Shown here: in pieces, positions 1-64,000 of the stretch
Layout of the letters: each line of letters begins with the position of its first letter
How positions within the stretch are numbered: the stretch's first letter is position 1
NCBI GenBank assembly: GCA_965228475.1
Contig: OZ245817.1
Span: 320,001-384,000, forward strand
DNA length: 64,000 nucleotides
Direction: 5' to 3'
Source: Myxococcota bacterium
GTDB lineage: Bacteria > Myxococcota_A > UBA9160 > JAFDDA01
Notes under the pieces: model-generated
The model's database searches: none
Seen by the model: the letters and a program-made list of their open reading frames with translations, nothing else
Told to the model about the DNA's origin: nothing
Program-made: the position numbers and the translations under genes

Positions 1-692
1 GCGACGACGACCTCGAGCGCTTCACCCGCTACTTCGGCCCCTTCGGCGACGACCCGTTCTTCGGCCCGATCCCCGGCCGCGAGCACATCGCCGCGATCCG
101 CCGGGACGCCGACGAGACCCTGCCCGTCTTCGCCGAGGTCTGGCACACGGACTGGAGCTTCCAGGAGCGCCCGCCCCAGGGTACGTGCCTGTTCGGGATC
201 ACCATCCCGCCGAAGGGCGGCGACACCCTCTTCGCGAACCAGCACCGCGCGCTCGAGGACATGCCGCGCGCGCTGCGCGAACGGCTCGAAGGGAAGCAGG
301 CGATCCACAGCGCGAAGCTCGGCTACGGCCCGGATGGCGCGTACGGAGAAAAGGACCGGGCCGCCGGGCGCAGCATGGACATCCGCCCGTCGGAGGAAGC
401 GCTCGCCGAGCAGCGTCACCCGATCCTGCGGGCGCACCCCGAGACCGGGCGGCTCGGTGTCTTCGGTGCGCTCGGCTACATCGTCGGCATCGACGGCATG
501 CCGCAGGACGAGGCGTTCCCGCTCCTCCAGGAACTGTTGGCCTGGCAGACGCGCCCCGAGTTCCAGTACCGCCATGCCTGGCAGCCGAACATGCTCCTGC
601 TCTGGGACAACCGGAGCGTTCTCCACTCCGCCTCGGGCGGGTACGACGGCCACGATCGTCTGCTCCATCGCACGACGATCGGCGCCGGCTGA
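1..692 (+). CDS. TauD/TfdA family Fe(II)/2-oxoglutarate dioxygenase (5' truncated by window edge)
   Basis: Open frame from base 3 contains WHTDWSF (HxD), GGDTLFAN and WDNRSVLH...R, the TauD signatures. Confidence 0.9.
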   Translation, partial: DDDLERFTRYFGPFGDDPFFGPIPGREHIAAIRRDADETLPVFAEVWHTDWSFQERPPQGTCLFGITIPPKGGDTLFANQHRALEDMPRALRERLEGKQAIHSAKLGYGPDGAYGEKDRAAGRSMDIRPSEEALAEQRHPILRAHPETGRLGVFGALGYIVGIDGMPQDEAFPLLQELLAWQTRPEFQYRHAWQPNMLLLWDNRSVLHSASGGYDGHDRLLHRTTIGAG

Positions 693-725
693 GCCCTTGG
701 ACGAAGTCCGGCCGCGGAGATCCCC

Positions 726-1202
726 GTGAGCGAGAAAGCCGTCCCGGAGGGGCTCCGACGGGTGCTTCGCCCCGAGAGCGAGCGCCGCGTGATCCGGCGC
801 GGGCACCCCGTCGGCGACATCCTCGAGGCCTACGAGTGGGAGGTGATGGAACGCGGCCTGGGCCACCTGCGCGTCGCGGCGCACCTGCCCGCGGCCGTGT
901 GCAATCCGCGGGGACAGCTCTTCGGGGGCTTCACCGGGACCTACGTGGACTTCATGTCGCTCTTCACCTTCTGGGCGGGGCGCGAGCCGAGCGACGACGA
1001 GCCGCGCGCCTGGCTTGCCACCCTGAACATGCGCATCGATTACTTCCGCCCGGTCACGGGGCCGCGCTTCGAGATGGAAGGGCGCATCGTCCACCTGCGC
1101 GGCTCGACGGGCATGGTCGAGACGCGCTTCTTCGAGCCGGAGGCCGGGCCCGAGGCTTCGCCGCTCGTCTACGGCTACACGACGCTGAAGGCCACCGGGT
1201 GA
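726..1202 (+). CDS. PaaI family hotdog-fold thioesterase
   Basis: NPRGQLFGG...D motif and LNMRIDYFRPV. Confidence 0.8.
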   Translation: MSEKAVPEGLRRVLRPESERRVIRRGHPVGDILEAYEWEVMERGLGHLRVAAHLPAAVCNPRGQLFGGFTGTYVDFMSLFTFWAGREPSDDEPRAWLATLNMRIDYFRPVTGPRFEMEGRIVHLRGSTGMVETRFFEPEAGPEASPLVYGYTTLKATG

Positions 1203-1999
1203 GCGAGGAGTCGCCGTCTTCCTTCCACGCGCCCCGTGCGACGGCCGACCCGAAGCGTTTCGAACTCGCCGTCGAGCGGCACCTCTGCGTCGGCCCGCCC
1301 GAGCGCCAGTTCATGATGGGCGGCGTGGGGCTCGCTTCCGCCGTCTCGGCGATGGAGCGGGTGACCGGCCGCCCGCTCGTCTGGGCGACCGCGCAGTTCC
1401 TCGCGCCGGCGCTGCCCGGAGACGAGCTCGAGATCGAGGTGAGTGTCCCGGCCGCGGGCATCCAGGTGAGCCAGGCCCGCGCGACGGCGCGCAAGGGAGA
1501 GCGAGAGGTGATCGCGGTCGCCGCCGCGCTCGGCGCGCGCCAGGACGAGCGCGAGCGGCAGTTCGCCGAGATGCCCTCGGTTCCCGGGCCGGAAGCGTGC
1601 GACGAGGAGCTTCGCGAGGAGACGGACCTGCCCGACCTCTTCACGCGGCTCGAGCGGCGGCGCGTCGACGACCCGGAGGGGGAGGGCGCGGGCCGCGCGC
1701 GCATGTGGATGCGCACCCGTGAGGAAGAGCCGGTCACCGCCGGCCTGCTCGCGGTCTTCGCGGACTTCCTGCCCGGGGCGATCCCCGAGACGCGCGGCTC
1801 GAGCAGCCTCGACAACACGCTCCGGATCCACGGCCTGCGCCCGGCGCGCTGGTGCCTGCTCGACACCCGGATCCACGGCTTCGGCGCCGGGCTCTTCCAC
1901 GGCGAGACCCGGATCTTCGCCGCGGACGGGGCCCTGCTCGCGACGGCCAGTCAGAGCGGAGCGGTCGCCCGCAGCCGCCCCGCCGCGCCCGGCCGCTAG
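1199..1999 (+). CDS. Acyl-CoA thioesterase, double hotdog (TesB-like)
   Basis: GTG overlapping the upstream stop (GTGA); MGGVGLA, ATAQFL, SLDNTLRI, GALLATASQS. Confidence 0.8.
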   Translation: MSEESPSSFHAPRATADPKRFELAVERHLCVGPPERQFMMGGVGLASAVSAMERVTGRPLVWATAQFLAPALPGDELEIEVSVPAAGIQVSQARATARKGEREVIAVAAALGARQDERERQFAEMPSVPGPEACDEELREETDLPDLFTRLERRRVDDPEGEGAGRARMWMRTREEEPVTAGLLAVFADFLPGAIPETRGSSSLDNTLRIHGLRPARWCLLDTRIHGFGAGLFHGETRIFAADGALLATASQSGAVARSRPAAPGR

Positions 2000-2198
2000 C
2001 CGCCTGCTCCCCTCCTGCGCGCAGCCGTTGCGCAGGACGTCCTGCAAGGGCCCGCAGCACGGAGGCTGTTCGTTTCGAGGTGAAAAAACCTCAAGGGCTC
2101 CTGCGCGCTTCGACGAAAAGCAATGGTGATTCGACACAGTCCAGGGAAGGACTTGCCGTGATCCGCTTCACAACCGAGCCCGCCCCACGGACGTCCCG

Positions 2199-2882
2199 AT
2201 GCCCTTCCTCCAGAAAAGCTCCCTGCGCCTCGCCGTTCTCCTCGCGCTGGCTGCCACCGTCTCGACGGCGGCCGAGGCGCTGACCCTGAACGTCTCCTTC
2301 ACCCGCTCCACCTACGCGGTGCAGGCCGGCGATACCTACGCCGACCTCCTGGCCGAGCACAACGCCGGGCTCGTGCTCGGCGGCGGCGGGGTGACGAGCC
2401 TCGACGGCGTCTCGACCGCCGTCCACGCCCCGGGCAACACCAACGATTACAGCGTGCTGATGTCCGTGGATCTCGTGGCCGCCCAGTCCGGGAGCTACGA
2501 GTTCCAGGCCGGCGTCGACTGGGGCCGCGGGGGCATCGCGGCGGTCGTCAACAACACGACCTCGACCGTGATCTCGGAATACGTGCGCACCGACGACCTC
2601 TGGTGGGCCTACAACTGGAACCACGGCGACGTCTTCACGACCCAGGTGAACCTCGTCGCCGGCGAGTCCTACTCGATGGTCTGGATCGGTTTCGAGGGCT
2701 GCTGCGCCGGCTCGAGCACGATTCGCTTCGCCTTCGAAGGCGCGCCCTTCGCACCGATCACCGCAGCAGCCCTGGCGCCCCACGCGGCGGTGTCCGAGCC
2801 GGCCTTCGCCTGGTTCGTCGGGACGCTCGCCGTCCTCGCCGGGCCCGCCCGGCGGAAGATCCTGGCCCTCCGCCAGGGCTGA
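2199..2882 (+). CDS. Secreted PEP-CTERM-type protein with a CCxG motif (CCXG family-like)
   Basis: Signal peptide, GVDWGRGG, GFEGCCAG, C-terminal VSEP + hydrophobic segment + RRK. Confidence 0.7.
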   Translation: MPFLQKSSLRLAVLLALAATVSTAAEALTLNVSFTRSTYAVQAGDTYADLLAEHNAGLVLGGGGVTSLDGVSTAVHAPGNTNDYSVLMSVDLVAAQSGSYEFQAGVDWGRGGIAAVVNNTTSTVISEYVRTDDLWWAYNWNHGDVFTTQVNLVAGESYSMVWIGFEGCCAGSSTIRFAFEGAPFAPITAAALAPHAAVSEPAFAWFVGTLAVLAGPARRKILALRQG

Positions 2883-2984
2883 GCCGATCGCGCAAGAAAC
2901 GCTTCAAACGTCTGACATTTCGAGCGCTCTGCCACCACATCCTCCTACCCAGCCCCGAGAGCGGGCCGGGAGGAGGAAACAGGA

Positions 2985-3773
2985 ATGCGGATCCGGTCCC
3001 TGCTCGTCGCGCTAGCGCTTCTTTCGTCGATGACGGCGACGAGTGCGAAGGCCATGGTGATGTACGAGATCACCGGCGAGATGTTCGGCCAGTTCATTCC
3101 CGTCTCTTCGGACGCGGCGGCGGATCTGTTCGGCGTGCCGCGCGGCTCCGCCCTCGGCACCGTGGATGCGATCCTCCAGGTCGTCGTCGACCCGGCTTCG
3201 ATCCCCTTCATCGAGACGAACACGAGCATCGGACAGGAGGTCACGTACTTCGACGCGATCCTGGCCGCGCGGGTCGACATCAACGGCGTGGTCTTCGAGA
3301 CCACGCGCATGCCGACGGCCGGGACCCAGCAGAACGAGATCGAGGTGAACAACACGGTCGCGCCCAGTGGTCTCGACGCCGTCAACATCTTCTCGCAGAA
3401 CGGATTGAGCGACCTCTGGACGACGGAGACGGTTCCGTTCAATCAGACCGTCGGCGGTGTCTTCCTCGAGGACGCGATCGTCACCATCGCGAACTTCCAG
3501 GCCCTCTTCACCGGCATCGGGACGGGTTGGCTCGACGGATTCGGCCTGCCGGAGACGACCGCCGACTTCGCCGACATCACGGGGCTCGTGGCGAATCTCC
3601 AGTTCGGAATCGACCTCGGCCCCGGCCTGAGCCAGGGGTTCCTGCAGCTGACGATGACCCAGGGCGAGGTCACCGCGAGCCCCGCGACGGTGCCGGAGCC
3701 GGCCTTCGCCGGGTTCCTGCTCTCGGGCTTGGGCGCGCTGGCCTTCGTGCGGCGGCGAGGCGTCCGGGCCTAG
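2985..3773 (+). CDS. PEP-CTERM sorting domain protein
   Basis: Signal peptide (AKA), C-terminal VPEPAFAGFLLSGLGALAFVRRR; GGAGGAGG RBS-like sequence upstream. Confidence 0.85.
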   Translation: MRIRSLLVALALLSSMTATSAKAMVMYEITGEMFGQFIPVSSDAAADLFGVPRGSALGTVDAILQVVVDPASIPFIETNTSIGQEVTYFDAILAARVDINGVVFETTRMPTAGTQQNEIEVNNTVAPSGLDAVNIFSQNGLSDLWTTETVPFNQTVGGVFLEDAIVTIANFQALFTGIGTGWLDGFGLPETTADFADITGLVANLQFGIDLGPGLSQGFLQLTMTQGEVTASPATVPEPAFAGFLLSGLGALAFVRRRGVRA

Positions 3774-3779
3774 GCCGGA

Positions 3780-4244
3780 TCAGCTCGGCTGGAAGATCTC
3801 GCCGCAGCGGCCGCAGTGGAAGGATTCCTCCCAGCGCCGCAGGGCCGGCTCGAAGACCTCCCGGTTGTATCGGCCGTGGCTCGCTGCGCGCCGGATCGCC
3901 AGGAAACCGAAGGCAGCCCAGGCGGCGACGGTCACCTGGCCGACGCTCGACGGCGACATCTCGGTCATCCCGCTCACGACCATCCCGAGGACGAAGCCCG
4001 CGAAGGCGGCGAGAAGCAGTCCGACGACGCCCGCCATGAAGGGGTCTTTCGGCTCGGGGGGCGCGAGCTTCTGCGCCAGCGTGGAGCTTCCCGTCGTCGC
4101 GGTGCGGCTCGTCCCGGTGACCCGGTCCGTCGAGTACGGGCGCTTCATCTCGATCTGCGAGGAGGAATCCTCCCGGTAGGTGCCTTCGTCGACCAGCAGG
4201 CTCACTCGCTTCGTGTTCTCGGAATCGCACTTCGGGCAGCGCAC
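3780..4244 (-). CDS. Hypothetical membrane protein with N- and C-terminal CxxC pairs (split zinc ribbon)
   Basis: GTG start after GGAGGAG; CPKC ... two hydrophobic helices ... CGRC. Confidence 0.6.
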   Translation of the reverse strand: MRCPKCDSENTKRVSLLVDEGTYREDSSSQIEMKRPYSTDRVTGTSRTATTGSSTLAQKLAPPEPKDPFMAGVVGLLLAAFAGFVLGMVVSGMTEMSPSSVGQVTVAAWAAFGFLAIRRAASHGRYNREVFEPALRRWEESFHCGRCGEIFQPS

Positions 4245-4365
4245 GGTGGGCTCCTCCCGGCGCACAGATTCCCCCAATCGAACGGGCCGAGCAAGCGCGA
4301 GAGCCCGTCGGGGCCCTTCCCATCGGTGGTATTCTCGGGCCGGTTCCTGAGAGCGAGGAGATCCG

Positions 4366-4926
4366 ATGCCCGCGTTTCCGCGAGACGAGATGGAAGAGAT
4401 GGTTCGCCGCTGGGTCGCCGCGAACGACGAATCGGGTCGCACCGGTGACTGGTCCAGGATGTCGCAGTTCTACACCGAGGACGCCGTCTACAGCTGGACG
4501 ACCGGGCCGAACACGGAGTTCGTCGCGAAGGGCCGCAAGCAGATCCACGAGTGGGCCTTCGGGACGGAGATGGCCGGGCTCGAGCACTGGACCTACCCCT
4601 ACGTCCGCACGCTGATCGACGATCAGAAGGGCGAGTTCCTCGGCTTCTGGCGCCAGGTCGCGCCGGTGAAGAACCCCGAGGGAGTCCCCTACGAGATCCG
4701 CGGCACGGGGGGCTCGTGGTTCCGCTACGCCGGCGATTTCAAGTGGAGCTGGCAGCGCGACTTCTTCGACCACGGCTGCGCGGGCGCCGTCTTCCTCGAG
4801 ATGGCGAAGAACGGCCAGCTCACCGAAAAGATGACCGAGCGCATGAAGAAGGGCTCGAAGATGCCGGGCTGGGTCCGCGCGCACGAGTTCGACTGGTTCT
4901 CGACGATCGAAGACATCGAAGGCTGA
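4366..4926 (+). CDS. NTF2/SnoaL-like protein
   Basis: FYTEDAVYSW, aromatic-rich SnoaL-like pattern, QRDFFD. Confidence 0.75.
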   Translation: MPAFPRDEMEEMVRRWVAANDESGRTGDWSRMSQFYTEDAVYSWTTGPNTEFVAKGRKQIHEWAFGTEMAGLEHWTYPYVRTLIDDQKGEFLGFWRQVAPVKNPEGVPYEIRGTGGSWFRYAGDFKWSWQRDFFDHGCAGAVFLEMAKNGQLTEKMTERMKKGSKMPGWVRAHEFDWFSTIEDIEG

Positions 4927-4939
4927 GCCCCCGCGCGCG

Positions 4940-6250
4940 ATGACCCTCCGCAGCGACTACGCGGGCCCCTTCGACCCGGATGTGAAGCTCGCGGACTTCT
5001 CGCGCGAGTTCCTCGTCGGGCTCGGCCACGAGTACCTGCTGATCGGCCATCTCTTCGACCGCGTCGCGCAGCCACTCGTGGCGATGGAGCACGGCGCGGA
5101 GGGCTACGTCCGCTCGGCGATCGAGGAGTGGATGGGCGCCAGCCCGGTCTACTCGAAGCGCATGCAGCGGCTGATGCACTTCGAAGGCGACGACGTCGAG
5201 ACGGTCTTCAAGAATCTCCAGCTCGAGATCGGCTCGCCCCAGCAGTTCATGGACTTCCAGTTCCGGCTCGACTCGCCCCGCTACGGAGAGTTCTGGCTCA
5301 GCCACTGTGGGGCCCTCCTCGACGTGGAGCCCCACGGTGAGAAGGGCGTGCGCCTCATGTGTCACGACATCGAGGACCCGACCTTCGATGCGACGGCCGC
5401 GGCGACGCACCCGCAGATGGTCATGCGGCCGATCCATCGCCCGCCGCGTATCGAGGGCGCCGAGGGGAACGGGGCAGGCCGCTGGCCCCACTGCCGTTGG
5501 CAGGTCTTCATCGGCGAAGAGAACGCCGACTACGAGCAGCACCCGAACCTCGAACGCGTTCGCGCCTCCCGCCTCGCGGCGATCCCACTGGAGCTGCCCG
5601 AGGGCGATGCCGAGCCCGGCGGCTGGCCGGACTACGCCGGGCCCTTCGACCCGGGTTGCCAGCTCGCGGACTTCTCGCACCGTGCCCTCGTCGGGCTGCT
5701 GCAGGAGTTCGGCGTTCAGGCCCACCTGCTCGCGCGCTCCTACGCGATGAGCCAGCACGATCACTACGGTGCGGAGGCGGCGCGGGAGTTCGTCCGGCGG
5801 GCGTGGATCGGACATGCCGCACTCGCGGCCGAGCGCTTGCGGAAGTATCTCGGCGATCCCGGCGACGGGATCGAGGCGGTTGCCAAGCTGCTGCAGCTCC
5901 ACCCGAACTTCCAGCCGCGAAGCTACGTGGATCTTCGCGTCGAGCTGCGCGGCGAGGAACGCGCCCGGGTCTCCATCGGCGAGTGCCCCGCCCTCGAGGA
6001 AGGGGACGATCTCGCCTGCTTCGCGCAGCTCGGAGCGGAACCCCACGCGGCGTTCGACGCGCTCGTCCAGCGGGTGAACCCGCGCGCCCGGTTCGAGCCC
6101 GCCGAAGACCGGGAGGGCCGCCGCCTCGCCTGGGACGTCGTGATCGCCCCGGACGCCGCGCCCGCCGCCGAGCCTCCGGAGCTCGCCCTCGCTGGCATGA
6201 GCCGCGGAATGACGTTCCGTTTCGAGAAGCGCCGGCTCCTTCGGGCCTGA
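4940..6250 (+). CDS. Hypothetical protein built from two homologous halves
   Basis: DYAGPFDP-x3-LADFS occurs twice; strong GC3 codon bias; operon-like spacing. Confidence 0.7.
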   Translation: MTLRSDYAGPFDPDVKLADFSREFLVGLGHEYLLIGHLFDRVAQPLVAMEHGAEGYVRSAIEEWMGASPVYSKRMQRLMHFEGDDVETVFKNLQLEIGSPQQFMDFQFRLDSPRYGEFWLSHCGALLDVEPHGEKGVRLMCHDIEDPTFDATAAATHPQMVMRPIHRPPRIEGAEGNGAGRWPHCRWQVFIGEENADYEQHPNLERVRASRLAAIPLELPEGDAEPGGWPDYAGPFDPGCQLADFSHRALVGLLQEFGVQAHLLARSYAMSQHDHYGAEAAREFVRRAWIGHAALAAERLRKYLGDPGDGIEAVAKLLQLHPNFQPRSYVDLRVELRGEERARVSIGECPALEEGDDLACFAQLGAEPHAAFDALVQRVNPRARFEPAEDREGRRLAWDVVIAPDAAPAAEPPELALAGMSRGMTFRFEKRRLLRA

Positions 6251-6312
6251 GGCCCCGCTCGAACGGCGTTCATGGTAAGAAGGCAGCGCGCCCCGCAAGC
6301 CAAGGAGCCACG

Positions 6313-7515
6313 ATGAGCGATCTCGGATACGAGGTCTTCGACTCGGACCACCACTACTACGAGGCGGAGGACGCTTTCACCCGCCACGTCGATCGGCGGA
6401 TGCAGAGCCGTGCGATGCAGTGGGCCGAGGTCAACGGACGCAAACGCCTGCTCGTGGCGGGCAAGGTGAACCGCTTCATCCCGAACCCGACCTTCGATCC
6501 GGTGGCGCGGCCCGGCTGTCTCGACGAGTTCTTCCGGGGGCGAAACCCGGAGGGGAAGAGCGTCGCCGAGCTCTTCGGCTCCCTCGAGCCCCTGCCCCGG
6601 GAGTATCACGACCGCGACGCCCGCATCGCCCAGCTCGACGCCCAGAAGGTCGGTGGCGCGATGCTGTTCCCGACCCTCGGCGTCGGCATGCAGGAGAGTC
6701 TGCGCCACGACCCGGAGGCCGCCTGCGCGGCGTTCGGAGGCTTCAACCGCTGGCTCGAGGACGACTGGGGCTACGCCTACGAAGGAAGGCTCTTCGCCGC
6801 GCCGTATTTCTCGCTGATGGACCCCGCGTGGGCGGAGCGCGAACTCGAGCGGGTCCTCGCGGCCGGCGCCCGCGTGCTCTCGATGGTGCCGGGCCCCGTG
6901 CCCGAAGGGAGCGGAAGCCGTTCGCTCGGCGACCCGCGCTACGACGGTTTCTGGGCGCGCGTGGGCGAGGCGGGCGTTCCCGTGGCCTTCCATTCGGGCG
7001 ACGCGGGCTATCGCATGTTCCTCGAGGCCTGGGGCGGCGAGCGGGAGTTCCGGGCCTTCGCCTTCGACAGTCTGCAGGGGTGCCTCTCCGCCGAACCCAT
7101 CCACGATACGCTCGCGGCGCTCATCTGCCACGGGGTCTTCGAACGGCATCCGGGGGTGCGCGTGGCGACGATCGAGTGCGGGAGCGCCTGGGCCGAGGGC
7201 CTCGCGCGCAAGCTCCGCAAGGCCTACGGCCAGATGCCGATGGCCTTCGCAAAGGACCCCCTCGAGCAGCTCCGCGACCACGTCTCGATCGCGCCCTACT
7301 ACGAGGACGACATCGCGGGCCTGCGGGACCTGATCGGCGCCGAACGCGTTCTGTTCGGTTCGGACTTTCCCCACGCCGAAGGTCTGCGGGCGCCCCTCGA
7401 CTTCGTCGAGGACCTCGAAGGCTTCGCCGCTCCCGACGTGCGGCGCATCATGCACGACAACGGGTGGAGCCTCGTCGGTGAAGCTCCGGCCAGTGAAGGG
7501 GAGGGGGCGCGATGA
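6313..7515 (+). CDS. Amidohydrolase_2 family protein
   Basis: FDSDHHYYE, FPTLG, VAFH, FGSDFPHAEG; AAGGAG RBS. Confidence 0.9.
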   Translation: MSDLGYEVFDSDHHYYEAEDAFTRHVDRRMQSRAMQWAEVNGRKRLLVAGKVNRFIPNPTFDPVARPGCLDEFFRGRNPEGKSVAELFGSLEPLPREYHDRDARIAQLDAQKVGGAMLFPTLGVGMQESLRHDPEAACAAFGGFNRWLEDDWGYAYEGRLFAAPYFSLMDPAWAERELERVLAAGARVLSMVPGPVPEGSGSRSLGDPRYDGFWARVGEAGVPVAFHSGDAGYRMFLEAWGGEREFRAFAFDSLQGCLSAEPIHDTLAALICHGVFERHPGVRVATIECGSAWAEGLARKLRKAYGQMPMAFAKDPLEQLRDHVSIAPYYEDDIAGLRDLIGAERVLFGSDFPHAEGLRAPLDFVEDLEGFAAPDVRRIMHDNGWSLVGEAPASEGEGAR

Positions 7516-8276
7516 AGCCGGTCTGTCTGGTACTCGGAGCCGGGGCGGGAATCGGTGGCACCGTGGGCCGGCGTTTCGCGAAGGAAGGCTATCACGCCGT
7601 TCTGTGCCGCCGGAGCGACCAGGAGGGTCTCGACGCCCTCGTCGGACAGATCGAGGCCGACGGCGGCTCGGCCACGGGCTTCCTGCTCGACGCCGCCCAG
7701 CCCGACACCATCGAAGACCGCATCGCCGACGTCGAAGCGGCGATCGGGCCGATCGAGGTGCTCGTCTTCAACCTGGGCGCGCAGATCGGTGACCGCAATC
7801 TCGCCTCGACTTCCTACAAGGCCTTCGAGCTGGGCTGGCGCCTCGCGACCTTCGCGCTCTTCCGGGCCGCATCGGCGCTCTGCCCCCGCATGGAGGAGCG
7901 CGGGAAGGGCACGATCCTCGTGACCTCCGCCACCGCCGCGGTGCGCGGCAACGCCGGTCAGCACTCCCACGCGGCGGCGATGGGGGGCCGTCGCATGCTC
8001 TGCCAGACGCTGAACGCGGAGTTCTCGCCGAAGGGCATCCACGTCGCGCACATCCTCGTCGACGGCGCCGTCGATGCGCCGGACACGCTCGGGAAGATGC
8101 TCGGCGCCGAGAACTTCCAGAAGCTTCGCGAAGCGCGCGGCCTCGAGAACGACGGCCTGCTGCTCCCCGAGAAGATGGCCGAGACCTACCTGCACCTCGC
8201 GCAGCAGCACCGCTCGGTCTGGACGCACGAACTCGATCTGCGTTCCTTCACCGACCGCCCGTGGTGGAACCACTGA
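7512..8276 (+). CDS. Short-chain dehydrogenase/reductase
   Basis: GAGAGIG Rossmann motif, VFNLG, GIHVAHILVDG, WTHELDLR. Confidence 0.85.
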   Translation: MKPVCLVLGAGAGIGGTVGRRFAKEGYHAVLCRRSDQEGLDALVGQIEADGGSATGFLLDAAQPDTIEDRIADVEAAIGPIEVLVFNLGAQIGDRNLASTSYKAFELGWRLATFALFRAASALCPRMEERGKGTILVTSATAAVRGNAGQHSHAAAMGGRRMLCQTLNAEFSPKGIHVAHILVDGAVDAPDTLGKMLGAENFQKLREARGLENDGLLLPEKMAETYLHLAQQHRSVWTHELDLRSFTDRPWWNH

Positions 8277-8289
8277 GCCGGCGGCCGCG

Positions 8290-9003
8290 CTAGACGTACC
8301 GCCCGTACACCCCGACGCGTTCCTGGACGCGCTCGGCGTAGGCCTTCAGCCGGGGGTACTCCTCGGCGAGGGTCGTGATCCAGGTGGCCGGCTGGTTGTC
8401 GTAGAGCCCGGCCAGAAGCCCGGCAACGGCGAAGTCGTGGACGTTCGGTTCGCTGCCGAGCAGGAAACCGTCGCCCTCGGCCGCGGCCTGAAGCGCCGCG
8501 AGATCCCTCCGCGCGAAGCCGCGCTGCTCCTCGAGGGTGTGGCGCCCGAGGCCGTGGAGCTGGTAGGTCTGCCGGACCTGCCGCCGGGCCAGGCGCGTCA
8601 CGAGGGGCCGGATTGGCGCCGGGAAGCCACCGAAGAATCCGTCGACGACGTTCGGCCACCATGCGTCGTCGAGCCAGCGGCTCGCGACCATCAGCCAATA
8701 GAGATGGTCTTCGGCGAGGCGCGTGTAGGCGAGCCCGCGCGCCTTCTGCTCTTCGCTCAGATCCTTGTACACCTGCCCCTGCGTGATGCCGTCGAGGTAC
8801 TCGACGATGAGCTCCGAGTCCGGCATCCGCTCGCCGTCGACGATCAGGTACGGGAGTTTGCCCTTGGGCGCCTTGCGCGGGTCGCCCTCCTCGGCCATGT
8901 CGAACTCGAGGCCGAGGGAAGTCAGCAGCATCTCGATCTTCAGGCAGAACGGGCTGATGTTGCGCATGCCGAAGGCCGGCGGGAGCGTGACGAGACGAAT
9001 CAT
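8290..9003 (-). CDS. Glutathione S-transferase family protein (metaxin/FAX-like)
   Basis: SPFCLKIE, APKGKLPY, DSELIVEYL. Confidence 0.85.
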   Translation of the reverse strand: MIRLVTLPPAFGMRNISPFCLKIEMLLTSLGLEFDMAEEGDPRKAPKGKLPYLIVDGERMPDSELIVEYLDGITQGQVYKDLSEEQKARGLAYTRLAEDHLYWLMVASRWLDDAWWPNVVDGFFGGFPAPIRPLVTRLARRQVRQTYQLHGLGRHTLEEQRGFARRDLAALQAAAEGDGFLLGSEPNVHDFAVAGLLAGLYDNQPATWITTLAEEYPRLKAYAERVQERVGVYGRYV

Positions 9004-9069
9004 GTCTTTCTCCTCGGTCGAAGGTTTCGGGCTGCGGGAGCATGCCACGCTCCTGCTGACAGCCTCGTG

Positions 9070-9732
9070 TCAGGAGCCATCCCGCCGGCGGCCGAGCATG
9101 ACGGCGTGCCGCCGGCCGCCGCGCCCCGGCCGGAAGCGCGAGACCTCGAAGTGGGCCTTGCGCAGGCGGTTCTCGAAGGCGGCGTCCGGATCCTCGGCCC
9201 ACACGGCGAAGACGCCGCCGGGCGCCAGGGCCGCCCGCGTGCGATGGATCGCTTCGCTTCCGTAGAAGGGGTCCTTGCGCGGTGTCTTCGCGTGGGGGCC
9301 TTCGTAGAGGTCGAGCAGGATCGCATCGAGGCCGCGGCTGGTTCCGATGGTGCGGGCGACGTCCTCCTGGCGGACCGTCGCGCGCGGGTCCTCGAGACAG
9401 GCGCCGTTCACCGCGGCGAGCGGCCCGCGGCACCACTCGACGACGACCGGGTTCAGCTCCGCGACCTCGACGCTCGCCGAGTCCGGGAGCGAGGCCAGGG
9501 CCGCCTGCAAGGTGATGCCCATGCCGAGGCCGCCGATCAGGACGCGCGGGGCCGGACGTTCGGCGACGGCCGCACAGCCGCGCTCGGCGAGCGCGCGCTC
9601 GGAGAGGCTGTTGTGGCTGTTCATGAGGATGCGGCCGCCGATGCAGATCAGATACTCGTCGCCGCGTTGGCGCAGTTCGAGCTCGCCGTCCGGGGTGGCA
9701 CGGCGCTCGAGCACCTTCCAGGGGAGGGCCAC
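9070..9732 (-). CDS. Spermidine synthase-like SAM-dependent methyltransferase fold protein
   Basis: ILMNS, VLIGGLGMG, VAELNP, DAILLD. Confidence 0.8.
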   Translation of the reverse strand: MALPWKVLERRATPDGELELRQRGDEYLICIGGRILMNSHNSLSERALAERGCAAVAERPAPRVLIGGLGMGITLQAALASLPDSASVEVAELNPVVVEWCRGPLAAVNGACLEDPRATVRQEDVARTIGTSRGLDAILLDLYEGPHAKTPRKDPFYGSEAIHRTRAALAPGGVFAVWAEDPDAAFENRLRKAHFEVSRFRPGRGGRRHAVMLGRRRDGS

Positions 9733-9777
9733 GCTAGCGCGTCGCCTCGGCGGGCGTGCGGCCGGTCTCGACGGAAA

Positions 9778-10521
9778 TCACCAGGGCCGCAGCGTGAAGC
9801 GCTTGTTGTCCTTCACCTTCTCGCCGGGCTCGGCGTTCACGACCTTCACCCACTGCTCGGACCATTCCCGGATCGATTTCTGCACCTCGCCGAAGGCCGT
9901 CGCCCGGGCCACGTTGATGGGTGCGAACTTGCCGCCCTCGCGGTCGGCGAACAGGGCGATCACCTCTCCGGTCTGGGCGTCCTTCATCCGCCCCTCGATG
10001 GCCACGCCGCCCTTGGCGCCCTCCTTGGCGAGAATCGCGACGCCGAAGGGCGCGGAGAGGATCGTCGCCGCGAGGCCGATCGCCCCGAGCGATTTCTTGT
10101 TCGGTTCGACGTCGACGATCGCGAGCTCGAAGATCACCGAGCCCGCCTGGGGTGAATCGAGCACGGCGAAGCGCCGTTCGTCGTCTTCCCGGAAGGCGTC
10201 CTGGAACTCCTCGCGCGTGAAGTCCGCGAGCTCCTGGAGATCCTCCGCGAGCTCGGCCGTCTTGCCCTTCTCGTGAGCCTTGCGCCACCAGCTCGTCTGC
10301 TTCACGAGCCGCGTGTCCACCGGCGCGATCACGATCGAAGTCCGCTCGGGCCCGTTCCAGCCGGGCGCGAACCAGGCCTTCTTGAAGGGGACCTTCTTCT
10401 GCTTCGTCATCTGCGAGGACTCGGAGAAGGCGCTCGGCGGATCCTCGGCGTGAACCCCACCCGGGAGCGCGACGAGGGAGACGACGAGGGCTCCGAGGAC
10501 CGGCCAGTGGAAGCGGCGCAT
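9778..10521 (-). CDS. DUF3313-like exported protein
   Basis: Signal peptide; IVIAPV, ELAIVDV, IEGRMKDAQTGEVIALFADR pattern. Confidence 0.6.
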   Translation of the reverse strand: MRRFHWPVLGALVVSLVALPGGVHAEDPPSAFSESSQMTKQKKVPFKKAWFAPGWNGPERTSIVIAPVDTRLVKQTSWWRKAHEKGKTAELAEDLQELADFTREEFQDAFREDDERRFAVLDSPQAGSVIFELAIVDVEPNKKSLGAIGLAATILSAPFGVAILAKEGAKGGVAIEGRMKDAQTGEVIALFADREGGKFAPINVARATAFGEVQKSIREWSEQWVKVVNAEPGEKVKDNKRFTLRPW

Positions 10522-10657
10522 GGGGTTCCTCCTCGGGAAGGGGACCCGGCAAGAGTAGAGCCGATCGCCCGTTCGTGCAGGAGAAGTCCGCCGCGGACCC
10601 GGACGGGTGGCACGAGGCGTTTGGCTTCCCGCCCCCGCCTCTGAGAGAATCCCCGTG

Positions 10658-12316
10658 ATGCTGTGGTGGATGGTTCTGCTCCTGTTCCTCTCGAGCGGAG
10701 ATTGCAGTGGACCCTCGGGGTCGGGTGCTCCCGACCGGGTCGTCTGCGAAGTGCTCGAACCCCTCGCGGAAGACGCCTGCACCGTCGTGCCGGGCGGGGA
10801 CGGCCTGCTGGTGCGGGGCGACGTCTTCGGCGTCGATGCGCTCTACGTCGGGGGCCAGCTCTGGGTCGACGGGTCCGGCGTGATCGGCTGTGTCGGCTGT
10901 GACTGTGCGGAGCAGGCCTCCGGGGCAACGGAGCTCGTCTGCCCCGAGGCGGCCGTTTCGCCCGGCTTGATCAATCTCCACGAGCATCTGAGCTTCCAGA
11001 CGCCGCCCGTCCCCGATTCCGGCGAGCGCTACGAACACCGCCACGACTGGCGCATCGGGGCGAACGGGCATACGGCGATCTCCGTTTCGGGGCAGGCGAG
11101 CCTCGCCGAGCAGCAGTGGGGCGAGCTGCGACATCTCCTGGCGGGAACCACGTCGATCGTCGGGGCGTCGACGGTCCCAGGGTTGCTGCGCAATCTCGAT
11201 GGCAGCGGTCAGGAAGGGCTCGATCAACCGGTGATCTTCCGGGAGACCTTCCCGCTCGGGGACGCCGCGGGGCAGCAGCTCGCCTCGGGTTGCGACTACC
11301 CGTCGATCCAGACCGCGTTCCTCGTTTCCTTCTTCGAGGCCTACGTTCCGCACCTCGGCGAAGGCATCGACGCGAACGCCCGGAACGAGTTTCTCTGCAC
11401 CCGGGAGACCGTCGGCGGCGGGCAGGACCTGCTCGAGTCGCAAAGCGCCTACGTCCACGCCACGGGGCTCGAGGCTGCGGACTACGCCGAGATGGCGGCC
11501 GAGGGGACATCGCTGGTCTGGTCGCCGCGCTCGAACGTTCGTCTCTACGGAGACACCGCGTCCGTGGCGCTTGCAGATCGGCTCGGCGTGAACGTCGCGC
11601 TCGGAACCGATTGGCTCGCGACCGGCTCGATGAACCTCCAGCGCGAGCTGCGCTGTGCTTCGGAGTGGAACCGGCAGCGGCTGGATCGGCACTTCGGCGA
11701 GTACGAACTATGGAAGATGGTGACGGCGAACGCTGCCGAGGCGGTGGCCGTGGACGACGCGATCGGTTCCCTGGCCCCCGGGCTCGTGGCGGACGTCGCG
11801 ATCTTCGACGGCGCGGGCCGGCGCGGATACCGTGCCGCCGTTTCGGCCGGGCCCGAACGCGTCTTGCTCGTGCTGCGCGGCGGGGAACCACTCTACGGTG
11901 AGGCCTCACTGCTCGCGGCCCTCTCGCCGGAGTCGTGCGACAGCCTTGCGGTCTGCGGCGCGGAGAAGGCGTTGTGCATCGCCGACGAGCTCGGCATGAG
12001 CCTGGCGGAGCTGGATGCCGCCGTCGGCGACGCGTACCCGCTCTTCTACTGCGGGACACCGGATGACGAGCCGACCTGCCACCCCGAGCGCGCCCATTCG
12101 GTCTCCGGCTCGACGCCATACACCGGAGAGCTTCGTTGGTTCGACTCCGACGGCGATGGCCTCGAGAACGACGAAGACCTGTGCCCCCGCGCTTTCGACC
12201 CGGTACGCCCCCTCGACGCAGGGGAACAGGCCGATGCGGATGGGGACGGTCTCGGCGACGTCTGTGACCCCGAGCCGCTGGGCGGAGCGGCGGAGGCCGA
12301 CACCGGGGTCTCCTAG
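10658..12316 (+). CDS. Exported amidohydrolase with C-terminal thrombospondin type 3 (Ca-binding) repeats
   Basis: PGLINLHEH, PHLGEG, YVH, ALGTDW, GSLAPGLVADVAIF; DSDGDGL..D.DLCP and DADGDGLGDVCDP; start approximate. Confidence 0.8.
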   Translation: MLWWMVLLLFLSSGDCSGPSGSGAPDRVVCEVLEPLAEDACTVVPGGDGLLVRGDVFGVDALYVGGQLWVDGSGVIGCVGCDCAEQASGATELVCPEAAVSPGLINLHEHLSFQTPPVPDSGERYEHRHDWRIGANGHTAISVSGQASLAEQQWGELRHLLAGTTSIVGASTVPGLLRNLDGSGQEGLDQPVIFRETFPLGDAAGQQLASGCDYPSIQTAFLVSFFEAYVPHLGEGIDANARNEFLCTRETVGGGQDLLESQSAYVHATGLEAADYAEMAAEGTSLVWSPRSNVRLYGDTASVALADRLGVNVALGTDWLATGSMNLQRELRCASEWNRQRLDRHFGEYELWKMVTANAAEAVAVDDAIGSLAPGLVADVAIFDGAGRRGYRAAVSAGPERVLLVLRGGEPLYGEASLLAALSPESCDSLAVCGAEKALCIADELGMSLAELDAAVGDAYPLFYCGTPDDEPTCHPERAHSVSGSTPYTGELRWFDSDGDGLENDEDLCPRAFDPVRPLDAGEQADADGDGLGDVCDPEPLGGAAEADTGVS

Positions 12317-13284
12317 AGATCGTCCGCGAAGACGACCCCGTCGAAGGCCTCCGCCGGGAAGGGGAGGTCGAGGCGGCCGCGGCGCGGGTGGTGTTCGGCG
12401 TAGGGGTTCGGGCGCTTCGGAAAGCGCGTCGGGTAGTAGTTCGACTCGATGATGGCGCGACCGGCGCGCACCCCGAGGGGCTCGATGCGCGCGAGCTCCT
12501 CGCGGACCGAGGCCGTGCGGCAGCCCTCCACGAGCTCGCGGACGGCGGCCTCCGAGTAGACCGAAGGCTCGAAGGTCTCGTCCGGTTCGTTGCCACGCGC
12601 CGGTTCCGGCAGAGCCCCCGCCCGCCACAGGCTCGCTTCGCCGCCGTGGGGGAACGGGTCGACGGGCTCGCCGTTCAGCCAGGTGTTGAAGTGGACGTGG
12701 GGCACGCCGAACGGGAAGGTCACGAGCGAGTCGAGCCCGCTGTAGCCGGAGATGGCGATGGGCTCGCCGCGGGCCACGCGCTGCCCCACCCGGACGAGCG
12801 GGCGGGCCAGGTGGGCGCAGTTCGTCATCAGGCCCTCGCCGTGGTCGAGGAAGATCTTCAGCCCTCCCCGGTTGAACTCGCTCACCACGCGGACGACCTC
12901 GCCGGGTGCCGCCGCCAGGACCGTCGTGCCGACCGGGATCGAGAAGTCGGTTCCGTTGTGGCTGTCGTAGGTCAGCTCGCGCCCGCGGAAGTCTTCGATC
13001 TGGGTCTTCTCGACGGACCAGCCGAGTTCGATCGGCGTCTGCCGATGGTTGAAGAGGTTGGTCACGATCGCCCGGCGCGGGACGACGAACCGTCCGCGCC
13101 AGAGCGGCACGGCCATCCGGGGCCGGAGCTGTCGCAGGCTCGAGAGTCCGAACTTCGTCGGCGGGACGTCTTCCTGGCCGCGCAGGGCGATCAGGGTCTG
13201 GGCCAGGCGCTCGCGGAAGGGGTGGAGGCCCATGGCCTCGCGGAAGAGGCGGAGCTTCGGGGCGGTCTCGGGGGATGCGGTCAT
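12313..13284 (-). CDS. M23 family metallopeptidase
   Basis: HNGTD (HxxxD), VLAAAPG, AHL, PHVHF (HxH). Confidence 0.85.
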   Translation of the reverse strand: MTASPETAPKLRLFREAMGLHPFRERLAQTLIALRGQEDVPPTKFGLSSLRQLRPRMAVPLWRGRFVVPRRAIVTNLFNHRQTPIELGWSVEKTQIEDFRGRELTYDSHNGTDFSIPVGTTVLAAAPGEVVRVVSEFNRGGLKIFLDHGEGLMTNCAHLARPLVRVGQRVARGEPIAISGYSGLDSLVTFPFGVPHVHFNTWLNGEPVDPFPHGGEASLWRAGALPEPARGNEPDETFEPSVYSEAAVRELVEGCRTASVREELARIEPLGVRAGRAIIESNYYPTRFPKRPNPYAEHHPRRGRLDLPFPAEAFDGVVFADDL

Positions 13285-13468
13285 GGGGCGATCCTAGCGC
13301 CGGGTCCTCGCAGGACGGAGCCGGGCGTTCCAGGCTCCCCGCGGGGGCCTCTCGGGCCTCGGTTCCGGTTTCTGCTTCCGGACCGCCGGGCTGACGTGGT
13401 AGTCTCCCCGCGCTGCCTTGGGAAGGGCTCGCCGAGGTCTTCCCGTGTCAAGCTCCCGCTCCCATCGC

Positions 13469-14254
13469 ATGCCGATCCTGGCGGCCTTCGCCGTCTCGCT
13501 GCTCGTTTTCGGTGCCGCCCCCGCGCAGGCCCTGACGTCCGCCGCGCAGACCTTCGACCTGACCTTCACCCTCGAGGACATCCGCTACGCGGACACCGGC
13601 CAGAGCGTCGATCCCTTCATCCTGGAAGACATCTTCATCGACGGCTTCTTCTTCGACGGCCCCTCGTCGTCCATGGAGACCGGCACCGGCAGCGTCGCTT
13701 CCACGACCACGCCGTCCTACAGCGGCGGCCCCTTCGACATGTTCGACAGCTTCGAGGGCATGGCCATCGGCGATTCGGTGAACACGGTGCAGATGCAGAC
13801 CGCGACGGTGACGAGCCTCGGCGAGGCCCAGCTGTTCGAAGACTTCATGTGGTCCTTCGGGATCAGCAGCGACGCCGGCGAGGACCTCTTCTTCGATTGG
13901 AGCTGGAGCTACACGCGCGACATCACGCTGGTCGAGGAAGGCGACTTCGACGACGCCACGGCCTTCCTCGGAGACGACCTCGTCTTCTTCCTGGACGACA
14001 ACGGCGACGAGGTCCTGGCGGAAGGATTCCTCGGAACGGACATCCTGAACTTCGGCACGCTTCCGCCGGGCGACGATCTCATGTTCACGGACTCCGGCTC
14101 CTTCACGGCCTTCCTCGACAGCAACGTCGGGAACTACCTCAGTGGCGACTTCTCCTGGAACCTCGGCGTCCGCGCCGTCGCGGAGGTCCCGGAGCCCCAC
14201 GCCGCGCTCCTGCTGCTCGGAGGGATCGCCGCCGCGCTCCGCCGGAGGCGCTAG
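13469..14254 (+). CDS. PEP-CTERM sorting domain protein (very acidic)
   Basis: Signal peptide ending AQA; VPEPHAALLLLGGIAAALRRRR; start could be up to about 50 nt upstream. Confidence 0.8.
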   Translation: MPILAAFAVSLLVFGAAPAQALTSAAQTFDLTFTLEDIRYADTGQSVDPFILEDIFIDGFFFDGPSSSMETGTGSVASTTTPSYSGGPFDMFDSFEGMAIGDSVNTVQMQTATVTSLGEAQLFEDFMWSFGISSDAGEDLFFDWSWSYTRDITLVEEGDFDDATAFLGDDLVFFLDDNGDEVLAEGFLGTDILNFGTLPPGDDLMFTDSGSFTAFLDSNVGNYLSGDFSWNLGVRAVAEVPEPHAALLLLGGIAAALRRRR

Positions 14255-14286
14255 GCGCCGCGCGCTTTCCGTGCGAGGATCACGCC

Positions 14287-15045
14287 ATGCGTAGGAGCGT
14301 CCGTCTCGTCCTGGTGTGGCTCTTCGCCGCGGCCCCTGCGTCGGCGGCACCGATCGTCAACGGAGATTTCGAGACCGGTGACTTCTCGCCCTGGGTCCTG
14401 ACCGATTCGGGCGCCGTCGCCACCGCGAGCCTGTTCACGCCGTCCATCGCGCCCGCGGGAGGCGCGTACATGGGATACATCACGACCGGCCGGAACGAGC
14501 TGCCCTCGAACCTCTCGTTCCAGGATCTCGACGGGGACGGCTCTCCCGAGCGCGAGTACTCCTCGCTGGCGATCGACGTGACCACCGCGGGGCCCGCCGT
14601 GGTCGGCTTCGACCTGAACTTCCTGACCGCCGAGATCCAGCCGGGTGGCTCGCCGGACCTGCTCGGCGTCGCGCTCGGCGCCGTCGACGACCCGAGCCTC
14701 TACGCGCTGCTCTTCGCCGTCACCCAGGGCCCCTACACCGGCACGGCGACGCCTCTCACCGCGGCGGACTTCACCGCCGAGTTCATCCAGGACGCCGCCT
14801 TCGGCGTTCCGACCCTCGCAGACCAGAGCGTCTTCAACGGCCAGACCGGCTTCGCCCACTACGAGATCGCTCTCGCCGCGGGGAGCCACACCCTGACCTT
14901 CTTCGTCGCCGACAGCCATACGGACGGGGAAGCCACCGCCATGCTGATCGACAACGTCACGCTGAGCGAGGTGCCCGAGCCGACGGGCCTCCTCGGGTGG
15001 GTCTGCGCCCTGTTCGCCTCGGCACGTCTCCGCCGCCCCAGCTAG
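14287..15045 (+). CDS. PEP-CTERM sorting domain protein
   Basis: Signal peptide, IVNGDFETGDF..W, IDNV, VPEPTGLLGW...RLRR. Confidence 0.85.
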   Translation: MRRSVRLVLVWLFAAAPASAAPIVNGDFETGDFSPWVLTDSGAVATASLFTPSIAPAGGAYMGYITTGRNELPSNLSFQDLDGDGSPEREYSSLAIDVTTAGPAVVGFDLNFLTAEIQPGGSPDLLGVALGAVDDPSLYALLFAVTQGPYTGTATPLTAADFTAEFIQDAAFGVPTLADQSVFNGQTGFAHYEIALAAGSHTLTFFVADSHTDGEATAMLIDNVTLSEVPEPTGLLGWVCALFASARLRRPS

Positions 15046-15130
15046 CGGCCTGCGCCCGCGCGAGATCCGGGGCCCGGACTTTTGCTATACGAGCCCGGGT
15101 TCCACCGATCTCCCATGAGAGGGGACAGCG

Positions 15131-15772
15131 ATGCGCTCCCTACCGAAACTCTTCGAGAACAACCGCGCCTGGGCCGAGTCCGTCGAGCGCGAAGACCCGC
15201 ACTTCTTCGAGGAGCTGGCGAGGGAACAGCACCCCGAGTGCCTGTGGATCGGTTGCTCGGACAGCCGGGTGCCGCCGAACCAGGTCGTGGGGCTGAAGCC
15301 CGGAGAGGCCTTCGTCCACCGCAACGTGGCGAACATCGTCGCCCATGCGGATCTGAACGGTCTCTCCGTGATGCAGTTCGCCGTCGAGGTGCTGAAGGTC
15401 AAGCACGTGATCGTGTGCGGGCACTACGGGTGCGGCGGCGTCGGCGCGGTGCTCAAGGGAGAGCGCCACGGCCTCGTCGACGAATGGCTCGGCCACGTGC
15501 ACTCGGTCCTGGCGAAGCACGAGGCCCAGCTCGCGAGCGCGGGAGACACCGCGAAGCGCCACCAGCGGCTGTGCGAGCTCAACGTGGTCGAGCAGGTCGT
15601 GAACGCGAGCAAGACCACCGTCGTGCGCGACGCGTGGAGCCGCGGGCAGCCGCTGACCCTCCACGGCTGGATCTACGGCCTGAGTGACGGGCGGCTCCGG
15701 GACCTCTCGGTCACGTCGGACGACGCGGAGCAGCTGGCCGAGCTCTACGCGGAGGCGGTCCAGCCGCGCTGA
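15131..15772 (+). CDS. can: Beta-class carbonic anhydrase
   Basis: WIGCSDSRVP, FVHRNVAN, CGHYGCGGV, LCELNV, HGWIY. Confidence 0.95.
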   Translation: MRSLPKLFENNRAWAESVEREDPHFFEELAREQHPECLWIGCSDSRVPPNQVVGLKPGEAFVHRNVANIVAHADLNGLSVMQFAVEVLKVKHVIVCGHYGCGGVGAVLKGERHGLVDEWLGHVHSVLAKHEAQLASAGDTAKRHQRLCELNVVEQVVNASKTTVVRDAWSRGQPLTLHGWIYGLSDGRLRDLSVTSDDAEQLAELYAEAVQPR

Positions 15773-15847
15773 CCCGCGGGGATCGGATTCTCCAGGCGAA
15801 AAAACGACGCACGCGGGTGTAGAATGCTCCGATCTGCGGAGGTTCTC

Positions 15848-17416
15848 ATGGGTGCTCGCAAGCCGATTCTCTTCGTCTCGATCGTCGTCTTCTCTGCCGG
15901 GCTGCTCGGCTCGTCCTGCCAGCACGTGATCCCGCCTCGCCACGACGAGGCCCCGCTGCGTGCGGCCGCGTGCGCGGTCGACATCACCCCCGTCGTCGGC
16001 GAGAACCACACCGATCCGATCTACATGGCGGGCTTCGGGAACGACCGGCACGCCACCTCCGTGAACGATCCGATCTGGGCGCGCGGCGTCGTGCTCGAAT
16101 CCGGTGACACGAAGATCGCGATGGTCACGCTCGACCTGGTCGGGTACTTCAACAACGAGGTCCAGACGATCCGCAGCCTCGTCGACCCGGCGCGCGGCTT
16201 CGACTACGTCATGGTCTCGAGCACCCACAACCACGAGGGCCCGGACACGATGGGCCTGTGGGGCCCCGACGAAACCACCACCGGCGTCGACGAGGGCTAC
16301 CTCGACTTCGTGAACGACGCCGTCGTCCAGTGCGTCGAGGAGGCGGACGATGCGCTCGTGCCGGCGGCGGTGAAGTTCGCCACCGGCGATACGAACGGGA
16401 CGTCCCTCGGTGAGTGGCCCGACCTGGTCGCCGACGGCAAGATCCTCGAAGCGCAGACCATCGACCTCTCCTTCTTCGGGCTGGGCGTGTTCGACATCGA
16501 AGGGGACGACGGCCCGATCCTGAACACCTCGCTGCCCGTGATGCAGCTCCGCCGCTGGGTCTCTCCGCAGGACCGCTTCCGCGCGCTCCTGCGCTGGCTC
16601 TTCTGGCGGGGCCCCTTCCCGGATCTGCGGCCGCTGCGCGAGACGATCGCCACCGTGGTCAACTACGCGAGCCACCCGGAGGCGCTCGGCAGCGGGAATA
16701 CGGCCATCACCTCGGACTTCCCGCACTACATGCGGGAGAAGCTCGAGGCCAAGTACGGCGGAGTGGCGATCTACGTGAGCGCGGACCTCGGCGTTCTGCA
16801 GGGCCCGCTCGACGTCGACGTGCCGGATGCCGAGACCGGCGACCCGGTGCCGCGCCGCACCTTCGAGTTCGCCGAGCGCATGGGAGAGATCCTGGCCGGG
16901 CGCGTGGCCGACGCCCTCGAGACCCACTTCTTCTGGCGCGCCGCGGCGCCCATCGACGTGGCGACCGACGCGTTCTTCCTCGAGGTCGAGAACCCCTACT
17001 TCGCGGTGCTCGGCGGCGAACTCGGCATCTTCGGCCGGCGGGAGCTGATCGAGGTGGACGGCATCCCGGTGGTCGAGACCGAGGTCGGCGTCGTCCGCGT
17101 CGGAGAGGCGAGCTTCGTGGTGACGCCGAACGAGGTCGACCCCCAGATCGCGAACCTCTACCGGGAGCAGCTCGGCGACGGGCCGCGCTTCACCGTGGGG
17201 CTCGGCAACGACGAGATCGGCTACCAGATGCCCGAGGCGAAGTACAACCCGACCTGCTTCGCCTGCGTCGTCTTCGTCCTGACCGGAAACGCGAACCTCT
17301 GCCCGGCCGCGGCGACCCTCGATTGCGGAACGACCATGCAGAACAATCTCGGACCGGCGGCGGACCCCGAGCTGCAGAGTCGGATCGGTGCGCTGATCGA
17401 CGCCACCGCGCCGTAG
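15848..17416 (+). CDS. Neutral/alkaline ceramidase-like lipoprotein
   Basis: Lipobox-like LGSSC; YMAGFG, DPIWAR, STHNHEGPDT.GLWG, ASHPE, GLGNDEIGY. Confidence 0.7.
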   Translation: MGARKPILFVSIVVFSAGLLGSSCQHVIPPRHDEAPLRAAACAVDITPVVGENHTDPIYMAGFGNDRHATSVNDPIWARGVVLESGDTKIAMVTLDLVGYFNNEVQTIRSLVDPARGFDYVMVSSTHNHEGPDTMGLWGPDETTTGVDEGYLDFVNDAVVQCVEEADDALVPAAVKFATGDTNGTSLGEWPDLVADGKILEAQTIDLSFFGLGVFDIEGDDGPILNTSLPVMQLRRWVSPQDRFRALLRWLFWRGPFPDLRPLRETIATVVNYASHPEALGSGNTAITSDFPHYMREKLEAKYGGVAIYVSADLGVLQGPLDVDVPDAETGDPVPRRTFEFAERMGEILAGRVADALETHFFWRAAAPIDVATDAFFLEVENPYFAVLGGELGIFGRRELIEVDGIPVVETEVGVVRVGEASFVVTPNEVDPQIANLYREQLGDGPRFTVGLGNDEIGYQMPEAKYNPTCFACVVFVLTGNANLCPAAATLDCGTTMQNNLGPAADPELQSRIGALIDATAP

Positions 17417-17429
17417 GTCACGCCGGGCG

Positions 17430-18512
17430 TTGCTTCGCTTCCTCGTCTTCGGGCTGTGGCTCGCCTCGGCGCCGGCCGCGCTCGGGCACGTCGTGCTGTC
17501 CCGTGCCTCGCTGCGGCAGTACGTCCAGCACTCGGACGCTTGCATCCATGCCGCCTTCGAAACGGGGCCCGAGGTCTTCGAGGGCGGCGGCGACCGTCAG
17601 GAGTTCTTCCGCGTCGAGGTGCTGGCTCCCCTGTTCGGGCCCTTCGAAGCGGGACAGCGCGTCGAGTTCTTTCCCCATGCCGAGGGCATGCCGGACTTCG
17701 CACGGGGCGACCGCGCCGTCGTATGCCTCGAGCGGACTTCGGAGCGGACGGGGTTCGAGCGGCACACGGAGCGCTTCGCCTGGTTCACGGAGCAGGGGCC
17801 CGGAGACGAGTGGCACGTCGAGGGGGGCACGACGCTCTCGCTCGCGCGCGGCTGGCGGGCATGGGTCGAGGGCGGCGGGCAGGACGCGGAGGGCCTCGTC
17901 GATCTGATCGCCACCGGGCTCGCTTCCGGCAACGCTCGCCTGCAAGGGGACGCCCTCGGCGAGCTGGCCGGCGCGCGCACGATCCGCGGCGTGCTCGACG
18001 ATCCCGGCCACGTCGCGCGTCTCGCCGCTTTCATCGCGGATCCCGGGCTCTCGATCGGGCGCCGAGCCCGCGTGCGACAGATCCTCGAAGGCGCGCCGGG
18101 CTTCGACGATGCGAAGCACACCGAAACCCTGCTCCGGGCCGCGACGGCGCCGGCCGATCGCATCGTGCTCGCCCGCGCCCTGGCCAGCTCGGCGCTTCCC
18201 GGGTTGGCCGAGTGGTACGACGCGCTCTCGAGGGATGTCGACCCGGGCGTCCGCCGCGCGGCGGTCCGCGCCCAGGCGAGCCGTGGCGCCCGCTCCGACC
18301 GGGCTCTTCTCGTGCGTGCCTCTGCGGATCCGGACGATGGCGTCGCGCGGGCCGCCATCGTCGCCCTGGGCGCGCTCGGCGACGCCGCGGCGGCGGTCCG
18401 CCTCTCGGAGTTGGCGAACGGGGACGACCCGCAGCGCGCGCGCTGGGCGGCGGCCGAACTCCGTCGGCTTCGGGCCCGCGAGAGGGCGTCCCTACCTGAC
18501 GAGGGGCCGTGA
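17430..18512 (+). CDS. Exported protein with C-terminal HEAT repeats
   Basis: Signal peptide; D.DPGVRRAAVRA, DPDDGVARAAIVALG. Confidence 0.65.
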   Translation: MLRFLVFGLWLASAPAALGHVVLSRASLRQYVQHSDACIHAAFETGPEVFEGGGDRQEFFRVEVLAPLFGPFEAGQRVEFFPHAEGMPDFARGDRAVVCLERTSERTGFERHTERFAWFTEQGPGDEWHVEGGTTLSLARGWRAWVEGGGQDAEGLVDLIATGLASGNARLQGDALGELAGARTIRGVLDDPGHVARLAAFIADPGLSIGRRARVRQILEGAPGFDDAKHTETLLRAATAPADRIVLARALASSALPGLAEWYDALSRDVDPGVRRAAVRAQASRGARSDRALLVRASADPDDGVARAAIVALGALGDAAAAVRLSELANGDDPQRARWAAAELRRLRARERASLPDEGP

Positions 18513-18583
18513 AGGATCCACCCGACGGCCCATCCTGGGGGATTCCCTGCCGCATTTGCAGGGTTCACCCGACTCATTCCGAG

Positions 18584-18611
18584 TCAAGCCGAAAATCGGT
18601 CCTTCCGATAG
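18584..18611 (+). promoter_or_regulatory. Possible sigma28-like promoter upstream of the pilin cassette
   Basis: TCAAG-N15-TCCGATAG resembles TCAAG-N14-GCCGATAA; spacing is one base off. Confidence 0.25.
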
Positions 18612-18675
18612 CGACTTCGATCACACAGTGTCCGGATCGCGGAGATCCGTTGCGCTTGGGTGGAGGATCAGCCGG

Positions 18676-19170
18676 ATGGAACGCAAGAGTCGGAATCAGG
18701 GTTTCACGATCGTCGAGATGGTGGTCGTCATGGTCATCGTCGGCATTCTCGCTTCGGTCGCGTTGCCGCGCTTCGTGAATCTGCAGAACGATGCCTACTC
18801 GGCCAGCACGGAGTCGACGGGCGGTGCCTTCGCCTCGGCGGTGAACCTCACGCACTCGGCCTGGCTGGTCGCGGGCGGAACCGCCACGGTGAACCAGGTC
18901 ACGCTCGAGGGGGGCCAGACCGTCGGTGTGACCGACGCCGGCTATCCGGAGAACAACACCACCGGTGACAACACGGTGAGCGCCGCGGAGTGCGCGCAGC
19001 TCTGGAACGCGATCCTCACGCCGGGCTCGCCCCAGGCGGCGACCGGTGCCACCGAGGACTACCAGGCGACCTACGCGGATCCGACCTGCACCTTCACGCT
19101 CCGTGCCGCGGCCGGGCGCACCGTCGCCTACGACCACGATACGGGCGCGGTCACGATCACCGTTCCGTAG
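18676..19170 (+). CDS. MSHA-type pilin (MshA/MshB-like)
   Basis: QG|FTIVEMVVVMVIVGILASVALPRF prepilin motif; GYP...C..LW..IL; C-terminal Cys pair. Confidence 0.85.
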   Translation: MERKSRNQGFTIVEMVVVMVIVGILASVALPRFVNLQNDAYSASTESTGGAFASAVNLTHSAWLVAGGTATVNQVTLEGGQTVGVTDAGYPENNTTGDNTVSAAECAQLWNAILTPGSPQAATGATEDYQATYADPTCTFTLRAAAGRTVAYDHDTGAVTITVP

Positions 19171-19217
19171 CGGTCCGCCGGCACGGGAGGGGCTGCGTGG
19201 CACTTCGCCCGCGGGAC

Positions 19218-19718
19218 ATGCGGCATCGCTCCGAGTTCGCACGGACCACGCCACGGGTTCGATCGGGTTTCACCGTGGTCGAGCTGGTCGCGACGCTCGT
19301 CGTGGCGGGCGTCCTCGCTGCGACGGCCCTTCCGCGCTTCGTCCGCGTCCAGGACTTCAGCGAGCGCTTCTTCTACGACGACGTCACTTCGGGCCTCCGC
19401 TACGCCCAGAAGCTCGCCATCGCCACGGGCTGTCCGGTCCAGTTCGACTTCACCGGCGGGGGCTACGCCGTGACCCAGCGGACGGGATGCACCGCCGGCG
19501 CATGGACCCAGCCCGTCCACCATCCTTCGACCGGTACCGTGGGTTTCTCCGAAACGACGCCGACGGGCGTGGCCGTCGCGAGCACCGTCGACCCCTTGAT
19601 CTTCGACGCCCTCGGGCGGGCCGTCGACGGCGTCGGCACGCCCGTCGATGCGAACGTCACCGTCGGGGCGCGGAGCATCGCCGTCGTCGGCAACACCGGC
19701 TACGTGGACGGCGGATGA
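19218..19718 (+). CDS. mshC: MSHA minor pilin MshC-like
   Basis: SG|FTVVELV, LRYAQKLAIA, FDALGR, GYV C-terminus; gene order. Confidence 0.8.
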   Translation: MRHRSEFARTTPRVRSGFTVVELVATLVVAGVLAATALPRFVRVQDFSERFFYDDVTSGLRYAQKLAIATGCPVQFDFTGGGYAVTQRTGCTAGAWTQPVHHPSTGTVGFSETTPTGVAVASTVDPLIFDALGRAVDGVGTPVDANVTVGARSIAVVGNTGYVDGG

Positions 19719-20200
19719 GCGCCCGCCGCGACCCGCAGCGCAGAAGCCGTGGCGTCACCCTGCCGGAGCTCGTGATCTCGATGGTGGTCGTGAGCGTGGC
19801 GCTCTCCGGGACGCTCTCGGTCATGAACTTCACGACGGTCCACAGTGCGGATCCGATGCTCGAGGCCCAGGGCCTCTCCGTGGCCGAGGCCTACCTCGAA
19901 GAGATCCTGCTCCGCTCCTTCGCGGACCCGGACACGGCGGCGGTCTGCGGCGCGGCCGAAGCCAGCCGCAGCCTCTACGACGACGTGTGCGACTACGCCG
20001 GTCTGGTCGACGTCGGGGCCGTCGACCAGGACGGGAACGCCGTCGCCGGGCTCGAGGCCTACACCGTGGCGGTCACCGTCGACACCACGGCAAATCTGAA
20101 CGGCGTCACCGGCTCCGCCAACGTGCTGCGTGTCGACGTCAACGTCACCCATCCGACGGGCCTCGATCTGCGGATCTCGGGCTACCGGACGGCCTACTAG
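19715..20200 (+). CDS. mshD: MSHA minor pilin MshD-like
   Basis: RG|VTLPELVI, SADPM, AEAYLEEIL, YDDVCDY, GYRTAY. Confidence 0.85.
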   Translation: MSARRDPQRRSRGVTLPELVISMVVVSVALSGTLSVMNFTTVHSADPMLEAQGLSVAEAYLEEILLRSFADPDTAAVCGAAEASRSLYDDVCDYAGLVDVGAVDQDGNAVAGLEAYTVAVTVDTTANLNGVTGSANVLRVDVNVTHPTGLDLRISGYRTAY

Positions 20201-21108
20201 TGCGCGCGGAATTCGGGCAGCGCTCGGGATCCGGACGGCGCTCGGGCTTCACGCTGGTCGAGCTGGTCGCGGTGATGATCGTGGGCGGCATCGTTTCGGC
20301 GAGCGTGGGCGTCTTCATGACGCGCCCCATGGAGGGCTACAACGATCTCGCGCGCCGGACGATGCTCGTCGACTCCGCCGACCTCGCGGCCCGCCGCCTG
20401 GCCCGGGACGTCCAGCGTGCGCTGCCGAACTCGTTGCGCGTGGCCGGGGGTGGGACGGTCCTCGAGCTGCTCCACACCGTCGACGGGGTCCGCTACCGGG
20501 CCATCCCCGCCACGAACCCGAGCACCGAGGACCACACCGCGGCGAGCGACGTGATCTCCTTCTTCGGTGACACGAGCTGGAACGTCCTCGGCCGGTTCGC
20601 TTCGCTCTCCTTCGGCTACGGGACGCCGCTTGCCGCCGGCCACCGCCTGGCGATCTACACGACGAACCCGGCGCTCGTCTGGTCGGACGCGGCGACCGGC
20701 GCGAACCCGGGCCTCGTGACGCCCGCGACGACCACGATCACGGTCGCCAACGATGGTGACGAGGATCAGATCAACCTCTCCGCCGCACACCAGTTCCGCT
20801 TCTCGTCTCCGGGGCGCCGTCTCTACGTCGTCGACGAGCCCGTGAGCTACGTGTGCGACGCCGCCGCCGGCACCCTCACCCGCTACTCCGGCTACGCCCC
20901 GGCATCGGCACAGCCCACGAACCCGGCGGTGGCGCCCCTTTCGACGGCCACCTCCGGGCTCGTGACGCGCCGGGTCAGCGCCTGCAGCTTCACCTACCAG
21001 CCCGGCACGACCCAGCGCGCGGCGACCGTCTCGCTCGACCTGACCCTCACCGCCGACGGCGAGAACATCCGGCTGATGCGTCAGGTGCACGCGGGGAACG
21101 TGCCGTGA
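20200..21108 (+). CDS. mshO: MSHA minor pilin MshO-like
   Basis: SG|FTLVELV, ALPNSLRV, SPGRRLYVV..PVSYVC, QVHAGNVP. Confidence 0.85.
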   Translation: MRAEFGQRSGSGRRSGFTLVELVAVMIVGGIVSASVGVFMTRPMEGYNDLARRTMLVDSADLAARRLARDVQRALPNSLRVAGGGTVLELLHTVDGVRYRAIPATNPSTEDHTAASDVISFFGDTSWNVLGRFASLSFGYGTPLAAGHRLAIYTTNPALVWSDAATGANPGLVTPATTTITVANDGDEDQINLSAAHQFRFSSPGRRLYVVDEPVSYVCDAAAGTLTRYSGYAPASAQPTNPAVAPLSTATSGLVTRRVSACSFTYQPGTTQRAATVSLDLTLTADGENIRLMRQVHAGNVP

Positions 21109-21506
21109 GCGCGCGGGGCAACCGGGGTTTCTCCCTCCTGAGCGCGATCTTCCTGCTGGTCGTGCTCGGAACCGCCGGCGTGTTCATGGCCAAGATGTCC
21201 GGTGTTCAGCAGCGCACGGGAAACCTGGCCCTCGGCGGCGTGCGCGCGTACTGGGCCGCCCAGTCGGGTCTCGAGTGGGGCATCCATCGGACGCTCACGG
21301 TGGGAAGCTGCCAATCCGGAGCGTTCACTCTCAGCGAAGGCGGGACCGGAGGCTTCTCCGTGAACGTCGGCTGCACGTCGACCCAGCACACGGAGGAGGC
21401 GGTCCGGACCGTCTATCGCCTCACCTCCGTCGCGACCCGCGGAAGCTTCGGCGACCGGGACTATGCTTCGCGCCGGATCGAAACCTCCGTGACGGACACA
21501 CCGTGA
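21105..21506 (+). CDS. mshP: MSHA minor pilin MshP-like
   Basis: RG|FSLLSAIFLLVVL (no Glu5), RAYWAAQSGLEWG, DYASRRIE. Confidence 0.85.
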   Translation: MSARGNRGFSLLSAIFLLVVLGTAGVFMAKMSGVQQRTGNLALGGVRAYWAAQSGLEWGIHRTLTVGSCQSGAFTLSEGGTGGFSVNVGCTSTQHTEEAVRTVYRLTSVATRGSFGDRDYASRRIETSVTDTP

Positions 21507-24500
21507 GCCGCACGATCGCGAGAGTTTCCGTCGTCCTTCTGACGCTCTTCGCCGCAGCGACTTCCGCGAGCGCCGAAACGATGTGCCGCGATACGTCGTC
21601 GAGCGCGAGCTCGGGCACGTTGACGGACTCGGGCGGCGCTTCCGGGAACTACCGAAACCGGGAGAGCTGTCGATTCGACATCCGATCGTCCGGCGGCGAC
21701 ATCGAGCTGACGTTCTCTTCGTTCTCCTACGAGTCGTTCTACGACTACCTCTACGTCTACGACGGCGGAACGCAGATCGCCCGACTCACCGGAAGCAGCC
21801 TGCCTTCGAGCCTGCGCGCGACCTCCGGAACGATGACGCTCTACCACCGAACGGACCGTTCCGTGACCCGTGCCGGATTCGTTGCGAGCTGGAGCGAGGT
21901 GAAGGCGGGCTGCGCCACGGAAACGGTCGCGGACAACTTCCCCGGCGTCTCCTACTCCCAAAGCAGCGGAAGTCAGGGCTGGTCGACGAACTGGCTCGAG
22001 ATCGGCGAGAGCGACGGGCCGTCCGCGGGAATCGCTCGGGTCCGTCGGGACCTCTGCACCAGCGGTAACTGTCTCCGCTTCGGGCGGCCTTCGGGGACCG
22101 GATCGGCAAGCTTCTCCGGCCGCGGCGTCCAGCGCGAGTTCGATCTGAGCGACGCGACGGACCCGGAGCTCTCCTTCGTCCACCGCCAGGGCGTGAACCG
22201 GGGCTCGTCGACGATCGTGCTCTCGGTCTCCGACGACGGCGGCAGCAGCTGGACGGAACTCGACCGCTGGACGATCTCCAGCACCAACACCTCTGCCGTC
22301 TCCGAGTCCTACGCTCTCTCGAGCTATGCGTCGGCGAACACCCGGATCCGCTTCATCGCCTCGGGCACCAACGCCGAGTCGGGCTTCTACGTCGACGACG
22401 TCCAGGTGAAGTACGTGAGCCGGAGCTGCGGGGCGGACGTCGACCACTTCGAGATCACCCACGATGGATCCGGGATCCACTGCGTGGGAGAGCGCGTCCG
22501 CGTGATCGCGGCGGACGCCACCGGGGACCCCGTGACGGACTACCAGGGGACGATCGAGCTCGACACCGGCTCCGGCAACGGCACCTGGACCTCCGCCGGC
22601 GCGAACGCCGGAACCTTCACGGACGCGACGGCGGACGACGGCCTCGCCCGCTACGAGTTCGCCGATGCCGACGATGGCGAGGCGAACTTCATCCTGAGCT
22701 ACACGCAGGGAACGACGCCGATCGACATCGAGGTCGTGGACGTCGACGATTCGAGCGCCCGTGACGACGACTCCGAGGGGGCGCTCTCCTGGGGTGCGAG
22801 CGGCTTCACCGTCACCGCAAACCCGCTCTCGAATCCGCCGCCGGGCACGATCAACGACCCGGTCCCCAACCAGACGGCCGGGACGTCCTTCCCGCTCTAT
22901 CTCACCGCCTACGGGACGACGCCCACCGACCCCGCCTGTGGCGTGATCGAGAGCTACACGGGGACCCAGCCGATCTCCTTCTGGCACGTCTGGTCCGACC
23001 CGAACTCCGGCACCGTGCGGCCGACGGTCGGGGGCAGCACCATCGCCGGGAGCGAGGGGGCCGCGGCCCCGCAGAACGTGACCTTCGTGAATGGCCAGGC
23101 GAGGGTGGCCGCCAAGTACAAGGACGTCGGGCGCATCCAGATCGGACTGAAGGATGCCAGCGTCGCCGATCCGGTGGGCGGAATCCGCGGTGCGACCAAC
23201 CTCTTCGTGGTGTCACCGGCGGATTTCGTGATCACGAACGTCTCCCGGCCGGATCTCACCGCGAACCCCGGCGTCTCGACGCCGACGGGCGACGTGTTCG
23301 TCGCGGCGGGGGCGCCCTTCCGCGTCACCGTGGACGCGCGGGATTCCGAGGGCAGCGTGACGCCGAACTACGGCAACGAGGCGTCCGCGGAAGGGATCGT
23401 GCTCCGCGCCGACACCCTCGTCGCGCCGGCCGGCGGCCGCAACGGCTCGGCCAACGACGGCGCGATCGGGAACGGGACCGCCTTCAGCGTCACGGGGACC
23501 GCCGGGACCTTCCTGAACACCCAGGCCTCCTGGGACGAAGCCGGCGCCGTCACGCTCCAGGCGAGCGTGGCCGATGGCAGCTACCTCGGGGCAGGCGACG
23601 TCGTCGGCACCTCGAGCGGCACGGTCGGGCGCTTCCGACCCGACCACTTCGGTGTCGCCCTGAACGCGCCGACCTTCGACACGGCCTGCGGCGCCGGCGG
23701 CTTCGGCTACGTGGGGGAGCCGTTTGGCTTCATGACCGGCGGCCGCCCCGTCTTGACGGCGACGGCCCAGGCGGTGGGCAACACCACGACGCGGAACTAC
23801 ACCGGGGGCTGGATGCGCCTCACGAACGCCTCCCTCGCCAACCGAGCCTACGCCGCGGCGGCGGGCACGCTCGACACGACCGGTCTCCCGGCGACCACGG
23901 CCGACCCCACGATCGTCGACAACGGAGACGGAACCGCGACGCTGACCTTCTCCGCCGGAAGCGGCCTCTCCTTCGTGCGCGGTGTCGCGCCGACCGCACC
24001 CTTCGACGCCGACGTGGCGCTCTCCATCGACGTGGTCGATCTCGACGGCGCAGCCTACGCGGCGAACCCCGCGCGGTTCGGACAGGCGGCCGCGGGCCTC
24101 GGCATCTCCTTCGACGCCGGGAAGGAGATGCGCTGGGGACGGGTCGCCTTCGAGAACGCCCACGGCTCGGAGCTCCTGCCGCTGGCCGTTCCCCTGCGAG
24201 CCGAGTCCTTCCTGGCAGCGGGCTACTTCGCGGCCAATCTCCAGGACGCCTGCACGGTGCTCGGCGTCGCGAACCTGGTTCGGACGCCGACGCCGGGAAG
24301 CCTCGCGAGCACGCCGACCTTCGCCAACACTCCCCTCGCCGCCGGCGATGCCGGGCTCGCGCTCTCGGCCCCCGGCGCGGGAAACCAGGGAACGATCGAC
24401 CTCCGTCAGGATCTCTCGGCGGCCGGCGACGACCTCGCGTGGCTGCGCTTCGACTGGGATCAGGACGGCGCCCACGACGACGACCCGACCGGCCGCGCCA

Positions 24501-24556
24501 CCTTCGGCGTCTTCTCCGGCGACGGCGCCGTCATCTTCCAGCGCGAGGTCTACTAG
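21503..24556 (+). CDS. mshQ: MshQ-like pilus tip adhesin: CUB domain + jelly-roll-like domain + MshQ (DUF6701-like) C-terminus
   Basis: GTLTDSGG...Y...C...ESFYDYLYVYDG (CUB); GRFRPDHF, RWGR..FENAHGSE, WLRFDW, ATFG, IFQRE. Confidence 0.8.
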   Translation: MSRTIARVSVVLLTLFAAATSASAETMCRDTSSSASSGTLTDSGGASGNYRNRESCRFDIRSSGGDIELTFSSFSYESFYDYLYVYDGGTQIARLTGSSLPSSLRATSGTMTLYHRTDRSVTRAGFVASWSEVKAGCATETVADNFPGVSYSQSSGSQGWSTNWLEIGESDGPSAGIARVRRDLCTSGNCLRFGRPSGTGSASFSGRGVQREFDLSDATDPELSFVHRQGVNRGSSTIVLSVSDDGGSSWTELDRWTISSTNTSAVSESYALSSYASANTRIRFIASGTNAESGFYVDDVQVKYVSRSCGADVDHFEITHDGSGIHCVGERVRVIAADATGDPVTDYQGTIELDTGSGNGTWTSAGANAGTFTDATADDGLARYEFADADDGEANFILSYTQGTTPIDIEVVDVDDSSARDDDSEGALSWGASGFTVTANPLSNPPPGTINDPVPNQTAGTSFPLYLTAYGTTPTDPACGVIESYTGTQPISFWHVWSDPNSGTVRPTVGGSTIAGSEGAAAPQNVTFVNGQARVAAKYKDVGRIQIGLKDASVADPVGGIRGATNLFVVSPADFVITNVSRPDLTANPGVSTPTGDVFVAAGAPFRVTVDARDSEGSVTPNYGNEASAEGIVLRADTLVAPAGGRNGSANDGAIGNGTAFSVTGTAGTFLNTQASWDEAGAVTLQASVADGSYLGAGDVVGTSSGTVGRFRPDHFGVALNAPTFDTACGAGGFGYVGEPFGFMTGGRPVLTATAQAVGNTTTRNYTGGWMRLTNASLANRAYAAAAGTLDTTGLPATTADPTIVDNGDGTATLTFSAGSGLSFVRGVAPTAPFDADVALSIDVVDLDGAAYAANPARFGQAAAGLGISFDAGKEMRWGRVAFENAHGSELLPLAVPLRAESFLAAGYFAANLQDACTVLGVANLVRTPTPGSLASTPTFANTPLAAGDAGLALSAPGAGNQGTIDLRQDLSAAGDDLAWLRFDWDQDGAHDDDPTGRATFGVFSGDGAVIFQREVY

Positions 24557-24666
24557 GCCCAGCGCGAGGTCTACCGAGCCCTTCGGGCCTTTCCGACACT
24601 TTCGCCCCCGTCCCACCACTTTCCTCCGAACGTCCCGGCCGTCCGGCCGCGCCCGGAGGGAATTCC

Positions 24667-25809
24667 ATGAGAGCCCTGCGTTTCCTCGCGGGAATCGCCT
24701 TCGCCCTCGCGGCGGCTCCGTCGGCTTCCGCCGTCACCTGGACCTTCACCCGCATCGTCGACGACGCGGGCGCCCTCGCGAACCTTCCCAACCAGGCCGC
24801 CATCAACGAGTCCGGCGTGGTGGCGTTCCGGGCGGACTTCGATGCCGGAGGGCGCGGCATCTTCACGGGCGACGGCACCGGAGCCGTGACGCCGGTGGCC
24901 GACACCTCCGGCGGCTACGACGATTTCAGCACGCCGACGATCAACGCCTCGGGCGACGTGGCCTTCGTCGGCATCCTCGATTCGGGCGGAAGCGGCGTCT
25001 ACCGCATCGACGGCGGCGGCACGCAGACGATCGCGGAGAGCGGCGTGGTCTACACGGACTTCTCCGGCAGTCTCACCGCGACGCCCTCGATCAACGCCTC
25101 GGGCGACGTCGCCTTCACCGCGAACCTCGTCGCCGGCGGCCGCGGCATCTACGTGGGTGACGGCGCTGCACCCGTGCCGATCGTGGTCGAGCCCGGCCCC
25201 TTCCCGAACCTCAGCGCACCGTCCCTGAACGACCTCGGGCAGGTGGCATTCTGGGGTTCGAACGATCTCCAGCGCGGCAGCGGCGGCCCGCTCACCGACA
25301 TGGCCGCTATCGGCGACCCCGCCGGAGGCTCGACGATCAGCACGCTCGTGAACCCGTTCGGGACCCTGAACGACCTCGGCCAGATCGCGTTCCAGGCCGG
25401 GCTCGCGAGTGGCCCGGGGGACGTCGGCATTTTCGTCTCCGACGGCACGACGATCACTTCGGTGCTCACGTCGGGCGCGGGCGGCATCTTCGGCCCCGCC
25501 GCCATCAACGACGCGGGCTGGGTGGCCTTCGAGACGATCTTCGACCTCTCGGTGAAGGCCTTCACCGGGGCGGGCGTGGATACGGTGCTCGCTCCGGGCG
25601 TAGCGCTCGATGGGAGCAGCGTCGTCTCCGCCCGTTTCTTCTCGCCCGAGGGCTTGAACGACGCGGGGCAGCTCGTCGTCTGGGCCGAGCTCGCCGACGG
25701 CCGCCGCGGCCTCTACCGCGCCGACCCGGTCCCCGAGCCCGCCGCGGTGCTCCTCGTGGTCAGCGCGCTGCTCCTCGGGCTCCGCCGAGGCCGGCGACCG
25801 GGAAGCTAG
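24667..25809 (+). CDS. PEP-CTERM protein with tandem NxxGxVAF repeats
   Basis: About 7 repeats such as INESGVVAF, INASGDVAF, LNDLGQVAF; VPEPAAVLLVV...RRGRR. Confidence 0.85.
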   Translation: MRALRFLAGIAFALAAAPSASAVTWTFTRIVDDAGALANLPNQAAINESGVVAFRADFDAGGRGIFTGDGTGAVTPVADTSGGYDDFSTPTINASGDVAFVGILDSGGSGVYRIDGGGTQTIAESGVVYTDFSGSLTATPSINASGDVAFTANLVAGGRGIYVGDGAAPVPIVVEPGPFPNLSAPSLNDLGQVAFWGSNDLQRGSGGPLTDMAAIGDPAGGSTISTLVNPFGTLNDLGQIAFQAGLASGPGDVGIFVSDGTTITSVLTSGAGGIFGPAAINDAGWVAFETIFDLSVKAFTGAGVDTVLAPGVALDGSSVVSARFFSPEGLNDAGQLVVWAELADGRRGLYRADPVPEPAAVLLVVSALLLGLRRGRRPGS

Positions 25810-26655
25810 CTAGGGCAGGTCGAGGTCCTTCGCGGAGTGCCGCTCCGGCACGCGTTCCTCCTCCGGGCCCCACACGCGGTTCACGCGCCGGCCGCGCGCG
25901 ACGGCGGGCCGCGCCTGGAACGCCTCGGCCCAGCGCACCACGTTCTCGTACGACGCCACCTCGAGGAACTCGCCCGCCTCGTAGAGGTGCCCCTGCACGA
26001 GCGCCCCGTACCAAGGTGCCGTCGCCATGTCGGCGATCGTGTAGGTGTCGCCGGCGAGCCACTCGCGTTCGGCGAGGTTCCTGTCGAGCACGTCGAGCTG
26101 GCGCTTCACCTCCATGGCGAAGCGGTTGATCGGATACTCGAACTTCTCGGGCGCGTAGGCATAGAAGTGGCCGAAGCCGCCGCCGAGGTACGGAGCACTG
26201 CCCATCTGCCAGAAGAGCCAGGAGAAGCACTCGGCCCGCTGGGCGGGGTCCTCGGGCAGGAAGGCGCCGAACTTCTCGGCGAGGTACGTGAGGATCGCGC
26301 CGGACTCGAAGACGCGCGTCGGCGGGGCCGAGCCGTGGTCGACGAGGGCGGGGATCTTCGAGTTCGGGTTCGCCGCGACGAAGCCGCTGCCGAACTGGTC
26401 GCCGTCCTGGATGTTGATCAGCCAGGCGTCGTACTCGGCGTCCTTGCCGAGGGCGAGGAGCTCCTCGAGCATCACCGTGACCTTGACGCCGTTCGGGGTC
26501 GCGAGCGAGTAGACCTGGAGCGGGTGCTCGCCCACCGGGAGGTCCTTCTCGTGCGTGGGTCCCGCGATGGGGCGGTTGATGTTCGCGAAGCGGCCGCCGC
26601 TCTCGGCATCCCACTTCCAGACCTTCGGCGGCGTGTATCCCTCGGATTCGCTCAT
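25810..26655 (-). CDS. yghU: Glutathione-dependent disulfide-bond oxidoreductase YghU-like
   Basis: YTPPKVW, FANINRPIAG, YSLATPNGVKV, NPNSKIPAL, LGGGFGHFYAYAP. Confidence 0.93.
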   Translation of the reverse strand: MSESEGYTPPKVWKWDAESGGRFANINRPIAGPTHEKDLPVGEHPLQVYSLATPNGVKVTVMLEELLALGKDAEYDAWLINIQDGDQFGSGFVAANPNSKIPALVDHGSAPPTRVFESGAILTYLAEKFGAFLPEDPAQRAECFSWLFWQMGSAPYLGGGFGHFYAYAPEKFEYPINRFAMEVKRQLDVLDRNLAEREWLAGDTYTIADMATAPWYGALVQGHLYEAGEFLEVASYENVVRWAEAFQARPAVARGRRVNRVWGPEEERVPERHSAKDLDLP

Positions 26656-26744
26656 GGCACCCTTCCTCGTCCCGCCCCGCGGTGTTGCGGGACGGGACGA
26701 GGGTAGCGGCTGGGCGCGATGGCGATCGGGGTCGCTCGGGAGTG

Positions 26745-27623
26745 CTAGCCCAGCTGCCGGAGTGCCTCGATCCGCTCGTCGAGCGGAGGATGGGTCGAGA
26801 AGAGCCGCGCGATCCCGCGGCCGCCGGAGATGCCCATGGAGGCCATGCCCTCGGGAAGGGGCTCGGGGTCGTCGCCTCGCTTCAGGCGCTCGAGGGCGGC
26901 GATCATCGGCTGGCGCCCGGTCAGGCGAGCGGCGCCGGCGTCGGCGCGGAACTCCCGCTGGCGGGAGAACCAGAAGACGATCGGGCTCGCGAGGATCCCG
27001 AACGCCACCTGGGCGACGAGCGACGTGATCAGGTAGGCGGGGCCGTGGCCCTCCTCCGTGCGGAAGACGATCCGGTCGACCGCGAAGCCGACGACGCGAG
27101 CCAGCGCGATCACGAACGTGTTCACGACGCCCTGGACCAGGGTCAGGGTGACCATGTCGCCGTTCGCCACGTGGCTGACCTCGTGGGCCAGCACGGCTTC
27201 GACCTCTTCGCGGGGCATCGAGTGGAGCAGGCCTTCGCTGACGGCGACGAGGGACTTGTCGCGGCGTGCTCCGGTGGCGAAGGCGTTCGGTTCGGCGGCG
27301 GGGAAGATCGCGACCTCGGGCATCCCGATCCCGGCGGCCGATGCCTGGTTCCGGACGGTCTCGACCAGCCACGCCTCGGTCGCGTTCGAGGGGTTCTCGA
27401 GGACGCGCGCGCCGGTGAGCCGCTTCGCGCTCCACTTGGAGATGGCCAGGGAGATGAAGCTGCCGCCCATGCCGATGACGGCGGACAGCACGAGCAGCGC
27501 GCCGACGTCGATGCCCACGCCCTGCTCGTCGAGGATCGAGTTGACGCCCAGGAGATGGAGGACGACCCCCAGGACCAGCAGGATGGCGATGTTGGTGACG
27601 ATGAACAGTGCGATCCGTTTCAT
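26745..27623 (-). CDS. htpX: Protease HtpX (M48)
   Basis: MKRIALF..TN, PNAFATG, HEVSHVANGDMVT, FSRQREFRADAG, FSTHPPL. Confidence 0.95.
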   Translation of the reverse strand: MKRIALFIVTNIAILLVLGVVLHLLGVNSILDEQGVGIDVGALLVLSAVIGMGGSFISLAISKWSAKRLTGARVLENPSNATEAWLVETVRNQASAAGIGMPEVAIFPAAEPNAFATGARRDKSLVAVSEGLLHSMPREEVEAVLAHEVSHVANGDMVTLTLVQGVVNTFVIALARVVGFAVDRIVFRTEEGHGPAYLITSLVAQVAFGILASPIVFWFSRQREFRADAGAARLTGRQPMIAALERLKRGDDPEPLPEGMASMGISGGRGIARLFSTHPPLDERIEALRQLG

Positions 27624-27633
27624 GGTGGAACTC

Positions 27634-27963
27634 CTACCGGAAGCCTCTTCCCCGCTTCGGGGCACGCATCGAGCGCGTGAAGCGTTCCCGATCGAGGCGG
27701 TGCTCCAGGCGCCAGATGGCTGCCGCGGCGGCAGACGGAGTGTCCTCCGCATGGTCCTCGATCGCCAGTCGGTCTCCCTGGCGGAGGCGCACGCGAATGC
27801 TGCACCTCCGAGTGGAGCCCCTGGCTTCGCTCGGCGAGACGGTCACGTCGGCGCGGTCGATGTCGGCCGAGTGCCGCCCGAGGGCCAGCCGGACCTTTCG
27901 CTCGATGGCCTCGCGCGCCTCCTCCGTCATCTCGATGTGGCGCCCACGAATTCGAAGCTGCAC
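27634..27963 (-). CDS. HPF/RaiA family ribosome-associated protein
   Basis: QLRIRGRHIEMTEE.RE.IERK resembles the HPF/S30AE N-terminus. Confidence 0.65.
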   Translation of the reverse strand: MQLRIRGRHIEMTEEAREAIERKVRLALGRHSADIDRADVTVSPSEARGSTRRCSIRVRLRQGDRLAIEDHAEDTPSAAAAAIWRLEHRLDRERFTRSMRAPKRGRGFR

Positions 27964-28014
27964 GAGCGCTCCCTTTCTACGCACTGCAAATTATGACCAC
28001 GGCAATCCATCCAC

Positions 28015-28053
28015 AAATAGGAAATGTATGCTTTCATCTTCGTGATTTTCGAA
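28015..28053. promoter_or_regulatory. Putative NhaR (LysR) box 1
   Basis: AAATAG-N18-TTCG-N7-CGAA in the divergent hpf-like/nhaR intergenic region. Confidence 0.7.
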
Positions 28054-28060
28054 GAGGGAG

Positions 28061-28966
28061 ATGGCCGTGGAATGGCTCAACTACCACCACCTGCTCTACT
28101 TCTACACGGTGGCCCGGGAGGGCAGCGTGACGAAGGCCTCCGAGGTGCTGCTGCTCGCGCAGCCGACGCTCTCGGGGCAGATCCGGAAACTCGAGGAGGC
28201 CCTCGACGAGAAGCTCTTCGTCCGGGAGGGGCGGAACCTCGCGCTGACCGACGTCGGGAAGATGGTCTACCGCTATGCCGAGGAGATCTTCACGCTCGGG
28301 CGGGAAATGCAGGACGCCCTGCGCGGCCGCCCCACGAACCGCCCGGCCAAGTTCCTCGTCGGGATCTCCGATGCCGTTCCCAAACTGATCTGTCATCGGC
28401 TGCTGAAGCGGGTCCTCGAGCTCGAGGACCCGGTCGAGCTCGTGCTGCACGAAGGCAAGACGAACGACCTGCTCGCCGCCCTCGCCGTCCAGGACTACGA
28501 CATGGTCCTGACCGACGCGCCCCTCGGCCCGCCGGTCCGGGTGAAGGCGTTCAATCACTCGCTCGGGGGCTGCGGCGTCGGCTTCTTCGGAGAGCCGAGC
28601 CTCGCCCGCCGCTTCCGCAAGGGATTTCCGAAGAGCCTCGACGGCGCACCGATGATCCTGCCGACCTCGAACACCGCCATGCGGCACTCCCTCGATCTGT
28701 GGTTCGATTCGGTCGGCGTGCGTCCGATCCCGATCGCCGAGATCGAAGACTCGGCGCTTCTCAAGGTGTTCGGTCAGCACGGGACCGGCATCTTCGCGGC
28801 ACCGATCGTCGTCGGCGACGAGATCCGGAAGCTGCACGGCGTCCACCTCGTCGGACAGACCGAAGAGGTTCGCGAAGAGTTCTTCGCCATCACCGTCGAG
28901 CGGCGCATCACCCACCCCGCCGTCGCCGCGATCGCGAAGGCCGCCCGCGACGGGATGCTCTCCTGA
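28061..28966 (+). CDS. nhaR: LysR family transcriptional activator NhaR
   Basis: WLNYHHLLYFY..AREGSV, QPTLSGQI, VGISDAVPK, EDSALLKVFG, ERRITHP. Confidence 0.9.
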   Translation: MAVEWLNYHHLLYFYTVAREGSVTKASEVLLLAQPTLSGQIRKLEEALDEKLFVREGRNLALTDVGKMVYRYAEEIFTLGREMQDALRGRPTNRPAKFLVGISDAVPKLICHRLLKRVLELEDPVELVLHEGKTNDLLAALAVQDYDMVLTDAPLGPPVRVKAFNHSLGGCGVGFFGEPSLARRFRKGFPKSLDGAPMILPTSNTAMRHSLDLWFDSVGVRPIPIAEIEDSALLKVFGQHGTGIFAAPIVVGDEIRKLHGVHLVGQTEEVREEFFAITVERRITHPAVAAIAKAARDGMLS

Positions 28967-28999
28967 ACCGAACTGCCGCGCGGCGACGGGTCGGCCGTC

Positions 29000-29944
29000 T
29001 CATCCGGCCGAGCCGCGCGGCTCGACGGGGCAGACGAACCCCGGCGGCTTCACGACGAGCACGGAACAGCGCACGGAGCGGATGATCGTTTCCGCGGTCT
29101 CGCCGATCAGCAGTCCGGCAATGCCGACGCGCCCGAGACTGCCCATCACGAGGAGGTCGAAGGCCTCTCGTTCGACGAGAGCCGGGAGGACATCGCGGGC
29201 CTCCCCGTTCACGACGTGGACGTTCTCGGCCGCGACCGGGTCGCCGACGCTCGAGAGCAGCCGTTCGAGTGCGCCCCGAGTCTCGTCGCGGACCGAGCCG
29301 ACGTAGGCGTCGAGCTCTTCGAGGGGCATGCGGCTGCGCAGGAGGAGCTCGCCGTCCGCCCGCCAGGCGGTCGCGGTATGGAGCTCGCCCCTTTCGCCCG
29401 CCATGGAAGAAGCCAGGTTCACGACCCGCTTCGCGACCGCCGTGCGGACCTCGTCCTCGGAAGGATCGATCGCGGCGAGCACGCGCGGGGACCGGGTTGC
29501 GTCGACGCTCCCGACGATCCACACGGGGCACGGGCACTTGCGGATGAGATGCAGCGCGGTCGAGCCGAAGAAGAGTCCGCTCCCGCGCGCAGCCCCCTCC
29601 GCGGTCTTCACGACCAGGTCGTGGCCATCCTCGAGAACGGCGCTCACGAGTTCGTGCCATGGGCGCCCCCATCGGACGTCGACCCGGATCTCGAGCCCGG
29701 CTTCGCGCAGCGGCTCGGCCTGGCGTTCCAGGATGTTGCGATGATTCGTTTCGAGGAGCTCTCGCATCTCCGCCACTTCGCTTCCGGGCATCGCGCGACG
29801 CGTGAACCAGCCCTCGCCTTCGAGGATGCGGACCAGCGTGATCCGGGCCCCGTTCTCGCGCGCCAGGGACGCCGCCTGCTCGAGAGCGAGAAAGGCTTCG
29901 TCCTCGAGGGAGGCGTAGACGAGGATGTTCTCGAAGGGGTGCAT
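29000..29944 (-). CDS. Tandem universal stress protein (UspE-like)
   Basis: Two Usp domains: LIRKCPCPVW and VMGSLGRVGIAGLLIGETAE...CSVLVVKP. Confidence 0.9.
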   Translation of the reverse strand: MHPFENILVYASLEDEAFLALEQAASLARENGARITLVRILEGEGWFTRRAMPGSEVAEMRELLETNHRNILERQAEPLREAGLEIRVDVRWGRPWHELVSAVLEDGHDLVVKTAEGAARGSGLFFGSTALHLIRKCPCPVWIVGSVDATRSPRVLAAIDPSEDEVRTAVAKRVVNLASSMAGERGELHTATAWRADGELLLRSRMPLEELDAYVGSVRDETRGALERLLSSVGDPVAAENVHVVNGEARDVLPALVEREAFDLLVMGSLGRVGIAGLLIGETAETIIRSVRCSVLVVKPPGFVCPVEPRGSAG

Positions 29945-29974
29945 GGCGGATCTCCTCGCTCGGGCGGATCGTCC

Positions 29975-30550
29975 CTAGTTCGGGCCCGTGGGGTCGAGGC
30001 CGAGGGCTTCGTGGATGCGGGCGATCGCGGTCCGCTCCGGCCCGGAGACCGAACCGAAGCCGAGCAGGCCCCCTGCAGCCATGGCGACTTCGTGGCTGCC
30101 CTCGACGACGCGCCGGACGCTCGAAGGGGGCGTCGAGCGAGTCAGGCCCGCCTGGGCGAACCGATACCAGGCGTCGAGAAGCTCGCGGGGCGGCGGCCGC
30201 GACAGCCACAGTTCGAGCTGCGCGTGGGCCGGCCGCCCGAGTTCGAGCCCGAAGGCCGTGGCGACCCGGAGCACGCGCCAGCGCTCCTCGGTGTGGACCT
30301 CTCCGTCGGCCCACGCCACCTCGACGAGCGGCAGCGCTTCGAAGGCGGGGGCGGTGTCCGGGGTGATGCCGAGGTCGATCAGCTCGTCGAGGATCGGGTC
30401 CTCGGACCGCATCTCGAGCTCGGCGGCGAGCTCGGTCCGGAGCTTCTGGCGCCCGCTCGGACCGGCTCGGCGCGAGGCGGCGCGGCCCGCCTGGCGAAGG
30501 TAGGCCTCCTCGCGGGCGGCGGTGCGATCCCGAAGCGAGTCCGAGCTCAT
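29975..30550 (-). CDS. TerB-like protein with charged N-terminal helix
   Basis: PLVEVAWADG.V..EER, VA.AAGGLLGFGSVS..ER; GGAGGAAG RBS. Confidence 0.65.
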   Translation of the reverse strand: MSSDSLRDRTAAREEAYLRQAGRAASRRAGPSGRQKLRTELAAELEMRSEDPILDELIDLGITPDTAPAFEALPLVEVAWADGEVHTEERWRVLRVATAFGLELGRPAHAQLELWLSRPPPRELLDAWYRFAQAGLTRSTPPSSVRRVVEGSHEVAMAAGGLLGFGSVSGPERTAIARIHEALGLDPTGPN

Positions 30551-30602
30551 GGCGTCTTCCTCCGTTCTTGGAGGAAGGCTAGAACGCGAGTCTCGATTCG
30601 AA

Positions 30603-30644
30603 AAATAGAAAATTGAGACCCATCGCATCGATTTTAACGATGCG
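30603..30644. promoter_or_regulatory. Putative NhaR box 2
   Basis: AAATAG-N18-ATCG-N7-CGAT within the CGCATCG-ATTTTAA-CGATGCG inverted repeat. Confidence 0.75.
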
Positions 30645-30655
30645 TGAAAGGACGC

Positions 30656-31321
30656 TCAGGTCCAAAGGTTCAGGGGAGGCGTCCGCGTCATCGCCCGAAG
30701 GAGGTCGCCTCGAGAGACGATGCCCACGAGCTTGTCCTCGGCGGTGACGATCGGCATGGCCGTCATCTCGCGATCCACCATGACCCGGGCGATGCGCCGG
30801 ACGTCGGTCACCGGCTCGGCCGTGACGACTTCGCGGTGCATCACCTGGGAGACGAGCCTGGCCTGCCCGTACTGGATCCGGTCCCGTTCGATGATGAGCT
30901 GCTCCAGCAGCTCCCGTTCCGAGAGCATGCCGAGGAGTTCGACCTCCGGGGTCTGCACGGGAACCTGCCGGATGCCGTGCTCGCGCAGCAGCAGCCAGGC
31001 GTCCCGAACGTCCGCATTCGCCGAGACGCTGACGACGGGATGACGCATCACCTGGTGCGCGTGGACGATGCGCTCCCGGGATCCGAGCTTCGTCGCGTTG
31101 CGGTAGGCGGCGATCGCAGCCTGGGAGAGCGTCTGGCTCGCGCCGCCTTCACCCGGCTCGGCGGTGGCACCGGAGGCGTCCCGTCCGCTCGCGCCCTCGT
31201 CTCCGTCCGCGTCCGGTGCGTCGCGCCCGGGCGCCGTCAGGGCCTCGACCCGCCGGGTCTCGTAGAGCCGCTCGAGCGTCCCCGAGAAGCTTCGCACGCC
31301 TTCTTCGTAGATGGTGAACAC
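30656..31321 (-). CDS. CBS domain-containing protein
   Basis: Two CBS repeats (IRQVPV...LLGMLSERELL; MPIV..EDKLVGIVSRGDLL). Confidence 0.85.
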   Translation of the reverse strand: MFTIYEEGVRSFSGTLERLYETRRVEALTAPGRDAPDADGDEGASGRDASGATAEPGEGGASQTLSQAAIAAYRNATKLGSRERIVHAHQVMRHPVVSVSANADVRDAWLLLREHGIRQVPVQTPEVELLGMLSERELLEQLIIERDRIQYGQARLVSQVMHREVVTAEPVTDVRRIARVMVDREMTAMPIVTAEDKLVGIVSRGDLLRAMTRTPPLNLWT

Positions 31322-31333
31322 GGTTGCCTCCGC

Positions 31334-31672
31334 CTAGGGCTCCTCGGTCGTCGAAACACCCTGAAGATCGTCCCGCACCGTGCCCGACCAGCGCGGCACC
31401 CCGGCCTTGTACGCAGCGTGGCCGAGCCGGTGGGCCGCGACGGGTGCGGTAAGCAGGAAGAAGAGGACGATCAGCAGGGCCCGCATCGAGATGCCGAGCT
31501 CTCCGGAGTGGATGGCCAGCGCCGCCACCGTCAGGCTCACCCCGAGCGTCGCCGGCTTCGTGCTCGCGTGCATCCGGGTGTAGAGGTCCGGGAGGCGAAC
31601 CAGTCCGATCGCCGCGACGAGCACGAGCACGGCGCCGAGCAGCACGAGGGCGGAGACGATCAGTTCGTTCAT
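31334..31672 (-). CDS. mrpG: Mrp/Mnh Na+/H+ antiporter subunit G
   Basis: RLPDLYTRMHASTKPATLG, FFLLTAPVAAH. Confidence 0.93.
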   Translation of the reverse strand: MNELIVSALVLLGAVLVLVAAIGLVRLPDLYTRMHASTKPATLGVSLTVAALAIHSGELGISMRALLIVLFFLLTAPVAAHRLGHAAYKAGVPRWSGTVRDDLQGVSTTEEP

Positions 31673-31971
31673 TCCGGGTCCCCCGGGCCTTCGGACCCTT
31701 CCGATCCTCCGGATTCGATCAGGTGCGCCAGGGCCACGGTGCCGAGGAACGTGACCAGCGCGATCGCCAGCGCCACGTCGACGAAGACCGCGAGCCCGGT
31801 CCGCAGCGCGTAGAGCACGGCCGCGACCACGATCGTCGCGGCGATCACGTCGAGGGCGAGGACGCGGTCCGCGAGGCTCGGCCCGCGCGCGAGCCGCGCG
31901 AAGGCCGTGCAGATCGCCAGGGTCAACAGGACCAGCGCGATTCCGACCGCGACGTCGAGGGTGCCGGTCAT
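31669..31971 (-). CDS. mrpF: Mrp antiporter subunit F
   Basis: RGPSLADRVLALD, FLGTVALA. Confidence 0.92.
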   Translation of the reverse strand: MTGTLDVAVGIALVLLTLAICTAFARLARGPSLADRVLALDVIAATIVVAAVLYALRTGLAVFVDVALAIALVTFLGTVALAHLIESGGSEGSEGPGDPE

Positions 31972-32435
31972 CGGAGAAGCTCCAGGACCCTGCGTTCGAA
32001 TCCCTCCTTCACCTCGCGACGCACCTCTTCGACGTCGTCGAGGAACATCACGTGGACGAAGAGCGTCTTGCGATCGCCCGAGACGTCGAGGCTCACGCTC
32101 CCCGGCGTCAAGCTGACGAGGTTGGCCAGGAGCGTGATCTCGCCGTCGGTCTTCGCGTCGAGCGGGATGGCGACGATGCCCGGCTGGGCGAGGTGGCGCG
32201 GCGTCAGGACGTCCAGGGTCACGCGGACGCTCGAGAGCAGGAGCTGCCCGAAGAAGAACCCGATGAACTCGATCAGCCGCAGCGTCCTCAGGAAGTAACC
32301 GGATGAGCCGAACAGTTCGCTCGCGATGGCCAGGATCACGAAGCCGATCGCGAAGCCCGCCGCGAGGTTCCCGAGCGTGAACTCGCCGAGTACGGCAGCC
32401 CAGAGAAAGGCGAGGGCGAGGTTCCAACCGGTCAC
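31968..32435 (-). CDS. mrpE: Mrp antiporter subunit E
   Basis: PGIVAIPL, LANLVSLTPGS, LFVH, IK/VKEGFER-type ending. Confidence 0.92.
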   Translation of the reverse strand: MTGWNLALAFLWAAVLGEFTLGNLAAGFAIGFVILAIASELFGSSGYFLRTLRLIEFIGFFFGQLLLSSVRVTLDVLTPRHLAQPGIVAIPLDAKTDGEITLLANLVSLTPGSVSLDVSGDRKTLFVHVMFLDDVEEVRREVKEGFERRVLELLR

Positions 32436-33925
32436 GGTCGTGCCTCCAGCACCAGGCCCAGGTAGGCGGTCGGCTCGCGCAGCTGCATCGCGGCCTCCTC
32501 CGCGACCGACCAGAGGCCCTCGGCGCCGAAGCCGAGGCTGACGGTCAGGAGGGCGAACGCGCCGCTCGCGCCCAGGGCCGGCCAGGGCAGGTCGCGCTCG
32601 CGCGCCTCGTTCCCGTCCGGTGCGGGCTTCCAGAACGCTTCGCTCCAGATCTTCGTCATCGAGAACAGCGTGAGCAGGCCCGCCCCCAGCGCGACGGCCA
32701 CGGCCAGCCAGGCTTCGGCTTCGACGCCCGCGCGGAGCAGGAAGAGCTTCGCGAAGAACCCAGAGAGGGGCGGAACGCCCGCCAGCGAGAGGGCGGGCAC
32801 GGCGAACAGGATGGCCAGGCCCGTCCGGCGCACGGCGAGCCCGCCGAGGCCCGAGAGCGCTTCGCCGCCGCCCGCGCGGGCGATGAGGCCGCCCACCAGA
32901 AAGAGGTTCGTCTTGGTCACGATGTGGTGGATCACGTAGAAGATGGCGCTCGCCAGGGCCAGGGGCGTCGCGAGTGCCAGGCCGAGGACCATGTATCCGA
33001 TCTGGCTGACGATGTGGAAGGAGAGGATGCGCCGGACGTGGCCCTGGGACGCCGCGGCCAGGACGCCGCTCGCCATCGTCGCCGCCGCCACGGCGACGAG
33101 CATCGGCGCGAGCCCGTGGGCGTCGATCGGAAAGAGCAGCGTGAAGACGCGGATCAGGGCGTACACCCCGACCTTCGTGAGCAGCCCGGCGAAGAGGGCC
33201 GAGACGGCGAAACCCGCGGTCGGGTAGGCCGCCGGGAGCCAGAAGAAGACCGGGAAGAGGCCCGCCTTGATGCCGAAGGCGACCATCAACAGGACCGCGA
33301 CGGGCTGCGCGGCTTCGGCGGCGCCCGGCGCCCGGAGCTTGTTCGCGAGGTCGGCGAAGTTCAGCGTGCCGAGCTGTCCGTAGAGGATCCCGACGGCGGC
33401 GAGGAAGAACGCCGAGGCCAGCAGGTTCAGCGTCACGTAGGTGATGCCGCTCTTGAGGGCGCCGTGCCCGCCCCGCAGGACGAGCAGGACGAAGGACGCG
33501 AGCAGCATGACCTCGAACCAGACGTACAGGTTGAAGAGGTCGCCGGTGAGGAACGCGCCGCAGACGCCGAGCAGCAGGACGTGGAAGAACGGGAAGAACC
33601 CGGTTTCGAGCGAGGTCTCGTCGACCTCGTGGGTCGCGTAGACGGCGACGGCGAGGCCGACGACCGCGGTGACGAGGATCATCAGCGCCGCGAGCAGATC
33701 CGCCACCAGCGTGATCCCGTAAGGCGCAGCCCAGCTTCCGACCTGGACGGCGACGATGCCCGCGCTCCGGACTTCGAGGAACAGGGCGATGGCGGCGAGC
33801 AAAAGGAGCCCCGCGCCGGCGACGCCGATCGTTCGCTGCAGCGCCGCGCGCCCCCAGCCGAAGGCCCCGAGCGTGGCCGTGGCGAGCGGGATCAGGAGCG
33901 GAGCGAGGAGGAGAAGATCGCTCAT
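32432..33925 (-). CDS. mrpD: Mrp antiporter subunit D
   Basis: GAFLTGDLFNLYVWFEVML, IKAGLFP..FWLP, LLTKVGVY, SLAGVPPLSGF. Confidence 0.95.
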   Translation of the reverse strand: MSDLLLLAPLLIPLATATLGAFGWGRAALQRTIGVAGAGLLLLAAIALFLEVRSAGIVAVQVGSWAAPYGITLVADLLAALMILVTAVVGLAVAVYATHEVDETSLETGFFPFFHVLLLGVCGAFLTGDLFNLYVWFEVMLLASFVLLVLRGGHGALKSGITYVTLNLLASAFFLAAVGILYGQLGTLNFADLANKLRAPGAAEAAQPVAVLLMVAFGIKAGLFPVFFWLPAAYPTAGFAVSALFAGLLTKVGVYALIRVFTLLFPIDAHGLAPMLVAVAAATMASGVLAAASQGHVRRILSFHIVSQIGYMVLGLALATPLALASAIFYVIHHIVTKTNLFLVGGLIARAGGGEALSGLGGLAVRRTGLAILFAVPALSLAGVPPLSGFFAKLFLLRAGVEAEAWLAVAVALGAGLLTLFSMTKIWSEAFWKPAPDGNEARERDLPWPALGASGAFALLTVSLGFGAEGLWSVAEEAAMQLREPTAYLGLVLEARP

Positions 33926-34269
33926 CCCCGCTCGCCCCCGTAGGCATCGAGGTCGTCGGTCTCGCCCGCCTCTCCGGCACACAGGCCGAGGACGAGGGCG
34001 AAGGCGAGGACGGCGAAGGCGATCACGATCGCGGTCAGCACGAGGGCCTGGGGGAGCGGGTCGGCGCTTCCTGCGAGCGGACCCGTCGCGCCCTCGGGTG
34101 CGAGCGGAGGCGCGCCGAGTACCAGGCCGGCGCCCGCGAAGATCAACAGGTGGACGCCGTGGCTCAGCAAGGCCAGGCCGAGCAGGAGCTGCCAGAGGCT
34201 CCCGCGCAGCAGGAGCAGCAGCGAAACGGCGTAGATCACGCCGACCGTGCACGCGACGAGGAACGTCAC
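33922..34269 (-). CDS. mrpC: Mrp antiporter subunit C
   Basis: [15 protein letters not shown]. Confidence 0.93.
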
Positions 34270-34676
34270 TGCGTTTCCTCCATCAGCGCGAGGAGCATCG
34301 CGAGGACGACGCCCATCACGGTCAGGTAGACCCCGAGGTCGAAGAGCAGGGGCGTACCGAGGGGCAGCACGGCATCGGCGGACTTCATCCACAGCCCGGT
34401 GAGGAACGGCTCGCTGCGCGTGAGGGCGAGGCAGCCGGCGGTGAGGCTCGTCGCGAGGCCGAAGGGGACGAGCCGGGTCGGCCGCACGCGGAGCACCTGA
34501 CGCGCGATCGCGGGCCCCTGGGCCAGGGCGATCAGCACGAAGGCCGTGGCCGCGACGAGGCCGCCCACGAAGCCGCCGCCCGGCTCGTGATGACCGCGCC
34601 AGAGCAGGAAGAGCGAGAAGAGGAGGAGCAGCGGGACGAGCAGGCGTGTCGCCGTTCGCAGGATCAACGTGCTCAC
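34266..34676 (-). CDS. mrpB: Mrp antiporter subunit B
   Basis: [21 protein letters not shown]. Confidence 0.93.
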
Positions 34677-37009
34677 GAGGCGGCTCCCGGGTCGGCGGCG
34701 AGCCTTCGCCTCGTGAGGGCGAGCCTTCGCCTCGCGAGCAGGCCGAGCACGCCGAGCGCGGCGACCGCGAGCACCGTGATCTCGCCCAGCGTATCGAGGG
34801 CGCGGAAGTCGACGAGGATCACGTTCACGACGTTCCGGCCGTGAGCCGCCGGGACGCTCCACTCGTTGAAGAAGCCCGAGATCGGTTCCGCTGCCTGCAG
34901 GTGGAAGGTGAGGAGCGTCAGGGTGGTCATGGTGACGCCGGCCACCAGCGCGAGGGCCACCGCGCCCGGCCGGTGCTGCGTCCAGCGTGCGGGTGCCGAA
35001 GCCGGGAGTTTCCGCAGGACGAAGACGAACAGTACGACCGTCAGCACCTCGACCACGAGCTGGGTGAGCGCGAGGTCCGGCGCGCTGTAGACGAGGAAGA
35101 GCAGCGCGACGCCGAAGCCGACCGCGCCGAGCGCGGCGACCGCCACGAGCGGCGTCGAGGCGGTGAGCATCAGGAGCGCGCCTCCGATCACGAGGAAGCC
35201 CGACGCCACGCCGATGCTCGAGAGCGGCGGACCGTCGAACCACGACGCCACGTTCGGCGACGACGTCGCGAGCACCCAGACCGTGGCGAGGAATCCGGTC
35301 GTGAGCGTGATGGCCAGATAGCGGCGAAGGGAACCGTTCTGGAGCTCGCGCGCCTGCCAGGCCGCCATGCGGAGCAGGGCGGCGAAGCCGGCGTCCCAGG
35401 CCCGGTTGGGGCCGACGCGCCCTGCGGGCGCTGCCGAAGGCGCGCGTTCGAGAACGCGCCTCCGTCCGCGATAGAGCCCGACCCCGAAGAGCACGGTGAG
35501 CGCACTCAGGGCGAGGATCGGCGTGAAGCCGTGCCAGAGCGCGAGACCCGTGGGCGCCTGCTCCTGGAGGATCGCTGTGGCCACCGGCGCGATGATCCAG
35601 CGTTCCGCGGGGCCGACGAGGAGCCCCGCCAGGACGCCCGCCACGGCCAGGAGCGTCGGGCCGGTGCGCAACGCCGGCCCCGGATCGTGGGGCACCGACG
35701 GCAGCTCTCCCCGTTCGCCGCGGAACGGCTCGAACCCGACCCGCAGCGCCGCGAACACCAGACACACCGCGGTCGCGATCGTCGCGATGCCGAAGAACGC
35801 GGCCCAATGCGGCGCCTCGAGCGCGGCCTCGTAGGCCGTCTCCTTGGCGAGGAAGCCGAAGAGCGGCGGCGCTCCCGCCATGGAGATCCCGGCCGCGAGC
35901 GCGGCACCCGCCGTCCAGGGCATCGCCTTCCGCAGCCCGCCGAGCTTCGCGAGCGAACGGGTGCCCGTCGCATGATCGACGTTTCCGGCGACGAGGAAGA
36001 GCGTGCCCTTGTAGAGCGCGTGTGCGAGCAGCGTCACCGCGAAGGCGCGCGCCGCGATCGGGGTGCCGAGCCCGAGGAGCATCGTCAGAAGGCCGAGCAC
36101 GCTGACGGTCGAGTAGGCGAGGAGCCGCTTCAGGTCGTCCTGGCCGAGAGCCATCACCGCGCCGGTCAGCATCGTGAGGGCCCCGATGCCGCCGAGCAGC
36201 CCGTACCAGAGCTCCGTTCCGCCGAGCGCGGGGGAGAAGCGCGCCAGCAGGAAGATGCCGGCCTTCACCATCGTCGAGGAGTGGAGGTAGGCGCTCACCG
36301 GCGTCGGTGCCTGCATGGCTCCGGGGAGCCAGAAGTGGAAGGGAACCTGCGCCGACTTCGTGAACGCCCCCGCGGCCACCAGGCCGAGGATCCAGGCGTA
36401 GTGCGGGTGGGCGCGGACGACGTCGCCCGCCCGGGTGATCTCGGAGATCGACGTCGTTCCCGCGGCGGAGGCCAGCAGGATCAGGCCCGTGAGGAGGGCG
36501 AGGCCGCCCGCCGCCGTCACGAGCAGCGACTGGCGCGCTGCGAGCCGCGCTTCCTCCCGGTCCTGCTGGAAGCCGATCAGCAGGAAGGAGGAGATGGTCG
36601 TCAGCTCCCAGAAGACGAACAGAAGGAAGAGGTCGTCCGCCGTGGCGAGGCCGAGCATGGCGGCCATGAACACGAAGAGCGTCGCGTAGAACCGGCCGAG
36701 CCGGGGGTGTCCGCGCAGGTAGCCCGAAGCGTAGACGACGATCAGCGCCCCGATCCCCGAGACGAGGAGGACCAGAAGGTTGGCGAGCCCGTCCGTTCGG
36801 AAGGCCCAGTCGATGCCGAGGCTCGGGATCCACGGAGCGCGGAAGACCGCGTAGTCGCCGACGGCGACGGAGAACTGAGCGGCGATCGCGTGCAGGAAGA
36901 CGCCGGTCGGAACGAGCGCGAGCAAGAGGCCGGCGCGATCGGCGAGGAGCTTCGGGGCTGTCGGGGCCAGGACCGCCGTCGCGAGGACGATGGGAAGGAT
37001 CCACTCCAT
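34673..37009 (-). CDS. mrpA: Mrp antiporter subunit A
   Basis: [73 protein letters not shown]. Confidence 0.96.
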
Positions 37010-37012
37010 CGA

Positions 37013-37315
37013 CTACACGTACTTCTCACCGCGCACGACCGCGACGTCCTGCACGAAGACGACGATGGCGTAGTTCTCGAAGAAGCGTTCTGCGACCGCC
37101 GTCGTGATTGCGTCCGCCGTCTCCGCGGAGACCAGCGCCTCCAAGCGAACGTTCGCGCCCTCGACGTCGCCGACGCGCCGGCCGCGCGAGCCCTCGCCGC
37201 GGACTTCGCTCCGCGTGAAGCCGCTCGCGCCTCGAGTGCGGAGCTCTTTCACGAGCAGATCCTCGAGGACGGCCTCGGCGATGATCGTCACGAGCTTGAC
37301 CTGGGTCATCAGCAT
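37013..37315 (-). CDS. sbtB: SbtB-like P-II superfamily regulator
   Basis: [32 protein letters not shown]; adjacent to sbtA. Confidence 0.85.
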
Positions 37316-37325
37316 GAAGGTCTCC

Positions 37326-38282
37326 TCAGGCCTGCCACCAGCGGGCGAAGGCGTGGAAGAGCGGAATGCCCACCGTCAGGTTGAAGGGGAACGTAACCGC
37401 CAGGACGGGCGGGAGGTACAGGCTCGGGTTGGCCTCGGGCAGCGCGAGACGGACGGCGGCCGGTGCCGCGATGTACGAGGCGCTCGCCGCGAGGAGACCG
37501 AGGGTGAAGGCGCCGCCCTCCGAGAGCCCGGTCGCGCTGCCGAGGATGATGCCGGCGAAGCCGTGCAGGATCGGCATGAGGACCGAGAACGCGAGCAGGA
37601 AGGCGCCCGAACTTCGCAGGTCTTCCAGTCGGCCCGCGGCCACCCGGCCCATCTCGAGCAGGAAGAGACAGAGCGCGCCCTGGAAGGGTTCGACGAAGAA
37701 CGGCGCGACTTTCGCGAGGCCGGCCGGGCCCGAGAGCAGTCCGATCACGAGGCCGCCGGCGAGCAACACGACACTCCGGCCGGTCAGGGTCTCGTGCATT
37801 CCGTCGCGCAGGCTGCGCTCCTCGCTCTGTCCGGCCTGGGCCAGGAGCAGCGCGACGACGATCCCCGGGATCTCGAGCAGCGCGGCGAAGGCCGGCATGA
37901 ATCCCTCGTAGGGCACGGAGATCGCGTCGAGGTACGCCGTTCCGGCGATGAAGGTGACGATCGAGATGGAACCGTAGTGCGCGGCCACCGCCGCCGAATC
38001 GGCGACGCCGAGGCCGCCCATGCGGCGCAGCAGGAAGTAACACCAGAGCGGGGTCGCCGAACCCAAGGCCAGGGCGGCCAGGGCTGGGACCGCCACCTCA
38101 CCGAGGGAAGCCTGGGAGAGGGCCGCGCCGCCCTTGAGGCCGATCGCGAAGATCAGATAGATCGAGAGGCCCGAGTAGATGGCGTCGGGGAGCCGGAGGT
38201 CGCTTCCGACGCGGGCCGCCAAGGCCCCCAGAACGAACGCCAGCACCATCGGTGTCAGGAGGTTGTTCTGGACGAGTTCCAC
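37326..38282 (-). CDS. sbtA: SbtA family Na+-dependent bicarbonate transporter
   Basis: SIYLIFAIGLKGG, AHYGSIS.VTF, FLLEMG, ASASYIAAPAA, TFPFN..VGIP. Confidence 0.92.
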   Translation of the reverse strand: MELVQNNLLTPMVLAFVLGALAARVGSDLRLPDAIYSGLSIYLIFAIGLKGGAALSQASLGEVAVPALAALALGSATPLWCYFLLRRMGGLGVADSAAVAAHYGSISIVTFIAGTAYLDAISVPYEGFMPAFAALLEIPGIVVALLLAQAGQSEERSLRDGMHETLTGRSVVLLAGGLVIGLLSGPAGLAKVAPFFVEPFQGALCLFLLEMGRVAAGRLEDLRSSGAFLLAFSVLMPILHGFAGIILGSATGLSEGGAFTLGLLAASASYIAAPAAVRLALPEANPSLYLPPVLAVTFPFNLTVGIPLFHAFARWWQA

Positions 38283-38386
38283 GGGCCGAGGCTCCCTTCG
38301 CTTTCGTCCAGCCGATCGCCCAGAACGGTTCCGGGCGGACGGCTACGGACGCGAGGGGGAGAATGGTCTTCGGCGGTGTATCCAAC

Positions 38387-38425
38387 AAATAGAAAAGTTA
38401 GAGGCCACTCATTGGTCAGATCGAT
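38387..38425. promoter_or_regulatory. Putative NhaR box 3 upstream of sbtA-mrp
   Basis: AAATAG-N18-ATTG-N7-CGAT, same spacing as boxes 1 and 2; overlaps the 3' end of the SRPBCC gene. Confidence 0.65.
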
Positions 38426-38900
38426 GGGTGGCCGAGCGGAATGCGACGAGCACGTCGCCCCACCACAGGCCCATCGAGCCGAGGAACGCCTCTTCGTCCT
38501 GGCCGTGGCGGACGGGATGTCCGGCCCCGAGCGCCTCGAAGCCCGTGTTCTCGATGGTCACCAGGGTGCCGCTCGGCGTCGCCTCGAAGCGCACCTCGAC
38601 GTGGGTGAATTCTTCGGCCTCGAAGTCCCGGCCGCGCATCCCGAAGGCGAGGCGCCGCCCGGGCTCCCAGGCGCGCACGCGGCCGAGCTCGAAGTGGGTG
38701 CCGTCCGGATAGCGCTCGAGCAGGCGTCCGCCGTCCGCCGCCGGTTCGAAGCCGAGGACGCCCCGCTCGCCGTCGATCGCCGGGCGGAAGCGCGCGCCGT
38801 GACGCCACCAGGCATCGATCTCCTCGGTGAAGACGGCGAACGCCTCGTCCGGTGGGACGCGGACGAGCGTCCGGGCGCGCGCCATCAGCGGCCCGGTCAT
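38409..38900 (-). CDS. SRPBCC (AHSA1-like) domain protein
   Basis: AFAVFTEEIDAWW, GRVRAWEPGRRLAF, THVEVRF. Confidence 0.85.
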   Translation of the reverse strand: MTGPLMARARTLVRVPPDEAFAVFTEEIDAWWRHGARFRPAIDGERGVLGFEPAADGGRLLERYPDGTHFELGRVRAWEPGRRLAFGMRGRDFEAEEFTHVEVRFEATPSGTLVTIENTGFEALGAGHPVRHGQDEEAFLGSMGLWWGDVLVAFRSATHRSDQ

Positions 38901-39235
38901 CGGCGCCGTTTGCCTTCGGTGTGGCGGCGGAAGGCGTCGAGCTGCAGCTCCCAGAACTCCTGGACCTCGACCACCCAGCCTTCGAGGTCCCGCAGGGGCT
39001 CGGGCCGGAGCCGGTAGACGCGGGCGCGGGCATCGAGCTCGTCCGCGTGTTCCTCGACGAGCCCGCAGGTCCGAAGCGTGCGCAGGTGACGGCTCATGGC
39101 GGGCCGGCTCATGCCGAAGGCGTCGGCGATCTCGCTCGCGCGGCGCGGCCCGCGGCCCAGCAGGCCGACGACCCGCCGGCGGGTCGGGTCCGAGAGGGCG
39201 GCGAAGGTCTCGTCGAGGCGCTCGGCGGCTCCCAC
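38897..39235 (-). CDS. ArsR/SmtB family transcriptional regulator
   Basis: TFAALSDPTRR, SRPAMSRHLRTL, FWE.QLDAF. Confidence 0.9.
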   Translation of the reverse strand: MGAAERLDETFAALSDPTRRRVVGLLGRGPRRASEIADAFGMSRPAMSRHLRTLRTCGLVEEHADELDARARVYRLRPEPLRDLEGWVVEVQEFWELQLDAFRRHTEGKRRR

Positions 39236-39237
39236 GG

Positions 39238-39678
39238 CTATCCGCCCGCCCCGCCCGAGTCGATGATCTCCTGCATGGTTTCGGGAGAGACTTCGCGCTT
39301 CGGCTGCCAGAAGATCCAGCGCTGGCCTTCCGGGTCGATCGCCCGGTAGGAGCGGGCTCCGTGGAACTGGTCGGCCGGCTCCTCGGCGATGATCGCGCCT
39401 TCGTCGCGGGCCCGGGCGTGGTGGGCGTCGACGTCGTCGACCCGAACGTTCAGCGCGGCGTGCAACCCGGGCAGATCCTTCGCTGCCGACATCCCTCCGG
39501 CCTTCCACGTCGTCGCGAGCTGGAGCTGCCCCTCGCCGAGCTGGAGCTCGGCGTGGCCGACCGAGCCGTCGGGCATGCGCAGGCGGTACGCCTCGCGGAA
39601 GCCGAACGCGCGGCACAGGAACTCGATGGCGGCCGGGGCGTCGTCGTAGGCCAGCATCGGAACGATGGCGCCGCTCAC
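39238..39678 (-). CDS. VOC/glyoxalase family protein
   Basis: PMLAYDDA.AAIEFL..AFGF, HAEL, DVDAH, DPEG..W.F. Confidence 0.88.
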   Translation of the reverse strand: MSGAIVPMLAYDDAPAAIEFLCRAFGFREAYRLRMPDGSVGHAELQLGEGQLQLATTWKAGGMSAAKDLPGLHAALNVRVDDVDAHHARARDEGAIIAEEPADQFHGARSYRAIDPEGQRWIFWQPKREVSPETMQEIIDSGGAGG

Positions 39679-40127
39679 GAGGAGGCCTTCACTTCGGCCT
39701 TGGCCCGCTCCCAGGCCGCGTCGTCGACGCGCTGGCCGAAGAACCAGGGGTGGCCTTCGCAGTCCCGGCAGCCGTAGGTGCGGTCGCCGTAGTGCTGGGT
39801 CTCGAGCTCGCGGGTGATCTCCGCGCCCGCCGCCTTGGCCCGTTCGTAGTGGGCATCGACGTCGGGGACGAACACGTAGAGCGATTGGGTGTAGGCGCCG
39901 TCGAGCGCGCGCGGGCTGGCGGAGCCGCCGGGCCCCTCCGCCGTCGCGACCTGGATGAGGGCTTCGCCCGCGACGAGCTCCGAGTGCATCACCTCGCCCT
40001 TCGGGCCATCGACCACGATGCGCGGCTCGAACCCGAAGGCGCGGCCCAGCCATTCGATGGCCGCGCGCGGGTCGTCGTAGAAGAGGGCGCTCGCGGTCGG
40101 GGTCCAGTCCTTGGGAACGTGGCTCAT
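39675..40127 (-). CDS. VOC/glyoxalase family protein
   Basis: YDDPRAAIEWL..AFGF, HSEL, DVDAHY.RA..AGA, YG.R.Y...D.EGH.W.FG. Confidence 0.88.
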   Translation of the reverse strand: MSHVPKDWTPTASALFYDDPRAAIEWLGRAFGFEPRIVVDGPKGEVMHSELVAGEALIQVATAEGPGGSASPRALDGAYTQSLYVFVPDVDAHYERAKAAGAEITRELETQHYGDRTYGCRDCEGHPWFFGQRVDDAAWERAKAEVKASS

Positions 40128-40166
40128 GGTCGGCCTCCGGGTTGGGGTCGCCCGAGTATCCGACGA

Positions 40167-40194
40167 AAATGGTTAACCGTCAAGTTAACCATTT
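40167..40194. promoter_or_regulatory. Inverted-repeat operator, probably for the ArsR regulator
   Basis: AAATGGTTAAC-N6-GTTAACCATTT, perfect 11-bp arms, about 40 nt upstream of the VOC-VOC-ArsR-SRPBCC operon. Confidence 0.75.
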
Positions 40195-40207
40195 GCGGAG
40201 GCGCGCA

Positions 40208-40738
40208 TCAGCGGAGGGAGCCTTCTGCGAGCCGTTTCAGCGTCAGGAGCTGCTTGCGCATCATCACCCAATCGCCCCAGGCGAGCGCCGCGGTCGCGAG
40301 CCTCAGCAGCACGCCGCGGGGTTTCGGGACGCGCAGGCGCACCGCCAGCCGGCTGCCCGCCTCCCCGTGCGGTGTCACCCGGTAGGTGACGAGGAGACGT
40401 CCGAACAGGCGCGCTCCCCGGCCGCGCGTCGCGAGTGTCAGGTGGACGCCCGGCTCGAAGGCGACCAGCTCGAAGATCGACATCACGCTCTGTCCGACGG
40501 CGAGTTCTTCGAGGCCCGGGGTGAGCGAGCGCGGACTGCGGCGCCCGAGGTTGTCGATCCAGTCGTAGCTGTAGGGGGCGGCGCGCAATTGGCAGAGCCA
40601 GCGGAAGACCGTCGCCGGAGGCGCGTCGACGTCGACGGCGCGCACCCAGGTTTCCGCGTCCGCCGCGGCGTGCACCTCGCAGGCCCAGGGCGGCTCCTCG
40701 TCCTCGGGCCGGTCGCCCCAGCGGTACGGCAGCGCCAC
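40208..40738 (-). CDS. Hypothetical SRPBCC/polyketide-cyclase-like protein
   Basis: RAVDVDAP...VFRWLCQL..APYSYDWIDN, MMRKQLL. Confidence 0.65.
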   Translation of the reverse strand: MALPYRWGDRPEDEEPPWACEVHAAADAETWVRAVDVDAPPATVFRWLCQLRAAPYSYDWIDNLGRRSPRSLTPGLEELAVGQSVMSIFELVAFEPGVHLTLATRGRGARLFGRLLVTYRVTPHGEAGSRLAVRLRVPKPRGVLLRLATAALAWGDWVMMRKQLLTLKRLAEGSLR

Positions 40739-41923
40739 CTAGTACGTCGCTACCAGACTCGCGGCGACGATGACGAGGGCGCCGATGCTGGCGGCGGTGA
40801 AGGCGGCCGGGCCCGTGCGGCGCAGCGCCTCCCAGCGGGTCTCGAGCCCGACGGCGGTCATGCTGAGGATGAGCGCGAGCCGCGAGAGGGAGACCGCGAG
40901 CTCCTGGGTATCGAAGGCGCCCAGCCGCTCACCGAGAACGGAATCCGGCGGAAACCCGAACTGCACGCTCGGGAGCAGGCCGAACGAGGCGAGCCCCGTG
41001 AAGACGACGAGGCCCACGGCGAAGTTGGGGATCAAGGCCCAGGGCCGCCCGCCCGAACGCTCGCGATTCGCAGCGAAGCGCTTCCGGTAGGCGAGACCCG
41101 CCAGGAACACGATCGGAGCCAGCAGAGCGATGCGGACGAGCTTCACGACGGTGGCCGCTTCGCCCGCCTCCGGCCCGTGATTGAAGGCGGCCGCGATCAC
41201 CTGTGGCGTCTGCTGGATCGCGAGACCACACCAGGTGCCGAAGGCGACGGGGTCCATCCCGAGGAGCCGGCCCAGGGGTGGCAGGGCGAGCATGGTGACC
41301 AGGCCGAGCAGCGCCACGGTCGACGTCGAAAGCGCGACCTGTTCCTCGTCCGCCTCGATCGTCGGCGCGAGGGCGACGATCGCGGAGCCACCGCAGATGC
41401 CGTTGCCGGCCGCGAGCAGGGCGGCGAGGCGCGGGTCGAGATCTCGCCAGCGGAAGAGCGCGTAGAGGACCGCGCCCGACAGCAGGATCACGCCGAGGGA
41501 AAGCGCGAGCCCGCGGAGGCCGACGCCGGCGAGCACGCTCCAATCCATCCGGGCGCCGAGCAGCATGATGCCGGCCGGCAGGACGACCCGCATGACCCAG
41601 CGCGCGCCGGACCGCCAGAGCGCCGGGTCGAGCCCGGTGTTGCCGAGGGCGATGCCGAGCAGCATGGCGATCATCGTGGCATCGAGCATCAGCGGCCCGG
41701 AGCTGCCGCCGAGTACGCGCTCCGCTGCGAGCGCGGCCGCCGCGAGCAGCGCGCAGAAGACGAGCCCGGTCCGTCGGGGCGATTCCGTCGAGTCGGGAGC
41801 GGCGGCGGCGAGCTCCGCGCCGGCCTCCATGTAGATCAGGTGCTCGCCCCAGCGCAGGTCGCGCTCGAGCGAAGGCCGCGGAGGCTTGGACCGGGCGACG
41901 GGCTGCGTCGGGTCGAGCGTCAC
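40739..41923 (-). CDS. YeiH family (putative sulfate exporter) membrane protein
   Basis: GNGICGGSAIVA, PQVIAA, ATVVKLVRI, MTAVGL. Confidence 0.88.
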   Translation of the reverse strand: MTLDPTQPVARSKPPRPSLERDLRWGEHLIYMEAGAELAAAAPDSTESPRRTGLVFCALLAAAALAAERVLGGSSGPLMLDATMIAMLLGIALGNTGLDPALWRSGARWVMRVVLPAGIMLLGARMDWSVLAGVGLRGLALSLGVILLSGAVLYALFRWRDLDPRLAALLAAGNGICGGSAIVALAPTIEADEEQVALSTSTVALLGLVTMLALPPLGRLLGMDPVAFGTWCGLAIQQTPQVIAAAFNHGPEAGEAATVVKLVRIALLAPIVFLAGLAYRKRFAANRERSGGRPWALIPNFAVGLVVFTGLASFGLLPSVQFGFPPDSVLGERLGAFDTQELAVSLSRLALILSMTAVGLETRWEALRRTGPAAFTAASIGALVIVAASLVATY

Positions 41924-41983
41924 GATCGCGAAGTTAGCAGCCGCATGGCGACGGTGGCCCGGGCGATGTCGGCTCCGGGCGCG

Positions 41984-42628
41984 CTACCAGGTATCCACTT
42001 CGTGGTGAAGCTCGGCGAGGCCGACCTCCTGGCAGAGTCTCCGCGTGTCGGCCAGCACGCTGCGCCGTCCGCGTTCGCCGAGGGCTTCGCGTTCGATGGC
42101 GAGGAACTGCAGCCGGACCGGCTCGATCCGCTCGACCGGAAGCTCGGCCAGGGCCGGGGAAAGGAGCTGGATCTCCTCGGCTGCGAGGTGGCTGCGAATG
42201 TGGTCGAGATAGATCACGACGACCCGGAACACCTTCTCCCAGTCTCCTTCGCCGACGCCGTCGCAGAGTTCCTGGGTGAGCTGGCCGAGGGCCCGGTGTG
42301 CGCGTTCCAATCCTTTCGAGTGCTCGGCGTCGACGAGCCCCCAGGCATGCAGCGCCGGGAAGAACGCTTCCTCTTCCTTTCGGCGATGCACGCGATGCAC
42401 GAAGTTCCCGATCACGTCGACGACCGTCTGCCAGAAGTCGGGCCGGAGCGGTTCGCCGTGGGCGAGCCGGCGCGCCTCTTCGTCCATGGCGGCGATGGCC
42501 ATCCCCATGACGTGATGTTCGGCGAGCAGCTCCTGCTCCGGCCGCGCGGGTGCGGCCACCGCCGCATCGCGCATCCAGAGATCGAAGGCCAGCGCTCTGG
42601 CGCGTCGTGCCTTGGCTTCGTCGGTCAT
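41984..42628 (-). CDS. Hemerythrin domain protein
   Basis: EHH, H..H..KEE..FFP, H, H..SH..AEE..L iron-ligand pattern. Confidence 0.75.
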   Translation of the reverse strand: MTDEAKARRARALAFDLWMRDAAVAAPARPEQELLAEHHVMGMAIAAMDEEARRLAHGEPLRPDFWQTVVDVIGNFVHRVHRRKEEEAFFPALHAWGLVDAEHSKGLERAHRALGQLTQELCDGVGEGDWEKVFRVVVIYLDHIRSHLAAEEIQLLSPALAELPVERIEPVRLQFLAIEREALGERGRRSVLADTRRLCQEVGLAELHHEVDTW

Positions 42629-42663
42629 GGCGCTTCTCCGCGTTGGGGCCTCCCCCAGGCAGT

Positions 42664-42679
42664 TGCAACCGGCGTGCCG
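42664..42679 (-). promoter_or_regulatory. Sigma54 -24/-12 promoter
   Basis: CGGCACGCCGGTTGCA (GG-N10-GC) about 35 nt upstream of the hemerythrin ATG. Confidence 0.65.
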
Positions 42680-42871
42680 CAAGAGCGCCGCGGTAGGCTC
42701 CGGAGCTGCGCAAGGAGTCCCAGGTGCACGGGGCCGCGAGGCGAAACGCCGCTCTCCGGCGCCTTCTGGCCGGCTCCGGCGTCGGCAGGAGAAGGAAACT
42801 GGCGGATTCGCCCCGTAGCCGCCGGGCCGGCCACCCGCTGTACTAGGTCGTGGGAAGGGTCCGGAGATCCG

Positions 42872-43543
42872 ATGCGGTACCTCTTTGCGCTCTTCCTGAT
42901 GTCGGTCGCCTGTCCGGCGGCCGCGACCACCCTGACCTTCGACGTGAATCCGCTGCCGGTCTCGAACGCGCAGCTGCTGCCCCAGGAGTACGGTGACCGG
43001 GTCGTCGACGCCACCACCGACGTGCTCGGGAGCGGCGCCGCGGCCGCCGGGAGCTACCTCGTCGGGAGCGAAGGCGCGACGCCGAACGTGACCGTCGAGC
43101 ACGACTCGACGGGCGACGAGGTCCTCTGGACCACCGGCTACGGCGACCTCGTGAACGTCTCCTGGCGCGCCCAGTCGGTGATCTTCACCGCCGACACGGG
43201 CTTCTTCGTGACCTTCGATTCCTTCGACATCGCCTGCTTCGGTTGCAGCGACGGTTCCCTCGGGCCGACGGTCTCGCTCCTCGACGGTGGCGGAAACGAG
43301 CTCTGGTCGACGAACGGCAACATCACCTTCGCCGACGGCGGAGCGCACGAGACGATCACGCCGGTTCCGACGGTCACTGCGAGCGTCATCGAGCTGGTGT
43401 TCAACTACGCGGGGACCGAGGTCTCCGCGGACTTCGTCGGGATCGACAACCTGCGCTTCAGCCAGGAGGTGCCCGCACCGCCGTTGGCGCTGCTCGTGGG
43501 GCTGGCCGGTCTCGGCTTGCTGAGAGCTTCCCGGCGCGGCTAG
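42872..43543 (+). CDS. PEP-CTERM-type protein (VPAP variant)
   Basis: Signal peptide; TLTFD; GIDNLRFSQEVPAPPLALLVGLAGLGLLRASRRG. Confidence 0.8.
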   Translation: MRYLFALFLMSVACPAAATTLTFDVNPLPVSNAQLLPQEYGDRVVDATTDVLGSGAAAAGSYLVGSEGATPNVTVEHDSTGDEVLWTTGYGDLVNVSWRAQSVIFTADTGFFVTFDSFDIACFGCSDGSLGPTVSLLDGGGNELWSTNGNITFADGGAHETITPVPTVTASVIELVFNYAGTEVSADFVGIDNLRFSQEVPAPPLALLVGLAGLGLLRASRRG

Positions 43544-43586
43544 GCCGGCGCCGTGCGGCGCATCCGGTCGCCGGGAGACCGGAGGG

Positions 43587-44657
43587 TCAGAGGAAGACCA
43601 GGGCGTTCACGGCCATGGCCCGCGCGACGGCCTCCGTGTTGCTGCGGGCGCCGAGTTTCGTGCGCGCGCTGCGGAGGTGGCCCGAGAGCGACCGGACCGT
43701 TCCGCCGAGCTGCTCGGCGGCCTGCTCGAGGGTGAGGCCCTGGGCCACGAGGGAGAGCGCGTCGCGCTCGCGCACCGTGAGGTCCGCCTCCCGTGCCAGG
43801 ACGCCACGCGCGAACACCGAGCTCTGCGTCGACATCAGGGCCGACCGGAGGGTCGGGCCGAGCGTGGGAAGCTCGTCGCGAATCGCTTCGGCGCTTCGGC
43901 CTCGAAAGAACATCGAGGCGCCGACGAAGCCGCAGCCGAAGGGCGAGCCGAGGCTCACGCAAACCGGAAGCCGGTCTGCGTGGCACGCCTCGCGCAGGGC
44001 GTCGGGCACGGCCGGCTCGAGCGCAGGGCCGTTCCAGCAGCGGCCATCGGCATCCACCACGACTTCGCGGTCGGGCTCCGAGAAGATACGCAGGGCGACC
44101 GGGTTGCGGAGCAGTCCGCCGGAGGCGACGTGGGCCTCCATGGGGCCCGGCGCGCCCGCCCAGGCGAGGATCGCCTCGCCGCGCCGGAAGCTCACCGCGT
44201 TCAACGGCACGAAGCCGTAGCCGACCGCAGCGACCCCGAGCGGTGCGAGATGGTCGCGAAGCACGAATACGGCGGCCTCGACGTCCGCCGCTCCGGCGAG
44301 CCGCGTCGCGAGCTCCGCGTCGAGCCCGGAAGGAGTGTGCGCTTCGTGGTGGGGATTCGTTCCGAGCTGGGGCTCGCCCGCAGCCTGCACCACGGAGTGT
44401 CGCGCGAGGATGGCCGCGGCTTCCGTCGTGCTCTGCGCGCCGAGCTTGGTTCGCAGCGAAGCCAGGTGCTTCTCGGTCGTGGAGGGGGAGATGCCGAGAT
44501 TTTCGGCGATGGCGGCGCGCGTGGCGCCGCGCGTGAGCAGTGCGGCGACGGCCGCCTCGCGGTCCGTCAGGCCGTGGGTCTCGCGCAGCGCGGAGTCGAC
44601 CACGAGCTGGCCGTGCCGTGTTCCGTGCAGCGTTTCTTCCTGGCGGAGGCGTCGCAT
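43587..44657 (-). CDS. LuxR family regulator with HTH domains at both termini and a central sensor-like domain
   Basis: LTDRE...IAENLGIS.STTEKHL..LRTKLG at the N-terminus; LTVRERDAL...G...HLRSARTKLGA at the C-terminus. Confidence 0.75.
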   Translation of the reverse strand: MRRLRQEETLHGTRHGQLVVDSALRETHGLTDREAAVAALLTRGATRAAIAENLGISPSTTEKHLASLRTKLGAQSTTEAAAILARHSVVQAAGEPQLGTNPHHEAHTPSGLDAELATRLAGAADVEAAVFVLRDHLAPLGVAAVGYGFVPLNAVSFRRGEAILAWAGAPGPMEAHVASGGLLRNPVALRIFSEPDREVVVDADGRCWNGPALEPAVPDALREACHADRLPVCVSLGSPFGCGFVGASMFFRGRSAEAIRDELPTLGPTLRSALMSTQSSVFARGVLAREADLTVRERDALSLVAQGLTLEQAAEQLGGTVRSLSGHLRSARTKLGARSNTEAVARAMAVNALVFL

Positions 44658-44774
44658 CGTCTCGCGAGGGTAGCTCCCGTCGGCGGGGCCACTCCGCGGA
44701 ACCTGGAAGGAAACCGGAGGATTCCACCCACTCGCGGTGCGGATCTCGGCGCGTCCTCGCGCCGTCGACGCGCC

Positions 44775-45773
44775 TCAGCCTCGTCTCATGTACCCGGACA
44801 GGAACCCGGCCAGGGCCGCGCCGCTTCGGTAGGCGCACTCGACGCGGTCGCCGAGCAGCCAGTCGCCACAGACCGAGAGGCCCTTCGCCTCGTCGTGCAG
44901 GTAGGGTTGCCCGACGAAGCGCTCCGCTCGGGCCAGCAGCCAGCGGTGAACGTCGGTGGAGCGGACCGGCGGCAGGCGCCGACCCAGGCGTTCGGCAAAC
45001 GCTTCGAGAAGCGCTTCCGCCAGGCTGGCCGGTTCTGCTTCGAGGTGAGCCTGGCTGAACGCCGGCGTCGAGTGGAGCACCCAGGCTTCTCCATCCGGGC
45101 GCCCGGGTTTGCTCCGGTTCCGCGCCGCCCAGGCGAGCCGTTCGTCCGCGACGAAGGCGCCGTCGAAGTCCGCGTCCACCGGCCGCTCGAAGCGGATCAT
45201 GGCGGCGTGACAGGGCAGCATCGAGATTCCGGCGGCGATGGCTGCGAGTTCAGGGGAGCTCTCGAGGAGGGGAACCGCCTGCGGCGCCGGCGCCGCGACG
45301 ACGACCTGGCTAAAGCCCTCGAAGCGCCGCTCGTCTTCCGCGACGAGGATCCAGCGCTTCGCGTCGCCGCGTTCGAGCCGCGTGATCCGCGTCGAGAGTT
45401 CGACGTCGAGTGCGGCCGCAAGCACCTTGGGCGCCGCGGTCATGCGCGGCGCGCCGACCCAGCGCACGGGCGGTTCGTTGGGCTCCCGAGCTCTGGGTGC
45501 TCCTCCGAGGTGCGCGATCGGAACGTCCCAGGCTTCGACGACGCCCTCTCCCTGCCACCGGGTCACCTGGGCGCGGAACTCCGGATCGCGTGCGGTGAAG
45601 TACTGGGCGCCATGGTCGAAGTCGTCGGGGAAACGCCGGCGCGTGGCGAGACGTCCGCCGACGCCGCGGGACTTGTCGAAGACGCGGACTTCATGTCCTC
45701 CGTCCGCGAGCCGGGAGGCGGCGGTCAGCCCGGCCAGTCCGGCTCCGATGACGGCGATGCGTTCGGTCTTCAC
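44775..45773 (-). CDS. Renalase-like NAD(P)/FAD-dependent oxidoreductase
   Basis: IAVIGAGLAGL, FDKSRGVGGRLATRR, FDHGAQYFTAR, HRW, CGDW. Confidence 0.9.
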   Translation of the reverse strand: MKTERIAVIGAGLAGLTAASRLADGGHEVRVFDKSRGVGGRLATRRRFPDDFDHGAQYFTARDPEFRAQVTRWQGEGVVEAWDVPIAHLGGAPRAREPNEPPVRWVGAPRMTAAPKVLAAALDVELSTRITRLERGDAKRWILVAEDERRFEGFSQVVVAAPAPQAVPLLESSPELAAIAAGISMLPCHAAMIRFERPVDADFDGAFVADERLAWAARNRSKPGRPDGEAWVLHSTPAFSQAHLEAEPASLAEALLEAFAERLGRRLPPVRSTDVHRWLLARAERFVGQPYLHDEAKGLSVCGDWLLGDRVECAYRSGAALAGFLSGYMRRG

Positions 45774-45844
45774 GGGCGTGTTCCAGGTGAGGGTGTCGGC
45801 GCAGCAACGGAGTCTGCCCGGCAGCCCGCCCCTGGCAAGGCACG

Positions 45845-46504
45845 CTAGGGAAGCAGCGTCTCGAGGTAGGCGGCCTGCATGGCGATGAGCTCGTCGACCA
45901 TGGCCTTGCCTTCCGCCCGCGATCCCTCGAAGGCCACGTCGAGCACCGCGGCGGCGCTCTCGACGAGGCAGCGCGCCGCGCGCCGGGCGCGGGCCGGGGA
46001 GAGCTCGGGGGCCAGGCGGCGAAGGCCCCGGGCGTGTGCGGCCGCGAGCCGGACGTTGTCGGCCTGGTCGATCGCGTGGAGTTCCGGGACCGCCCGCATG
46101 GCACGGCGGATCGCCGTGTAGCCGGGAACCCGCTCGAGTGCCTCGATCAGGCCGCGGGTGGCCGCTTCGTGCTCGGCGCGCCAGTCCCGGCCCGGGCCGG
46201 TGCCCATGCGTTCGAGCTCCGGGAGGGCGTGGGCCTCCCACTCGGCCATCACGCGCTCGGCCAGGGCGACGATCACCGCGGTCTTGTTCGGGAAGTAGCG
46301 GTACACGGTGCGCACCCGGACCCCGGCGCGCTCGGCCAGCCGGTTGGTGTTGAAGCCGTCGACGCCGACTTCGTCGAGCAGCTCTGCCGCCGTGTCGAGG
46401 ATGTGGGCGACCGTCTCCCGGGCCCGCGCCTGGCGGGGGGCGACGCGGAGGTCGCTCGGCAGGGACGCTGCCGGGGTTTCGGGAAGGGGGTTGTCCGCCG
46501 CCAT
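45845..46504 (-). CDS. TetR/AcrR family regulator
   Basis: PRQARARETV..ILDTA, AERAGV..RTVYRYFPNK. Confidence 0.9.
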   Translation of the reverse strand: MAADNPLPETPAASLPSDLRVAPRQARARETVAHILDTAAELLDEVGVDGFNTNRLAERAGVRVRTVYRYFPNKTAVIVALAERVMAEWEAHALPELERMGTGPGRDWRAEHEAATRGLIEALERVPGYTAIRRAMRAVPELHAIDQADNVRLAAAHARGLRRLAPELSPARARRAARCLVESAAAVLDVAFEGSRAEGKAMVDELIAMQAAYLETLLP

Positions 46505-46505
46505 G

Positions 46506-46525
46506 AAGGGAGTATATACTCCCTT
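46506..46525. promoter_or_regulatory. Perfect 20-bp palindromic operator, probably TetR
   Basis: AAGGGAGTATATACTCCCTT between divergent tetR and the PhyH gene. Confidence 0.8.
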
Positions 46526-46572
46526 TTTGTGGATCGCGCCACGGCCCCACCGGCCGAAACAGGAGGAGCGCC

Positions 46573-47517
46573 ATGAGCCTCGAGACCCTCGCCCCCGACG
46601 CCAAGGCCAGCGAGGTCGCCGCCGCCCTGCAGCGCGACGGCGCCTGCATCGTGCGCGACGTCCTTTCGCCCGAACAGCTCGACCGCATCGACGCGGACGT
46701 CACGCCCTGGATCGAACGCTCCCAGAAAGGGGCCGACGATTTCACCGGGCGCAACACGAAGCGCACGGGAGCTCTCGTCGCGCGCTGTCCGGAGATCCGG
46801 CCGGTCGTGACGCACCCGCTCGTGCTCGCGGCCGCGAACGAGTTCCTCGACCCGTGGTGCGAGAAGATCCAGCTGCACCTGACCCAGACGATCGACATCC
46901 TGCCCGGCCAGGGTGCGCAGATCCTCCACCGCGACCGGCTCGCCTGGGGCGGCTACATCCCGAAGCCGATCGAGCCGCAGTTCAACACCATCTGGGCGCT
47001 CACGGACTTCACCGAGGAGAACGGTGCGACGCACGTCATTCCGGGGAGCCAGGACTGGCCGCTCGATCGCAATCCGAAGTCGCCCGGCGAGAGCATCCAG
47101 GCCGAGATGTCCCGCGGCTCCGTGCTCTGCTACTCGGGGACCGTCATCCATGGCGGCGGCGAGAACCGCTCGGACGCCGCGCGCGTCGGGCTCAACATCA
47201 CCTACTGCCTGGGCTGGCTTCGCCAGGAGGAAAACCAGTTCCTCTCGTGCCCGCCGCACATCGCGAAGGATCTCTCCCCCGAGCTGACCGATCTGCTCGG
47301 CTACACGATGGGCAACTACGCTCTCGGCTACTACTCGCAGCCCGAGATGGTGGAGGGGCTCCCCGACACGCTGCCGCCCGAGGTGGCGATCGGCCGCACG
47401 CCGGAATCGATCGGGGGCAACACGCTCATCTCCGGCAACGAGCCCGACGTGACGTGGGACGAGCTGGTGGCCGGCGCCGGGGAGCGCGGGCGCGAAGGGT
47501 CGGCTCCGCGCCGCTAG
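46573..47517 (+). CDS. Phytanoyl-CoA dioxygenase (PhyH) family protein
   Basis: QILHRD, ALTDFTEENGAT.VIPGS, HGGGEN, LRQEEN. Confidence 0.9.
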   Translation: MSLETLAPDAKASEVAAALQRDGACIVRDVLSPEQLDRIDADVTPWIERSQKGADDFTGRNTKRTGALVARCPEIRPVVTHPLVLAAANEFLDPWCEKIQLHLTQTIDILPGQGAQILHRDRLAWGGYIPKPIEPQFNTIWALTDFTEENGATHVIPGSQDWPLDRNPKSPGESIQAEMSRGSVLCYSGTVIHGGGENRSDAARVGLNITYCLGWLRQEENQFLSCPPHIAKDLSPELTDLLGYTMGNYALGYYSQPEMVEGLPDTLPPEVAIGRTPESIGGNTLISGNEPDVTWDELVAGAGERGREGSAPRR

Positions 47518-48116
47518 CGCCCGAGGGGCCGGGTCTCGACGATCCGGTCCAGGGCCTCGATCAGCTCGCCGGCGATCGCACCCGCCGGGCGGTCTCCGCA
47601 CTCGAGCACGACGTCCGCGCCCTCGAGCCCCGGCGCCTGCGCTTCGAGCAGCGGGGCGAGCTCCTCGGCCGTGGCGGGCGTCGCGAGGGCGAACTCGTAG
47701 AGGCTTCCCGGCTGGCCCGCGAGCTGCGCGCGGATGCGCTGCAGGAGCGCTTCCGCCGGCCGGCGCAGGTAGACGACCCGACCGTTCTCCCGAGCGAGGC
47801 GCATCGCCTCGGGCTTGAGCGGTGCGCTCCCGCCCGCGATGACCGCGCAGGGGCGCCGCGCGAAGGCCCGCTCGAGCGCCGCGGCGCTGTGTGTCGCGAG
47901 GGCGGCGATGCCGTCGCGGCCGACGAGCTCCGGCAGCGAGCAGCCCGCGCTGTTCTCGACGTTGCGGTCGACGTCGACGAAGGGAAGGCCGGTCCGGGCT
48001 GCGATCGCGCGCGCGACGAGGCTCGTCCCCGCGCCGACCTGGCCGACGAGCAGGAGCGGCTCTCCGAGAAAGAGGCGCGGGTGGGGTGCGTAGTAGTCGT
48101 CCATGCCCGAACTCAT
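47514..48116 (-). CDS. Shikimate kinase-like protein with degenerate P-loop
   Basis: LVGQVGAGTS, FVDVD..VE..AG.S..E, VVYL. Confidence 0.7.
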   Translation of the reverse strand: MSSGMDDYYAPHPRLFLGEPLLLVGQVGAGTSLVARAIAARTGLPFVDVDRNVENSAGCSLPELVGRDGIAALATHSAAALERAFARRPCAVIAGGSAPLKPEAMRLARENGRVVYLRRPAEALLQRIRAQLAGQPGSLYEFALATPATAEELAPLLEAQAPGLEGADVVLECGDRPAGAIAGELIEALDRIVETRPLGR

Positions 48117-49153
48117 GCCGCGGGCAACACGTCGCAGGTCCGCAGGGTCGGCTCCCACGCGGCCGCGTGGACGCGGAGGGCCGTTCGGTAGCGGGACCAG
48201 ACGCCTTCGGGGGCGGTCGGGCTGAGTACCTGCTCGTGGTATCGGCGCACGTCTTCGTCGAGGGGGAGTCCGGCCTGCGAGCGTTCGTAGAGGATGGCGA
48301 GCGCTTCGAGCACGGAGCCGACGCCGCGGTCGATGCGCAAGGCGTCGGGCTGGACCCCCATGAGGTATTGCGTGCGGAAGGCGGCCGCGAGTCTTCCTTC
48401 GGTCGCGCCGCAGCCCCCGCGCCCATGAGCCGCGACGAGGGTGGAGACCGCGTCGAGCCCGCGGGTGAGGGTGTCGAGGCGCCGGAGCGCGAGGCCCAGA
48501 GGCTCGACGTGGCGCAGCTGCGCCAAGGCTTCCTCGAGCGAAACGGCGTCGCCGACCTCCCGCAACTCCCCGTCGACCAGGTGGGCGACCCGCAGCAGCG
48601 GCGGCTCGGCGTCCGCGAGCGCCACGCGCGCCATGGGGGCCTGCGTCGCGGTGAGGAGCGCCTCGACCTCCTCGGTGGTCCAGAGCGCGTTCCAGAGATG
48701 GCGCGGGAGGTCCTGCCGCTTGGCCGCGAGCATCGCCTCGAGCTTGGCGCGTCGGCTCTCCCCGGTTCCTTCGAGGCAGCGGTGGCCGACTTCGAGCACC
48801 TCGACCTCGTAGCGGAGGCGCCGGGTCGGCGGCATCACGCGGCCCATGGGGCTGTTGCGATAGCCGGCGAGCTCTCCGAGGCGGCAACCCTGGAGGGCGA
48901 GCAGGTCGAAGATTCCCATCGTCGGGCTCTCGACCTCGAAGCGGACGAGGCGACGGCGGGGCGGTGCGGTGTCGGCCGGAGGCGCCGGGGGCCCGGCGGT
49001 GCCTGCTCCGACGGCCTCGCGTACCGACGCGTGGTAGTCGGCGATGCGCTGCTCGAAGTCGGAGGTGCACCCGAGCGCGAGGCTGCCCGCGGCGACCAAC
49101 ACCAGGGTGGCGAGCGGGCGGGCTCCGGGCCCTTTCGGCGAGAACGGTTTCAC
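48113..49153 (-). CDS. DUF3080-like lipoprotein
   Basis: Lipobox ALGC; C.LGEL...RNSPMGRVMP...RL.YE; H...W..L..C C-terminus; start uncertain. Confidence 0.65.
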   Translation of the reverse strand: MKPFSPKGPGARPLATLVLVAAGSLALGCTSDFEQRIADYHASVREAVGAGTAGPPAPPADTAPPRRRLVRFEVESPTMGIFDLLALQGCRLGELAGYRNSPMGRVMPPTRRLRYEVEVLEVGHRCLEGTGESRRAKLEAMLAAKRQDLPRHLWNALWTTEEVEALLTATQAPMARVALADAEPPLLRVAHLVDGELREVGDAVSLEEALAQLRHVEPLGLALRRLDTLTRGLDAVSTLVAAHGRGGCGATEGRLAAAFRTQYLMGVQPDALRIDRGVGSVLEALAILYERSQAGLPLDEDVRRYHEQVLSPTAPEGVWSRYRTALRVHAAAWEPTLRTCDVLPAA

Positions 49154-49251
49154 CCTGGGAAGGTAAGCGGCAATCGTCGAGGTGCCCGTCGGGCACCGCG
49201 GCTGGCACATCGGCTCCGGGCGCCTAAGGTGCAAGCGCCGAAAGGAGCCCC

Positions 49252-49893
49252 ATGATCGACGTCTACGTCGGCCCGACGCCGAACGGCCGCATTCCGCTGC
49301 TGGCGCTCGAGGAGACCGGGGAGCCCTACCGGCTTCACAAGGTCGCGCTCTTCGAGGGCGCCCAGTACCAGGCCGAGTTCCTCGCCAAGAACCCCGCCGC
49401 CCAGATTCCCGTGATCGTCGACGACGCGGCGGACGGCGGTTCGTCCGTGACGCTCTCCCAGACGACGGCGATCCTTCTCTATCTCGCCGAAAAGACGAGC
49501 CAGCTCCTGCCCCCGAGCCCGGCGGACCGGGCTCGCGCGTTCGAAGCGCTCGCCCTTCACGCGACCGATCTCGCCCCGAGCTTCTACCTCGCGTACCACC
49601 TCGAGCGTCTGCTCGGAACGGACGACGCGGCCGTCCGGGATCGCCTCCGGATGCGCGGCTGGAAGTACTACGTCGTGCTCGACGGCTGGCTGAAGGAGCG
49701 GCCCTACCTCGGCGGCGACGATTGCTCGATCGCCGATCTCGCCGCCTTCCCCTGGGCCGAGATGATGGACCGGGAATCGCTCGCCAAGCTCGAAGGCCTG
49801 GCCGCGTGGCGCGAGCGGCTGTCCGAGCGCCCGGCCGTGCAGCGGGCGATGGCCCTGGACATCGGCCCCCCGCTGGGCTCCAGGGCCTCCTAG
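49252..49893 (+). CDS. Glutathione S-transferase (YfcG-like)
   Basis: TPNG, NPAAQIPVIVD, AILLYLAEKT, SIADLA.FPW, RPAVQR. Confidence 0.88.
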   Translation: MIDVYVGPTPNGRIPLLALEETGEPYRLHKVALFEGAQYQAEFLAKNPAAQIPVIVDDAADGGSSVTLSQTTAILLYLAEKTSQLLPPSPADRARAFEALALHATDLAPSFYLAYHLERLLGTDDAAVRDRLRMRGWKYYVVLDGWLKERPYLGGDDCSIADLAAFPWAEMMDRESLAKLEGLAAWRERLSERPAVQRAMALDIGPPLGSRAS

Positions 49894-50008
49894 CGCCCCG
49901 CGGGAGCCGGCTCCTGCGCTCCCGCCCGAGAAAGCGCAGAGCCGCTGCCATTTCTGGCCTCCGGGTGCGACCTATCTCCGGACCCGCGTTCCAGGCTCCG
50001 GAGGTTTC

Positions 50009-50665
50009 ATGCGCACCCCCCTGCTCTCGCTCGCCCTGGCCGTCTTGCTGGCCACGCCGGCCTCGGCCATCACCCTCGGCACCTTCGAGTTCGACGACAC
50101 CCGCTTCGGCAACTCGGTGGTCGAAAGCGACGGCGGCGCGTTCTCGGTCACGGGCTGGATGAACGCGAACGCCCCGGTCAACGCCGGGATGCCCGCTTCC
50201 CTGACGGGAGCCAACTTCGATACCGGCATCGCGAACATCGGGACCGGCGGTTTCGTGAGCTACACGATCGGCTACGACAACCCGATCGCCAACGACGCGG
50301 GCGACGACTTCGGCGTCGTGACCGCGCGCTTCAGCTTCGATGATTTCACCCTGGCCGTCTCGACCGACGGCGTCAACTTCACGGCGGATCAGATCCTGCC
50401 GTCCGCGAGCGGGATCAGCACGGGTGTGGGCCGCACGTACTACACGGAGTCGGGCGGTCCGTTCGCCTCGACCCTCTACGTGACGCCGATCGACCTCGAT
50501 GCGTTCGGGATCGGGGCGGGCGAGGAGATCGTCGCCATCCGCGTGGGCGGCGACACGCAGCTCGACCTCGTTCGCGTCGCGGCCTTCGGCGTTCCGGAGC
50601 CCTCGGCGCTCGCCCTGCTCGCGACGGTGGCGGGCGCGTTCGGCGTCCTGCGACGACGCGCCTAG
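50009..50665 (+). CDS. PEP-CTERM sorting domain protein
   Basis: Signal peptide (ASA); VPEPSALALLATVAGAFGVLRRRA. Confidence 0.85.
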   Translation: MRTPLLSLALAVLLATPASAITLGTFEFDDTRFGNSVVESDGGAFSVTGWMNANAPVNAGMPASLTGANFDTGIANIGTGGFVSYTIGYDNPIANDAGDDFGVVTARFSFDDFTLAVSTDGVNFTADQILPSASGISTGVGRTYYTESGGPFASTLYVTPIDLDAFGIGAGEEIVAIRVGGDTQLDLVRVAAFGVPEPSALALLATVAGAFGVLRRRA

Positions 50666-50740
50666 CGCCCCGAGCCCGCCCGGCCCGAACCGCCTAGACT
50701 CCGCGGCTCCACCGGCCCCGCGCCGCAGCCCGGAGACACG

Positions 50741-51022
50741 ATGCTCAAGGTCAACGAGTACTTCGACGGCAACGTCAAATCGATCGGCTTCCAGGGCCAG
50801 CCGCTCCCGGCTTCGGTCGGCGTGATGGCGCCCGGCGAGTACGAATTCGGAACGAGCGAGAAAGAGACCATGACCGTCGTGTCCGGCGCAATGACGGTCC
50901 GGCTCCCGGGCGAGACGGAGTGGCGGCGCTTCGAAGCGGGCCAGCACTTCGAGGTCGAAGCGGGCGCCACCTTCCACCTGAAGATCGACGCCGACTGCGC
51001 GTACCTCTGCACCTACGGCTGA
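50741..51022 (+). CDS. ppnP: Pyrimidine/purine nucleoside phosphorylase
   Basis: [36 protein letters not shown]. Confidence 0.93.
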
Positions 51023-51025
51023 GCC

Positions 51026-51814
51026 GTGGAACTCGGACTCTCTCGAAGGACGGCGCTCGTCACCGGGAGCCATCGCGGCACGGGCCGGGCGATTGCTCGC
51101 GGTCTGGCCCGCGAGGGTGCGGACGTGGTCGTCCACGGTTTCGAGCCGGCCGCGGCGGAGGCCGTCGCCGAGGCGATCCGCGACGACGGAGGCCGCGCGC
51201 GCGCCGTGGCCGGGGAGCTCACGAGCGACGCCGGCGTCGAGGGGATCCGCGAAGCCGCCAGCCCCGTCGACGTGCTGGTCGCGAACTACGGCGTGGCAGA
51301 AGGCGGAGACTGGGAGAGTTCCTCGGCGGACTGGGTCGAGGCCTACGAGAAGAACGTGCTCTCCGCCGTGCGGGTGATCCACGCCTTCGTGCCCGGCATG
51401 CGCGAGCGGGGATTCGGGCGCGTCGTCTTGCTCGGCACCGTCGGCACGACCCGCCCCGCGGCGCGCATGCCGCACTACTACGCCGCCAAGTCGGCGCTTC
51501 CGAGCGTCTGCCTCAGTTTGGCCAAGGAGCTCACGGGGACCGGCGTCACCGTGAACCTCGTGAGTCCGGGCATCCTGGCCACCGAAGAAGTGCGCGCCGG
51601 GCTCACGGCCCGCGCCGAGCGCAAGGGCCGGAGCACGGCCTGGGAGGACGTCGAATGCGACGCCGCCGCGAACTGGATGCCGAACCTGGTCGGCCGCCTC
51701 GGCCGGCCCGAAGAGGTGGCGGACCTGGTCGCCTTCCTCGCGAGCGACCGCGCGGCCTTCCTGACCGGCGCCCAGTGGCGGATCGACGGCGGCGCCGCGG
51801 ACGTGGCGTTCTAG
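51026..51814 (+). CDS. Short-chain dehydrogenase/reductase
   Basis: ALVTGS.RGTG, YYAAK (YxxxK), VNLVSPG, TGA..RIDGG. Confidence 0.9.
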   Translation: MELGLSRRTALVTGSHRGTGRAIARGLAREGADVVVHGFEPAAAEAVAEAIRDDGGRARAVAGELTSDAGVEGIREAASPVDVLVANYGVAEGGDWESSSADWVEAYEKNVLSAVRVIHAFVPGMRERGFGRVVLLGTVGTTRPAARMPHYYAAKSALPSVCLSLAKELTGTGVTVNLVSPGILATEEVRAGLTARAERKGRSTAWEDVECDAAANWMPNLVGRLGRPEEVADLVAFLASDRAAFLTGAQWRIDGGAADVAF

Positions 51815-51826
51815 GACCCGCCCGGC

Positions 51827-52506
51827 TCAAGGCGTCGGCCGTTCGGCGAGTTCCGCCTGCACCTGCTCCCACCAGCGCTGCTGCTGCCTCGGGTGATGAC
51901 CCATCGACGTGTCTTCGTCGAAGCGGCGGCTGCGGAGAAGGACCCGCTCGCCGCCCTTCCGGACCTCCGCGTCGAGGAGCGCCTGCGCCGCCTGGGTCGC
52001 GGCGTGTGGATCGCCCGCTTCGGCGCTCAAGTGCGCCTCGATCCGGTTTCGCATGCCGTGGAGCCGCCGGGCCTCGAGCTCGAACAGCGCGAAGTGGATC
52101 TGCTCGTGCTGAAGGATGTACGCCTCGGGCACGCCGAGATCCTGCGGATTCCACCACGAGCAGCTCCGAAGCATCTGGGCTTCGAACCCGACGTTCTGCA
52201 GCGTGGCGCGGTAGCGCGTCGTTCCGCCCGGGCCCGCGATGGGAGTCGCGACGATCCGCGTCCTCGGGAGGGTCGTGATCACCGCGCAGGTGGCGGCGTT
52301 GAGCTGCGCGGCCGCAGCCGCGAACTCGGGCGGCGCCTCGGTTCCCCGGAAGTCGGCTCGCTCGAGCGTCCGGTACGGGATGGCCGCCGACCAGTCGATG
52401 CCGTGCAGGCCGGTGCCCGGATCTTCGGCGCGGCGTACTCGGGCAGCGTCGAGCACGAGAGCCACGCGAAGGCGAGGGGGAGGAGCAGGAGCGTTCGAGC
52501 GTTCAT
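51827..52506 (-). pseudogene. DUF922-like Zn-metalloprotease-like lipoprotein split by a 1-nt frameshift near 52410-52420
   Basis: Signal peptide + Cys (MNARTLLLLPLAFAWLSC) in one frame; IPYR.L...DF, SWW, HEQIHF, FDEDT, QQRW in the adjacent frame. Confidence 0.6.
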
Positions 52507-52519
52507 CGGCGAATGTCCT

Positions 52520-53299
52520 TCAGCCGAGGATCCGCGCGATCCAATGGATCCACGGCGGAAGCAGGAAGGCCCAGTAGCCGGCCATCCAGGTGAGGCCGAT
52601 CACGCCGCCCCAGGATTCCGCGTCGGTCCTCCGGTTGCGTTCGTGCATCGCGCGGTGGAGATGATCCCGGACCTCGGCCCGCGTGACCGGGGCTTCGAAG
52701 GGTCTCGTCTTCGCGTCGACGAAGAGCGATCGCAGGTGCATCGCCTGCCAGGGCAGATAGCCGAGGCCGAAGAGCAGGTTCAGGGTGAGCAGGGTTCGAC
52801 CGCCGTCGGGGCCGCCCTCCACGTTCCAGAGCAGCGCACTCGCCGCCGTGTTGGCGACGAAGATCACGAACCAGCCGAGTTCCTCCCAGACGTAGAGCAC
52901 GAGCCGGCCCGTCACGATCGCCCCCCAGACGAAGCCCTGGGAGATCACCGCTTCGAGCACCATCAGCCAGGAGAGTGCGTCGACGACGGCCGACCCTTCC
53001 ACGTTCAGCGTGCGGATCACGTGGGAGAACAGGTAGGCGTAGGAGATCTCCGAGAACGTCGCGAGCAGCCGCGTCACGAAGATCGAGGACGGCGGCGCGA
53101 CGTGGAAGACGACGTTGTCCTTGTACCGGTCCGGCAGCAGGCAGCGGTAGGCCGAGACCGCGAAGAAGATCGCCGCCGGCACGACGACGTGCGGGTCCGA
53201 ACCGCCGGAGCCGAGCCCCAGCGCGTGGGCGAGGAAGTAGAGGTTGAGCGGGACGCCCAGCTTGAGGAGCCAGAGGAAGACGGTGTAGTCGCGGTTCAC
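52520..53299 (-). CDS. Hypothetical multi-pass membrane protein
   Basis: About 7 hydrophobic segments; GC3-biased codons. Confidence 0.65.
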   Translation of the reverse strand: MNRDYTVFLWLLKLGVPLNLYFLAHALGLGSGGSDPHVVVPAAIFFAVSAYRCLLPDRYKDNVVFHVAPPSSIFVTRLLATFSEISYAYLFSHVIRTLNVEGSAVVDALSWLMVLEAVISQGFVWGAIVTGRLVLYVWEELGWFVIFVANTAASALLWNVEGGPDGGRTLLTLNLLFGLGYLPWQAMHLRSLFVDAKTRPFEAPVTRAEVRDHLHRAMHERNRRTDAESWGGVIGLTWMAGYWAFLLPPWIHWIARILG

Positions 53300-53336
53300 G
53301 GGAAGGACCCTTCTCGGGAGTCGCTGTTCGTTGCAG

Positions 53337-55982
53337 CTACTGGATGTCGGCTGCGGTGATCTCGGTCTCGATGAAGGGCCAACCGTTGCCGGAGCTGTAG
53401 AAGAGCCGGACGTAGAGGGTTCGGCCGTCGGTCGGAAGCCCGTCGACGGACGTCTGGGTGGCGGTGCCGAGGGATCCACTGTCGTAGAGGTCGCTCGCGC
53501 CGGGCGTGGAGCCGACGTAGAGCCACCACTCGTCGACGGGGGTTCCGTTCGCGTTCCAGTTGAGGTCGAGTGTGGCCCCCTGAAGCGTGGCCGGCGCCGT
53601 CATCTCGGGGGTCGCGGGCTCGATGTCGGCTGCAACGACCTGGGCTTCGACGAAGGGCCATCCGTTGCCCGAGCTGTAGAAGAGCCGGAGGTAGAGGGTT
53701 CGGCCGTCGGTGGGAAGCCCGTAGACGACCGTTTGGGCGGCGGTGCCGAGGGAGCCGCTGTCATGGAGGTCGCTCGCGCCGGGCGTGGAGCCGACGTAGA
53801 GCCACCACTCGTCGACGGGCGTTCCGTTGTCGCTCCAACTGAGCCCGAGTGCCGGCCCCGGGATCATCGCGGGGGCTGTGATCTCGGGCTCCACGGGCTG
53901 GATGTCGGCGGCGGTGACCTGGGTCTCGACGTAGGGCCAACCGTTGCCGGAGGTGTAGAAGAGCCGGACGTAGAGGGTCCGTCCGTCGGTGGGGAGCCCG
54001 TCGACGATGGTCTGGGTGGCGGTGCCGAGGGAGCCGCTGTCATGGAGGTCGCTCGCGCCGGGCGTGGAGCCGACGTAGAGCCACCACTCGTCGACGGGCG
54101 TTCCGTTGTCGCTCCAACTGAGCCCGAGCGCCGGCCCCGGAATCATCGCAGGGGCCGTGATCTCGGGCTCCACGGGTTGGATGTCGGCGGCGGTGACCTG
54201 GGCATCGACGTAGGGCCACCCGTTGCCCGAGGTGTAGAAGAGCCGGACGTAGAGGATCCGCCCGTCGGTCGGGAGCCCCTCGACGGTGGTCTGGGTGGCG
54301 GTGCCGAGGGAGCCGCTGTCATGGAGGTCGCTCGCGCCGGGCGTGGAGCCGACGTAGAGCCACCACTCGTCGACGGGCGTTCCGTTGTCGCTCCAACTGA
54401 GCCCGAGCGCCGACCCCGGGATCGTCGCAGGGGCGGTGATCTCGGGGATCGCGGGTTGGATGTCGGCGGCGGTGACCTGGGCGTCGACGTAGGGCCATCC
54501 GTTGCCCGAGGTGTAGAAGAGCCGGACGTAGAGGGTCCGTCCGTCGGTCGGGAGCCCCTCGACGGTGGTCTCGGTGGCGGTGCCGAGGGATCCACTGTCG
54601 TACAGGTCGCTCGCGCCCGGGGAAGACCCGACGTAGAGCCACCACTCGTCGACCGGGAGTCCGTTGTCGCTCCAACTCATGGCCAGGGTCGAACCGGGGA
54701 GGGTCGGGGGCGCCGTGATCTCGGGGATCACGGGCTCGATGTCGGCGGCGGTGATCTGGGTCTCGACGTAGGGCCAGCCGTTCCCATTGCTGTAGAAGAG
54801 CCGGACGTAGAGGGTGCGCCCGTCGGTCGGGAGCCCTTGGACGGTGGTCTGGGTCGCGGTGCCGAGGGATCCACTGTCGTAGAGGTCGCTCGCGCCCGGC
54901 GTGGACCCGACGTAGAGCCACCACTCGCTCACGTTGTGCCCGATGCCCTCCCAGGTGACCGTGGTCGAATCGCTGACGAGTTCGGTGAGCGGCGCCGGGC
55001 TCGTGATTTCCGGCGGGTCGTCCGGCGTGAACTGCGCCGTGAGCGTGTAGATCCCGGTCTCACCTTCATAGTAGGAAGTGGCATCGATGAAGTAGGTGCC
55101 CGGCGCAACCGGGAGAGAGATGTAGGAGTTGGTTCCGCCGCCTCCGTCATCGTTTTCGACCCGGATGTTTTGGGGCCCGCCCGTGAGGATCAGGTACGTG
55201 TCGAGCTGCACGGACGACATGGAGATCGTCAGCTGCCCCGGCACCGGGATGGTGAACCGATAGGCATCGAACAAGGTGTCGTCGACGCCGGAGGCTTCCG
55301 AGTGGAAACAATCGGTCGCCGCGAGCGTTCCTTGGATCGACGAGTACGGCGAGATCGTCTGTTCCTCGGAGCAGCCCCCGTAGAGCGTGTCGACACCAAC
55401 GATGTCGTCCCTCAGAGGGGCTTGGGTGTTCCCGATGAATGCCGCCATCAAGTTGGGAGCCGCGCTGTGCCCCAACCCCATGACGTGACCGAGCTCGTGA
55501 GCGGCGACGCGACGGAAGTCGATTGCGAACGAGGAGAGGGGGCCGTTGTAGACGTTCCAGTTCATGGTGGAGTTGCCGTTGAAGATGATGTCGCTCTCCA
55601 CGATCTTCGCGCCCAGGGTCGAGGTCAGCGTCACGGCCAGGCCGTTCGCGCCGAAGGAACCCCCACACACCGTCAACTCGAAATCCACTCCGTTTCTCTC
55701 GTCGGAGAGGCTGCACGGGCTGGAGAAGTTCGTGGTGGTCGAGAACTCGAAGACCGTGCTCGTATTCCACGAGGCGGCGGCCTGAGCGAAGGCGTCGTTC
55801 CACGAAATCCCGTTCGGGCTGACGTAGCCGTCGAAGGCGTTGAAGATGTCGCCGTGGACGGTGGTCGCGCCTCCGGGCCAGCGGATGTCGTTCAGGACGA
55901 AGGCGGAGCCCTTCGGAGCGAGCAGCATGGACGCGACCCCGATGAAGGCCGCCAGCGCGATGGATGCGGAACGGATCTTCAT
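53337..55982 (-). CDS. Matrixin (M10) zinc metalloprotease + PPC-like domain + six 93-aa repeats
   Basis: HELGHVMGLGH and Met-turn (NLMA); DTYLIL...ENDDGGGGTNS; WWLYVGSTPGASDL repeated six times. Confidence 0.88.
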   Translation of the reverse strand: MKIRSASIALAAFIGVASMLLAPKGSAFVLNDIRWPGGATTVHGDIFNAFDGYVSPNGISWNDAFAQAAASWNTSTVFEFSTTTNFSSPCSLSDERNGVDFELTVCGGSFGANGLAVTLTSTLGAKIVESDIIFNGNSTMNWNVYNGPLSSFAIDFRRVAAHELGHVMGLGHSAAPNLMAAFIGNTQAPLRDDIVGVDTLYGGCSEEQTISPYSSIQGTLAATDCFHSEASGVDDTLFDAYRFTIPVPGQLTISMSSVQLDTYLILTGGPQNIRVENDDGGGGTNSYISLPVAPGTYFIDATSYYEGETGIYTLTAQFTPDDPPEITSPAPLTELVSDSTTVTWEGIGHNVSEWWLYVGSTPGASDLYDSGSLGTATQTTVQGLPTDGRTLYVRLFYSNGNGWPYVETQITAADIEPVIPEITAPPTLPGSTLAMSWSDNGLPVDEWWLYVGSSPGASDLYDSGSLGTATETTVEGLPTDGRTLYVRLFYTSGNGWPYVDAQVTAADIQPAIPEITAPATIPGSALGLSWSDNGTPVDEWWLYVGSTPGASDLHDSGSLGTATQTTVEGLPTDGRILYVRLFYTSGNGWPYVDAQVTAADIQPVEPEITAPAMIPGPALGLSWSDNGTPVDEWWLYVGSTPGASDLHDSGSLGTATQTIVDGLPTDGRTLYVRLFYTSGNGWPYVETQVTAADIQPVEPEITAPAMIPGPALGLSWSDNGTPVDEWWLYVGSTPGASDLHDSGSLGTAAQTVVYGLPTDGRTLYLRLFYSSGNGWPFVEAQVVAADIEPATPEMTAPATLQGATLDLNWNANGTPVDEWWLYVGSTPGASDLYDSGSLGTATQTSVDGLPTDGRTLYVRLFYSSGNGWPFIETEITAADIQ
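53340..55020 (-). repeat. Six intragenic tandem repeats, 279-bp period
   Basis: GT(G/C)ATCTCGGG recurs near 53600, 53879, 54158, 54437 and 54716; near-identical DNA in the central copies. Confidence 0.92.
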
Positions 55983-56632
55983 GGTTTCGGTGCTGGGATC
56001 ATCCGGCGAAGCTGCTGCTTGAAGTCTTCCAGGCGCAAGGCCTCCGCGGGTTCCTCGGAGCTCCCCGGGGTCAGCCCCTCGGCGATGCCGCGACTGAGCC
56101 CGGTGGCGGCGGCCACGTTCCGGACGCTCACGATCGGCTGGAGGTCACTGGCATAGACGCGCTTCTGACCCTGGCTGTCTTCGACGATCCGGAGATGCCC
56201 TTGCGCCCAACCGAACAAGGGGTGGATCAGCCGCTGAGCGAGTGATTCGACGAAGTAGACGCCGCGTTCACCCGTGGCCGGCATCGTCATGTCGGACACC
56301 TGGAGGCGGCGCTCGTCGATGCGGCCCCCGAGAAAGCGCAGCTCGATGGTCGGCTCGGACCAGCTCCCCTTCAGCACCTCGGAGACTTCGAACCTCACGA
56401 AGGTGTAGATCAGGCGATCGTTCTCTGGATCGCTCTGGGCTCTCGAGGAGAGGGCCCTCCCCTCGAAGACGAGCTCGGAGCCCGCGATCATCTCCACGAT
56501 GCTGGTCGCCCGCACGCTCGAAGCGACCAGGCCCGGGAGGCAAAGGAGGAGCGCGAGGAGGAACCCCGCACGGCTCCGAGCGGCGGGACGCAGGCGAGAA
56601 GGGATGAGCGTGGGGGGGTGCAAAGAGTCCAC
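55979..56632 (-). CDS. Exported hypothetical protein coupled to the matrixin gene
   Basis: Hydrophobic signal; SELVFEG, IYT.V.FEV.EVLKG, LGG, GE..V.F; stop overlaps the matrixin ATG; start uncertain. Confidence 0.65.
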   Translation of the reverse strand: MDSLHPPTLIPSRLRPAARSRAGFLLALLLCLPGLVASSVRATSIVEMIAGSELVFEGRALSSRAQSDPENDRLIYTFVRFEVSEVLKGSWSEPTIELRFLGGRIDERRLQVSDMTMPATGERGVYFVESLAQRLIHPLFGWAQGHLRIVEDSQGQKRVYASDLQPIVSVRNVAAATGLSRGIAEGLTPGSSEEPAEALRLEDFKQQLRRMIPAPKP

Positions 56633-56786
56633 CTCCGGAGGGAACTCTCTCCATTTTACGTTCGACCGCGTCGCTTGGGGGGCCTTTCGAGCGGGTCGCG
56701 TCAGGCGTGGCCGTAGGCCCGTGAAGGAGACTTTCCGTCGCACCCCCGCAGAACGTTCTTCCCGTCGAGCGATCGCGCCGCGGTGT

Positions 56787-57650
56787 CTAGGAGGCCCGCG
56801 CGCGCGCGAGGCCCAGGCCGAGGAGGACGAGCAGCGCCACCGACGGCTCCGGCACCGGGCCGCCCGAGGCGCCGAAGCCCCCGAACCCGCCGAAGCCCCC
56901 GCCGCTTCCGCCCGGCCCGGAGCACTCCGGGGCCGCGGTCGGCGATGCGCAGAGATCCATGTCCCACTGGAAGGCGCCGGCCACGTCGTAGGCGCCGGGC
57001 GCGCCCGTGTCGTTCAGGTCGAAGCTCGTGGTGATCTGCGTGAGGACGTTGCCCAGGGTGTCCGCGGTGTAGCCACTCGGGTTGTAGGCGCCGCGCTGCC
57101 CGCTGATGCCGCCGGTCCCCGCAATCTCGATCAGCGTCGCGGGGCCCGCGATCTGGCTGATCGTCGCTCCGTCCATCGTCGGGTCGTCGCCGACGTTGTA
57201 GTCGAAGACGTTGAACAGGCTGACCGAAAGAATCGGGAACGCGGAGAGCGGGTTCACGCCGCGGAAGAGCGATCCGTTCCAGGCGAGGTCGGGCAAACCA
57301 TCGGGGCCGACGGCGGTGATCCCGTAGGTGAGGTTCAGCACGAAGGACTCGCCGAGGAAGTTGAAGGTCGACGTCAGGGAATCCTGGCTCGTTCCGTTCC
57401 CCAGGGAGGTGAAGTTCGTGAACTCGTGAATGATGCCGAAGTCCGCGAGGTAGAGGAGCCAACCCTCGTGGGGGTGACGGTTCTGGGTGAACAGCGGATG
57501 CGAGACGTCCGTGTTCTCGGTGGACGACGCGACGCTGATGGTCGTCTCCCAGTCGAGCGAACCCTGCCCGTCGACGAGGTCGACGAGGAGCGCGTGCGCC
57601 GGGCTCGAAACGAGAAGGGCCAGGGTGAAGACCGCGACGAGTCGACTCAT
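56787..57650 (-). CDS. PEP-CTERM protein with Gly-rich linker
   Basis: Signal peptide (AHA); GGSGGGFGGFGGFG linker; VPEPSVALLVLLGLGLARAR. Confidence 0.85.
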   Translation of the reverse strand: MSRLVAVFTLALLVSSPAHALLVDLVDGQGSLDWETTISVASSTENTDVSHPLFTQNRHPHEGWLLYLADFGIIHEFTNFTSLGNGTSQDSLTSTFNFLGESFVLNLTYGITAVGPDGLPDLAWNGSLFRGVNPLSAFPILSVSLFNVFDYNVGDDPTMDGATISQIAGPATLIEIAGTGGISGQRGAYNPSGYTADTLGNVLTQITTSFDLNDTGAPGAYDVAGAFQWDMDLCASPTAAPECSGPGGSGGGFGGFGGFGASGGPVPEPSVALLVLLGLGLARARAS

Positions 57651-57825
57651 GGTTCATCCGTCCATGGCAGTGGGATCCGAGGATCGACCCATCGACCCGC
57701 GCTCCCCAGGGACGCTCACCCTCTCAGGATCCCGGGTCGATCTCAAGCCGAAAGCCCGCGCCGTGCAGGAGAACGCCACATCAGCGAGATGGGGCTCGCT
57801 CCCCCGCAGGGCTAGTCTTTCGGCG

Positions 57826-58488
57826 ATGGACGGCATGCACCCTCACCTGCCCGTCGGCGTCCCGTTCCGGCGGAACCGGTTCCTGCAGCGGCTGGCCCTC
57901 CTCTACCTCGCCTTCTGGGGATTTCTGGCGATCGCACCGCTCTCGCGGGAGACCTGGCTGCTCGAGAACCTGCTCGTCTTCGGCCTGGTCGGCGTGCTCG
58001 TCTGGACGCATCGCCGGTTCGTCTTCTCGAATCTCTCCTACGCCCTGATCGCGGCCTTCCTGATGCTCCACGCCGTCGGTTCGCACTACGCCTACTCGAA
58101 CGTCCCGTTCGGCGAGTGGCTCGAGAGCGCCTTCGGCTTCGGCCGCAACCACTACGACCGCATCGTGCACTTCTCCTTCGGTCTCCTGCTCGGCTACCCC
58201 CTGCGCGAGATGACCCTGCGCATCACCCACGTCCACGGCGCATGGAGCTACGTGATCCCGGTGCTCGCCGTCCTCGCGACGAGCTCCTTCTACGAGATCC
58301 TCGAGTCCTGGGCCGCGCGCATCGTGGATCCGGACCTCGGGATCGCCTTCGTCGGCGCCCAGGGCGACGTGTGGGACGGCCAGAAGGACATGGCCCTGGC
58401 GCTCGGGGGCACGCTGGTGGCCCTCGCGCTCGGCGAGGTCTACCGGCGACGCCGTGGCCACGAAGCCTACGTCGGGCCGGAGCAGTGA
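57826..58488 (+). CDS. DUF2238 (YjdF-like) membrane protein
   Basis: W.LEN, H.VG.HY.Y..VP, RNHYDR.VHF, YE..E, GAQGD.WD.QKDM. Confidence 0.88.
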   Translation: MDGMHPHLPVGVPFRRNRFLQRLALLYLAFWGFLAIAPLSRETWLLENLLVFGLVGVLVWTHRRFVFSNLSYALIAAFLMLHAVGSHYAYSNVPFGEWLESAFGFGRNHYDRIVHFSFGLLLGYPLREMTLRITHVHGAWSYVIPVLAVLATSSFYEILESWAARIVDPDLGIAFVGAQGDVWDGQKDMALALGGTLVALALGEVYRRRRGHEAYVGPEQ

Positions 58489-59003
58489 CGCCCGATCCCG
58501 CGCCCTCCCCGCACGACGAGACGACGGCCGAGCTGGCGCGGCTCTATCGGGAGAGCCCGGCCTGGCGCCAGGCCGCCTCGCGGATCTCCGACCGCTCGAC
58601 GAGCGGCGTCTGGTTCAGCCACCGCCCCGGCGACCCGTGGCACCTCGCGCGCGCGGGCGGTGTCACCGAGCTGCTGCCGGGCCCCGCGGACGACCCGGAC
58701 TTCATGTTCCGTTTCACGCCGGCCTCGGTGCGGGCGCTCCACGAGGTCGAGGGCGGTGTCGGCGACTTCGCCGTCCGGCTCTTCGAGCTGATGATCGACC
58801 CCGACCCCGAAGTCCGTGTGGGGTTCCGGATCGTCGCGTCCTTCGCACGGCTCGCCTACCGCGGCTACACCCGGCTGCTGCTCGAGAGCGGGCCCGCGCT
58901 CGCCGAGTTCGCGGCCTCCCACGGCGTCGTCGGCCTGGGCTCGCTGAGGCGGGTCATCGCGGCGCTGCGCGAGAGCGAGCCGGCGGAGTGGGAGGTCGTC
59001 TAG
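58485..59003 (+). CDS. Hypothetical protein (possibly SCP2-like)
   Basis: GTGA overlap with the upstream gene; DPDFMFRF; coding-like codon use. Confidence 0.55.
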   Translation: MTPDPAPSPHDETTAELARLYRESPAWRQAASRISDRSTSGVWFSHRPGDPWHLARAGGVTELLPGPADDPDFMFRFTPASVRALHEVEGGVGDFAVRLFELMIDPDPEVRVGFRIVASFARLAYRGYTRLLLESGPALAEFAASHGVVGLGSLRRVIAALRESEPAEWEVV

Positions 59004-59018
59004 GACGCGGCCGCTCCC

Positions 59019-59055
59019 AAAAAAGAAGCGCGCGGAGCGAGTTCGCTCCGCGCGC
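59019..59055 (-). terminator. Intrinsic terminator (minus strand)
   Basis: 12-bp GC stem GCGCGCGGAGCG/CGCTCCGCGCGC followed by TTCTTTTTT on the minus strand; second hairpin at 59080-59107. Confidence 0.7.
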
Positions 59056-59126
59056 CAACTGTCCCAAGGGACCGTCCATCCTGGCGAGGCGGGCGCGCCT
59101 CGCCAGGGTGGCGTTGTGTCGGACCC

Positions 59127-59423
59127 CTAGGCGGCCAGCTTCTCGTCGTCGTCGTAGCTGCCAGCCGTGGCGGGCTCGAGCGGCAGCACCGGGGCGCCAT
59201 CGGCGGCCGGCACGGTGCGGAAGGACGGCACCCAATCGCTCACGTTGAAGCCACCGTAGGACTTGTAGGCACCGCGGATCGCCAGGCCGAGGGCGAGATG
59301 CTCGATGAACATCAGCGGCGGCGGGACCTGGGCCACGCCGGTCGAGACGATCACGGTCAGCAGGGTGCCGATTCCGGCCACCAGGGCGAGGGTGTATGCA
59401 GCAAAGATCTTGTCGTTGTCCAA
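59127..59423 (-). CDS. Small hypothetical membrane protein
   Basis: TTG start after GGAG; two hydrophobic segments; flanked by a sigma54 site and a terminator. Confidence 0.55.
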   Translation of the reverse strand: MDNDKIFAAYTLALVAGIGTLLTVIVSTGVAQVPPPLMFIEHLALGLAIRGAYKSYGGFNVSDWVPSFRTVPAADGAPVLPLEPATAGSYDDDEKLAA

Positions 59424-59469
59424 CGGAGTGTCTCCATGAGCGGGTCAAAAACGATATGCCCCGGGGAAT

Positions 59470-59485
59470 TGCAGGGGGCGTGCCA
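59470..59485 (-). promoter_or_regulatory. Sigma54 -24/-12 promoter
   Basis: TGGCACGCCCCCTGCA (GG-N10-GC) about 45 nt upstream of 59423. Confidence 0.65.
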
Positions 59486-59758
59486 GGGAAGCCCGCGGGG
59501 CGAAGAATTCTGGCGCCCGCCCGGTCGGTCGTCGGATCGCCCTCTAACCCACTGAAAACGTTCACCTAAAACGGCAGCCACCGGGCGGCGTGGGCGGGGT
59601 TGCCCGGCCCGGAGCCCACCCCTCCGTCACCCTGTGCCGATTCCGGCCCCCGGGGTGTGACACCGTTCCCCAGGGGCCCATGCCGCAGTGCGGCATGGCG
59701 CCCCAGCCCCTGGGCGGTCCGCTCTCCTCCGCCTAGACTCGATCCCACGGAGGCCATC

Positions 59759-60046
59759 ATGAGGATTCGGTCCACCCTCGCCGTTCTGGCTCTCTTGCTG
59801 GCGGCGCCGGCCTACGCAGCCCCGGCCACCTACGTGCTCCAGACGCCTGGCGTCACCTGAGGCGGATCCTCTGCGAAGGCCCGTGCGGCCGTCGAGAGCG
59901 TCGAGCATGTGGAGGCCGTCTCCACCGACATGAACGAGCACACCGTGACCGTCACCTTCGATGACGAGAAGACGGGGCTTCCCGCCATCGTCGCGGCGTT
60001 GAACGACGCCGGGTACGTCGTGAAGGACCCGAAGAAGGTCGACTGA
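59759..60046 (+). CDS. Periplasmic heavy-metal-associated (HMA, MerP/CopZ-like) protein with in-frame UGA, candidate selenoprotein (UxxS)
   Basis: GGAGG RBS; signal peptide; PGVT-TGA(59858-60)-GGS aligns to GMTCxxC; frame continues V..V......TVTVTFD...IVAALNDAGY to TGA at 60044-46. Confidence 0.8.
59869..59898 (+). promoter_or_regulatory. Candidate bacterial SECIS hairpin
   Basis: CTCT-G-CGA-A-GGCC[CGTGC]GGCC-G-TCG-AGAG; loop separated from the UGA by 21 nt, with GU at loop positions 2-3. Confidence 0.65.
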
Positions 60047-60135
60047 GGCGCGCCCCGAGCTCGCGCCACCGCCGGCCCCTCGATCTTCGGGCCGCCCGGC
60101 GCGGTGAGGCGCGTATGATCGCCGGGGAGGAAACG

Positions 60136-61680
60136 ATGCACCCTGGCGCCCACGCGGAGAAGACCCCGGACAAGATCGCCTACGTCATGGCCGGCAGCGG
60201 CGAGGCCGTGACCTACCGCGAGCTCGACGAACGCTCGAGTCAGGCCGCAAATCTCCTGCGCTCGGTCGGCCTCCGGCCGGGCGACCACATCGCCCTGTGC
60301 ATGGAGAACAACGCCTCCTACTTCCCGATCTGCTGGGCGGCGCAGCGGTCGGGCCTCTACTTCACCTGCATCAGCTCGCGGCTCACGGCCGAAGAGGTGG
60401 CCTACATCGTCGACGACTGCGACGCGAAGGTCTTCATCGGCTCGAAGGCGAAGCGGGACGTGACCGAAGGCCTCGCCGAAGCCTGCCCGAAACTCGTGGC
60501 GCGCTTCCTCGTCGGAGACGCGGGCGACGGCTACGAGAACTGGGAGGACGCCGTCGCCGCGCAGCCCGTCGCGCCGAGCGGCGAGGAGGTCGAGGGCGGC
60601 CAGATGCTCTACAGCTCGGGCACCACGGGACGGCCGAAGGGCGTGAAGCATCCCCTCACCATGGAGCCCCTCGGGACGCCGCCGCCCCTGGCGCTCGGGA
60701 TCATGGGCATGTACGCGGGCAACGAGGAGAGCATCTACCTCTCGCCCGCACCGCTCTACCACGCCGCACCGCTCGGCTTCACGATGGCGTTCCTGCGACT
60801 CGGCGCGACGGTCATCGTGATGGAGCAGTTCGACGCGGTCGCTGCGCTCGGGCTGATCGAGAAGTACCGCGTGACCCACAGCCAATGGGTGCCCACGATG
60901 TTCGTGCGCATGCTGAAGCTGCCCGAGGCCGATCGCATGCGATCGGACGTCTCGAGCCTCACCCACGCCATCCACGCGGCGGCGCCGTGCCCCGTCCCCG
61001 TGAAGGAGGCGATGATCGAGTGGTGGGGCCCGGTGATCCACGAGTACTACGCCGGCACCGAAGGCAACGGCTTCTGCCGGATCGACAGCCACGAGTGGCT
61101 CGAGCACAAGGGCAGCGTCGGCAAGCCCATCAACGCGATCGTCCACATCCTCGACGAAGAGACCCAGGAAGAGCTGCCGCCGGGCGAGATCGGCGGGGTC
61201 TACTTCGAGAGCGGCGTCCGCTACGAGTATCACAAGGCCCCGGAAAAGACGGCCGACGCCAAGAGCAAGCAGGGCTACACGACGCTCGGCGACGTCGGCT
61301 ACGTCGACGAGGACGGCTTCCTCTACCTGACCGACCGCAAGGCCTTCATGATCATCACCGGCGGCGTGAACGTCTACCCGCAGGAGACCGAGAACTGCCT
61401 CATCACCCACCCGAAGGTCACGGACGTCGCCGTCATCGGCGTTCCGAACGAGGACTTCGGCGAGGAGGTGAAGGCCGTCGTCCAACCGGCGAGCTTGGCC
61501 GACGCGACTCCCGAGCTGGCCGAAGAGCTCATCGCGTACTGCCAGGAGCGCATCGCCGACGTGAAGTGCCCGCGCTCCGTCGACTTCCTCGAAGAACTCC
61601 CCCGGCATCCGACGGGCAAGCTCTACAAGCGCCTGCTCAAGGACCGCTACTGGGGGAAGGCGGACTCGAAGATCGTCTAG
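60136..61680 (+). CDS. Acyl-CoA synthetase (AMP-binding, fatty-acid CoA ligase-like)
   Basis: YSSGTTGRPKG, EYYAGTE, GDVGYVDEDGFLYLTDR, LPR.PTGKL. Confidence 0.95.
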   Translation: MHPGAHAEKTPDKIAYVMAGSGEAVTYRELDERSSQAANLLRSVGLRPGDHIALCMENNASYFPICWAAQRSGLYFTCISSRLTAEEVAYIVDDCDAKVFIGSKAKRDVTEGLAEACPKLVARFLVGDAGDGYENWEDAVAAQPVAPSGEEVEGGQMLYSSGTTGRPKGVKHPLTMEPLGTPPPLALGIMGMYAGNEESIYLSPAPLYHAAPLGFTMAFLRLGATVIVMEQFDAVAALGLIEKYRVTHSQWVPTMFVRMLKLPEADRMRSDVSSLTHAIHAAAPCPVPVKEAMIEWWGPVIHEYYAGTEGNGFCRIDSHEWLEHKGSVGKPINAIVHILDEETQEELPPGEIGGVYFESGVRYEYHKAPEKTADAKSKQGYTTLGDVGYVDEDGFLYLTDRKAFMIITGGVNVYPQETENCLITHPKVTDVAVIGVPNEDFGEEVKAVVQPASLADATPELAEELIAYCQERIADVKCPRSVDFLEELPRHPTGKLYKRLLKDRYWGKADSKIV

Positions 61681-62762
61681 CTCGCGGGCTTGCCCTCGAC
61701 CCGGAAGCGCACGCTTCCGAGGACGATGCCGAGGGGCGTGCGGACCCGGACCTCCCAATCGCCCGCCGGGTTCTCCGGGAAGTTCTCCTTGTGGCTCCAG
61801 GCGCGGAAGCCTTCGCGGCGGCCGCCCGTGATCTCCATCGGAATGCGGTCGACCAGCGCGCCGTCCTGGCGCCACTCGTGGACGACGCCCTGGTTCAGGC
61901 CGAGCGGCGCGCGGATAGGCGTGTAGGCGTAGAGCCCGTCTTCGTCCCAGGCCTCCGCACGAAGGACCTCCGCCGCACCGAGGGGTCGCTTCTCTTCTTC
62001 GTCGAGGGCCGTCGTCACGACCGGCTCGACGACCCGGGCGCTCATCGGAGGCAGGAGGCTTCGCCCGGCGAAGAGCCCGCCGCAGATCGCCGCGACGATC
62101 GCCGTGCTCACGAGGAAGCGACGGCGGCGCCGGCCCTCGGCGACGCGGTAGAGGAGCGGCCAGGTCGAGATCATCGTGAAGGCCATGGAGTAGAGGAGCG
62201 CTTCGTCGAGCGGGGCCTGGAACGCGATCGGGAGTGCCATGAAGCCGCACAGGAACATCGTGACGGCGTGGAAGCCGAGCAGCGCCACGCGCGAGCGGGC
62301 GAGGGTCAGGTGGTAGAGCGGGTCGATCGAAGCGACCGCGGTGAGCAGGACGATCAGGCCGGTGAAGACGACCTGGCCGCTCTCCCAGGTCGTCGAGAGC
62401 AGGGCGAAGGTCACCACGAAGAAGAGCGATTCCTGGTGGATGGCCTGGAGCGTGACCTGGAAGAGTCCGGTGCCGGCGCGGCTCCACCGGCTGTCGGGCA
62501 GCGTCGAGAGCAGGAAGGCCTCGAGGAGCAGCAGCGCCCAGCCCGCGAGCGCGGCCATCGCGATGCCCGCGGCCAGCGCCGGCTGGCGGTCGATGAACCA
62601 GTAGCTCGCGAAGCCGCTCGCGAGCCCGAACAGCGCGATCGGGACCTGGTAGCGCTCGAGCCACACCGGGACCCCATCGACGAGCTTCGCCACCGCGCCC
62701 TGCCAGCGCGGGGCGACGGACGGCGCGGCTTCGGCGGCCTCGGTGGGTGCGGACTCGGACAT
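61677..62762 (-). CDS. Membrane protein with C-terminal DUF2914-like domain
   Basis: QESLFF, SIDPLY, AYTPIRAP.GL...V.HEW, GGR.EGFRAWS.K, GDWEVRV.T. Confidence 0.75.
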   Translation of the reverse strand: MSESAPTEAAEAAPSVAPRWQGAVAKLVDGVPVWLERYQVPIALFGLASGFASYWFIDRQPALAAGIAMAALAGWALLLLEAFLLSTLPDSRWSRAGTGLFQVTLQAIHQESLFFVVTFALLSTTWESGQVVFTGLIVLLTAVASIDPLYHLTLARSRVALLGFHAVTMFLCGFMALPIAFQAPLDEALLYSMAFTMISTWPLLYRVAEGRRRRRFLVSTAIVAAICGGLFAGRSLLPPMSARVVEPVVTTALDEEEKRPLGAAEVLRAEAWDEDGLYAYTPIRAPLGLNQGVVHEWRQDGALVDRIPMEITGGRREGFRAWSHKENFPENPAGDWEVRVRTPLGIVLGSVRFRVEGKPAS

Positions 62763-62981
62763 GGGGCTCCCGGCGGGCGTCGGCCCGCGCGAAGCGCCGG
62801 AGGGTAGGGCAGCCCGGCGCTGGCTCGTGCCTGGGAAACCGAGGGCCGCCCGCGAGTTCTCGCGGACCGGACGAGGCCGCCGTCGAAAAGCTGGCCTCCG
62901 CCGAGCCCGCCGGAGTAGAATCCGAATCTAGATTCGGCTTCTGTCCGCTCCGGCGGCGGAGCCCCAGGCAGGAGCCCGGCG

Positions 62982-64000
62982 ATGGAACGCTTCGATCACT
63001 TCTTCATCGGCGGCGAGCACGTGGCGCCCTCTTCGGACGAGCGCATCACGGTGATCTCGCCCGCCTCGGAGGACCCCATCGGCTCCGTCCCGGCGGCCGT
63101 CGCCGCGGACGTGGATGCCGCCGTGGCCGCGGCGCGGAAGGCCTTCGAAGAGGGTCCGTTCCCGAAGTGGTCCCCTGCCGAGCGCGCGGCGGCGATCCGC
63201 CGGCTCTCCGCCGCGATCCAGAAGCGCGGGCCGCAGTTCGCCGAGACCATCGGGCGGCAGAACGGCGCGCCGATCGCGACGGCCCTCGGCACCCAGGTGA
63301 TCTCGGCGACGATGGCCCTCGACGCCTTCGCGGAGATCGCCGAGACCTACCCGTGGGAGAGCCGGCGCGCCGGCGGCCTCGGGCAACCGATCGACGTGCG
63401 CCAGGTTCCCGTCGGGGTCTGCGCGGCGATCGTCCCCTGGAACGTCCCGCTCTATCTCATGGCGACGAAGATCGGGCCGGCACTCGCCGCGGGTTGCACG
63501 CTCGTCGTGAAGCCCGCGCCGGAGACGGCCCTCGACCCGTACCTCCTGGCCGAGGCCATCGTGGAAGCCGAGATTCCGCCGGGCGTGATCAATATCGTGA
63601 CGGCCGAGCGCGAAGCGAGCGAGAGCCTGGTCACGCACCCGGGCATCGACAAGGTGAGCTTCACCGGCAGTAGCGCCGCCGGTGCACGGGTGGCGAGCCT
63701 GTGCGGTGCCGAGCTCAAGCGCTGCACGCTCGAGCTCGGTGGCAAGTCCGCGGCCATCCTGCGCGAAGACTTCGACCCCGGGAAGATCGAGACGCTCGTC
63801 GGCGCCGGCTTCCTGAACAACGGCCAGGCCTGCCTCGCCCAGACCCGCATCCTCGCGCCGCGCGCGCGATACGACGAGATCGTCGCGGCGCTCGGCGATT
63901 GCATCGCTGCCAAGCGGCTCGGCGATCCGATGGATCCGGCCACCGAGATCGGCCCGCTGGTCGCGGAGCGTCAGCGGGCCCGCGCGGAGGATCTGATCGC
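62982..64000 (+). CDS. Aldehyde dehydrogenase (3' truncated by window edge)
   Basis: FIGGE, IVPWNVP, KPAPET, FTGS, LELGGKS, NNGQAC. Confidence 0.95.
   Translation, partial: MERFDHFFIGGEHVAPSSDERITVISPASEDPIGSVPAAVAADVDAAVAAARKAFEEGPFPKWSPAERAAAIRRLSAAIQKRGPQFAETIGRQNGAPIATALGTQVISATMALDAFAEIAETYPWESRRAGGLGQPIDVRQVPVGVCAAIVPWNVPLYLMATKIGPALAAGCTLVVKPAPETALDPYLLAEAIVEAEIPPGVINIVTAEREASESLVTHPGIDKVSFTGSSAAGARVASLCGAELKRCTLELGGKSAAILREDFDPGKIETLVGAGFLNNGQACLAQTRILAPRARYDEIVAALGDCIAAKRLGDPMDPATEIGPLVAERQRARAEDLI

Follow-up and report, generated by a model that had tools for sequence, protein, structure and literature searches.

On the forward strand of the window, by which we mean the whole 64,000-nucleotide stretch of Myxococcota DNA analysed here, a reading frame starting at ATG 59759 meets a TGA at codon 34 and then continues for 61 open codons to a second TGA at 60044–60046. 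A plain list of open reading frames closes this frame at 59860, as an earlier note on this DNA had claimed, and also has an entry at 59909–60046 (45 residues, internal start). The elements from which that note had put together a read-through gene, including the GGAGG ahead of the ATG, are all present in the sequence, and we consider it highly likely that 59759–60046 is one gene encoding a small, exported, MerP-like selenoprotein of the HMA fold. The features of the locus are as follows.

59749..59753, + strand: ribosome-binding site GGAGG, 5 nt upstream of ATG 59759, read from the sequence
59759..60046, + strand: whole predicted selenoprotein gene, 95 codons including one selenocysteine codon, then the terminal TGA (translated with TGA = U)
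59759..59818, + strand: predicted signal peptide, residues 1–20, ending in AYA; Sec-type, without a lipobox Cys, read from the sequence
59819..60043, + strand: mature domain of about 75 residues with a predicted HMA fold (beta-alpha-beta-beta-alpha-beta), from AF2 and Foldseek
59858..59860, + strand: in-frame TGA, codon 34, in the motif TPGVT-U-GGS, assigned from its conservation, a TGT orthologue and the Cys column of HMA domains
59869..59898, + strand: SECIS-like hairpin of 11 pairs with one bulge and one mismatch, loop CGUGC at 59882–59886
59875..59893, + strand: conserved hairpin core, alignment columns 24–42, with a four-pair GGCC/GGCC stem, loop CGUGN and two or three further pairs
59927..59941, + strand: loop between strands 2 and 3, Asp57-Met58-Asn-Glu-His61, from residue counts in the family rows
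60044..60046, + strand: terminal TGA, the true stop, read from the sequence

Cleavage of the signal peptide is predicted before AP. The possibility that raw reads carry TGC or TGT at codon 34 had been raised in the earlier note, and the assembled contigs of other sequencing runs show TGA: contigs of two runs from two studies span 59700–60100 with zero differences from the stretch, and that of a third run spans 59700–59868, the TGA included, also with zero differences, although one of the agreeing contigs may be the source assembly itself. A promoter and terminator scan of 59300–60250 gave nothing usable, and no RNA runs are listed on record for the stretch.

Conservation and probable decoding of the in-frame TGA

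Among 401 sampled genomes of the phylum, twelve, all from one order, carried a homologue with TGA in the same column (116–141 bits), the next match being a CxxC form at 65 bits. At the level of the order, a homologue with exactly one TGA and 47–63% identity was found in nine of 61 genomes, the source genome included. Of 20 family loci in further public genomes, 19 have TGA at this codon and one has TGT, and all 61 family members among 65 metagenome loci that cover the site have TGA. Across 73 distinct family sequences the TGA is invariant (73/73). The Cys (TGT) orthologue, L069, is nested within the Sec forms with support of 95/98, and more distant Cys forms (L019 and P0023–P0039) also align to the TGA column. 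The earlier note had looked to homologues, either with TGA and hairpin kept or with Cys and an unconserved TGA; the relatives are of the former kind, with the TGT orthologue in the same column.

Upstream of the TGA, all 27 aligned genes have a purine-rich ribosome-binding site, an ATG or GTG start and a signal peptide with a basic n-region, a hydrophobic core and a small-x-small end. In the family alignment residues on both sides of U are conserved and synonymous sites vary. Judged from these alignments, the gene is a member of a whole putative selenoprotein family in marine Myxococcota. Its carriers have rich selenoproteomes and are uncultured Myxococcota, for the most part from the sea.

The presence of selA, selB, selC and selD, named in the earlier note as a check, was borne out in the source genome, where all four lie above curated cut-offs: SelA scored 460 bits, SelB 311 bits and SelD 257 bits, and tRNA-Sec 69.9 bits, with the anticodon tca according to ARAGORN. 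SelA also occurs in all eight relatives that carry the TGA form. At least seven further genes of the genome have an in-frame TGA and belong to known selenoprotein types, the TGAs being spanned by matches to the GPx, UGSC and Prx families, a deiodinase relative, two AhpD-related proteins and a SelL-related protein.

The hairpin described in the earlier note at 59869–59898, with the loop CGUGC, folds as stated (−14.2 kcal/mol, z −2.65, with three of 200 shuffles equally stable). The longer stretch 59855–59920 folds differently at minimum energy, with a stability that does not exceed that of its shuffles (z 0.22); stability alone is therefore no evidence, and it is conservation that carries weight. 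Only the top of the hairpin is conserved, amounting to just six to seven pairs, whilst the lower stem (59869–59874 with 59894–59898) pairs in 14 to 50 of the 73 relatives. Within the core, pairs 28–38 and 29–37 are invariant in the 73 sequences, pair 30–36 is CG in 71 and UA in two, a compensatory change, and is never unpaired, and pair 24–42 is GC in 58 sequences, AU in four, CG in two and UA in two. Overall 71.7% of hairpin cells are paired against 30–43% when the partner strand is slid, a comparison in which the hairpin is favoured because its structure was derived from the same 73 sequences. The covariation score (0.103 vs 0.075) was reached by none of 500 shuffles; it rests on few events, and the two UA sequences may share ancestry.

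Constraint is also visible at synonymous positions. Third-codon-position entropy is 0.10–0.39 bits in the hairpin core vs 0.7–1.9 bits elsewhere, and the Arg codon of the hairpin is CGT in 72 of 73 sequences, compared with 7 of 116 Arg codons (6%) in six genes of the window and 4 of 39 other Arg codons of the family. Since the hairpin overlaps the conserved residues A-R-A/E-A-V, part of its conservation stems from the protein. The apical loop starts 21 nt after the UGA and has an invariant G at loop positions 2 and 4; in five of nine other selenoprotein genes of the genome, the loops read from folds lie 16–21 nt after the UGA. Bacterial SECIS elements are described, in PMC1088965, as a stem-loop just after the UGA with a small apical loop containing G, and the family hairpin agrees with that wording, with its CGUGN loop, frozen synonymous sites and one compensatory pair. 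A search of 59700–60100 against Rfam at E values up to 10 returned neither a SECIS nor another relevant family.

These observations bear on three other readings of codon 34. A pseudogene, its TGA having come from a Cys codon by nonsense mutation or by a sequencing error, would fit the distance of one base between TGA and TGT or TGC and the TGT of one relative. This reading is contradicted by the invariant TGA in independent assemblies, by protein-level constraint on both flanks, by the identical letters in the contigs of other runs and by the nesting of the Cys form inside the Sec forms, and is extremely improbable. We also regard as very improbable that the TGA at 59858 is a true stop followed by a separate small gene with an internal GTG or ATG start (for example at 59909). 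Gene callers do yield just such stubs, and the list of open reading frames has one at 59909–60046. This stub would, however, lose strand 1, the loop and the greater part of helix 1, whereas pLDDT is above 95 for the predicted fold as a whole. The start codons of the stubs are at no conserved position, and the upstream ribosome-binding site and signal peptide, conserved in 27 of 27 genes, are always in frame with the downstream part.

Three database proteins have a standard residue in this column (W in P0003 and P0137, R in P0005), as would be expected if a variant code or near-cognate decoding placed Trp, Gly or Cys at the TGA. For P0003, however, the closest relatives at the DNA level (87–90% identical) have TGA, so that its W is consistent with a gene having been called under a TGA = Trp table. 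Moreover, the gene and most of its relatives end at TGA, which makes TGA a stop in these genomes, and a gene in which TGA serves both as selenocysteine and as stop argues that the codon is not reassigned genome-wide. Together with the full Sec machinery and the conserved hairpin, this renders a standard residue exceedingly unlikely. We infer that codon 34 is, with very high probability, decoded as selenocysteine.

Fold, reactive site and genomic neighbourhood

The assignment to the HMA fold, made in the earlier note from the letters alone, holds: the read-through product (P0002) matches Pfam HMA (PF00403) with an E value of 7.6e-14 and 52.3 bits, against a cut-off of 24.8, and a profile search of solved structures places the TGA column at the first metal-binding Cys of CopA, MerP and CopZ. 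The AF2 model has a pLDDT of 87.9 overall and of 95–97 over residues 21–90, with low values in the signal peptide, and its best Foldseek match is MerP (1osd; target-normalised TM 0.89, rmsd 1.6 Å, 36% identity).

The proposed exported, single-selenol UxxS form likewise stood up, its signal peptide included. All 26 family rows have U-x-x-S/T (T in 23, S in three) and none has another Cys in the mature part, and the two-Cys site (C-x-x-C) of Pfam HMA is accordingly absent from the whole family (26/26 rows). With the second Cys replaced by Thr or Ser and no other Cys, there is one selenol per protein. Of the 26 rows, 24 have Met58, 23 have His61 and 22 have Asp57, all in the loop joining strands 2 and 3. 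A His at the position of His61 occurs in 11 of 16 wider single-Cys relatives vs none of six CxxC forms, both small samples, which suggests that its presence tracks loss of the second Cys. Met58 and His61 are candidate partners of Sec34, to which the topology of the fold would bring them close.

As the earlier note had observed for mer and cop partners, there are no mer or cop genes among the neighbours, and MerT (PF02411) had no match in the single-contig, 96%-complete genome, in which the only other HMA domain sits in a 777-residue open reading frame. From 40 family loci 107 neighbouring open reading frames were picked, of which three were left out as duplicates of L099 in L101; the remaining 104, scanned against Pfam, were heterogeneous, with a few transposases or integrases, and no neighbour was conserved across the 40 loci. 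An all-against-all comparison of open reading frames from 26 loci returned nothing beyond scattered short-chain dehydrogenases and antisense shadows of the gene itself, and the window's own neighbours had no match at other family loci. Given such heterogeneity, genomic context gives no functional clue.

Possible roles of the selenol

The following sequence of events is proposed. Translation would begin at ATG 59759, the UGA at codon 34 would be decoded by SelB and tRNA-Sec, recruited by the small hairpin in the coding sequence, and translation would stop at the second TGA, at 60044. The product would be routed via the Sec translocon to the periplasm by its signal peptide of 20 residues; the domain would there take an HMA fold of the MerP/CopZ type, in which the N-terminus of helix 1 would present the selenol. 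The selenolate could then act as one metal ligand, the lost Cys being replaced by His61 and Met58, a second protomer or a small thiol, and the protein may serve as a scavenger, buffer or chaperone outside any mer system.

As its role we would propose, at about an even balance of probability, the binding of a thiophilic metal, either Cu(I) or Hg(II)/Ag(I)/Cd(II), under the oxidising conditions of the periplasm. In its favour are the position of U at the first metal-binding Cys, a best family likeness, signal peptide included, to MerP, the tracking of His61 with loss of the second Cys, and Met58 in nearly every family row (24/26); against it are the absence of the two-Cys chelate, of MerT and of any conserved neighbour, and the redox nature of all the other confirmed selenoproteins of the genome. 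Met and His serve as ligands in Cu(I) sites of the periplasm, a compartment in which a CxxC pair is easily oxidised. We suggest tentatively, at a little under even probability, that the HMA fold may have been turned into a periplasmic one-selenol device in which the oxidisable CxxC is replaced by Sec and His (and Met).

The same gene and the same decoding are also compatible with a selenol that is a redox or chalcogen-transfer centre and not a metal ligand, in the form of a periplasmic monoselenol oxidoreductase, a peroxidase or a carrier of sulfane sulfur or selenium, which might form a selenenyl-sulfide with a partner and use His61 as acid/base. A U-x-x-S/T following a strand, at the N-terminus of a helix, has the layout of CxxS/CxxT redox motifs, which Fomenko and Gladyshev reportedly set out in 2002. 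All seven other confirmed selenoprotein genes of the genome encode redox types, and the Cys/His pair of the exported single-Cys clade would suit catalysis as well as metal binding. UxxS and UxxT occur, moreover, in redox selenoproteins such as arsenate reductase, GPx-like and OsmC-like proteins (Table 1 of PMC13188914), and in the same review most prokaryotic selenoproteins are thought to be redox proteins. Against a redox centre, all the closest families, in sequence as in structure, bind metals, Met58 (24/26 rows) is a typical soft-metal ligand with no obvious redox role, and no thioredoxin-like or Dsb-like partner is conserved among the neighbours. We know of no HMA-fold oxidoreductase. On this evidence a redox or chalcogen-transfer centre is possible, with a probability clearly below even.

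Were the one-selenol device real, it would be without precedent, either as a selenolate-based trap or chaperone in the periplasm for trace marine soft metals (Cu, Hg, Ag, Cd) or as a seleno-oxidoreductase or chalcogen carrier of the HMA fold; in both cases its working principle would be undescribed for this fold, and the unnamed exported single-Cys HMA clade would be functionally distinct from metallochaperones. The replacement of CxxC by U/C-xx-S/T, accompanied by a newly conserved His, offers a testable rebuild of a cytoplasmic-style thiolate site for an oxidising periplasm, and the gene may be relevant to the handling of trace metals or selenium in sea water.

Annotation and relation to known systems

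Members of the family in the big protein collections are all either stubs of 45–58 residues or entries with the wrong residue at the Sec column; stubs made up 15 of 17 matches in one protein search, the truncated entries for relatives being 53–58 residues long, and the name given by JGI is ‘copper chaperone CopZ’. No NCBIfam model, selenoprotein models included, reaches its cut-off on this protein. With such entries and no model at cut-off, annotation pipelines keep missing the family, which a model built from the family alignment would fix. The family does not appear among the 119 families and subfamilies in the accessible part of a 2026 review (PMC13188914), and a single-Sec exported HMA form is undescribed in the available text of selenoprotein reviews, within a search of the openly accessible literature.

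The best NCBIfam match is MerP (TIGR02052; 1osd, 1afi), at 62.8 bits over residues 4–86, below the equivalog cut-off of 92.55. Both proteins consist of a signal peptide and one HMA domain, are of equal length and have the reactive residue in the same loop column. MerP, however, has two Cys where the protein here has one Sec and a Thr/Ser, and works with MerT in a mer operon whereas the present protein is without either; His61 and Met58 are specific to the family described here. The CopZ/Atx1 chaperones and the HMA domains of P-type ATPases share the fold and the position of the reactive residue, but are cytoplasmic with a two-chalcogen chelate, in contrast to an exported protein with one selenol. 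Against the CopZ models NF033795, NF033794 and NF047957 the protein scores 37.2, 27.4 and 26.9 bits, with cut-offs of 85–95.

Selenoprotein forms of HMA-type domains are already known. NF041115, the UxxU metal-binding (seleno)protein, has an HMA-type domain in which the Cys of the metal loop is replaced by Sec and aligns with residues 23–86; the protein here scores 32.9 bits against a cut-off of 95, and has one Sec and no second chalcogen where NF041115 has two Sec. This model corresponds to the ‘putative mercuric reductase’ of Olavius symbionts listed in PMC13188914 and PMC9312934. To NF045683, the MerT/CopZ fusion-like selenoprotein, the match (33.1 bits, cut-off 375) is limited to the C-terminal HMA part, model positions 163–226 of 235, and the fused MerT membrane part is missing. 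The selenoprotein form of ‘cation-transporting ATPase E1-E2’ has UxxC (Table 1 of PMC13188914). To these forms, which keep two chalcogens, the present family adds one that is exported and has a single Sec in its HMA domain. A GOS ‘mercuric transport protein MerP’ selenoprotein (PMC2398784) consists of two identical 33-residue read fragments with a different motif, U and then C, and does not belong to the present family.

Exported HMA-like proteins with a single Cys in a C-x-x-S/T motif (P0023, P0029, P0031, P0033 and P0039, and the same-order Cys form L019/P0022) account for 16 of 27 full-length single-domain matches. They have, like the protein here, a signal peptide, one domain, a Cys in the U column, a Ser or Thr at +3 and often a His at the start of strand 3 (11/16), and differ in having Cys in place of Sec, in rarely having Met58 (3/16) and in an identity of 30–45%. 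The Sec clade probably arose from this wider family of Cys-containing proteins.

An in-frame TGA conserved across a gene family

We consider it highly probable that the gene at 59759-60046 (+) encodes a real, exported HMA protein with one Sec, decoded through a compact SECIS. The earlier note, made from the sequence alone, had described a start codon with a ribosome-binding site, a TGA at codon 34 and 61 further open codons, each of which is present in the window (70% G+C).

Features of the gene
59749-59753, +, GGAGG ribosome-binding site, 5 nt ahead of the ATG (sequence)
59759, +, ATG start codon, opening a frame of a 20-residue signal-peptide-like N-terminus and 13 residues, then the TGA
59858-59860, +, in-frame TGA, codon 34 (translation of the frame)
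60044-60046, +, TGA closing the downstream open frame of 61 sense codons (translation of the frame)

The mechanical ORF list cuts this frame at 59860 and gives a 45-residue ORF from GTG 59909. Coding signal was found on both sides of the TGA. All 27 aligned family genes (25 Sec forms, the TGT form L069 and a Cys form from genome G033) have a purine-rich site ahead of an ATG (25) or GTG (2); the N-terminus that follows is basic, then hydrophobic, then small-x-small, and shares its frame with the TGA and the codons beyond it. In the codons immediately 5' of the TGA the residue is kept and the third base varies across 73 sequences, a nearby Val codon being GTC in 57, GTG in 13, GTT in 2 and GTA in 1.

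The same-order survey was a six-frame search of 61 genomes using the read-through protein as query. Nine of these, the window's own included, carry a homologue that is 47-63% identical and has a single internal TGA, and the TGA column is identical in all nine extracted genes (T-P-G-V-[VT]-U-G-[GK]-[ST]). One more genome, G033, has a more distant homologue without a stop and with Cys at the TGA column, and in the remaining five matching genomes the matches are weak (22-26 bits) and stop-free, four lying within ORFs of 760-971 residues. A phylum-wide profile search (401 genomes) found the TGA form in 12, all within the window's order, at 116-141 bits, with a gap down to 65 bits below which matches lack an in-frame TGA and are mostly CxxC forms. 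Scanning one genome per species across the prokaryotes gave 21 loci, 20 of them of the family, with TGA in 19 and TGT in one (L069); a metagenome scan gave 65 loci, with TGA in 61 of the 61 family members covering the site, the other four being a fragment without the site and three distant Cys forms. Once identical 60-mers were removed, TGA stood in 73/73 distinct sequences. Both kinds of homologue sought by the earlier note, with a conserved TGA and with Cys at this column, exist. A maximum-likelihood tree (27 rows, rooted at its midpoint only) places the TGT form together with two Sec forms at support 95/98, which looks like a recent Sec-to-Cys change.

In the all-prokaryote scan the carriers are MAGs whose label is Myxococcota or 'Deltaproteobacteria', and many of their sample names are marine; three carry other phylum labels. 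These three (L067, L078 and L079) come from short contigs in MAGs assigned to Planctomycetota, 'Proteobacteria TMED72' and Gammaproteobacteria, and their sequences cluster tightly with Myxococcota members; transfer across phyla seems less likely than mis-binning or outdated labels.

The TGA also recurs in contigs of further sequencing runs: 59700-60100 shows zero differences in contigs of two other runs (two studies) and a third run is identical up to 59868, although one of these three contigs may be the source of the window assembly. The contig of the third run (X3) matches exactly over 59700-59868 and continues with 255 letters unlike the window, diverging 8 nt past the Sec codon, just ahead of the hairpin; a variant strain, a rearrangement or a break in the assembly could account for this.

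The hairpin and the selenocysteine machinery

A SECIS-like hairpin had been proposed at 59869-59898. Folded alone this region reaches -14.2 kcal/mol (z -2.65), and of the proposed structure the upper part stood (columns 24-30 and 36-42, 59875-59881 and 59887-59893), being all that is kept across the 73 sequences, whilst the lower stem is paired in just 14 to 50 of 73. Two G-C pairs of the upper stem are invariant. Pair 30-36 is kept in every sequence, as C-G in 71 and as U-A in 2, both changes falling in synonymous Ala codons; pair 27-39 is G-C in 65 and G-U in 4, pair 25-41 A-U in 56 and G-U in 14, and pair 24-42 G-C in 58, A-U in 4, C-G in 2 and U-A in 2, whilst pair 26-40 forms in 31/73. 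Overall 71.7% of cells are paired vs 30-43% with the partner slid, and the covariation score is 0.103 vs 0.075 in shuffles (0/500 as high), contrasts that are inflated because the sequences are related and the structure was derived from the same sequences. We therefore place more weight on synonymous sites. Third-position entropy is 0.10-0.39 bits in the five stem-loop codons vs 0.7-1.9 in the other sense codons of the 60-mer, and the loop Arg codon is CGT in 72/73 (CGG in one), a codon used for 7/116 Arg residues in six window genes and 4/39 other Arg residues in 25 family genes. The loop, CGUGN, starts 21 nt past the UGA with G invariant at its positions 2 and 4. The conserved core (19 nt, from 14 nt after the UGA) resembles the minimal E. 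coli fdhF element in size and spacing; Rfam gave no family match for the hairpin region.

The genome (one contig, 5.0 Mb, 96% complete) holds the machinery that the earlier note had named as a check, with SelA at 460 bits, SelB at 311 (cut-off 242), SelD at 257 (cut-off 125) and tRNA-Sec at 69.9 bits, called by ARAGORN as tRNA-SeC with anticodon tca. SelA occurs in 52/61 same-order genomes, including 8/8 relatives with the TGA form, a weak test given this high background. A genome scan turned up 86 in-frame TGAs flanked on either side by a frame-specific GC3 signal, and 16 of these candidates, chosen by local motif, were scanned against NCBIfam. In at least seven further genes outside the window (L158, L159, L160, L161, L163, L167 and L168) a match to a known selenoprotein type spans the TGA.

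Further genome genes whose family match spans an in-frame TGA (NCBIfam)
Glutathione peroxidase, family match
UGSC-family (seleno)protein, 158.8 vs cut-off 125
Peroxiredoxin, family match
Deiodinase-family protein, 200.7, under cut-off 250
Two AhpD-related (seleno)proteins, 359 and 284 vs cut-off 175
SelL-related redox protein, 119.7 vs cut-off 120

Two weaker, less certain candidates (L162 and L155) are redoxin-like, with W-U-P-Y-C and W-U-P-Y-T; one is a weak Prx-like case, and the W-U-P-Y-T candidate had no NCBIfam match. L156, L157 and L164 had no match either, and four of the 16 were rejected as read-through genes, being neighbouring genes that share one frame. The best hairpin after the UGA was computed for nine of the selenoprotein-type genes and loop positions were read in five (Prx, SelL-related G-U-P-F-C, UGSC, W-U-P-Y-C and deiodinase-related, the last from an alternative hairpin picked by eye), where small G-containing loops lie 16-21 nt past the UGA, comparable to the 21 nt of the family gene. 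The GPx, the two AhpD-related genes and W-U-P-Y-T have other best hairpins and were left out of this range.

Fold and the single-chalcogen clade

The 95-residue read-through product matches Pfam HMA at 52.3 bits (cut-off 24.8). Its closest NCBIfam model is MerP (62.8 bits over residues 4-86, under the cut-off of 92.55), with CopZ models scoring lower. AlphaFold2 (27-row alignment) predicts a beta-alpha-beta-beta-alpha-beta fold with pLDDT 95-97 for residues 21-90 and a low-scoring signal peptide, residue 34 standing immediately ahead of helix 1. By Foldseek the model is close to MerP 1osd (TM 0.89 to target, rmsd 1.6 A, 36% identity), with CopZ, Atx1 and ATPase metal-binding domains as further neighbours. 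A profile search of solved structures aligned the U column with the first metal-loop Cys, where the UGA had been placed from the sequence, and the Thr/Ser column with the second. The proposed change of CxxC to UxxS with a single selenol is likewise borne out, as U-x-x-S/T: the +3 residue is Thr in 23/26 and Ser in 3/26 family rows, and the mature part lacks any other Cys in 26/26. The strand 2-3 loop keeps Asp57 (22/26), Met58 (24/26) and His61 (23/26, Asn in 3), and we infer from the fold topology that it would lie close to the metal loop, the two being at the same end of the sheet and strand 3 pairing with strand 1.

Searched against 1.84 billion representative proteins, the profile had 5936 matches at E <=0.001 (234 at <=1e-10). 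Among the best 150 of these, 27 are full-length single-domain proteins (85-135 residues): 16 exported-looking forms with one Cys at the U column and Ser/Thr at +3, 6 classic CxxC forms, and 5 others, in which the U column has Ser, Asn, Asp or Trp, or else Cys combined with Ala at +3. In these small samples His61 occurs in 11/16 single-Cys forms vs 0/6 CxxC forms, and Asp57 is common to both (15/16 and 5/6). The Sec family thus appears, from this comparison and the His61 counts, to belong as one branch to a wider single-chalcogen HMA clade, which has no name and carries a His where the second Cys was lost. Three exported relatives (P0030, P0038 and P0118) have Ser, Asn or Asp at the reactive column and neither Cys nor Sec; the scaffold therefore exists also without a chalcogen.

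Role, genomic context and known forms

The role we favour, with confidence evenly balanced, is that the selenolate of Sec34 binds a thiophilic metal in the periplasm; the rest of the site would come from His61 or Met58, from a second protomer or from a small thiol. This role is favoured because all relatives detectable by sequence or fold are metal binders, because Sec occupies the metal column, because Met and His are the usual Cu(I) ligands in the periplasm, and because a lone selenol escapes the intramolecular disulfide by which CxxC is inactivated outside the cytoplasm. The main rival, a redox or chalcogen-carrier role for Sec, is one we entertain tentatively: redox sites classically place U/C-x-x-S/T at the N-terminus of a helix, and redox proteins make up most selenoproteins, among them all the others found in this genome.

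Hand-over to MerT in the manner of MerP is unsupported, the 96%-complete genome having no MerT match; its sole other HMA domain lies within a 777-residue ORF elsewhere. Consistent with the earlier note's report of no mer/cop genes nearby, the window neighbours belong to other families or to none.

Window neighbours of the gene
98-residue membrane-like ORF, no family match
DUF2238 membrane protein
157-residue ORF, no family match
Acyl-CoA-synthetase-like AMP-binding enzyme
DUF5924/DUF2914 protein

No neighbour gene is conserved around the family loci, and at L068, L072 and L121 the gene has mobile-element genes nearby (a phage-type integrase, a group II intron reverse transcriptase, IS66 and IS110 transposases); the two observations hint at a small gene that moves around. 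Elsewhere in the window, 53337-55982 (-) encodes an 881-residue exported protein with, by eye, a zinc-metalloprotease-like motif near the N-terminus followed by about six tandem repeats of roughly 95 residues, and 56787-57650 (-) a 287-residue secreted protein whose C-terminus has a Pro-Glu-Pro motif, then a hydrophobic segment and basic residues, and so resembles a PEP-CTERM sorting signal.

A collection of 5.8 billion proteins contains 15 truncated family entries of 53-58 residues, which are either unnamed or labelled 'copper chaperone CopZ', and two full-length calls with W or R at the Sec column. Three database proteins (P0003, P0137 and P0005) have a standard residue there, Trp twice and Arg once. 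The closest DNA relatives of P0003 (87-90% identical) have TGA, and its Trp may therefore be the product of gene calling under a code that reads TGA as Trp; no code table assigns TGA to Arg, and that residue may reflect either a genuine CGA/AGA variant or an error.

Among the 119 prokaryotic selenoprotein families and subfamilies in Table 1 of a 2026 review there is no exported single-Sec HMA or PF00403 entry (PMC13188914), and the table passages of a 2022 review located by term search contain no such entry (PMC9312934). The GOS 'MerP' selenoprotein was rejected as the same family, being a different short fragment (PMC2398784). No paper in open full text combined 'selenoprotein' with 'HMA domain', paywalled papers and GenBank record annotation lying outside this search. 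Given its absence as a Sec form from these review tables, the literature searched and the protein collection, we rate this a new selenoprotein family, defined by a single chalcogen and an export signal. Sec-bearing HMA-type forms are known, namely a UxxU 'metal-binding protein' and UxxC in E1-E2 ATPases, as tabulated in the 2026 review (PMC13188914), and NCBIfam already has a MerT/CopZ fusion selenoprotein model. The read-through product scores far under the cut-offs of both NCBIfam HMA-type selenoprotein models, at 32.9 vs 95 for NF041115 (UxxU) and 33.1 vs 375 for NF045683 (MerT/CopZ fusion). The known Sec-HMA forms keep a two-chalcogen motif, whereas the new family has one chalcogen and is exported.
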